32,000 nucleotides of DNA, taken from contig NC_006833.1 of the NCBI RefSeq assembly GCF_000008385.1, positions 450,001 to 482,000 of the forward strand, in the 5' to 3' direction. The notes below the pieces were generated by a model that did not search any database, was not told the DNA's origin, and saw only the letters and a program-made list of their open reading frames with translations. This DNA is from Wolbachia endosymbiont strain TRS of Brugia malayi (GTDB taxonomy: Bacteria > Pseudomonadota > Alphaproteobacteria > Rickettsiales > Anaplasmataceae). The translations under genes were made by a program, and so were the position numbers. This document shows positions 1 through 32,000 of this stretch, piece after piece. Numbering within the stretch: position 1 is the first letter of the stretch; every line of letters starts with the position of its first letter.

Positions 1-1
1 A

Positions 2-211
2 AGATCAACAATGAGAAAGAGTCAAATTGGCTCTGGAGATCGTTCTGAACGTATAAGAACTTATAACTTCCCACAATCAAGAATAACAGATCACAGAATC
101 AATCTAACTTCACATCAGCTAGAGCAGATTATAAAAGAAGGCGAGCTAGATGAATTTATTGAGGTATTAATTTCACGTAATGAAGCAGAAAGATTGGCTG
201 GGGAAAGTTAA
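2..211 (+). CDS. prfA: peptide chain release factor 1, C-terminal fragment (gene begins upstream of the window)
   Basis: The frame is open from the window edge. The translation ...[45 protein letters not shown]... matches the conserved RF1 C-terminal block (RTYNFPQxRxTDHRI). Confidence 0.85.
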
Positions 212-227
212 TACATATACACCTACA

Positions 228-1394
228 TTAATGTAATGTATTTTTTAAAAGCAACAAATAGATAGTAAAAATAAGTTCTAACACTACCGCAGAAAGAACA
301 AGGAGAGATACACTGATTGCCTGACCATTGTAAACGTAGCTTGTTAAACCGATAAAAATAGCTATGATAAAAGACCTGATAAACGAAACTGCAGAAGAAG
401 CTGTACCTTTGATATCAGGGAAAATATTCAATGATGCATTGAAGATGACTGGCTGGCAAATTGCACAACCAACCACGAAAATAATCATAGACAGTGTTAC
501 TAAGCAAGACAAATGGGGCATAGTTAAACTGAATATTACAAGCGATAGAGACCCTATGATAATCATGCCTGTACCAGAAATTACACATCTTATTGCCCCA
601 AGTTTCTGCAAAATTTTGCCAGTAAATAGACTGACAAGTGAGAAACATCCAACTATTGCACCTTGATGCAGCGCGTAAATAGTGCTAGATAAACCAAAAG
701 TTTTCATATATAAAAAAGGTCCACAAGTGATGAACGACATATAAGCAGCAGAAAAAAAGCTTGGTACCAAAGACAACGCCATAAATTTTGAACTCGATAA
801 TAACTTTCTATAATCTTTCATCATTTTTTTCAAATTGAAAATATCGCGGTCCTTTTTTGTTTCCGGTAACGCTAAAAGCAGTAAAATCCAAGAGATCAAA
901 CAAATTATTGCAACACTTGCATAATTGCCACGCCACCCAATAATTCCATTAATAAAACTACCTAAGACTGGTGCAATTGCCATGACAACTGTGAGAACAG
1001 AATTCATGATTCCAATAAATTTTATAGCTTTGTTTCCTTGATAACTATCTGCAATAATTGTAAATACAACTACAGATGTGCTAACACCAATACCTTGAAT
1101 AAAGCGGGAGGTTAAAAGCCAAAAAACTGACGGTGCAAAAACACAACCAATAGCGCCAATTAACAGTAAAGTATTACCTATGATCATAATTTTCCTTCTG
1201 CCATAACATTCAGATAACGGACCAAAAAATAGCCCTCCTATACAAAGGCCCAGGAAATTATAAGCAATAGTTAACTGAATTGTACCTTCCAATATATTGA
1301 AATAGCGTGCTATATCTGGAAAGCCAGGTACAGAAATATCAATTTCAATGAATTGGGCAATCAGAGATAGAATCAACAGAAAGGGTAGTAACAT
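228..1394 (-). CDS. MFS transporter, Bcr/CflA-like drug/H+ antiporter family
   Basis: 388-aa polytopic ORF of about 12 hydrophobic helices. It has the MFS loop motif GPLSECYGRRKIMIIG (G-x-L-s-D-x-x-G-R-R) between TM2 and TM3. Confidence 0.75.
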   Translation of the reverse strand: MLLPFLLILSLIAQFIEIDISVPGFPDIARYFNILEGTIQLTIAYNFLGLCIGGLFFGPLSECYGRRKIMIIGNTLLLIGAIGCVFAPSVFWLLTSRFIQGIGVSTSVVVFTIIADSYQGNKAIKFIGIMNSVLTVVMAIAPVLGSFINGIIGWRGNYASVAIICLISWILLLLALPETKKDRDIFNLKKMMKDYRKLLSSSKFMALSLVPSFFSAAYMSFITCGPFLYMKTFGLSSTIYALHQGAIVGCFSLVSLFTGKILQKLGAIRCVISGTGMIIIGSLSLVIFSLTMPHLSCLVTLSMIIFVVGCAICQPVIFNASLNIFPDIKGTASSAVSFIRSFIIAIFIGLTSYVYNGQAISVSLLVLSAVVLELIFTIYLLLLKNTLH

Positions 1395-1565
1395 TTAAAA
1401 TTTCTAATTAATGGATAAAGGTAGCACATTTAAAGAGCTTAGCAAAGAACACTTTTATTATTACAAAAATGGCCCCCATTTTAAAATACTCTACATATTA
1501 CAAAAAGAAGTTTACATTAGATCTCTTGCATAACAAGCTAGCAGCGATATATAAACCTCAGGAAC

Positions 1566-1844
1566 GAAAAAATTACTTGACAAGCCCCGTCAGTCTCTTT
1601 ATCATGTACAGTAAGGTTGTTTTATATAACTTCCTAACCTGGGTAGGTTAAAACGGCAAGAAAGTTTTGTATTTGATGTACTGTTATTTAAATTTTTACA
1701 CTTGTACACCTTATGTCTTTATAAAACTAGGTTTTTACCTATAAAGCGTTTAAGGCTAAAAAACACCAAATATAGAAAATAGATAGTAATTAGGGCTTTT
1801 TTACCTTTTTCCCTATTTTAGTAAGTTTTTTAAATATTTGTAGC
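1566..1844 (+). repeat. copy A of a ~300-bp non-coding intergenic repeat family (short variant)
   Basis: Shares ordered blocks with copies at 13529-13843(-), 25680-25990(-) and 31576-31878(+): AAAAAnCTACTTGAYAA, CTGTrcAGrTTAAAcGrcAAg, TTTTrCACTwTGTrCACC..TCTTTATAAA, AGGTTTTTACCTATA, GTTTAAGrC and CTTTTrCCTTTTTyyCT...AATATTTGT. Contains TTGACA (1577-1582), a 17-nt spacer, then TATCAT (1600-1605). Lacks the internal segment after CCTATA that the other copies carry. Confidence 0.7.
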
Positions 1845-2109
1845 TAAGGATTTATATCAAACCTAAAATATAAGTTTTTAGTTATGAAAAGCAAAGTTTT
1901 TATAAGATTGACCTCACAGAAAGAAAAAGAGGAGGGAAAGTTAGGCTATTTTGAAATAAAATGAAACGCCTGTTTGCAAGGGTTGAGATAGAGGGAACAC
2001 ACAACAAAGTTTAAAGTGGAAGTATAAAAAATTACACATCAACATTTTCTACTCTTTTTCACGAATTTCATGTTAAATAACATGATTGCATATACCTTAT
2101 AGAAGGTAT

Positions 2110-2980
2110 AAAAGTTTTTATGTTCTGGGTAACAGTTTACTCGATAATAGCACATTTTGTGGAATCTTAGAAACATTCTCTTTGCAAAAAGCGTAAAATT
2201 TGATGACCCTTTTTATCAAGGCAGGTCTTTCAGAGTAATAGTCCTACTGCTGTTGAATACGTAGCGAAATTTAGATTTAGAATAGTTTAAATCTGGACGG
2301 AGTTATTTACCCTTTAGCAGGCACCATGGAAGGCAAGATCAAAACTACGTAGTTTCGTATGTAGCAGTATCCAAAATTCCCGCCTCCATTTATTCCTATT
2401 TCTTCAACAAATTTCGTTTAGCTAACCAACAATGATATTATGGGTTGCTACCACCTTGGCAATACTAGAGCTGAGGAGATACTGGAGCAGGCAGTTAGTG
2501 AAATATGTAATGCACTTAATGTTCTAAACAAACGGGGTGCTTAGTATGTAGTTGTTACAAGTGCTTCTGACATTGACTTAATACTAGCTTTTAACAAAAA
2601 TGGAAAAGCCAAAGGTACTAGCTACAAAACTCACAGAGAGTTTCAATGTAAAATTAGCTAACAGTTTAGATGATATGAGGGAAAGTACAGATCTTGAAAC
2701 AAAAGTATTTGACCTTAACTCTAAAATGAAAAATATGCTTAGCGAATATAAGAGCAAAGGTTTAAATTATCAAGATGTGTGTATATTGAATGTTGCAGAT
2801 CAATTTAGAGGATTTAAGGAAAACATAAAAATACTTTTAAAGTTGATCCTAAAAGGAAAACTTGACGCTCACTATAATCCTGGGTGTAGTAAAGAAACAC
2901 TAAAGAACTATTTCTTTTTTGACTGTTTCCACTCAACTGCGGAACCTCACCATAAAGTTGGTAATGAAATATACGCTTGA
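2110..2980 (+). pseudogene. GDSL/SGNH-family lipase/esterase, fragmented
   Basis: GDSL block I survives as VLGNSLLDNS (2122-2151, D to N). A GRFSNG-like piece, QVFQSNSPTAVEYVAKF, follows in another frame near 2225-2285. The segment RGA*YVVVTSASDIDL has a TAG at 2542-2544. A frameshift near 2595 leads into ORF 2600-2980. That ORF ends with the block V motif FFFDCFHSTAEPHH (DxxH catalytic dyad). I count at least three lesions. Confidence 0.65.
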
Positions 2981-3109
2981 TTAAAAGCGATGAATGTGAG
3001 TTAATTTACACTAAATAACAAGAGAGTGTGCTCTTGTAACCAGATTGATTGATAAATTGATTTTACTATCATTGCAGCTTATTATGCATAGATAATCTCA
3101 GTAAAAATA

Positions 3110-5737
3110 ATGAAGCTAAATGAAATTAGAGAAAGATTTATAAAATTTTTTGTACGTAATAACCACAAGCAGGTTTTTTCTTCTCCTTTAATTCCAGAAC
3201 ATGACCCAACGCTTATGTTCACAAATGCTGGCATGGTGCAGTTTAAAAACATCTTTACCGGTATACAAAAAACTGACATAAAACGTGCTGTCTCGAGTCA
3301 AAAGTGTCTGAGAGTAGGCGGTAAACATAACGATCTTGAAAATGTCGGCTATACGACTCGGCACCACACATTTTTTGAAATGCTCGGAAATTTTAGTTTC
3401 GGTGATTACTTCAAAGAAACTGCGATAGAATTTGCGTGGAAATTTATCACTGAAGAATTGTCTCTTGATAAAAACAGATTGTCCATAACCATCTACCATA
3501 CTGATGATAAGTCATACGAAATTTGGCGTAAGGTAAGTGGCTTTTCAAACGATAAAATCATCAGGATTGCAACAGATGACAATTTTTGGAGTATGGGCAA
3601 TATTGGCCCATGTGGGCCATGTTCTGAAATTTTTTACGACTATGCAAAGCCTAATCTACAGAACGATGACAGAATTGTTGAAATCTGGAATCTAGTATTC
3701 ATGGAATTTAATAAAGATGAGGAAGGCAATTTGCAAAAATTGCCAAAAAAATGCATCGATACTGGTATGGGCCTTGAGAGAGTAGCTGCTGTAATGCAAA
3801 ACGTCTATGATAACTATGACATTGATCTATTTTCCGCTCTGATAAGTAAATCACAGGAATATTGTGGAAATGTAGAGAATAAAGCAGCACATAAGATCAT
3901 TGCAGATCACCTTCGTGCAGCTGCATTTCTCATTGCAGAAGGGGTACTCCCTGGAAATGAAGGTAGAAATTATATATTACGCAGATTAATCAGGAGAGCC
4001 GTGCGTTACATTCATCAACTTGGATATAATGATCCCCTACTCCATCGCATTTTTCCAGTGCTGATAGATAGCACAAGTTCAGCTTATATGGGAGGTGTCT
4101 ATCCTGAATTAATCAGAGCTAAAAGCTTAATAGAAACGACATTAAAATCAGAGGAAGAAAACTTTAAAGACACTCTGATAAAAGGTATTAATCTTTTGAA
4201 GAAATTCACTACAGATTTGAAACCAGGCGATACTTTATCGGGAGAGTCAGCGTTTAAACTATATGATACTTACGGATTTCCTTTAGATATCACACTCGAT
4301 ATTTTAAAAGAAAGAAAAATAAATTTCGATCAAAAGGGTTTTGATAATGCAATGGAAGAACAGAAAGAAAGAGCACGTGCTAAATGGACCGGATCTGGTG
4401 AAAAATCCATTGAGCAAATATGGTTTAATTTGATTGATAAATTTGGCAAAACAGAGTTTGTTGGTTATGAGTTTAGTGAGGTAAAGGATGCGAAAGTACT
4501 AGTCATACTTTCCTCTAAAAATGAAGTAATTGATTCTGCAAAAGAGGGAGAGAAGATAACCATTATACTTGATAAAACACCTTTTTATGGCGAATCAGGT
4601 GGACAGGTGGGAGATACTGGTAGTTTCATTATCCCTTCTATCACCCCAGTGCTTGATACTAAGATCCAGAAAAAAAATGATAGGTCATGCGATCGTATTA
4701 CTGAAGGTATAGCTATAGTAGAGAATACCAATAAAGTTAATGACCTATACTTACACAGATGCATAGTTAAATCTGGCTCAATTTGTAAAGATGACATAGT
4801 TACAGCAAGCACTGACAAGGAAAGAAGGCAAAACCTAAGAAGAAATCACTCAGCTACACATCTTCTGCACTTTGCATTAAGAAAAATCTTGGGTGATCAT
4901 GTCACTCAAAAAGGTTCCCTAATTGCACCAGATAGATTACGATTTGACTTCAGTCATAACACTCAAGTTACTCGCGATCAGCTGTCTTTGATAGAAGATA
5001 TGGTAAACTCTTTAATCAGAGAAAATCTTTCCGCATTCACAAAAATTCAGAGCATGAATCAGGCAATAGGTGAAGGGGCTATGGCACTATTCGGTAAAAA
5101 ATATGGCGATCAAGTTAGAGTTGTAAACATTGGAGATTCAAAAGAGTTATGTGGTGGCACACACGTGGAGCGTACTGGAGAAATTGGTTTATTTAAGATA
5201 ATAACAGAATGTTCCATTGCATCTGGAGTAAGAAGAATCGAAGCTTTAACCGGTCAAGAAGCAATTGATTATGCACGTGATAATGAAATCAACTTAAGAA
5301 AAATTGCAGAACTCGTAAAAGCGCCAGTAAATGAAATAACAAGCCGGTTAAGTATTTTAAACCAAGAGCGCAAAGAGTCCGAAACTAAAATAAAAAGCCT
5401 CTACAAAAAGCTTGTAAGCGCAGAAAACATAAAAAGCATTGAAATAAATGGAATGAATTTCGTAAGCCACTCTTTTACTGACATTCCAGCAAATATAGTA
5501 AGGGAATTCACTTTACAGCAACAAAAACCAAAAACGGTAATAGCTTTTACGGCAATGGAGAAAAATAAAACAGTGTTGATCGTTAAAGTAAGTAAAGATT
5601 TAGTCGATAAAATTAGCACGAAAGAACTGGTATCTACTGTAACTGGGGGAGTTTGTGGTGAAAATGCTGAGCTCACTCAAACAGGCTGTGATAGTAGTGA
5701 TATTTTCACAGCTATTTACAGTTACTTAACAAGATAG
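3110..5737 (+). CDS. alaS: alanine--tRNA ligase
   Basis: 875-aa ORF with class II AlaRS blocks [23 protein letters not shown] and [18 protein letters not shown]. The editing-domain motifs HSATHLLH and CGGTHV are also present. Confidence 0.95.
4639..4716 (+). repeat. decayed palindromic repeat element inserted in frame in alaS
   Basis: tatcaccccagtgcttgatactaagatccag...tcatgcgatcgtattactgaag aligns with the ileS element tgtcatcccagttcttgacagtgggatccag...tcacgtgctggaatgacactgaag. I count 23/30 matches in the first arm and an identical actgaag end. It encodes [24 protein letters not shown] between GGQVGDTG and the barrel domain. Confidence 0.6.
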
Positions 5738-5741
5738 TGTA

Positions 5742-8399
5742 TTATGCCCCTGCTGCTGAGCAAAGCTCGTTAACGGAATTCTTATGTTCCTGTGTTACAA
5801 GCTCATTCAATTTAGTGCTTACTGTTCTTTCTGTTCCTTGACAGATGTTTTTATCTTTGCTGATTAATGTGAATTCAATATCCTTAAAAAATCTATCCCA
5901 CATTCCACACAGATGATCTTTTATTTTAGGCCATATATCCTTTTTAAATGTTTCACCATCATCAGAAAATACATCACCTACTAAAGCTCCCATTTCTTCA
6001 TAACTCAACTCAAAATATTTAAGCAATGTCTCTACTTCCTTATAAGTATCATGTGCCATATCTAATGCTCTTCCTTCTGTACTTTCATTCTTTTTTGTAG
6101 CTGACCAGCCCATTTTAATATAGCCTAAACCAACTTTGCAAGAGCCCCAAAACCGTGAAAGTCCACTTTTATTATCCTTTGGTACATTATTTATTATATT
6201 TCCTGCCAAATTACCTATCAAAGGAGACAATAAAACTTGACAAAAATGTTTGACATTATCTTTCGTTTTAATCACAGGATATTTGATGCATTTCTCTGCT
6301 AAATAATACTCAAGTTCTGCTTTTTCTAATAATTTTTTGATTGCCTCCCCATCAAAGGCTTCATTCCTCTTGAATATATCTAGCAACTCATCTTCTATTA
6401 TTGCAAATTTTATTTTTTCTCGAGACGTTAGCTCTTCTTTGTAATCATTTTTTGTTTTTTCATTTATTAATAACCATTCTTTACATAACTCCAGTTGTTC
6501 TAATGCTTTTAGAATTCTTTCATTCCTTTCTAAGAGCACTTTTATTGATTTTGTACACGGATGCCCTTTTTCCCTACCATTTAGTTTGGTTTTTAAACGC
6601 TCATTTTGACCTTTTAGTGCTTGTTCTACTTCTAAATTTTCTTGTTCCTGCTTGCGGGAAGCCTCAATCATTTCTGCCAGATCTGGTTCATATTCTTTCA
6701 ATATCCTGCATAAATCCAGAACACCTCTCTTTTGTTCTTGAAGTAATCTTTGCATTTCATATTGTTTTATCTCTAAATACGTCTTTTCTACAAAGCCATT
6801 TACTTCACCTGAAGTTTTTGCTTTCAGCCCATCAATCTCTTCCTCTAAGGACTGCTTTACCCTATCATCTAATCTACTCAGTAGAGTCCGAATAGCTTTT
6901 ATTCTTGATTCTATTAACCTTTGCTCAATCTCTTGATCATCGTGTTCTAATTTAAAAAGATCTTCTAATCTCCTTTTTAAGGCACCACCTTTTAAGTTGC
7001 TGTTTCTCCAATTCTCATGTATTTCTTCCAATTCTTTACATATATCATTATACCTTTTCAATACTACCTCTTTTAAATATCGAATTTCTTCTTTTGCATT
7101 ATCTAGAGCTGTCCTTGTTTCTTGAAGATACTTATTCTCAGAAACCTCAATAAATGTTCTTTTACGTACTTCTTTGTTGTACTTCCATTCCGCTTCATAC
7201 ACAGAAAACTCACATTCTTTTAAGTCTTTTGGTACTTCTACCCCTGCATTTTCCAAATCTTCTATTATAATATCTTTTTTACTTGATAACTCTTTACCTT
7301 GGTTTTTTAATTCTTGCTTTACTAATACTTCTTTCAGCCTTTCCTCTAAGGAAAAACCTTCCTTTCTTATTCCCTCTCCCTGTGCAATCTTGATTGCCTG
7401 TATAAAGGCAACTCCGTAAGCATCCTGTATTAAGTGACTTGTCAATTTAGGACCTACACTATTCACTACTTTTAGTCTGAATCCGTTCAACAGTTCCTTC
7501 AGCTTATCATAAGTAATATCTTTCTTTTCTATTTTTATCAGCTCCTCCATAGTTCTTGCGAACTCCTGAATTGAAGTCTCGAGCACCTCCTTGATCTCAT
7601 TACGCAAAGGCACGAGACCATTTCTTAAATGGATATTAGCTGATAATTTCAGTACGGTATTATGTTCTGAATCCCGTATAACAAATGGTTTATCATTTTT
7701 ATCTTCACACAAATCTCTAAGCAACTGCTCAAATTGTGACGGAAATTTCATTTCCATATTCCATGTAATGTTTGGCCCAGTAACTTCTGTTTCATGAAAA
7801 GATATCTCAACATTTTGGTGTTCATTATAATATAACCCCATACTTACTTTAAGAGCAGCAATCAAAGAGTAAGATAATTCTTTATTCAAAAGATAAAAAG
7901 TAGCCAAGGCGAGCGTTGCAGGAATAATTAATACCACAAGCACAGCTATATTAACAAGAATTGCTATTGCGGCAAGAACACCACATGCTAATCTTTTTAT
8001 TGTACTTTCACTTACTTCACTCTTTTTTATTTTATTTTCCTCTGAACTATTCTGTGTTTCATCGTTTATTTTAAACCTGTTATATATAACTAACCCTAAT
8101 GCAGTAAAAGCGATATAAGGAAGCATTAAAACAGATAGAGCTAAATTCAACACCCGTTTTTCCGTGCAAGCTCTGTTTATCTCCTTAAATATTTCACTTG
8201 ATACATTACACCAGGAAGTAAAGAAGTCAGAGTCATAACTTTTATAATGAAATATACTCAGTGGAATATCAAACCCAGCTAACAATTTCTTCTTTTCTTC
8301 CAAACTAGAAACAGATTGTTGTTCTCCTAAAGTAACAATAGGCTCTTCTTTATTGTTATTTGAGCTAAAAACTTTTTCACAAACTACAACAGTATTCAT
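5742..8399 (-). CDS. hypothetical membrane-anchored coiled-coil protein (orphan; candidate secreted effector)
   Basis: 885-aa uninterrupted ORF. Hydrophobic segments are LNLALSVLMLPYIAFTALGLVIY and ACGVLAAIAILVNIAVLVVLIIPATLALATFYLL (about aa 83-172). About 700 aa of E/K/L-rich heptad-like sequence follows. I recognise no catalytic motif. The gene is convergent with alaS, with stops 4 nt apart. Confidence 0.7.
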   Translation of the reverse strand: MNTVVVCEKVFSSNNNKEEPIVTLGEQQSVSSLEEKKKLLAGFDIPLSIFHYKSYDSDFFTSWCNVSSEIFKEINRACTEKRVLNLALSVLMLPYIAFTALGLVIYNRFKINDETQNSSEENKIKKSEVSESTIKRLACGVLAAIAILVNIAVLVVLIIPATLALATFYLLNKELSYSLIAALKVSMGLYYNEHQNVEISFHETEVTGPNITWNMEMKFPSQFEQLLRDLCEDKNDKPFVIRDSEHNTVLKLSANIHLRNGLVPLRNEIKEVLETSIQEFARTMEELIKIEKKDITYDKLKELLNGFRLKVVNSVGPKLTSHLIQDAYGVAFIQAIKIAQGEGIRKEGFSLEERLKEVLVKQELKNQGKELSSKKDIIIEDLENAGVEVPKDLKECEFSVYEAEWKYNKEVRKRTFIEVSENKYLQETRTALDNAKEEIRYLKEVVLKRYNDICKELEEIHENWRNSNLKGGALKRRLEDLFKLEHDDQEIEQRLIESRIKAIRTLLSRLDDRVKQSLEEEIDGLKAKTSGEVNGFVEKTYLEIKQYEMQRLLQEQKRGVLDLCRILKEYEPDLAEMIEASRKQEQENLEVEQALKGQNERLKTKLNGREKGHPCTKSIKVLLERNERILKALEQLELCKEWLLINEKTKNDYKEELTSREKIKFAIIEDELLDIFKRNEAFDGEAIKKLLEKAELEYYLAEKCIKYPVIKTKDNVKHFCQVLLSPLIGNLAGNIINNVPKDNKSGLSRFWGSCKVGLGYIKMGWSATKKNESTEGRALDMAHDTYKEVETLLKYFELSYEEMGALVGDVFSDDGETFKKDIWPKIKDHLCGMWDRFFKDIEFTLISKDKNICQGTERTVSTKLNELVTQEHKNSVNELCSAAGA

Positions 8400-8427
8400 A
8401 TTATATCACTTTACCTCAATTACCTTA

Positions 8428-8456
8428 AGTATAGCATAAATGCTGACAATTTACAA
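8428..8456 (-). promoter_or_regulatory. sigma70-like promoter candidate for the 885-aa gene
   Basis: On the minus strand: TTGTAA (8456-8451), a 17-nt spacer, then TATACT (8433-8428). The -10 lies 29 nt upstream of the ATG at 8399. This is a consensus match only. Confidence 0.3.
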
Positions 8457-8459
8457 CTG

Positions 8460-11400
8460 TTAACAATTTAGCTCAATACCAACAATTAAATCTTGGTATT
8501 CTTTAGAATAAAAATTGTCTCCAATTTCTATATTAATTTCTAAAGATAAGGAAAGAGTCTGCTCTCTTATATACTCACCCCACGTATTTATTGCTCTTTT
8601 AATTTTCTCATCTTCGGTTTTGATTATTACTCTGATTCTATCGGATATATGAAAGTCAGCTTGCTTTCTGGCTTCCTGAATAAGCCTTACAACATCTCTT
8701 GCAAGCCCCTCTAGAACCAGAGCATCATCTAAGGCAGTATTCAGGATAACAATCCCTTTGTTGTCACCAAACACAGAAGAGTATTCACTGTTCGTCTTTA
8801 ATAATAGCTCATATTCGTCTTTCTCTATAATGTAGCTTTCTGACTCATTGCCTAAAAATACTTGCTCATTATCAACTTGCTTCCATTTCCCCTCCTTGAC
8901 ATATTGAACTAGTTTCTTGACCTTGTCTGGAATTCTTTTCCCAAGCATAGGGAAGTTTAGTTTCAACTCCAATGATGCAATACCTTCAAGGCTATTTACT
9001 AATTTTAGCTCTTTCACGTTTACTTCATCTTTTATCATCTCTTGGTATTCATTCATGCTCGTTTTCATCTCGGCGTTTGACCATTTCTTCTCTTTCTGGG
9101 TCCCGGTGTCACGCATTGGGATGACAGGAGAGAATTTTGGAATAACAACAGAAAGTGGCTTACTTTCAAGAAAACTGCAGGAGGACTGATGATAAACGGT
9201 CATACTACCAAGTGGCTGTCTGACACGTATATTGAAAGTGTTTCTAATAGATAATGCAGAGTTGCATATTTCTCTTACCAAATCCATCTTGGCAATGAGT
9301 TCACTATCATACCTCTCTAACTGTGGAAAATCAGCCAAATGAACAGATATTTCTTTATACTTAAGCCCCTGCCATATAGTCTCTGTTATAAGTGGCAACA
9401 AAGGAACTGCGGCTCTTAATATGTAATAAAAAACCGTATATAGAACATTGTAAGCATCAGTTTTATCTTGGTCCAAGTTACTTTTCCAAAAACGCTCACG
9501 ACTGCGACGAATATACCAATTATTTAGTACTTCAAAAAAATCTATCAGAATTTTACAAGCTTCTTGGGAATTATAGTTGCTCATAGAAGCTTGGATACTT
9601 TCCACAGCCTCAAAGCATTTGAAAATCATGTAGGAATCAATAGTACTTTTATAGTCCTTACAAACTTCAGCTTTAATTCCGTCTGCGTTTGCGTACATGG
9701 TAAAAAAGTGATAACTATTCCAAATAGGTTTCATTACGTTTTTCAGAACGTCCCGTATTGAGCTTCCTTCTTTATTAAGGAATAAATTGCCACCACAAAC
9801 AATAGATCCAGAAAGCATAAGAAAACGCAGTGCATCAGAACCATATTTATCAAAAACCTCCATCGGGTCTGCATAATTATTTAAACGTTTGGATAATTTT
9901 TGTCCTTTTACATCGAGAACTACACCGTGACATATGCAGTTCTTAAATGGTTCACTGTCAAATAAAGCAGTGGATAACACAAAAAGCGTATAGAACCACC
10001 CTCTTGTTTGTGCTATATATTCAGTAATAAAATCTGCGGGGAAGTTACTCTCAAACCACTCTTTATTTTCGAACGGATAGTGAACTTGTGCAAATGGCAC
10101 CGAGCCAGATTCAAACCAACAGTCAAACACGTCAGGTACACGACGCATAATCGATTTTCCTGTTGGGTCATCAGGATTTGGTCTTGTTAAAGAATCAATA
10201 AATGGTCTGTGTAAATCATTCACTTTAACATTAAAATCTCTTTCTAATTCTGCTATTGAACCATATACATCCACCCTTGGATATCTTGCATTATCTGATT
10301 TCCATATAGGAATTGGCGTACCCCAAAACCGGTTGCGAGAAATCGACCAATCATGTGCTCTTTCAAGCCACTTTCCAAATTGACCATCTCTTATGTGAGT
10401 TGGTATCCAATTAACTCTCTTATTCAGCTCAATCATTCTCTCCTTGAACTTTGTTACAGCAACGTACCAAGAAGGCATAGCGCGATAAATCAAAGGAGTG
10501 TCAGTCCTCCAGCAGTGAGGATAATTGTGTATATATTGTTCAGTTTTGAACCAATTTCCTTGCTCTTTTAACTTCTTTATTATCGCATCATTGGTATCAA
10601 AAACGTGAATTCCTGTTAAATCTGAAACTTCAGCAGTAAATCTTCCACTGTTATCAATTGGACAAATGGCTGGAATATCATGGCTTTGACATAAGTAAAA
10701 ATCTTCTTCACCAAACCCAGGAGCAGTGTGTACAACACCAGTACCATCTTCTCCTGTAACATAATCAGCAATGAAAACACGAAATGCATTCTTCGTACCT
10801 TTAAAATAATTAAACAGTGGCTTATAAGAAAGACCTGCTAGGTCATCTGCTTTAAGTTTTGTATTGCAGTTTTCATATGGAATATTGTTTTGTTCACAAT
10901 GACCGATAAATTTTTCCAGGTAGTCTTCAGCAAAGATATATATCTCATTATTTACTAGACTTACTTCATTGTCCTCTGTTACCGTCTCAGTGCCTTCTTC
11001 TGTCATCCCAGTTCTTGACAGTGGGATCCAGGTTTCTTTTTCTCTAGATTCCAGTGTCACGTGCTGGAATGACACTGAAGAGTGAACTGACACTGCACAA
11101 TACTCAATATCTTTTCCTATCGCTAAAGCCAAGTTACTCGGCAACGTCCAAGGAGTTGTAGTCCAGGCAAGTAATTTACATTTTTGTTTAAACTGCTGTG
11201 GATTTTCTAAAAGCTCAAATGCAACAGTTACAGCTTTGCTAGTCTTTTTCCTATATGCAGTATCAAGCCTTGTTTCAAAATTAGATAACGGAGTTTCACA
11301 TGCCCAACTGTATGGAACAACGCGCACCGATTCATATACCAGACCTTTATCATAAAGCTGCTTAAACGCCCATATGACCGACTCCATGAATGACCTATCC

Positions 11401-11870
11401 ATGGTCTTATAGTCATTATGAAAATCTACCCACCTTGCCTGCCTATTTACATACTTTTCCCATTCTGATGAAAATTTCATCACAGAAGTACGGCAATAGT
11501 TATTGAATTTTTCAATGCCAAATTTTTCTATCTCAGTTCTGCCAGATATTCCAAGTTCCTTTTCTGCCCCCATCTCAGCTGGCAGCCCATGACAATCCCA
11601 ACCAAATCTACGTTCAACCTTTTTTTGAAGCATAGTTTGATATCTCGCAAATGCATCCTTTATGAAGCCAGTGAGTAAGTGCCCATAATGTGGAAGTCCA
11701 TTTGCAAATGGAGGTCCATCGTAAAAGACAAAACAATTATCCTTAGAACGTTTCTCAACTGACTGCTCAAAAATTTTGTTTTCCTGCCAAAATTTTATGA
11801 TTTCCTTTTCTAATGATGAAAAATCAGGGCTGCTTATTGTATCAGGGTAATGCTTTGGCTTCATGTTCAC
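8460..11870 (-). CDS. ileS: isoleucine--tRNA ligase (long, eukaryote-like type 2 form)
   Basis: 1136-aa ORF with the HIGH-type motif PHYGHLLTG, the KMSKS-type motif KLSKRL and the editing-domain motif TTPWTLPSN. Confidence 0.95.
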   Translation of the reverse strand: MNMKPKHYPDTISSPDFSSLEKEIIKFWQENKIFEQSVEKRSKDNCFVFYDGPPFANGLPHYGHLLTGFIKDAFARYQTMLQKKVERRFGWDCHGLPAEMGAEKELGISGRTEIEKFGIEKFNNYCRTSVMKFSSEWEKYVNRQARWVDFHNDYKTMDRSFMESVIWAFKQLYDKGLVYESVRVVPYSWACETPLSNFETRLDTAYRKKTSKAVTVAFELLENPQQFKQKCKLLAWTTTPWTLPSNLALAIGKDIEYCAVSVHSSVSFQHVTLESREKETWIPLSRTGMTEEGTETVTEDNEVSLVNNEIYIFAEDYLEKFIGHCEQNNIPYENCNTKLKADDLAGLSYKPLFNYFKGTKNAFRVFIADYVTGEDGTGVVHTAPGFGEEDFYLCQSHDIPAICPIDNSGRFTAEVSDLTGIHVFDTNDAIIKKLKEQGNWFKTEQYIHNYPHCWRTDTPLIYRAMPSWYVAVTKFKERMIELNKRVNWIPTHIRDGQFGKWLERAHDWSISRNRFWGTPIPIWKSDNARYPRVDVYGSIAELERDFNVKVNDLHRPFIDSLTRPNPDDPTGKSIMRRVPDVFDCWFESGSVPFAQVHYPFENKEWFESNFPADFITEYIAQTRGWFYTLFVLSTALFDSEPFKNCICHGVVLDVKGQKLSKRLNNYADPMEVFDKYGSDALRFLMLSGSIVCGGNLFLNKEGSSIRDVLKNVMKPIWNSYHFFTMYANADGIKAEVCKDYKSTIDSYMIFKCFEAVESIQASMSNYNSQEACKILIDFFEVLNNWYIRRSRERFWKSNLDQDKTDAYNVLYTVFYYILRAAVPLLPLITETIWQGLKYKEISVHLADFPQLERYDSELIAKMDLVREICNSALSIRNTFNIRVRQPLGSMTVYHQSSCSFLESKPLSVVIPKFSPVIPMRDTGTQKEKKWSNAEMKTSMNEYQEMIKDEVNVKELKLVNSLEGIASLELKLNFPMLGKRIPDKVKKLVQYVKEGKWKQVDNEQVFLGNESESYIIEKDEYELLLKTNSEYSSVFGDNKGIVILNTALDDALVLEGLARDVVRLIQEARKQADFHISDRIRVIIKTEDEKIKRAINTWGEYIREQTLSLSLEINIEIGDNFYSKEYQDLIVGIELNC
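9096..9126 (-). repeat. half palindromic element in frame in ileS
   Basis: The minus strand reads tgtcatcccaatgcgtgacaccgggacccag. It encodes PVIPMRDTGTQ. The same arm occurs at 11001-11031 (plus strand) and 4639-4669. Confidence 0.55.
11001..11080 (+). repeat. nested-palindrome repeat element inserted in frame in ileS (antisense to the gene)
   Basis: tgtcat-cccagttcttgacagtggga-tccagg...attccagtgtcacgtgctggaatgaca. Inner hairpins are atccca/tgggat and ttccag/ctggaa, with outer tgtcat/atgaca. The minus-strand frame stays open and encodes SVSFQHVTLESREKETWIPLSRTGMT. Confidence 0.75.
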
Positions 11871-11928
11871 TATTTAAAACTAAAAGGTATATAACTTTCT
11901 GGAAAATTACAAATTCAAAAAAACAAAT

Positions 11929-13293
11929 TCATTCCTGTAGTTCACGCCCTAATAGGCTATTTTGCCAAGCTTCCAATATCCTTACATTCACTATCTTATC
12001 TCTACATTTATCTTCAGGATCATCAATGCACACCGATTGCATATATGGGCTTTTACCAATAATTTGGTTTTGGTGTTTACCTTTTTTATTGCTAAATAGA
12101 ACAGGTATAGTTTTACCTACCATACTCTGGTTAAACTCAAGTTGTTGCTTATTAATCAACTTCTGTAAATGAAGGAGGCGTTCTGTTTTAACCTTTTCTG
12201 GTACCTGATCTTTTCTTTCTGCCCCTGGCGTACCTGGCCTTGTGCTGTATTTAAAGCTATAAGCCTGAGCATACCTAACTCTTTCCACTAATTTTATAGT
12301 CCCTTCAAAGTCTTTTTCGGTTTCTCCAGGAAAACCAACGATAAAGTCAGAGGAAAATTCGATTTTGGGTTTCAATTTGCGAAATCTTTCTATTATTTCT
12401 AAATATTCCTCTGTAGTGTATTTTCTGTTCATTGCACGCAATATCTTATTCGAACCTGACTGCACAGGCAGGTGAATAAATGGCATAAGTTTTGGTGCCT
12501 CCGCATGTGCCAAGTAAAGAGACTCATGCATATCCCTTGGGTGAGAAGTCGTATAGCGAATTCTTTCTAGTTTTTCAATTTTAGCAATATGACTAATTAA
12601 TTTTCCTAAATCCCACACTTCCCCTTCGTATTCGCCATGATAAGCATTAACGTTCTGACCAAGTAAATTGATTTCTTTTGCCCCATTTGCAACTAATTTC
12701 AATGCTTCACGGAATATTTCATTTACTGGACGTGAATATTCAGCTCCGCGAGTATATGGCACCACACAAAATGTACAAAACTTATCGCAACCCTCTTGTA
12801 TAGAAAGAAATGCAGAAGATCCTTGGCTATTACCATAGCATTCATCTGATAATCTATCAAACTTCATAACCTTAGGAAAATCAGTGTTTATCACATGACC
12901 TTTACTTCTGCTTGCTTTAACTATCAGCTCTGGCAGGGTAGTTATGCTCTGTGGGCCAACAACAATATCAACAAAAGGTGCTCTTCTAAATATTTCTTCT
13001 CCCTCTGCTTGTGCAACACATCCCGCTGCCACTATAGTAATTTCTTTATTTTTTCTTGATGAATGAATTTTCCCAAGCTCAGAATAAAGCTTTTCTGCTG
13101 CTTTCTCTCTAATATGACAGGTATTAAGTATTACCAAATCAGCTTTTTCTACATCATTAACAACGTTAAACCCCAAAGGTTTAATTATATTTTCCATTAA
13201 AATGGAGTCATAAACGTTCATTTGACAGCCATAAGTTTTGATATATAAGCTTTTCATGCTTTTATTATTTGGCATGTTTTTTAATCTTTTCAC
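11929..13293 (-). CDS. miaB: tRNA-2-methylthio-N6-dimethylallyladenosine synthase
   Basis: Contains the MTTase N-domain [14 protein letters not shown], the radical-SAM motif [15 protein letters not shown] and a C-terminal TRAM-like region. The true start may be the internal Met just before [10 protein letters not shown]. Confidence 0.9.
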
Positions 13294-13299
13294 TCTATA

Positions 13300-13525
13300 C
13301 GTAAATGTCTAAACACATGCACCGATATCGTTCCAGCACATGGCGCTGGTGTACTTATCACAAGTATGTATAATAGATTTTTATGGAATAATACAAAAAA
13401 CTCGATTCTAGTGTCAAGCACATAGCTGTACGAATATTGTAATTTTAGTCCACCAAGGTGGTGTCATTCTAGTGCCCCTTCTTGTCATTTAAGCAGTTGA
13501 CACTGGGATCTCACTTTTACACATT
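13300..13525. repeat. cluster of degenerate palindromic-element copies
   Basis: gttccagcacatggcgctggtgtac, gattctagtgtcaagcac, caccaaggtggtg and gtgtcattctagtgcc...cttgtcatttaagcagttgacactgggatctcac. These carry the same arms (gtcat, ccagtg, ttgacactgggat) as the ileS and alaS elements. Confidence 0.6.
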
Positions 13526-13528
13526 GGA

Positions 13529-13843
13529 CCACAAATATTAAGAAATTTATCAAGTAAAGAAAAAAGGTAAAAGGACTCCATATAGAAGTTGCTCACTCTC
13601 TAATCCTGTAAATTGCCGTACTATGCTGTCTTAAACGTTTTATAGGTGCGTTTCGATTTGTATAGGTAAAAACCTGAAATCTAGGTAAGATTTATAAAGG
13701 CATGAGGTGTACATAGTGCAAAAGTTAAAAAATAAGAAGCCAGCCCCGTTATACTCTTGTCGTTTAATCTGTACAGGTTGAGGATAAATAAACACCTTCA
13801 ATCTCATGATAAAGGATTGGTAAGGTTTATCAAGTAGTTTTTT
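13529..13843 (-). repeat. copy B of the ~300-bp intergenic repeat family
   Basis: All conserved blocks are present on the minus strand. TTGATA (13833-13828), a 16-nt spacer, then TATCAT (13811-13806). The palindromic box tgtacatagtgca is at 13708-13720. An 11-bp direct repeat tttatcaagta occurs at 13546-13556 and 13826-13836. The promoter end points towards miaB. Confidence 0.7.
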
Positions 13844-13877
13844 AGCCACATTTCTATAAACTACAAGAGAAGAAATA

Positions 13878-14516
13878 CTAGACTTTATACCTTTTGCACT
13901 CAAACTCACATAAATCATGAATTATGCATGTTTTACACGAGGGTTTTTGTGCTTTGCAAACATATCTACCATGTAAAACTAGCCAATGATGAGCATAGAG
14001 TAGGTATTTTTTTGGAACTACATTTAAAAGAGATTTCTCTGTTTTGAACACGTCTTTTTCTTTCACAAGGCCAATTTTATTGCTCACTCTAAAAACATGA
14101 GTATCAACTGCCAATGTTGGAATGCCAAGTCCCGAATTTAAAAATACATTAGCACTCTTTCTTCCAACTCCTGGCAAAGACACCAAGTCGTCAAAATTGG
14201 TAGGCACTTTACTAGTGTGCCGCTCAACTAATATTCTGCTGAGCTCAATTATGTTTTTTGCTTTGGAATTATATAAACCAATACTGCTTATGTGTTTCTT
14301 AAGCTCGCTCTGCCCAAGATTCAGCATCTTTTCTGGCGTATTAGCGATGCTAAATAGCTCTTTTGTAATTTTATTAACACTTACATCAGTTGTACGTGCA
14401 GATAGAACTATCGCAACCAGTAATGTAAAATGATTGGTATAACTTAGCTCTATTTTCGGTATAGGATTCGATTGCTTTAATTTCTCAAATATCAATTCTA
14501 TTTTTTCTGAATCCAT
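13878..14516 (-). CDS. nth: endonuclease III (DNA-(apurinic or apyrimidinic site) lyase)
   Basis: 212 aa with the HhH-GPD motif LPGVGRKSANV and the C-terminal 4Fe-4S ligand pattern CKAQKPSCKTCIIHDLC. Confidence 0.9.
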   Translation of the reverse strand: MDSEKIELIFEKLKQSNPIPKIELSYTNHFTLLVAIVLSARTTDVSVNKITKELFSIANTPEKMLNLGQSELKKHISSIGLYNSKAKNIIELSRILVERHTSKVPTNFDDLVSLPGVGRKSANVFLNSGLGIPTLAVDTHVFRVSNKIGLVKEKDVFKTEKSLLNVVPKKYLLYAHHWLVLHGRYVCKAQKPSCKTCIIHDLCEFECKRYKV

Positions 14517-14707
14517 GCATAGAGCTAAAACTTATACTATACTGTAATATCCTACCATATAAATCCAATTGTTCCATGGTTATGGTACTTAGTGTTAACA
14601 CCAGATACATTATGTTTACTTCATCAAAATTCCCTTTCAGCAAACTTGTTTGCCACTTCTGCAAAACACTTCCTAACAAGGGATATAATTATTGACATTA
14701 ACAGTTT

Positions 14708-15837
14708 TCATGTACCATACTCCCCTAACAGATCAGTTTCCTTTTGTACTCTATCTTTTGGACCTTCATCAAGTAAGTCTCTTGTATGCTTTTCAGCATA
14801 TATTTTACAACCTCTTGAGAAGACAGGAGCTAGCACTTCAATTAATATTGCTAATGCAAGCAGAGAACCAAGTATACCTACACCAACAGTTAATCCATTA
14901 GCAATAAAATTTGTTGTAAGTAAATAAACAGAAAAAGCAGCAATAAGATAGGTAAAAAGAGGTTTACTGCCTAGCGCAATATAGTTCATTTTGTTCATAA
15001 ACCCATAAGTAGAAATTTCACTATTTCCATACTTAGCCATATAATGGCTCGCTAACTTATAAACAACGTATTCACAAACAATATTAAATGCTACTATCCA
15101 CCATGACAAGTAACAGCCTACAGTAATGGTAGTTAATAGAGCTAAAGGTAAAGTGCTTTCTTTTCCGATATTTAGTAAAGCATTTTTACGCACTATAAAT
15201 TCTAACGTCAAGGCCTTTTTATCCTCTTCAACTGAACTTCCACCTTTTTCTAGGGAAACAATATAATTGGATAATTGTATATCTGGCTTTACTTAACATT
15301 GATTCAGTTCTTGTGTCAACTTTTTAATTTCTATCTCTTTTTTGAAGATACCTAAACTTGGATCTTGTAAAACTTTTCCATTTAACTTATAAGCTTAATC
15401 CAGTTTTTTAGTTTTCTTCAAACAAAAGGCCTTTACTCTTTAATATAGACATTAATTTTACGTAATTTTTCCAACTGCTTCTTCTTCAGTGATATTCAAT
15501 TTTTCAAATAATTTCTTTCTATAATGAAATTCACGTACTGTTGAACGCCCATCACCTTCAGCACTAACGTTAACTTTAACACAAGGATTTCCTAACTCTA
15601 AAGATTTAATATATTTTTCAGCTCTTCATAAGCCTGATAAATCTATATAAATCTATTTCCTTCTCCACCTTTATCAGAATGATCTACAAGTATCAATTTC
15701 CTATGCTGCTTCTTTAAAATTCTGCTAAGCTCTTCGTAATTCTTATCTACAACTTGCTCAGCCTTTATTTTCAATAAGCTAAACAAATCAGCTTTATCGC
15801 GAAACTACTGATTAGTTAATTTAAAATGTTCACTCAC
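14708..15837 (-). pseudogene. J-domain (DnaJ-like) membrane protein, disrupted
   Basis: Minus-strand reading gives ..NQ*FRDKADLFSLLKIKAEQVVDKNYEELSRILKKQHRKLILVDHSDKGGEGNRFI*IYQAYEELKN. This is a J-domain with HPD changed to HSD and two in-frame TAGs. A frameshift then leads to ELGNPCVKVNVSAEGDGRSTVREFHYRKKLFEKLNITEEEAVGKIT*. Further stops follow. The frame then opens into the 167-aa hydrophobic ORF (14708-15211), which lacks an ATG start. Confidence 0.6.
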
Positions 15838-15917
15838 TACTATATCCTATACAAACATTACGTGCTCTTAACATAATAAATTAAATATTGCATGGAGCTA
15901 AAACTCTCAACAATAAC

Positions 15918-17345
15918 TTAAGAAAAGAACCCTTCTTTCTCATCATACAAATACAACTTATCCATTCTCACCACATCAAAGCTATTTCTTTCAAGTTTGA
16001 TTAGCAGGTTGTTTACATCAATGTTTGTGATAGTTTTCTTTTCGTTATTTGCAATAAACCTGCAAGTTACTTGGTCACTCAAAGATTTTGAGTCTCCAGG
16101 CCAGATCGCCAGCCCTTTTGAGTATATTGCTATAACCTTTGGATTACTTGACTCAAATAATTTCACTATTTGATTAAAATTGCTGGATTTGTCCCAAGCG
16201 AGCGTTATGTCGCTACCAACCAGTTTCCTAACTTTATAGTCTTGTTCACAGTTACCTTGTATTTTACTAATTTTACTACTTACACCATTGCTAATTATAA
16301 GCTCAGGCAATATTCCAGGTTTCTTTCCTATATTATCTATAACAGCCTCTGCAAACTCTTTCGTACCAACTTTCTGTTTACTCTTCTTCTCTTTATACAA
16401 ATCAGCAGTGTGTATCCCATCCTCCAAAGTCTTTAGCCATGCATCGTGAACTAATTTTGCAACATCTGCCTGACCTATATAGATCAACATATGCACCGCG
16501 GCATTTAAAAGGCCAGAAGGATTAGCTATGTTTTTTCCTGCAATATTAGGAGCAGAACCATGAACTGCTTCAAACATTGCATATTCACTACCTATATTAC
16601 TACTTCCAGCAAGCCCTACAGAACCTGAGGTTTGTGCTACTATGTCTGACAATATATCGCCATATAGGTTCTCAGTTACTATAACATCGAAATTTTCAGG
16701 TTCTGTGGCAACACGTGCCATTCCAATGTCAACTATATAATGTTCTGCCTTTATATCTGGATATTCTTTTGCAATAGAATCAAATGCTGTATGGAAAATG
16801 CCATCAGTCATTTTCATTATGTTATCTTTAGTTAGGCAAGTTACTTTCTTCCTATTGTGTCTTTTTGCATAATTAAAAGCGTATCTGCATATTTTCTCTG
16901 AGCCAGATCTAGTAATAATTTTAGTGCACTGGTAGGAATTACCAGTAAGCCTATGCTCTATTCCTGTATAAACGTCCTCTTCATTTTCGCGTATCACTAC
17001 AATATCAAACCTATCGAATTTATTTTCTATAACAGGATGATATGAAGTGCATGGCCTGATGTTTGCATATAACCCTAGACTTTTTCTGAGTGCAACATTT
17101 AAGCTTTTGTGCCCTTTACCTTGTGAAGTTGTTGTCGGAGACTTGAGCAATACCTTTGTTCTTTCAATAGACTCCCAACCACTTGGAGAAATTCCGTAAG
17201 ACCATTCCTTATTATAAACACGCTCTCCTATTTCAATAACATCTATTGAAATCTTTGCCTCTGCTTCGCGCAGCATCGACAGCACCGCTTCCATAATTTC
17301 TGGCCCGATACCGTCACCATATGCAACTGTGATTGGTGTTGACAT
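15918..17345 (-). CDS. icd: isocitrate dehydrogenase
   Basis: 475 aa with ITVAYGDGIGPEIMEAV, the IRENEEDVYTG-type motif, and NLYGDILSD...GSVGLAGSSNIG...HGSAPNIAGKNIANP (isocitrate/isopropylmalate dehydrogenase signature). An extra C-terminal domain of about 130 aa is also present. Confidence 0.9.
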   Translation of the reverse strand: MSTPITVAYGDGIGPEIMEAVLSMLREAEAKISIDVIEIGERVYNKEWSYGISPSGWESIERTKVLLKSPTTTSQGKGHKSLNVALRKSLGLYANIRPCTSYHPVIENKFDRFDIVVIRENEEDVYTGIEHRLTGNSYQCTKIITRSGSEKICRYAFNYAKRHNRKKVTCLTKDNIMKMTDGIFHTAFDSIAKEYPDIKAEHYIVDIGMARVATEPENFDVIVTENLYGDILSDIVAQTSGSVGLAGSSNIGSEYAMFEAVHGSAPNIAGKNIANPSGLLNAAVHMLIYIGQADVAKLVHDAWLKTLEDGIHTADLYKEKKSKQKVGTKEFAEAVIDNIGKKPGILPELIISNGVSSKISKIQGNCEQDYKVRKLVGSDITLAWDKSSNFNQIVKLFESSNPKVIAIYSKGLAIWPGDSKSLSDQVTCRFIANNEKKTITNIDVNNLLIKLERNSFDVVRMDKLYLYDEKEGFFS

Positions 17346-17480
17346 AACTTCCCTAACTATAAGTGATTTTATATTAGTTCAAATAATAGGGCGGGTCAAT
17401 ATTATACAAATTAGTATATTTATAATTATTTAATAATGTGCTTTCATACTAATTATAACATCAGGAAACACGGGCAGTGC

Positions 17481-17971
17481 ATGGATACTAAAATAAGTTA
17501 TGCAAGAACTATAAGACGTATCCTTACATTTGCCATTGATTACATCTTAGCACAGGGAATAGGATTTGTCATTGGATTTACTATTCGATTACCTTAGCGC
17601 CTTCTCTATTACTCAATGTGACTGAATGATTTTAGATAAAGCAGTAATTATACAAGTAATAGGGGTAATATTGGAATTAACATTTTATGTATTTACGATA
17701 ATAGAATTTGGTGGTACTCCAGAACAATTATTACTTTGCATGCGTGTAAAAGACGAGAATACACTTGAAAAATACTCTAACACAAGCAATAAACAGAACA
17801 GCAACTTTTGGAGTGTCGTATTTTATAATCTATCACACACTACTCAATATTTCTAATCTATTCATAGTTGTACCAATCTTAATTATATTATTTGCAATCT
17901 TTAGCCAGCGTAAGCAATTTCTTTACGGTAAAATTGCAAAAACAGTAGTAATAGATTATAAACTTAGTTGA
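17481..17971 (+). pseudogene. RDD-family membrane protein, disrupted
   Basis: ATG at 17481 gives MDTKISYARTIRRILTFAIDYILAQGIGFVIGFTIRLP*. The sequence resumes in other frames as FGGTPEQLLLCMRVKDEN and then AINRTATFGVSYF...FSQRKQFLYGKIAKTVVID. RDD-domain hallmarks (R..A.iD, GxTPGq, rq.lhDkiAkT.V) are split over three frames. Confidence 0.6.
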
Positions 17972-18085
17972 TATTTTTCTTTAGCTGTCGATATCACGCA
18001 AAACCCTTCAATCGTGTTTTGAACTATTGATAAGTCTATTACAATAAAGTATTATAGTCTTGTTAGCTGAACATTACTTAAGTAT

Positions 18086-18844
18086 ATGGGAATTTTGTGG
18101 ACAATTCTGGGGAAGATATTAGGCAAGATTTTTCCTGCTAAAACAGTAAGCTCTTTTCTAGGAATAGGATATTTACCAGGTTGGCAGAACTATTGGTCTT
18201 CTTTTTTAATATTACTTGTTGCCGACATTACATTAATTCTCACATATGGAGGCGATTTTATACTATATAAGATGCCAAGTTCCGGCATAGTCGTGGCTGC
18301 TATTTTTATGAAGCTGGCGGTAGTTATGTTAATACTGCAATTAGTTGGAATATCTATTTTTCACGCCCAGGACCCTTCAGCAAGCAGTGATGAAAACATA
18401 GTAATACAAATAGCGTCAGGACAGGTACTGACTGTTGCACTTTCAATGCCAGCAATAATGTCAATTTATTATACTGTGAGTAACCTCTATGGAAATGTAT
18501 GCAAGCAGATACTTCAATGTCCGTTTTGGTTTAATGATTTCATGCACTTATTCTTCTTTTTTATAATACCTTATATATTTTTTAACTTTGTAGAAGTGAT
18601 AAAACCTTGGCCAATAGGTTCAATACAGCTCAGTTATAACAATGCAATATCAATCACATTTGAAGGGATTTTCCATACCTTTTATGCGGTAATTTTGCTA
18701 TATTTAACTGCATTTATATTCTGCGACCTCATTATGCATAATGCAATTATCCTAAACAAGAGCATAATTCAGTATATGAAAGAAAGTTCAGCGGTTTTAG
18801 GCGACTATTTACATAACACTGTTAAAAAAATAAGTATTGAATAG
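18086..18844 (+). CDS. PgpA-like (phosphatidylglycerophosphatase A family) membrane protein, divergent
   Basis: 252-aa polytopic ORF. FLGIGYLPGWQNYWSS resembles the PgpA motif GfGsGl.P.aPGT.GS, and VIKPWPIGSIQ resembles the PgpA motif KPWPI. The usual PGT, DE and GG.G.M.DD residues are not conserved. Confidence 0.45.
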   Translation: MGILWTILGKILGKIFPAKTVSSFLGIGYLPGWQNYWSSFLILLVADITLILTYGGDFILYKMPSSGIVVAAIFMKLAVVMLILQLVGISIFHAQDPSASSDENIVIQIASGQVLTVALSMPAIMSIYYTVSNLYGNVCKQILQCPFWFNDFMHLFFFFIIPYIFFNFVEVIKPWPIGSIQLSYNNAISITFEGIFHTFYAVILLYLTAFIFCDLIMHNAIILNKSIIQYMKESSAVLGDYLHNTVKKISIE

Positions 18845-18888
18845 TACTTATTTGTTTATATATTCAGTATAAAAAGTGTGTAGTTTGC

Positions 18889-19728
18889 GTGAATCTACAA
18901 AGCATAATAAAAGAATTACAAGATTTTTGGATTGGTGAAGGATGTACCATACTCCACCCATATACGTCTGAAGTTGGGGCTGGAACATTGCATCCTGCAA
19001 CAATCATGTCAGCAATTGACGTAAAACCAACAAAAATTGCATATCTACAACCAGTAGTTAGGCCAGCAGATGGACGCTATGGTGACAATCCTAATCGCTT
19101 ATATCAACATCATCAATACCAGGTTATAATAAAGCCATCTGGTAATAATTTGCAAGATGTCTATTTAAGTAGCTTGAGGGCTCTTGGCATATCCACAGAA
19201 AAATATGATATTAAGTTTATCGAAGATGATTGGGAGAATCCAAGTGTTGGCGCATCAGGCCTTGGGTGGGAGGTGACATGCAACGGAATGGAAGTAACAC
19301 AACTTACTTATATACAGCAAATAGGAAGTATTAATTGCAGAATAATCCCTGGTGAAGTGGCGTACGGGTTGGAACGTTTAGCAATGTGCATACAAGGTGT
19401 AAATAATGTTTATGATATAATATGGAATGACAATGGTATAACTTACGGAGATATTTTTAAGCAAAGAGAGTATGAACTTTCTTATCTGGCATTAGACTAT
19501 TATAATACCGAAGTAGTACAACAGCAATTTGAAGATACAGAAAAACTGTGTAAATTTCTTATCGAAAAAGAGTTACCGGTAGCAGCTTATGACCAATGTG
19601 TTAAAACTAGTCATCTGCTTAATCTGCTCGATGCAAGAGGTATACTTGGCGTAAATGAACGCACAGCATATATTGGTAGAGTGAGAGAGCTGACAAAAAA
19701 ATGTTGTGAGTTATATATGAGTAAGTAA
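18889..19728 (+). CDS. glyQ: glycine--tRNA ligase alpha subunit
   Basis: 279 aa with LQDFW..EGC and YLQPVVRPADGRYGDNPNRLYQHHQYQVIIKPS. GTG start. Confidence 0.93.
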   Translation: MNLQSIIKELQDFWIGEGCTILHPYTSEVGAGTLHPATIMSAIDVKPTKIAYLQPVVRPADGRYGDNPNRLYQHHQYQVIIKPSGNNLQDVYLSSLRALGISTEKYDIKFIEDDWENPSVGASGLGWEVTCNGMEVTQLTYIQQIGSINCRIIPGEVAYGLERLAMCIQGVNNVYDIIWNDNGITYGDIFKQREYELSYLALDYYNTEVVQQQFEDTEKLCKFLIEKELPVAAYDQCVKTSHLLNLLDARGILGVNERTAYIGRVRELTKKCCELYMSK

Positions 19729-19731
19729 CAT

Positions 19732-21840
19732 ATGTCATCACAATTATTGTTTGAATGCCTTTCAGAAGAAATACCATCAAGAATGCAGAACTCAGCTGCA
19801 GCTCAAGTTAAGAATTATATCACTAATGCTTTCAATAAAAATAATGTGAAATTTGCATCTATAGAAGTTTTTATAACGGCACGTCGCATCACTCTTTTTG
19901 TTGACAATATAAGCATTTCTGGGCTAAAAGGTTCTAACGATGAAATTAAAGGACCAAATGTCAACGCATCAAAAAGTGCCATCGAAGGTTTTTTAAGGAA
20001 GAATAAAAAAAGTGAAACAGATCTACTTGTTCGCAAGGTGAATAATGTAGACTTTTACTACCTTAAAAAGGACGTTTACTCATTTAACATCAAAGAATTC
20101 CTCAAAAGTCAACTAGAGGAAATGCTCAAAAATTTCTCTTGGCCAAAAAGTATGAGGTGGAGTGAAAGAAAAGAAAGATGGGTTAGGCCAATTAAGAATA
20201 TTTTATGTACTTTAAATAACGAGATAATACCTATATCTTTTGCAGGGATAACAGTATGCAACATAACATATGGCCATAGGTTTCTCTCAAGTGGCACAGC
20301 ATTAACTGTTAAAACACCTAAAGACTACTTTGAATTGCTAGAGAAAAACAACGTAATCCTTCAGCCGGGCAAAAGAAAGCAATTTATATTGGATCAGATT
20401 AACAAATTTACGAAGGAGCAGAATTTACAACTTGAAAAAAATGATTATTTACTAAATGAACTGACAGGACTTATAGAGTGGCCAATCGTATTATTTGGTG
20501 AAGTGAACCAAGAGAAATTATTGGGGTTACCAAAGGAAGTAATTCTTAGCATAATTAATACACAGCAAAAGTACCTTGCTTTGAGCAATGGACAGAAAAT
20601 TTCACATTTTATTACTGTTGTGAATGTTAACAATGATGAAGTTGTTAAAGGACACGCAAGAATATTGGAAGCGCGTCTTGCTGACGCCCAATTTTTGATA
20701 TCTCAGGACAAAAAGGAAAATCTGGATTATTATGTCAAAAAATTAGATTCTATATTATTCCATGCTTCTCTTGGTAGTGTTGGAGAAAAAGTAAAGCGCA
20801 TTATAACTTTATCAAAGTACATAGCAATATATGTTCCACGTGTTTCACTAATTAAAATTGGGCGTGCCGCATATTTAGCAAAAGCTGATCTAGCAACATT
20901 GATAGTAAAAGAATTTCCAGAATTGCAAGGAATAATGGGTGGATATTATGCTTCTTATTTCCAAGAAGATAGGGAGATAGTAGAAGCTATAACTGAACAT
21001 TATAAGCCAATTGGGCCAGAGCAAGAGTGCCCTAAGTCTTCTGCCGCAATTGTTATGTCCATTGCTGATAAGATAGATAGTTTGGTTGGTTTAATTGCAG
21101 CAGGTGAAAAGATTTCCGGCTCGTATGATCAGTTTGGTTTACGGAGAATGGCAATAGGTATAATTAGAATGATACTTGAAAATAATTTGCACATTCCGAT
21201 CAGGCTATTGATAGATAAATCAGTATCTTTATACCCCAAGCTTGTATTTACTAAAGATGTAACGTCAGTTGATCACCCCCATAAGTTAAGTAGAGCAGAA
21301 CTGGTGCTTAAGTTTTGCTTAGAAAGATTCAGGGTTATTTTAAAAAACAGAGATATAAGGCAAGATATTGTAGATTCAATATTGTGTAAAGATGATATTA
21401 ATGATCTGCTCACAGCAGAAAGGCAAACTGTTATATTGGATCGTTACCTTAATACGCCTGAAGGCAAGCAGATCCTGAGCACTTATAAAAGGGTCAGTAA
21501 CATAGTTAACAAAGCAGAAAAAAATGATAATACTGCTTACAGTGCACCCTATAATAAGAAGTTTTTAATTGAAAGCGAAGAAATGGTATTATCAGATTAT
21601 GCTATAACTGCTTGTAGAAACATTAAACAAGCAATGCAAAGTGGCAACTTTAACGCAGCGCTTGATGAGCTTATCCGTTTTACCCCATTTATTAATCAAT
21701 TTATGAACAGTGTAAAGATCAACTGCGATTCTGATAAGCTAAGAAGAAATAGATTGTCTTTGCTTGCTAATGTAGCTTCCACGTTTCATTTAGTAGCATG
21801 TTTTAACCTTATACAAGTTAAACAATGGGCTATGTCATAA
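19732..21840 (+). CDS. glyS: glycine--tRNA ligase beta subunit
   Basis: 702 aa starting 4 nt after the glyQ stop. The N-terminus LLFECLSEEIP and the ELQGIMGGYYA block are typical of GlyRS beta. Confidence 0.9.
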   Translation: MSSQLLFECLSEEIPSRMQNSAAAQVKNYITNAFNKNNVKFASIEVFITARRITLFVDNISISGLKGSNDEIKGPNVNASKSAIEGFLRKNKKSETDLLVRKVNNVDFYYLKKDVYSFNIKEFLKSQLEEMLKNFSWPKSMRWSERKERWVRPIKNILCTLNNEIIPISFAGITVCNITYGHRFLSSGTALTVKTPKDYFELLEKNNVILQPGKRKQFILDQINKFTKEQNLQLEKNDYLLNELTGLIEWPIVLFGEVNQEKLLGLPKEVILSIINTQQKYLALSNGQKISHFITVVNVNNDEVVKGHARILEARLADAQFLISQDKKENLDYYVKKLDSILFHASLGSVGEKVKRIITLSKYIAIYVPRVSLIKIGRAAYLAKADLATLIVKEFPELQGIMGGYYASYFQEDREIVEAITEHYKPIGPEQECPKSSAAIVMSIADKIDSLVGLIAAGEKISGSYDQFGLRRMAIGIIRMILENNLHIPIRLLIDKSVSLYPKLVFTKDVTSVDHPHKLSRAELVLKFCLERFRVILKNRDIRQDIVDSILCKDDINDLLTAERQTVILDRYLNTPEGKQILSTYKRVSNIVNKAEKNDNTAYSAPYNKKFLIESEEMVLSDYAITACRNIKQAMQSGNFNAALDELIRFTPFINQFMNSVKINCDSDKLRRNRLSLLANVASTFHLVACFNLIQVKQWAMS

Positions 21841-23645
21841 ATATTCAAGCAATAAAGAAACAAATCGAGTTATCTCCACAATCTTGTGGTGTGTATCAAA
21901 TGATTGGAGATAAGGACAAAGTTTTATATGTTGGAAAGGCAAAAAACTTAAAATCAAGGTTATCTAACTACCTTCGATACGAAAATCTTTCTGAACGAAC
22001 TAAATTTATGCTCTCGCAAGTTATTAAGGTTGAAGTACTCGTCACTGAAAATGAAATAGATGCACTACTTCTTGAAGCACGACTAATCAAATCATTGAAG
22101 CCACCTTACAATATTATATTCAAGGATGGAAGATCTTATCCTTATATAGTGATTTCCAAGCACAATTACCCAAGAATAGCGCAATATAGAGGAAAATTCA
22201 AAAAAGGTGAATTTCACTATTATGGTCCCTTTATATCTGTCGCTGCTGTTAAGCAAACTATGTTGTCATTGCAAAAAACTTTTCTTTTGAGAGTATGTTC
22301 AGATCAATATTTTGCCTCAACAAAAAGGCCATGTATTGAATATCAAATTAAGCGCTGCTCAGCACCATGCGTTGGTAAAATTACAAAAGATGATTACTGT
22401 CAATCAGTAAAACAAACACGAGACACGTTGCTTGGAAGGAATGAGAAAGTGAAAAAACAGTTATCCTCTACAATGGAAAAGTGTAGCAAAGAAGAGAACT
22501 ATGAGCTTGCTGCTATATATAGAGATCGGTTAAAATTCCTTGAACAAATTCAAATGCAGTCAATGGATTTTTCTTTTGAAAAAGATGCAGATTTTTTCGG
22601 CATTGCACGTAAAGAGGATCTGGCGTGTATTGGTGTGTTATCATTCAGAAATAAAGATAACTATGGAAGCACTCCTTACTTTGTCGAAAACTGTAGTGAT
22701 CATCCAGATGATGAAATTTTATCCACCTTTTTAATCAAATTGTATAATTCAGCTAACATACCTCCAGCACAAATTTATGTTTCTGACTTTGTTACGGGTA
22801 AGGAAATTATAGAGCAAGCACTGCATAATGTTACTCACAAACCAATAAAAGCCTTGCATGCAAAAAGTAAAAAAGAACATAATTTGTTAAAATTTGTTTA
22901 TGATAACTCACAGCGTAGCCTAGAGCAAAAGCTCACTGATTATAAAAACAACCTAGAAAAATTTGAAGAGCTTAGCAAAATTTTCCTGTTACCCAATATT
23001 CCAAAACGTGTCGAAGTTTATGATAATAGCCATACATCTGGAAATCAACAAGTTGGTGTCATGGTTGTTGCAGGAAAGGAAGGTTTTTTAAAAAGTGAAT
23101 ACAGAAAATTTACTATCAAAGGAGAAATTTTAGGAGATGACTATGAAATGATGAGGGAAGTGCTAACCAGACGTTTCTCCAACAATACAAAGGACGTGGT
23201 TCCTGATTTTCTACTGATTGACGGTGGTCCAGGGCATATTTCCGTAGTGCAGAATGTGTTGAACACATTAAATATAAATGTTCCTTTTGCTTGTATGGCA
23301 AAAGGCTCTTACCGCAATGCAGGGAATGAGAGATTTTATATGCCAAACAGAGAGGATTTTACTTTGAAAAATGATAGCAAAGTCATGCTTTACCTACAAT
23401 CGCTACGCAACGAAGCTCATCGTTTTGCAATAACCTCGCACAGAAAAAAACGTGATAAGCAGTTTTTTGTTTCACCGTTAAGCAAAATAACCAGCATCGG
23501 TGATAAAAGAAAAAATGCGTTGATGTCTCATTTTGGTTCGGTAGAAAACATAAGCAAAGCTTCTCTAGCTGAAATTCAAAATGTAGCTAGAATTAGTAAG
23601 GAGTTAGCAGAAGTTATCCTTAAACACGTAGATAATAAAGAATAG
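21825..23645 (+). CDS. uvrC: excinuclease ABC subunit C
   Basis: 606 aa with the GIY-YIG domain GVYQMIGDKDKVLYVGKAKNLKSRLSNY, a UVR-like region (YELAAIYRDRLKFLEQI) and a C-terminal HhH region. Overlaps glyS by 16 nt. Confidence 0.92.
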   Translation: MGYVINIQAIKKQIELSPQSCGVYQMIGDKDKVLYVGKAKNLKSRLSNYLRYENLSERTKFMLSQVIKVEVLVTENEIDALLLEARLIKSLKPPYNIIFKDGRSYPYIVISKHNYPRIAQYRGKFKKGEFHYYGPFISVAAVKQTMLSLQKTFLLRVCSDQYFASTKRPCIEYQIKRCSAPCVGKITKDDYCQSVKQTRDTLLGRNEKVKKQLSSTMEKCSKEENYELAAIYRDRLKFLEQIQMQSMDFSFEKDADFFGIARKEDLACIGVLSFRNKDNYGSTPYFVENCSDHPDDEILSTFLIKLYNSANIPPAQIYVSDFVTGKEIIEQALHNVTHKPIKALHAKSKKEHNLLKFVYDNSQRSLEQKLTDYKNNLEKFEELSKIFLLPNIPKRVEVYDNSHTSGNQQVGVMVVAGKEGFLKSEYRKFTIKGEILGDDYEMMREVLTRRFSNNTKDVVPDFLLIDGGPGHISVVQNVLNTLNINVPFACMAKGSYRNAGNERFYMPNREDFTLKNDSKVMLYLQSLRNEAHRFAITSHRKKRDKQFFVSPLSKITSIGDKRKNALMSHFGSVENISKASLAEIQNVARISKELAEVILKHVDNKE

Positions 23646-23929
23646 ATGCAGAGGTGTAGTTAAGATACAAGCGAAAAGACTTTAAATTTTTGCCTCAAAC
23701 CACATTGCACCTTATTGAGCCCATCTCATTTTAAGAACCTGTTTATAATCTTTTGAGGAGCGAGATAATGAAAGCAACAGTTTTTAGGGTTTATATTGAG
23801 TCAAAACTCCTGTGATAACGTTATATATTTTGACTTCATCCATTTTGGGTAAGGTTAGACAAACTTTTTTATTTGAAACGCTATGTTATGGGATCAAGGC
23901 TAACCTTAATTCTCTTTGACTAATTTCTT

Positions 23930-25452
23930 TATTACACTACGTCTGTCTATCCAATGCAATTGGTCAAGCTCTGACTTAACACTAGGGGAAAACCTCTTTA
24001 AGCTGTTTGTGATACACTAGCCAACTCCCGTTGTACTGCTTCCTGATTTTTTATCTTTTCCTTTTGCTTTTTAACCTTCTCCAAATCTTGCTCTCTCTTT
24101 TTTATTATCCACTCAAACTCTCCCTTGTTTATATATCCCCTTTATTATAACTGTAAGTGAGCCTTTCAATACTTTGACTTAATCTCCTCTCTTCCTACTC
24201 AAGATTATGTTTTGTGATATAGCCATCAATGAGTATCTCAATATCTCTATTCAATCTACCTTTCTGTTTTTCAAACGCTTTATCCAGTGGCTTTTTATGC
24301 TCTGGAATTCTATGTTAGTACTCCTTTATAATTCTATTTGGCTCTTTTAATAAGTTTTCCACTTCTTCCCAGATAGGAGTTTCCAATATTTCTGCACGAA
24401 TTGGCTTACCACTACATCTTCTGATTTCACTATAACAATAATAAAGGTTAGGAGCACTACAACAATAGTAGCTTCTTTTAATATCGCCACTTTTTACACT
24501 GCGATAGGTACATCTACAACGCCAACATATAACCAATCCTTGAAGTAAAGACGTTCCTTTACCCTTCCGTACTCTTGCTCTTTCCCTATTTCAGCTAGTT
24601 GTTCTTGTACTGCATCAAATAATTTTTCTCCAATTATATTTGGTATTGTTATATTAATCCAACTTTCTCGGTCATTATGATAGACGGAATAGCTTTTTTT
24701 GCGCATTTCCTACTCCACTTCTTTTTTTATTGGACCTAACTTTGTTTTACCAAACGCTGCTTGCCCTTTGTATGTGAGATCCCTCAAGATTCTATTAATT
24801 GCACTTTGATGCCAATCTCTTTTGCCCTTTGGTATAATAATACACATCTTTTTCAGTCGTTGTACAGCTTCTCTTAAAGTCGCTCTTTCTTGATCTACTC
24901 ACGCAAACAGTTTGCGCACTATTTCGGCTTCCTCTTAATTAACTTCAAACCTTGCCTCTCCCCTCACTATATACTTTATATAACGGTAACCATAAGGAAT
25001 ATTACTCATTACACGACCTTCTCTTGCTGCATAGATTTTCTCCTCGGCGATTTCGTTCTTTCATCTTCTGCTGCTATTCCCTACACATCTAGTAAAGTAA
25101 TTCAGACCCTGGACTATCGTCTATCTGACAGTTCAAAAGAATTACCTTTGCTCCTGCTTTTTGGAACTCTTTAGATAAGAATTTCAGACCTGTACATTTA
25201 CGTAAAAAATGGCTAGGCAGATGAACGTAAATTTCACAATTTTACTTCTACTACTTTGCCACGTAAACTGTGTAAACCAGGATGCTTTAAATTTGATTCA
25301 CTATAACCATTATCGATGAATTTATATTCATCTAGCAGCTCATATCTACCCCTATCAATTCTACTTTCCAAGTTAGCAAATTAGCTACCTATTATATCCT
25401 CTTGTACTTGCCTTTTCAATGAAGCTCTCACATATAAATTTACTACTTTCAT
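23930..25452 (-). pseudogene. large serine recombinase (prophage WO-type), heavily degraded
   Basis: Minus strand from the ATG at 25452 gives MKVVNLYVRASLKRQVQEDIIGS*FANLESRI..YKFIDNGYSESNLKHPGLHSLRGKV, a resolvase N-domain in which the catalytic S is lost. Later pieces are IAAEDER.., PYGYRYIK, EEEAEIVRKLFAW and PKGKRDWHQSAINRILRDLTYKGQAAFGK. ORFs 24494-24706 and 24315-24536 carry the recombinase domain and a zinc-ribbon-like CWRC...YYCC. There are many stops and frameshifts. The 3' boundary is uncertain. Confidence 0.7.
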
Positions 25453-25679
25453 TTTACCGTACTTCGTAAAGTTTGCTATTATTAATGGTTTATCTCCATT
25501 TTACAAATATATTAACCTTTTATGTCTAATGAGTTAAGCTTACTGTATGCCAATCTCAAGCATACATCTGTACGAACATCTGTTTGCGAGAGCAGTGTGC
25601 TAAATATTACAAACAGATTTTACCTAAAACACAAGGTGTCTTTGAAGTAGCAAACATTGAAATCTGAGATACTACTTTA

Positions 25680-25990
25680 GTAATAAATATTTTAGAAATT
25701 TACCAGATAAAAAAAGGCAAAAGAAGCTTCTCTGATGGCTAGTTATTTATATTAACTTTGTAAATTGGTGTTTTTTGTTGTCTTAAACACTTTAACAAGT
25801 GTATTTTACACTTATACTAAGTAAAAACCTTGAAAGTTTATAAAGACACGAGGTGCACATAGTACAAAAAATAAAATACAAGACGCCAAGCATGTTAAGT
25901 TTTTTACCGTTTAGCCTACACAGACTGAAGACAAATAACAACCCCAGTACTATAGTAAAGGGGTCAGCAGACTTATCAAGTAGTTTTTTT
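25680..25990 (-). repeat. copy C of the ~300-bp intergenic repeat family
   Basis: The conserved blocks are present on the minus strand. TTGATA (25979-25974), a 16-nt spacer, then TACTAT (25957-25952). The palindromic box tgcacatagtaca is at 25853-25865. The promoter end points towards the recombinase pseudogene. Confidence 0.65.
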
Positions 25991-26051
25991 TTCATTGGGC
26001 TGGGATGCTACTAAAAGTTTGTTATGTAGGAGAACTTTTTACAGGGTGTAT

Positions 26052-27047
26052 TTACCTCAAATTTTTTGCAACATCAAGTGCTGCATAAGTGAATATTGCA
26101 CTTGCACCTGCACGTTTAAAACCAACCAAAGACTCATAAATTACTTTGTCATAATCTAGCCAACCATTGTTCGTTGCAGCTTTTATCATTGCATATTCAC
26201 CACTTACTTGGTAAGCAAAAATCGGAAAATTAAACTCATCACTTGCCATTTTTATTATATCTAAATATGGCATACCCGGCTTTACCATAATAAAATCTGC
26301 ACCTTCATTTAAATCCATTTCAATTTCACAAATTGCTTCTCTTGCATTTCTGTAATCCATTTGATAGCCACTTTTATCAATAGAATTTGATGATACGCAT
26401 GAACCAACAATTTGCCTGAATGGTGCATAAAAGCTGGAACAATATTTCACTGCATAAGACAATATTGACACATCCTGAAGGTTATTATCATCTAATACTT
26501 TTCTTATCCTTCCTACTCTGCCATCCATCATATCAGAAGACGCAACTATATTACACCCCGCCTTTGCTAAAGCAAGCGCTTGCTTGCACAATATTGATAC
26601 CGTTTTATCGTTTTCTACATCTATCTGATTGCTTTTTAAGATTCCATCATGACCATGAGTAGTGTATGGATCCAGCGCAACGTCTGCGATAATACCAATA
26701 CCCGGTACCTTTAATTTTATAGCACGAATTGCCTTGCAGATTAAGTTATCAGAATTGTATGCTTCCTCAGCATTCTCAGATTTTAATTTACTATCAACTA
26801 CAGGAAAAATTGCAACAGCATTAATTCCTAAATCCTCAGCTTCCTGAGCTATGGAAACCAATCCATCTATTGAGTAACATTTCATGCCAGGTAAGCTAGA
26901 AACTAGCTCAGTTGTTTCTTCTCTGTCATGAACAAACAGAGGAAAAATCAAATCATTTACTGATAAAGCGCTTTCACTTGTTAAATTACGAACCCATTTG
27001 CTTGAGCGCCTGCGTCTTAACCGTGTGTTTGGAAAATTAAACATCAT
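26052..27047 (-). CDS. hemB: porphobilinogen synthase (delta-aminolevulinic acid dehydratase), Asp-rich (Mg-type) site
   Basis: 331 aa. ALDPYTTHGHDG replaces a Cys-rich Zn site. FIMVKPGMPYLDI (active-site Lys) and YQVSGEYAM are present. Confidence 0.92.
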   Translation of the reverse strand: MMFNFPNTRLRRRRSSKWVRNLTSESALSVNDLIFPLFVHDREETTELVSSLPGMKCYSIDGLVSIAQEAEDLGINAVAIFPVVDSKLKSENAEEAYNSDNLICKAIRAIKLKVPGIGIIADVALDPYTTHGHDGILKSNQIDVENDKTVSILCKQALALAKAGCNIVASSDMMDGRVGRIRKVLDDNNLQDVSILSYAVKYCSSFYAPFRQIVGSCVSSNSIDKSGYQMDYRNAREAICEIEMDLNEGADFIMVKPGMPYLDIIKMASDEFNFPIFAYQVSGEYAMIKAATNNGWLDYDKVIYESLVGFKRAGASAIFTYAALDVAKNLR

Positions 27048-27155
27048 ACCCCTTCTAAAACTACCCTAACAGAAGTAAACATCAATGGCATTTTTGCGAT
27101 TTCTCCTCAAATTTCATTTTTATGAATAAAATATATAGTTTGTCTTTCTTATCAA

Positions 27156-28109
27156 TCAATTCACTTCTATTTCATGCAACTTTTTTATTTTACCAACAGA
27201 AAGACCTATTATTTCAGCTATAGCACCTATAGACATACCTGCCTTAAGTGAATTTTTCGCTACTGCTATTTTAGCTTTCTTCACACCTTCCTCCCTACCC
27301 TTCTCTGCTCCAACTTTGATGCCTCTCTCTTTGCTGATTTTGACACCTTCTTCTCTACCTTTTTCAGTAGCAAGATCAAGTCTGTATTCAAGGATGGCTT
27401 TTTCTTTCTGTAGATTCATTACTCTTTCTTCATACGCTATTATATCTTCTTCATTCCAATGAAACTCATCTAACCCATCGTATGCTAGCTTTATTATTAG
27501 TACTTTTTTGGCAACCCTTTTTAGATCTGTTTCAGTGGTATCCTCTGCATTCTTAAAAAAGAAGCACCAATGCTCTACTATATTTATTAATTGCTCTACT
27601 TTACTCTTAGAAAATTTAGGTAGTTCAATAAAGATAAATTGAAAATCTTTCAAGTAATGGCCATTGGTTTTTGTATCATGTATATTATGAGTAGATATAT
27701 AATCAACCTTTTCAGAGAGTAAGTTACAATTGGAAATTGCAATAAAGAAAACTTTCTTTAAATCAACAATGTAATTACCAGATTTATCTAATTGCCTTGA
27801 GTAAGCCTTAACAGCATAAGGTTGAACACGTTTTTCAAAGCCTTTGTTTATAGCGAGCTGCACTTCAATTACACGCCTAGTTCCAGTGGCATCCTTGCAG
27901 AAAACATCAACTATTATGCTTTGTTTGTTAGAGGCAATTTCAGGATCGATTATAGCGCTTAAGAATTCTACCTCTTGTATAGCATTTATTTCAGCGAATC
28001 CTAAAATATTATTGAGAAAGCAAATAATAATCTTCTTATTCTTTTCAGTGCCAAAGATTTTCTTAAATATTAGGTCAAATTTCAGATCAAGAAATTTTGA
28101 TAAAGCCAT
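27156..28109 (-). CDS. Rpn-family recombination-promoting nuclease / putative PD-(D/E)XK transposase
   Basis: 317 aa with the N-terminal motif DLIFKKIFG and a PD-(D/E)XK-like core IIVDVFCKD...RRVIEVQLA. The C-terminus has an EKGREEGVK x2 repeat followed by AKNSLKAGMSIGAIAEIIGLSVGKIKKL, which is typical of Rpn/transposase_31 proteins. Confidence 0.75.
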   Translation of the reverse strand: MALSKFLDLKFDLIFKKIFGTEKNKKIIICFLNNILGFAEINAIQEVEFLSAIIDPEIASNKQSIIVDVFCKDATGTRRVIEVQLAINKGFEKRVQPYAVKAYSRQLDKSGNYIVDLKKVFFIAISNCNLLSEKVDYISTHNIHDTKTNGHYLKDFQFIFIELPKFSKSKVEQLINIVEHWCFFFKNAEDTTETDLKRVAKKVLIIKLAYDGLDEFHWNEEDIIAYEERVMNLQKEKAILEYRLDLATEKGREEGVKISKERGIKVGAEKGREEGVKKAKIAVAKNSLKAGMSIGAIAEIIGLSVGKIKKLHEIEVN

Positions 28110-28196
28110 GACACAATAACCTTTAAAACTTTAATATTATATACTATGATACAAAATTTATCAAAAATTTTTTAATATAGTAATCAGCATATATAT

Positions 28197-29222
28197 TTAT
28201 AACCCTCGACCCGGCAAATTTCCAGTAAAGAGTAGTACTCCTGAAATGAGTATTACCCAAAGCACAGATATTGGTAGAAACACTTTCCAACCAAGACGCA
28301 TTAACTGATCATATCGATAACGAGGTATTGTTGCCCTAGTCCAAACAAATATAAATAGTAGCAAAACTATTTTTAAAACGAACCAAATTAATCCTGGTAT
28401 TTTATACAGTAAACTAAGCTTTAGTGGAGGATACCATCCTCCTAAAAAGAATATTGTCATCATAGCACTTCCTAAAATCATGTTTGCATATTCCCCTAAG
28501 AAAAAGAGAGCAAAAGGCATTGACGAATACTCGACATTATATCCAGAAACAAGTTCTGCCTCGGCTTCTGGTAAATCAAATGGGTGACGGTTAGTTTCTG
28601 CAAGTAGAGAAATAAAAAACACTACTCCTATGGGCATCATTAGCAAATCAATCCAAAACGGCATACTGTGTTTTGTAGCTACCATCTCTCCAAGATTCAG
28701 CGTACCAGTCGTAATCACAACTGTGGCCACTATTAAGCCCATTGAGACCTCATATGAAATCATCTGGGCAGCTGACCTTATGCTACCCAAAAATGCATAA
28801 TTGGAATTACTTGACCAGCCTGCAACAATAATGCCATATATCCCTAGAGAGGATATAGCTAACACATAGAGTACTCCAATATTAACATTTGCTATCACTT
28901 TAGGAATCACTATCTGCTGTCCGTTTTCCGTAATTACTTCAGCGCCAAATGGTATTACTGCCCAAACAATTAATGCTAAAATAAAAGTAAGCATCGGAGC
29001 CATTATGAACAATATGGTATTTGCTCTAAACGGTATTATCGGTTCTTTGACTAGTAGCTTAATAGCATCTGCAAATGGCTGTAATAGTCCAAAAGGCCCA
29101 ACCACGCTTGGACCATGTCTCAGTTGAATTGCACCAATGACTTTACGCTCAAAGTACACTAAATATGCAACCGAGAACAGTAGCGGTATCATAATAAATA
29201 AGATATTAACTAGCGTGTTCAT
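28197..29222 (-). CDS. nuoH: NADH-quinone oxidoreductase subunit H
   Basis: 341-aa polytopic ORF with [32 protein letters not shown] and [26 protein letters not shown]. Confidence 0.95.
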
Positions 29223-31254
29223 AAAAAGCCTTAGTACAATTTGCCATTATTTTCGAAGCACGACTTATTGAATCTGTCATATAGAAATTACACTCTTTTA
29301 GGAAGAAAGGTACACTACTTAATTTTATCTCGTTGCAGGTAATTGACATCCATTTGTTTTTTACCACTTGATCAGTGTTTCTAAATTGTGGGCCAATAGC
29401 ATCTAACTTTTTTCTCACGTCAAATAAACTATCATATGGTAAGGAAAGACCCAAATACTGGGATAAATTCTTAATAATCGACCAATCCTCCTTTGCTTCA
29501 CCAGGGGGAGATACAGCTAACTTTGCCCTCTGCACTCGCCCTTCAGTGTTTACATAAGTTGCATATTTCTCTGTATATGCAGCTCCAGGTAAGATAATGT
29601 CTGCCATGTGTGCCCCTCTGTCTCCATGATGGCCTTGGTAAATCACAAAAGCATTTTCTAATTTTAATGTGTTAATTTCATCTGCACCGAGAAGATAAAC
29701 AACTTCTATCTCGCCACTTTCTGCTTGTTCCAGTATTTGGTTAATATTTTTTCCATCTTTTTTAGGAACGAACCCAATATCTAGTCCACCAACTCTTGCT
29801 GCAGCTTTATGCAGCACATTAAAGCCATTCCAGTCATTTCTAACCATGTTAAACTTTTCTGCGATTGCACCAGCTAGAGCTAAAATTGATTCAGAATCAT
29901 CCCTTGTCAATGCATCTTGACCGATAATGAGCATAGGGTTCTGAGCAGCGCTAAGCAGCTTGCAAAATTTATGATTCCCTTTTGCTATTTCATTTAAAAC
30001 ACCAGGATTATTACCCAACTTTTCAACGTGATATAAGTATTCAATGTCAGGACCGATGCTTGCAATAGGAAAATTACCTTGTAAATATCTTTTTCTTATA
30101 CGCGCATTAATAATAGGTGCCTCTACTTTGGGATTTGTGTTTATAAGTAGGCATAGATCTACATTTTCTATACCTTCGATAGTGGTATTGAACACATATG
30201 ACCCACGATTATTTGGTATAAGTTTTGCTCCATCCTGTCTGCAATCTATATTTGATGAACCGAGCTTCTGCATAATTTCTTTCAGTAGAAGCATAGACTC
30301 ACAATCCGCTAAATCGCCTGCAATGGCAGCTATTTTGTTCGGTTTTGTACTCCTTAGTTTTTTTGCAGCAACAGTTAGTGCTTCATTCCAATCAGCTGGA
30401 ACTAACCTATTGTCTCTCTTTATATATGGTTGATCGAGGCGTTGCACTTTGAGTCCATCATAAGCAAAACGAGTTTTATCTGATATCCATTCCTCGTTTA
30501 CTTCTTCATTGAGTCTTGGCAGTATTCGCATAACTTCTGGACCACGATAATCAACTCTAATACTGCTTCCCACAGCATCAAGTACATCTATAGTTTCACA
30601 GTGTGATAGCTCCCATGGACGTGCTGTAAAAGAGTAAGGTTTTGAAGTTAAAGCCCCTACAGGACAAAGATCTATTATATTTCCAGATAATTCAGAGCTA
30701 ATGTGTTTTTTTATGTAAGTGCTGATTTCCATATTCTCTCCTCTTCCAATTCCTCCAAGTTCGTTTGTACCTGCAACGTCAGACAAGAATCTAATACACC
30801 GAGTACAATGAATGCATCGATTCATCGCAGCTTCAATCAGTTGCCCAAAATGTTTTTTTGGTATAGCTCTTTTATGCTCATCAAACCTGCTGTTTCCTTT
30901 TCCATAGACCACAGTTATATCTTGCAAATCGCACTCACCACCTTGATCACAAATTGGACAATCAAGCGGATGGTTGATTAGTAAAAACTCGAGCACTCCT
31001 TCACGTGCCTTTTTGACTTTAGGGGTGTCAGTGTAAATAACCATACCTTCTGCAACTGGCATTGCACAGGAGGCTACTGGTTTTGGAGGTCCACCTTTCA
31101 CTTCAACCAGACACATTCTGCAGTTACCTGCAATTGCTAAACGCTCATGGTAACAGAAGCGTGGAATTTCAACGCCCACGGTTTCACAAGCTTGAATTAT
31201 AGTAAGCCCAGGCTTTACTTCACATTCCTGAGAATTAATAGTAATTTTAACCAC
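29206..31254 (-). CDS. nuoG: NADH-quinone oxidoreductase subunit G
   Basis: 682 aa with the 2Fe-2S region [19 protein letters not shown] and the 4Fe-4S motifs [18 protein letters not shown] and [10 protein letters not shown]. Overlaps nuoH by 17 nt. Confidence 0.95.
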
Positions 31255-31267
31255 AAGTTTAAACCTA

Positions 31268-31480
31268 CTATACAGCTTCCCACTTTATAGGGTTACCGCT
31301 CACTTCATCTTCAACTAGATTGCCATTATCATATTGAGCAGATATATAATTCATGCGTGAATCACGGTCTATATATCTGACCGGTTTTACTGGCTTATTT
31401 TTATACATTTTTTGTTCTGCTTTTTTACGTTGAGTAGGGTTATTTTTACTAGCTGTTTTCGCTTTTCCGTCTGCTGCCAT
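31268..31480 (-). CDS. small basic hypothetical protein (70 aa)
   Basis: The ORF is preceded by a strong Shine-Dalgarno sequence (minus strand tAGGAGttcatATG). It ends 13 nt upstream of the nuoG start on the same strand. The N-terminal half is lysine-rich. I recognise no family. Confidence 0.5.
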   Translation of the reverse strand: MAADGKAKTASKNNPTQRKKAEQKMYKNKPVKPVRYIDRDSRMNYISAQYDNGNLVEDEVSGNPIKWEAV

Positions 31481-31575
31481 ATGAACTCCTAAAAACTTCT
31501 TATTTTATTTTAAGACTTAAGTGTATAGCGTCAATATTAAATAACTTTAAAGTTTTAATGAATAGCTAGAAATGC

Positions 31576-31878
31576 AAAAAGCTACTTGACAAATCTTGCC
31601 AACCACTATAGCACTGAAGTATTCAGTCATCTTTAATCTGTGCAGATTAAATAACAAAGTATCACGTAGTTAGCATCTTATGTTTAATTTTTTGCACTAT
31701 GTGCACCCTTACTTCTTTACAATATTTCTTAGGTTTTTACCTATATAAGCTGGAACGCGCTTATAAAGCATTTAAGACAGTATAGTACGCCAATTTGCAA
31801 GATTAGAGAGTAAACACTATCTGCTCGAGATATCTTTTGCCTTTTTTTCTATTTAATAAATCTCTTAATGTTTGTAGC
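31576..31878 (+). repeat. copy D of the ~300-bp intergenic repeat family
   Basis: All blocks are present on the plus strand. TTGACA is at 31586-31591, but only a weak -10 follows (tatagc after 15 nt). A perfect palindromic box tgcactatgtgca lies at 31693-31705. An internal hairpin tataagc/gcttata is also present. Confidence 0.7.
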
Positions 31879-31880
31879 TA

Positions 31881-31980
31881 CTGTCATCCCGCTACTTGTT
31901 AGCAGGACCTAGAGATGCCACAAATGAATTGCGAGATAACGTAGGGCTGCGATACCCCAGCGCGTGATGCTGGTTTCTCA
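31881..31980. repeat. palindromic-element copies directly abutting repeat copy D
   Basis: ctgtcatcccgctacttgttagcaggacc and ccccagcgcgtgatgctggtttc. The arms match those of the elements at 11001-11080 and 13300-13525. Confidence 0.55.
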
Positions 31981-32000
31981 TACTGAAAAACCATAGGATG

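Follow-up and report, generated by a model that had tools for sequence, protein, structure and literature searches.

A probable Wolbachia palindromic element, apparently read through in frame, in the isoleucyl-tRNA synthetase gene of the Brugia malayi endosymbiont

How does a hairpin-forming repeat come to reside within the coding sequence of an essential aminoacyl-tRNA synthetase whose reading frame nevertheless remains open? The question is raised by the ileS gene in the 32,000-nucleotide stretch of the genome of the Wolbachia endosymbiont (strain TRS) of Brugia malayi (wBm) that was analysed here (hereafter the window, to which the coordinates refer unless another locus is named). The answer that we favor, with a probability of roughly 90%, is that this feature (site 1) is a Wolbachia palindromic element (WPE), a selfish passenger that is read through in the isoleucyl-tRNA synthetase (IleRS). 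A first-pass annotation, made from the sequence alone, had already interpreted the feature as a dispersed repeat inserted in frame in ileS, and this interpretation is supported by the anatomy of the element, by its additional copies, by the existence of empty alleles and by a predicted loop in the protein.

The host gene occupies positions 8460–11870 on the minus strand and encodes 1136 amino acids counted from a GTG start (1134 in the annotated version). The product is identical to the wBm protein AAW70951.1/Q5GSS3, which confirms the guess that the host is a Wolbachia. The ORF matches TIGR00392 (ileS) with 878 bits (cutoff 621), and both sequence (TIGR00392) and fold (AF2 model) place the enzyme among the type-2 (eukaryote-like) IleRS; human cytoplasmic IleRS is the top sequence match among solved structures, and IleRS2 of P. 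megaterium (8c8v) is the top Foldseek match to the AF2 model (TM 0.84). The editing-domain motif TTPWTLPSN spans aa 238–246 (11133–11159, minus strand); its TPWTLPS portion is invariant in 131 aligned IleRS, and the flanking T and N are near-invariant. The ileS HMM matches are broken into two stretches by inserts, and the PDB alignments are interrupted at residue 260/261 and at about 901–905. As previously noted, the minus-strand frame stays open through the palindrome, where it reads TTPWTLPSNLALAIGKDIEYCAVSVHSSVSFQHVTLESREKETWIPLSRTGMTEEGTETVTEDNEVSLVNNE.

The site-1 insertion, delimited by comparison of filled and empty alleles at the protein and DNA levels, is located in the CP1 editing domain, starts 17 residues beyond the TTPWTLPSN motif and consists of 132 nt (10953–11084, minus strand) that encode 44 residues (aa 263–306; HSSVSFQHVTLESREKETWIPLSRTGMTEEGTETVTEDNEVSLV), in good agreement with the extra stretch of about 45 aa initially proposed. 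It contains a palindromic core of 72 nt (11002–11073) which runs from GTCAT to ATGAC and comprises two hairpin units, as judged from sequence, fold and covariance model. The palindrome around the core reaches to about 10996–11081, the plus-strand sequence quoted in the first-pass annotation is present at 10998–11080, and the peptide SVSFQ...TGMT corresponds to aa 265–290 (11001–11078). The insertion also includes a tail (10953–11000, minus strand; EEGTETVTEDNEVSLV), recognized in DNA and protein alignments. From its resemblance to the terminal CACTGGGATGACAGA segment, the tail seems to be a degenerate duplicate of the latter; in other strains it has grown into an array of 'GMTxxxxx' units whose number varies. 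Among the three sense frames through the site-1 element, only one is open.

The RNA fold of the 111-nt region has an energy of −44.7 kcal/mol compared to −27.6 ± 3.6 for shuffled sequences (z −4.75), and 0 of 200 shuffles fold as well. Either two hairpins or one long hairpin can be drawn for any single sequence. Over 12 copies, the two-hairpin model has 88% of the cells paired and a covariation greater than that in 499 of 500 shuffles, so that the earlier description of two hairpins enclosed by an outer pair is a fair one; this model is preferred because the single long hairpin (82% paired), which we rejected as the conserved structure, shows covariation no better than that of the shuffles. 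A covariance model trained on ileS copies of Wolbachia (site 1 of the window and copies from other genomes, with the other sites in the window left out) matches the 72-nt core on both strands, with 88 and 47.7 bits. The probability that the feature is a chance palindrome or an artefact of a single genome assembly is negligible given the results of the shuffling and the presence of the same insert in the independently sequenced genomes of wBp, the Wolbachia of Wuchereria bancrofti (wWb), wLsig, wLbra, wDimm and others; it is the agreement among independent genomes that leads us to reject an artefact. Scans for promoters and terminators around the element yielded nothing above shuffles.

The suggestion that this segment is a lineage-specific insertion is borne out by the alignment of orthologues. 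Neither the nearest outgroup (an Anaplasmataceae MAG) nor any of the sampled Rickettsiaceae carries the site-1 insertion, and it is likewise lacking in 110 diverse type-2 IleRS (insert-column occupancy of 0.09 in this comparison); Wolbachia strains, by contrast, have either a filled site or a cleanly empty one. In the empty alleles, GCAGTATTAGT is directly followed by AAATGGTGAA, the same as at the outgroup junction. Thus, as in described WPEs, an in-frame insert in a conserved gene, absent from the orthologues, leaves the ORF undisrupted. On the neighbor-joining tree, site 1 is filled in deep-branching lineages and in supergroups C, D and J, and for this reason the insertion is read as ancient; an empty site together with a normal IleRS is found in many strains, including wPip, most of supergroup B, and supergroup F.

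The patchy distribution on the tree, the exact outgroup junction of the empty alleles and the frequency with which ileS serves as a host (three sites in Wolbachia and others in Rickettsia) would also be compatible with repeated insertion, whereby WPEs entered a hot spot in ileS lineage by lineage at the same nucleotide, and the empty alleles were never filled. We regard this as improbable because all filled alleles have the same junction and the same orientation, because many of them (D, B, C and WOLB0982) have in common a non-palindromic tail, GAGGACAATGAAGxAAGTCTAGTA and its variants, and because the deep-branching, C/J and D lineages are all filled, with the most degenerate copies found in C and J. 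A single ancient insertion, thus, is the preferred reading of the distribution.

The assignment of the site-1 element to the WPE family is based on papers that cite the original description and on the domain model TIGR02697 (WPE_wolbac of NCBIfam). WPEs were described in Wolbachia by Ogata, Suhre and Claverie (Trends Microbiol 2005; cited in PMC4224334, PMC3767692 and PMC3733652), and palindromic repeats have been attributed to wBm (PMC3733652). In-frame WPE-like inserts that leave the ORF unbroken are known in addA, addB and priA, where they were masked for phylogenetics (PMC4224334); the inserts in ileS are likewise regions to mask when this gene is used in the phylogenetics of Wolbachia. 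Another in-frame WPE-like insert is found in biotin ligase (PMC3767692), a protein that was recovered in our peptide search as well (see below). Judging from these citations, the phenomenon is not new: palindromic repeats lying in frame within genes of Wolbachia have been in print since 2005. The ileS case is clean but ordinary; given that WPEs are both published and covered by a curated domain model, it carries little weight as a discovery.

The feature in the window resembles the WPEs in its genus and, according to PMC3733652, its strain of origin, in being a short palindromic repeat (the 72-nt core) in the wBm genome, and in its occurrence both between genes and in frame within conserved genes. 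Furthermore, the arm WIPxSxTGMTE corresponds to the C-terminal part of TIGR02697. The difference is that the match to this model is under the cutoff (27.55 bits) and covers one arm only: the window peptide scores 20.7 bits over profile positions 24–36 (arm WIPLSRTGMTE), the score within the whole IleRS protein is 16.5 bits, and the best related copy attains 23.7 bits. The other arm of the site-1 copy is read in a different frame, as SFQHVTLES instead of VIPARDTGI.

Beyond site 1, the covariance model matches four sites in the window at E ≤ 0.015, along with two weak pieces. The first is a second WPE-derived in-frame insertion in ileS itself (site 2), 111 nt in length (9054–9164, minus strand; aa 903–939; SKPLSVVIPKFSPVIPMRDTGTQKEKKWSNAEMKTSM), which was delineated by comparison of filled and empty alleles and by the covariance model. 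Site 2 is oriented opposite to site 1 and forms an inverted repeat with 10996–11031; one arm is recognisable at 9067–9125 (E 4e-4). A third ileS site, at about aa 1010, is filled in other Wolbachia strains. A possible half-WPE is present in frame in alaS (4640–4693, plus strand; AlaRS aa 511 onward; repeat family D1; 25.4 bits, E 6e-4), where the wBm protein has 26 residues against 4 in the AlaRS of P. horikoshii, in this single comparison. The copies at 9067–9125 and 4640–4693 had both escaped the first-pass annotation.

The two remaining sites, also of family D1, bear on the earlier statement that the same arms recur in non-coding DNA. This is correct for 13484–13529, upstream of miaB (E 0.014), and for 31883–31940 (E 0.015), both of which, however, are degenerate intergenic half-copies; the rest amounts to weak pieces, namely 13327–13378 beside the former (E 0.33) and a weak second arm of the latter at 31957–31973 (E 0.95). 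Elsewhere in Wolbachia, covariance-model copies were detected at loci outside ileS as well (L003, 374–435; L006, 855–929; L007, 870–942), and a profile search with the encoded peptide yielded 41 protein clusters (at 50% identity) with E ≤ 1e-3. The block SFQRVTLESxxKExWIPVSSTGMT was found inside the Wolbachia Mur ligase, biotin ligase (P0249), IspDF, TruB and others. Multiple dispersed copies, intergenic as well as coding, thus occur in the window, at other loci and, in frame, in unrelated Wolbachia proteins, as expected of a WPE and as anticipated from the window alone.

The analogy with the Rickettsia palindromic elements (RPEs) drawn in the first-pass annotation is apt. The elements of the RPE-4/6/7 group agree with the one described here in their termini (GTCATCCC...GGGATGAC) and their two-hairpin layout, their ATGAC motif is present in the window element in the form of its GTCAT/ATGAC termini, and the covariance model built from Wolbachia sequences matches Rickettsia copies with 25–45 bits, the element in the Rickettsia ileS (L021, 5376–5460) scoring 45 bits. 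The Rickettsia isoleucyl-tRNA synthetase is already listed as the host of an RPE-7, and it has been proposed that RPE-4/6/7 and WPE share an origin (PMC3767692). Membership of the window element in RPE-4/6/7 is nevertheless ruled out by its Wolbachia host, so the two are only related: they differ in genus, in stem and loop sequences, and in the ileS sites that are occupied (about aa 800 and about aa 219 in Rickettsia versus aa 263, 903 and about 1010 in Wolbachia).

More distant similarities exist to other small repeats. REPs and BIMEs (GTAG- and CGTC-tagged), whose presumed agents of movement are RAYT transposases (Di Nocera et al., 2013, PMC3733652), likewise consist of hairpin units of 20–40 nt, typically arranged as inverted dimers. 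RPE-4 and RPE-6 have been equated with CGTC-tagged REPs, although the CGTC-4 repeats in the Wolbachia of D. melanogaster and D. simulans are stated to be unrelated to WPE (PMC3733652). A CGTC head is present in some WPE copies (wCon and WOLB0025 site 3; GACGTCAT), whereas the head of the window copy is GTGTCAT (TGTCAT), with no CGTC; in addition, REPs are extragenic by definition, whereas the window copy lies inside an ORF and is probably translated. Bacterial MITEs such as Correia, ERIC and RUP are small, non-autonomous elements with terminal inverted repeats and stable RNA stem-loops (PMC2229807). The site-1 element is similar to them in its terminal inverted repeats, its RNA stem-loop and the in-frame gene fusion seen in some MITEs, but differs in having no demonstrable target-site duplication or parent IS.

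What happens to the element at the protein level was assessed from its divergence and from a structural model. The ileS ORF is intact in 12 of 12 filled genomes, the length of the insert varying from 36 to 141 nt, and in one instance a 10-nt deletion in a loop is offset by a 1-nt insertion 20 nt downstream, such that the frame is kept. The dN values of the inserts are 0.17–0.35 versus 0.034–0.063 in the rest of the gene (4–6 times higher), with dN/dS of 0.3–0.87 versus 0.07–0.14, and the internal reading frame of the peptide varies by strain (TWIPLSRTGMT versus SGSQCLGTGMT). In two more distant comparisons, synonymous divergence is lower in the site-1 element (0.35–0.39, over only 40 codons) than in the rest of the gene (0.66–0.68), which hints at some DNA- or RNA-level constraint or at gene conversion, beyond simple decay.

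In the AF2 model of wBm IleRS, made from the 131-sequence alignment (mean pLDDT 82.6), the two longest segments with pLDDT below 50 are residues 265–306 and 905–939, shorter ones being found at 190–204 and at the N-terminal tip. Residues 265–306 are located between the confident beta strands 257–263 and 308–314 of the editing domain, as would suit the surface loop that had been suspected. Both inserts are thus predicted to be structureless loops in an otherwise confident type-2 IleRS model, the low pLDDT being due in part to the lack of homologues aligned there. Such loops should not be over-interpreted when wBm IleRS is modelled as an anti-filarial drug target.

These data also bear on the possibility of co-option, in which the editing domain of IleRS would have gained from the insert a functional appendage specific to Wolbachia, kept by selection for roles such as editing, tRNA binding or host contact. 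The age of the insertion, which is shared by deep-branching lineages and by supergroups C, D and J, the preservation of the frame in every filled genome, dN/dS below 1 in most comparisons and the proximity to the TTPWT editing motif would all fit such a role. It is highly improbable all the same, considering that in many strains the site is cleanly empty and IleRS is normal, that the internal frame and length of the peptide vary among strains, that the dN of the insert greatly exceeds that of the remaining gene, that no structure is predicted, and that the same peptide is found inside unrelated enzymes. That the mature IleRS lacks the extra residues altogether, the hairpin being excised by RNA processing or by intron-like or intein-like splicing, is extremely improbable: the transcript hairpin is very stable and hence a potential RNase substrate, but removal would give no reason for the frame maintenance and stop avoidance in every surviving allele in spite of many indels, and the insert of the related RPE in gmk is translated, with the enzyme active (reviewed by Delihas, PMC2229807). 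An intein was rejected because 44 aa are far too few, and an intron because the frame is kept and the Rfam scan of the window, introns included, gave no matches, as did the tRNA scan.

The reading that we prefer, a WPE passively carried in IleRS, can be cast as the following scenario. The WPE would be a short, non-autonomous selfish repeat of two inverted hairpin units, about 30 nt each, bounded by GTCAT/ATGAC, which would have inserted once, early in the evolution of Wolbachia, into ileS at the beta-hairpin turn of the CP1 editing domain. The site-1 copy would have survived because it is stop-free in its orientation and frame, its length is a multiple of three and the site tolerates an extra loop. 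We infer that the element is transcribed and translated together with IleRS, yielding a 44-residue unstructured loop that is tolerated by, and neutral for, the enzyme. Subsequently, the element would have decayed under relaxed protein-level constraint, through substitutions, frame-compensating indels and slippage of the terminal segment, and would have been lost in several lineages, with restoration of the ancestral junction. Its mobility is assumed, by analogy with proposals for REP- and MITE-type repeats, to depend on a putative trans-acting enzyme that recognises hairpin DNA. For teaching purposes, the ileS locus neatly illustrates how selfish DNA can survive within an essential enzyme: the gene has two copies, oppositely oriented, in wBm and a third in other strains, and the natural empty alleles serve as controls.

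Four or more times on the ileS tree, empty alleles occur within clades that are filled otherwise (in Ca. W. massiliensis, in a Rhagoletis-derived strain of supergroup A, in the supergroup B core and in F-like strains), and each time the outgroup junction is restored to the nucleotide. With the site-1 WPE taken as ancient, a tentative and, in our estimate, rather unlikely explanation is that these alleles are independent losses by seamless excision of the WPE as opposed to replacement by recombination. Seamless excision is the behaviour of hairpin-recognising single-strand transposases of the IS200/IS605 or RAYT type and, if it did occur here, would be a pointer toward the enzyme that moves WPEs and RPEs. 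A search for target-site duplications at the ileS sites yielded only a short (T)TAGT/(C)TAGT at site 1 and nothing clear at sites 2 and 3. In a comparison made to see whether empty alleles had entered by recombination (nearest neighbours, 150 nt on either side of site 1), the flanks of wTis remain most similar to those of filled relatives, showing no more than a dip in identity. As a separate observation, an 'NGEIHIF' signature is common to the empty alleles of distant strains, which hints at recombination.

The palindrome lies within a minus-strand ORF (8460-11870, 1136 aa) that is identified as ileS (TIGR00392, 878 bits against a cutoff of 621). The protein read from the second methionine is an exact match to the isoleucyl-tRNA synthetase (IleRS) of Wolbachia strain TRS of Brugia malayi (wBm; AAW70951.1 / Q5GSS3), and thus the window comes from wBm. 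The palindromic core, GTCAT...ATGAC, spans 72 nt (11002-11073) and the palindrome reaches beyond it, to about 10996-11081; the plus-strand sequence quoted in the first-pass annotation is exact at 10998-11080. The RNA fold of 111 nt around the core has an energy of -44.7 kcal/mol compared with -27.6 +/- 3.6 for dinucleotide shuffles (z -4.75), none of 200 being as stable. In a structure alignment (A2) of 12 copies from two ileS insertion sites (sites 1 and 3) of different Wolbachia, two local hairpins with a short outer stem account for 88% of cells as paired, with covariation greater than in 499 of 500 shuffles, so that the earlier description of two hairpins enclosed by an outer pair is a fair one; the evidence is modest because the aligned copies are related to one another. 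A single long hairpin pairs 82% of cells in the same copies, with covariation not in excess of shuffles.

A 2005 paper by Ogata, Suhre and Claverie reportedly described Wolbachia palindromic elements (WPE). As a later paper attributes WPE to wBm (PMC3733652), the wBm ileS feature is a member of an already described family and not new; the observation of a nested palindrome in frame within ileS is borne out, and its likening to Rickettsia palindromic elements (RPE) is supported. WPE-like palindromic regions inserted in frame, without stop codons, have been described in addA, addB and priA (PMC4224334). The ATGAC motif is common to RPE-4, RPE-6, RPE-7 and WPE, for which a common origin has been proposed, and RPE-7 is tabulated in the Rickettsia isoleucyl-tRNA synthetase (PMC3767692); gmk with a translated RPE insert still yields an active enzyme (reviewed in PMC2229807). 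A covariance model (R1) built from 12 Wolbachia ileS copies, the site-1 copy of the window among them, independently matches Rickettsia ileS elements with up to 45 bits. These elements share with WPE the GTCATCCC...GGGATGAC termini and the two-hairpin layout but occupy other insertion sites in the gene, the in-frame copies being located at about aa 800 and, in the Polydrusus symbiont, about aa 219. Matches to Rickettsia palindromic elements in the collected ileS loci are L021 5376-5460, L026 5433-5508, L020 5406-5499 and 560-634, L023 3656-3753, L028 3246-3300, and L057 1696-1745 and 2509-2558.

An alignment of 22 Wolbachia IleRS reveals three variable sites. In wBm, the site 1 insert comprises 44 residues after ...IEYCAVSV (aa 263-306; 10953-11084) and the site 2 insert 37 residues after ...SSCSFLE (aa 903-939; 9054-9164). 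The latter is a second WPE-derived in-frame insertion, in the orientation opposite to site 1 and with a VIPMRDTGTQ arm at 9067-9125; it is missing from supergroups B, C, E and J and from every outgroup. Site 3 (about aa 1010) is empty in wBm and is filled in some supergroup A, B and E strains by a compact, near-perfect 62-nt WPE (VIPVLDTGIQMQIPASRAGMTE; loci L004 5908-5969, L014 5911-5972, L010 3058-3128, L009 5914-6033), being enlarged to about 140 aa in wCori. Among ileS loci collected from 80 genomes, no insert was found at the three sites in any Rickettsiaceae, Midichloriaceae, Megaera or free-living alphaproteobacterium, and the nearest relative outside Wolbachia, an Anaplasmataceae MAG with 68% identity, likewise lacks all three. 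Among the 110 non-Wolbachia IleRS of an alignment of 131 sequences, the insert columns have occupancies of 0.09 (site 1) and 0.10, compared with 1.0 for the flanking columns 240-260 and 941-960. At the DNA level, empty site-1 alleles read GCAGTATTAGT|AAATGGTGAA, identical to the outgroup, and the wBm junction has 132 extra bases. The site-1 segment is accordingly a lineage-specific insertion, as had been proposed. Alignments of phmmer to solved IleRS structures break at 260/261, resuming at 332-344, and again at about 901-905, resuming at 941-944.

In the AlphaFold model derived from the 131-sequence alignment (mean pLDDT 82.6, pTM 0.76), for which the best Foldseek match is the type-2 IleRS of Priestia megaterium (8c9d, 8c8v; TM 0.84), pLDDT falls below 50 in segments 1-3, 190-204, 265-306 and 905-939; the two long ones are the two inserts, in neither of which is any secondary structure predicted. 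The low pLDDT is due in part to the lack of homologues in these columns. In the model, site 1, 17 residues past TTPWTLPSN, takes the place of the turn that joins two strands of the CP1 editing domain, 257-263 and 308-314; site 2, predicted to be disordered, is placed between strand 887-894 and helix 941-950, where the chain enters the C-terminal tRNA-binding region.

With the Anaplasmataceae sequence as root, a neighbour-joining tree of IleRS built from ungapped columns has filled site-1 alleles in its deep-branching lineages (supergroup E, wCori, DFT4), as well as in C/J and D, most of supergroup A and two strains of B; the most degenerate copies are those of C and J. Given these filled deep lineages, and since the filled alleles have a common junction and orientation, and many a common non-palindromic tail, we infer a single ancient insertion. 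In at least four places on the tree, empty alleles fall among filled ones, which implies either seamless losses or replacement by recombination. In a nearest-neighbour comparison of the 150 nt on each side of site 1, the flanks of wTis remain nearest to those of its filled relatives, with a dip in identity. The seamless empty alleles are the sole thread with some novelty and would bear on WPE movement.

Each of the 12 Wolbachia genomes in which site 1 is filled retains an unbroken ileS ORF, the inserts being 36 to 141 nt long. In supergroup A-type alleles, a 10-nt loop deletion is offset by a 1-nt insertion 20 nt downstream, so that a stretch of the peptide comes from a different frame (SGSQCLGTGMT vs TWIPLSRTGMT) before the frames re-join. 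When wBm is compared with four other strains, dN is 0.17-0.35 in the two inserts and 0.034-0.063 in the rest of ileS, with dN/dS of 0.30-0.87 and 0.07-0.14, respectively. The kept frame and these rates together are sequence-level evidence that the insertion is read through, yet without protein-level selection. In the two more distant comparisons (L011 and L002; 40 codons), dS is 0.35-0.39 in the site-1 element, roughly half the 0.66-0.68 of the remaining ileS sequence, and dN is several times higher in the element; the low dS may be a sign of a constrained hairpin or of gene conversion among copies.

The canonical compact copy (wCon site 3) encodes VIPVLDTGIQ-MQ-IPASRAGMTE in one orientation and VIPARDAGI...WIPVSSTGMT in the other. 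The second arm of wBm site 1 keeps the canonical frame (WIPLSRTGMT); the first reads SFQHVTLES in place of VIPARDTGI, in a shifted frame, because the canonical frame now has a TAG stop, and just one of the element's three sense frames stays open throughout. Owing to this shift, the match to TIGR02697, the curated WPE domain model, is confined to the last 13 model positions (20.7 bits vs a cutoff of 27.55). The terminal segment (CTGGGATGACAGA..., encoding xGMTxxxx) is expanded in tandem, with copy number varying among strains and genes (10953-11000; site-1 tails of IleRS proteins P0021, P0035 and P0117; GMTPGITGMTPGITGMTPGATGMTP in the Mur ligase P0245), and behaves like a small coding minisatellite appended to WPEs.

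The first-pass view of the element as a dispersed repeat agrees with further R1 matches in the window and in other Wolbachia loci and with 41 protein clusters (E<=1e-3) recovered by a site-1 peptide profile among 1.84 billion representative proteins. Apart from the full copy at 11002-11073 (both strands, E 4e-18), itself a model input, R1 matches ileS site 2 in opposite orientation (9067-9125, E 4e-4), alaS (4640-4693, E 6e-4) and intergenic DNA at 13484-13529 (E 0.014) and 31883-31940 (E 0.015), with weak intergenic pieces at 13327-13378 (E 0.33) and 31957-31973 (E 0.95). Scans of other Wolbachia loci recovered the orthologous ileS copies and matches outside ileS (L003 374-435, L006 855-929, L007 870-942). 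The peptide SFQ(R/H)VTLESxxKExWIPVSSTGMT is in frame in a Mur ligase, a biotin ligase, IspDF, TruB and an uncharacterised 697-aa protein; many further profile matches are tiny ORFs, which could represent intergenic copies in translation.

The half-WPE-like arm in alaS is in frame (AlaRS aa 511-536), with 26 residues compared with 4 in P. horikoshii AlaRS, and may be lineage-specific. G+C-rich repeat proteins of unassigned origin (P0250, P0253) have ORFs made up of many tandem VIPVLVTGTH...WIPVTSTGMT copies, indicating that palindromic repeats encoding these arm peptides also occur outside Rickettsiales, in G+C-rich bacteria. Two nematode gene models, P0242 (Bm11567, Brugia malayi), in which it is joined to a leucyl aminopeptidase fragment, and P0283 (a Brugia pahangi hypothetical protein), contain the wBm ileS segment NLALAIGKDIEYCAVSVHSSVSFQHVTLESREKETWIPLSRTGMTE, probably Wolbachia DNA transferred, or mis-assigned, to the host genome. 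A different repeat of about 200 nt, with no Rfam match and no tRNA, has three intergenic copies 75-85% alike (13540-13780, plus; 31640-31860, minus; 25770-25920, plus), two of which adjoin WPE half-copies. TTGACA is present in the loop of the WPE hairpin unit; -35 boxes could be supplied by fragments of WPEs, and the count of promoter-like sites in this region does not exceed that of shuffles. A degenerate arm at 13417..13388 (minus), about 95 nt upstream of miaB (11929-13293), matches the sigma-70 consensus at 11 of 12 positions (TTGACA, 18 nt, TATTAT).

Follow-up and report, generated by a model that had tools for sequence, protein, structure and literature searches.

Genomic context and the four copies

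The window, by which we mean the whole stretch of 32,000 nucleotides analysed here from the genome of wBm (the Wolbachia endosymbiont strain TRS of Brugia malayi), carries four related stretches of non-coding DNA, each of about 320 bp, which are named copies A to D in the order of their positions. Copy B, the feature that had first been noted, is located between nth (protein gene at 13878-14516, minus strand) and miaB. Copy C lies 15 nt after the hemB stop codon, and the relic of a serine recombinase gene is found about 300 bp downstream of it. A fifth trace, consisting of one solitary end, is located upstream of icd. The features are the following:

1518-1849, plus strand: copy A, a relic covering profile positions 1-356 (nhmmer E = 4.8e-39, and alignment), without the second module and without the 3' inverted repeat
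1518-1534, plus strand: 5' terminal inverted repeat of copy A, TAGATCTCTTGCATAAC, identical at 16 of 17 positions to the family terminus TAGACYTCTTGCATAAC
1577-1605, plus strand: promoter-like site of copy A, TTGACA-17-TATCAT, from the sequence, with 11 of 12 promoter matches
1697-1708, plus strand: palindromic box of copy A, altered
13528-13843, minus strand: copy B, a relic covering profile positions 39-351 (nhmmer E = 5.3e-43)
13806-13833, minus strand: promoter-like site of copy B, TTGATA-16-TATCAT, from a promoter scan, with 10 of 12 matches
13708-13720, minus strand: palindromic box of copy B, TGCACTATGTACA, with one dyad mismatch
17497-17513, minus strand: solo relic resembling the 5' inverted repeat, TATAGTTCTTGCATAAC, with leader-like sequence
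25675-26037, minus strand: copy C, a relic covering profile positions 6-356 (nhmmer E = 2.5e-40; profile match 26032-25675)
26037-26021, minus strand: degenerate 5' inverted repeat of copy C, 12 of 17 matches
25952-25979, minus strand: promoter-like site of copy C, TTGATA-16-TACTAT, from the sequence
25866-25854, minus strand: palindromic box of copy C, imperfect
31574-31880, plus strand: copy D, a relic covering profile positions 37-353 (nhmmer E = 2.3e-51, and alignment)
31693-31705, plus strand: palindromic box of copy D, TGCACTATGTGCA, the sole perfect one in the window

The first-pass annotation of this DNA had described four homologous non-coding copies on these strands, and three lines of evidence confirm it. 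The copies are mutually alignable with MAFFT; the two-block pattern CTTTAYAA-N4-20-AGGTTTTTACYTA matches the window exactly four times, at the four copies, and is absent from 100 shuffles; finally, a profile HMM trained on 14 intact copies of a different Wolbachia genome, with no wBm sequence in the training set, recovers all four with E values from 5e-39 to 2e-51. The boundaries first assigned to the copies were nearly right, but A and C begin about 45 nt further upstream, where the 5' terminal inverted repeat and the leader are kept. The T-rich block with which the copies had been said to end is indeed present, but the homology continues for about 35 nt beyond it, to TAGTAAATTTCTTAAATATTTRT. 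As for the similarity of 70-80% estimated by eye, the measured core identity among the four copies is 68-74%, at the low end of that range.

Promoter-like hexamers had been pointed out in three copies, and they are found in A, B and C with the spacers listed above; in D a deletion in the promoter spacer has brought the hexamers to just 12-13 nt from each other. The palindromic box is perfect in D alone, as had been observed, being imperfect in B and C and altered in A. The absence of a reading frame common to the copies holds as well: in the consensus none of the six frames is open, and what each copy has as its longest open stretch, 35-74 codons, falls in no shared frame. A 40-codon frame of the consensus, starting from an ATG inside the -10 box, was discarded because it is absent from copies C and D. 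A scan for tRNA and tmRNA gave no matches.

The intact element and its distribution in Wolbachia

The two-block pattern was also used to scan one genome per bacterial species. Of the 115 stretches returned, about 80 come from Wolbachia or Wolbachia-like MAGs, and the rest are isolated chance matches in unrelated phyla. Conservation in related genomes, on which the first-pass annotation had made its description depend, was therefore found: the family is present, with more than 100 copies, in the Wolbachia of beetles, a cicada, a louse, a fly and filarial nematodes, and one supergroup A genome also carries a copy. The profile gives 123 matches in the examined loci and the window together. The 1.39-Mb genome of the Wolbachia of Cantharis cryptica has at least 47 copies spanning ≥250 profile positions in its examined parts. 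The habit of the family is intergenic, with just 2 of 85 copies overlapping an ORF of ≥150 aa.

The length of intact members is 469-495 bp (about 470-495), and they are bounded by perfect 16-nt terminal inverted repeats, TAGACYTCTTGCATAA. When they are aligned together with their flanks the ends are sharp, the element starting with TAGACYTCTTGCATAAC and ending with the reverse complement, GTTATGCAAGARGTCTA. Most of the 19 listed elements of the family with paired ends fall within the same range of 469-495 bp; in one of them (locus L081) the arms TAGACCTCTTGCATAA and TTATGCAAGAGGTCTA, of 16 nt each, are 100% complementary and stand 443 nt apart. In order, the 5' terminal inverted repeat is followed by a leader of about 20 nt, an A-run, the promoter-like site TTGACA-17-TATCAT, the core, the modules and the 3' inverted repeat. 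The core is a conserved, non-coding sequence of about 270 bp with short hairpins, including the palindromic box and the AGGTTTTTACCT hairpin. The modules are arranged in tandem, from one to three per element, each of about 135-145 bp and ending with GCCTTTTTTT; the intact copies examined have two of them, 133-148 nt apart, each with the end GGGTTTCTTTTGCCTTTTTTT. In some subfamilies the second module is swapped for other sequence. For example, in a copy from the cicada strain nested small palindromic repeats stand in place of the second module, and the 3' inverted repeat is still found at the end.

Compared with this architecture, all four wBm copies stop at profile position ~351-356 and are devoid of module 2 and of the 3' repeat. 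No window copy has both terminal repeats: the 5' repeat is retained in A (16/17) and C (12/17) only, and the 3' repeat in none. This fits truncated relics. Moreover, each wBm copy is 76-85% identical to some copy of another genome, versus 68-74% to its siblings in wBm, which indicates that the four derive from different subfamilies.

In old copies the core is far better preserved than the terminal repeats. A purely selfish transposon would not be expected to show such a pattern, which hints at a function of the core at the level of the element and is the main reason for keeping a function of this kind in play.

Terminal repeats shared with an IS5-family element

The Cantharis cryptica Wolbachia genome, in which intact repeats are found, also contains an insertion sequence of 905 bp bounded by TAGACTTCTTTCAAAATT and its complement. 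Its transposase gene is frameshifted; the product has the domains HTH_Tnp_4 and DDE_Tnp_4 and matches the NCBIfam model of the IS5 family. The similarity between the repeat and this IS is confined to the termini, where 14 of 16 nucleotides agree. Termini shared with an IS around an unrelated interior are the signature of a MITE, that is of an element borrowing the transposase of an IS; presumably, judging from the shared termini, the family is mobilised by an IS5-family transposase.

Other features of a MITE are also found, namely the small size, the lack of coding capacity, the terminal inverted repeats in the family and the many dispersed intergenic copies. Among the explanations first proposed for the four copies was a non-autonomous mobile element, and this is the one that finds support, through the perfect terminal inverted repeats that intact relatives share with an IS5-family IS, their non-coding nature, their intergenic position and their dozens of copies per genome. 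It had been stated that the description would fall if the copies proved to be fragments of a known IS or of a group II intron; just the terminal 16 nt match an IS, and Rfam gave no match.

The elements are invariably flanked by TA, or by A-N-T. Of 38 pairs, 12 have a matching 3-bp A-N-T repeat, versus 6.9 (maximum 14) in partner-shuffled controls; no target-site duplication was demonstrated, target preference and duplication being inseparable in this comparison. ISWpi1, a Wolbachia IS of the IS5 family, is reported to target T(T/A)A (PMC3004938), and the flanks of the family are likewise centred on TA. A search with joined flanks found no empty orthologous site among the examined loci.

The repeat is comparable to bacterial MITEs that have their ends in common with an IS, in this case of the Wolbachia IS5 family (ISWpi1 group; PMC3004938, PMC3205602): it is small, non-coding, multi-copy and intergenic, with IS-like termini and an unrelated interior. 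The IS residing with our repeat is 905 bp long, against 916 bp of ISWpi1. A strong internal promoter and tandem modules set the Wolbachia repeat apart from most MITEs.

Two candidates were considered and set aside, one for an autonomous version of the element and the other for its own gene. A 2.45-kb pair of inverted ends (locus L013) encloses an unrelated ORF of 486 aa on the other strand and is not an autonomous version of the element. The recombinase relic beside copy C is a fragment of a large serine recombinase of phage type and does not recur beside other copies.

The internal promoter is active in wMel

In a set of 49 non-redundant copies, conservation is 70-99% in the -35 and -10 hexamers, versus 40-80% in the spacer and the discriminator. 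Experimental data on these hexamers come from wMel, in which Woolfit et al. (2015) picked intergenic regions for their high intergenic-specific RNA-seq signal and performed 5'-RACE on TAP-treated RNA for 13 of them (PMC4349823). By alignment, the RACE clones IGR-1047 and IGR-1021 (PMC4349823, S1 Table C) are copies of the family, and their 5' ends coincide at one homologous position, the G of GAAGC/GAAGG that lies 7 nt after the -10 box. The published 5'-RACE of wMel shows that the promoter is real in intact members. The built-in promoter that had been proposed is thus supported for the family, and its predicted transcript start, about 7 nt after the -10, is the position at which the RACE 5' ends of these wMel members fall. 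Moreover, for at least 7 of the wMel regions the RACE primers correspond, with 0-3 mismatches, to copies of the family in other genomes; the authors of that study did not treat the regions as one family (PMC4349823).

The RACE product of IGR-1047 exceeds 330 nt and extends past the T-rich block into module 2; this read-through agrees with the fact that no intrinsic terminator is predicted at the T-rich block. As regards the wBm copies, the promoter-like site of copy A is homologous to the site that precedes the RACE-mapped 5' ends in wMel, and by homology with the same clones the transcript start of copy B would be at 13799.

The study of wMel also validated a small RNA, ncrwmel02, which like the family is intergenic and has a length of about 290 nt (PMC4349823). 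Its published amplicon is single-copy and unrelated in sequence to the family, and ncrwmel02 was rejected as a member.

Age and divergence of the wBm copies

Orthologues of copies C and D are present in wBp, the Wolbachia of B. pahangi (99.3% identical overall), and in wWb, the Wolbachia of W. bancrofti (96.3%). Between wBm and wWb, the two copies together differ by 33 substitutions in 663 positions (5.0%). The other non-coding DNA of the same stretch has 57 in 1270 (4.5%; Fisher p = 0.65 versus the copies), and the genes nuoG, nuoH and hemB have 89 in 4054 (2.2%; p = 1.6e-4 versus the copies). On the base of these two copies and 33 substitutions, no excess conservation that would reveal purifying selection was found on the orthologous C and D between wBm and wWb. 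The promoter boxes are not spared: the -35 box of C has two substitutions in wWb, and that of D is hit by substitution in wBp.

Copies B and C can be followed further. In wLsig, the Wolbachia of Litomosoides sigmodontis, the first ~55 and the last ~60 nt of the B orthologue are left, about 1.3 kb apart, and the C orthologue is truncated near the -35 box; in wLbra, the Wolbachia of L. brasiliensis, the B orthologue is almost entirely gone. Since the B and C sites are occupied both in wBm and in wLsig, these are old insertions, made before these supergroup D strains separated, and the broken orthologues indicate that they have been unprotected ever since. None of the 52 IS copies of wBm is functional (PMC3205602).

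An operator-like, protein-binding palindrome had also been suggested for the copies. A present function of this kind in wBm is not supported, given their divergence at the non-coding background rate.

Orientation with respect to neighbouring genes

Three copies had been reported to point towards an adjacent gene or pseudogene on the same strand. This is literally true for A and B, but over the family it occurs at chance level, the downstream gene being co-oriented in 28 and opposed in 27 of 55 copies.

By exaptation, the copies could now serve as portable promoters or 5' leaders, B for miaB and A for the GDSL relic and alaS. In this direction point the promoter-like sites of A and B, which have 11/12 and 10/12 promoter matches and a same-strand gene downstream of each, and the wMel copy in IGR-1021, which is co-transcribed with its downstream CDS (PMC4349823). 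Nevertheless, we consider an exaptation of this type very improbable: the orientation of the family is random, and miaB owns a better promoter-like site (11/12) about 95-125 nt upstream of its start codon, closer than copy B, whose orthologue is disrupted in wLsig and wLbra where miaB is intact. Downstream of C the nearest ORF of ≥150 aa is 2 kb off and on the opposite strand, with the recombinase pseudogene relic alone in between. What follows D was read from its orthologue in wBp, 99.3% identical, and the ORFs called there are also on the opposite strand; the copies have no excess conservation either. The role of promoter or leader for miaB and other neighbours, which the first-pass annotation had offered as an explanation, is therefore not sustained in wBm.

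RNA structure and the palindromic box

Rfam gave no match, either for the whole window at the gathering threshold or for copy B at the E-value threshold, so that the search recommended in the first description returned nothing relevant. The RNAalifold consensus of 30 diverse copies reaches -3.3 kcal/mol with 10 pairs. Compared with its shuffles, one intact copy has a better fold (z = -2.8), whereas copies B and D of wBm fold no better than theirs (z = +0.7 and -1.05). Local hairpins persist, with 94% pairing in the 5' stem. With a structure derived from the MFE of one intact copy, 62 doubly changed cells were counted, versus 37.6 ± 5.4 in shuffles that are a lenient control for related sequences; the number of pairs with double changes is not significant, being reached by 51 of 500 shuffles.

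The clearest structural signal is the palindromic box, whose dyad is kept through four different sequences (TGCAC-TAT-GTGCA, TGCAT-TAT-ATGCA, CAGTAC-ATAG-GTACTG and CAGTAT-ATAG-ATACTG). Such a pattern of sequences suggests that the active lineages maintain either a hairpin or a binding site with dyad symmetry.

These observations bear on the possibility that the copies form a multi-copy small-RNA family still functional in wBm, with their own promoters and RNAs of about 250-300 nt under selection. The family promoter is real, with the 5' ends of two wMel copies at the predicted position and at least 7 wMel regions of high signal whose RACE primers match the family, and both the persistence of the 5' stem and of the box dyad and the folding of the intact copy would be in keeping with a structured RNA. 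We judge this possibility very improbable in wBm, where the consensus structure is weak, Rfam offers no match, B and D fold like shuffles, C and D diverge at the background rate of non-coding DNA with their promoter boxes included, wLsig and wLbra have broken orthologues of B and C, and the promoter spacer of D is crippled; in addition, the wMel transcript passes the T-rich block into module 2 and has no defined 3' end. The small RNA gene with a present function, another of the explanations first listed, is consequently not supported for wBm.

Previous records of the family

Wu et al. (2004) listed the repeats of the wMel genome by class, and the most abundant of them, "repeat class 11", has 89 segments (PMC368164, Table S1). 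Segments of this class lie inside the intergenic regions IG-151, IG-292, IG-921 and IG-1047 (171,054-171,493; 462,039-462,445; 1,080,494-1,080,929; 1,216,516-1,217,060), and the largest ones, of 493-510 bp, have the size of the intact element. The RACE primers of IG-151, IG-292 and IG-1047, as well as the IG-1047 clone, are family sequence with 0-3 mismatches; the primers of IG-921 (VNTR-105) have no family match, and IG-921 is tied to class 11 by its coordinates only. The family appears to correspond to wMel repeat class 11, as judged from coordinates and from primer and clone sequences rather than from the wMel genome sequence. Class 11 is probably one of the four families described in 2004 as unknown, flanked by inverted repeats and multi-copy.

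The 2004 record consists of coordinates, with no termini, partner IS, promoter or name, and the wBm members differ in being truncated relics. Later, a survey of Wolbachia IS discarded the leftover repeats for want of IS hallmarks, and a census of 2024 found in Wolbachia the highest MITE density of any prokaryote (PMC11602168). In a literature search, the terminal and core sequences were found in no paper. The family has thus been on record since 2004 without a name, and its identity as a promoter-bearing MITE is tied together here.

Relation to phage WO

In the record of prophage WOVitA1, family sequence (positions ~73-215) is found at the end, directly after the large serine recombinase. It runs from about the -10 box onwards, and the published attP primer is located just upstream. 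For the attB of this type of phage the published description is a "noncoding, repetitive sequence", to which the name VNTR-105 was later given (PMC5062602, PMC9203015). The wMel intergenic region of VNTR-105 contains class-11 repeats. The 905-bp IS gave no match with phage records in a BLAST search.

VNTR-105, the attB of sr2-type phage WO (PMC3287509, PMC9203015, PMC5062602), is thus connected to the family in two ways, through the class-11 repeats of its intergenic region and through the end of WOVitA1 that abuts family sequence. At the same time it is a single locus with 105-bp periods and 23-bp hairpins, whereas the window copies have neither such an array nor a prophage junction.

The two connections, the repetitive nature of the published attB and the serine recombinase relic about 300 bp from copy C would all be accommodated if the copies were relics of attachment sites used by the WO large serine recombinase. 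As an account of the window copies this is scarcely credible. It would describe the use that a phage makes of the repeat, leaving the nature of the repeat unexplained; copy C is uninterrupted where the WOVitA1 junction falls, the recombinase relic has the opposite orientation to that of WOVitA1, no phage remnants are found near A, B and D, and wBm is without prophage (PMC1069646). We regard the phage link as a lead, not as an explanation.

Interpretation

The reading that very probably holds is that the four copies, together with the solo end, are neutral relics of an already recorded but unnamed, promoter-bearing Wolbachia MITE. The intact element, which encodes nothing, would be moved in trans by an IS5-family transposase whose own element has nearly identical termini. 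Its inward-facing sigma-70 promoter fires in intact copies, as the wMel RACE shows, and the transcript, having no terminator, can leave the element and enter the neighbouring gene. In wBm, which has no functional transposase, the copies come from different subfamilies, have lost the 3' module and the 3' repeat and drift neutrally; if A and B are still transcribed to some extent, this would be incidental.

An element with a similar mode of working is known in Neisseria, where the Correia elements are TA-flanked MITEs that bring intergenic promoter elements and transcribed hairpins and can alter the expression of neighbouring genes. The Correia elements are about 100-155 bp long and have their promoters at or across the ends, whereas the Wolbachia element is about 480 bp long with an internal promoter, and there is no sequence relationship between the two.

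A broader reading, which we hold only tentatively and think unlikely on the whole, concerns those Wolbachia in which intact copies survive. There the family would be more than a simple MITE, namely a transcription unit able to move, by which dozens of strong promoters and their read-through transcripts would be spread over a genome with almost no transcription factors. Its core would be under element-level selection for a hairpin function in RNA or DNA, and phage WO of the sr2 type would use the family as its landing site. If this were true, many of the "highly expressed intergenic regions" of wMel would find their explanation, and what is left in wBm would be the fossil trace of a regulatory and mobilome hub.

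Under the reading as relics of a promoter-bearing MITE, a tempting false lead is removed in wBm, where the repeats would be neutral fossils instead of small-RNA genes or regulators of the miaB, alaS and hemB neighbours. Moreover, one promoter-bearing MITE would unite class 11, several highly transcribed intergenic regions with RACE-mapped 5' ends and, probably, the attB region of sr2-type WO, a unification useful both for annotation and for the interpretation of intergenic RNA-seq and TSS signals. The family profile also provides a ready marker of ancient insertions common to supergroup D strains; at nth, the neighbour of copy B, synteny differs in the supergroup A and B genomes.

Conservation and termini of the repeat family

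In the family alignment, old copies of this promoter-carrying, non-coding Wolbachia MITE from many genomes have a promoter and a core that are 80-99% conserved, while their terminal repeat and leader are scarcely recognisable. Core and promoter retained and ends eroded is the reverse of the pattern expected if an element that depends on a transposase were shaped by selfish selection only. The Wolbachia of Cantharis cryptica carries a 905-bp IS5-family element in two identical copies (L098 1228-2132 and L022 791-1695), whose transposase is broken into two ORFs of 145 and 93 aa; its ends, TAGACTTCTTTCAAAATT, are identical to the MITE repeat ends at 14 of 16 positions.

Serine recombinase and phage WO

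Fragments of a recombinase lie close to copy C:

24315-24847, minus strand: phage-type large serine recombinase fragments (Zn_ribbon_recom), ~300 bp downstream of copy C

In the record of the WOVitA1 prophage (L126, HQ906662.1 nt 1-142), family sequence is found at the end of the record, directly after the serine recombinase. The attB of this phage type has been published as a "noncoding repetitive sequence", alias VNTR-105 (PMC5062602, PMC9203015). The MITE family may supply the landing site of sr2-type phage WO.

Other features of the window and of related genomes

Three further features lie in the window:

13388-13417, minus strand: predicted promoter-like site, TTGACA-18-TATTAT, 11/12 matches
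17497-17513, minus strand: solo 5'-inverted-repeat relic of the MITE family, TATAGTTCTTGCATAAC, then leader-like sequence
27156-28109, minus strand: ORF with a PDDEXK_2 domain

The first of these lies some 95-125 nt before the start codon of miaB and is a likelier candidate for the miaB promoter than copy B. In wLsig (L121 3737-5060) the two surviving ends of the copy B orthologue, between nth and miaB, are parted by ~1.3 kb of unrelated sequence, and a segment resembling it (77-83% identity) is present in wLbra. The solo relic, absent from the first-pass annotation, stands immediately upstream of icd.

The PDDEXK_2 ORF shows 4.55% divergence and 9 indel columns between wBm and wWb, a pattern like that of non-coding DNA (4.5%) rather than that of the neighbouring genes (1.9-3.1%), so that constraint on the ORF may be relaxed, or the ORF may be decaying.

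At 13440-13520, beside copy B, and at 31890-31990, beside copy D, lie small repeated palindromes of the GGATCCCAGTG...CACTGGGATGACA / CATCCCGCTACGTGTTAGCGGGATG type, and in the cicada Wolbachia (L117 1900-2020) palindromes of this type are nested within an otherwise complete MITE copy. They are a second, smaller repeat family, which inserts into the MITE family.
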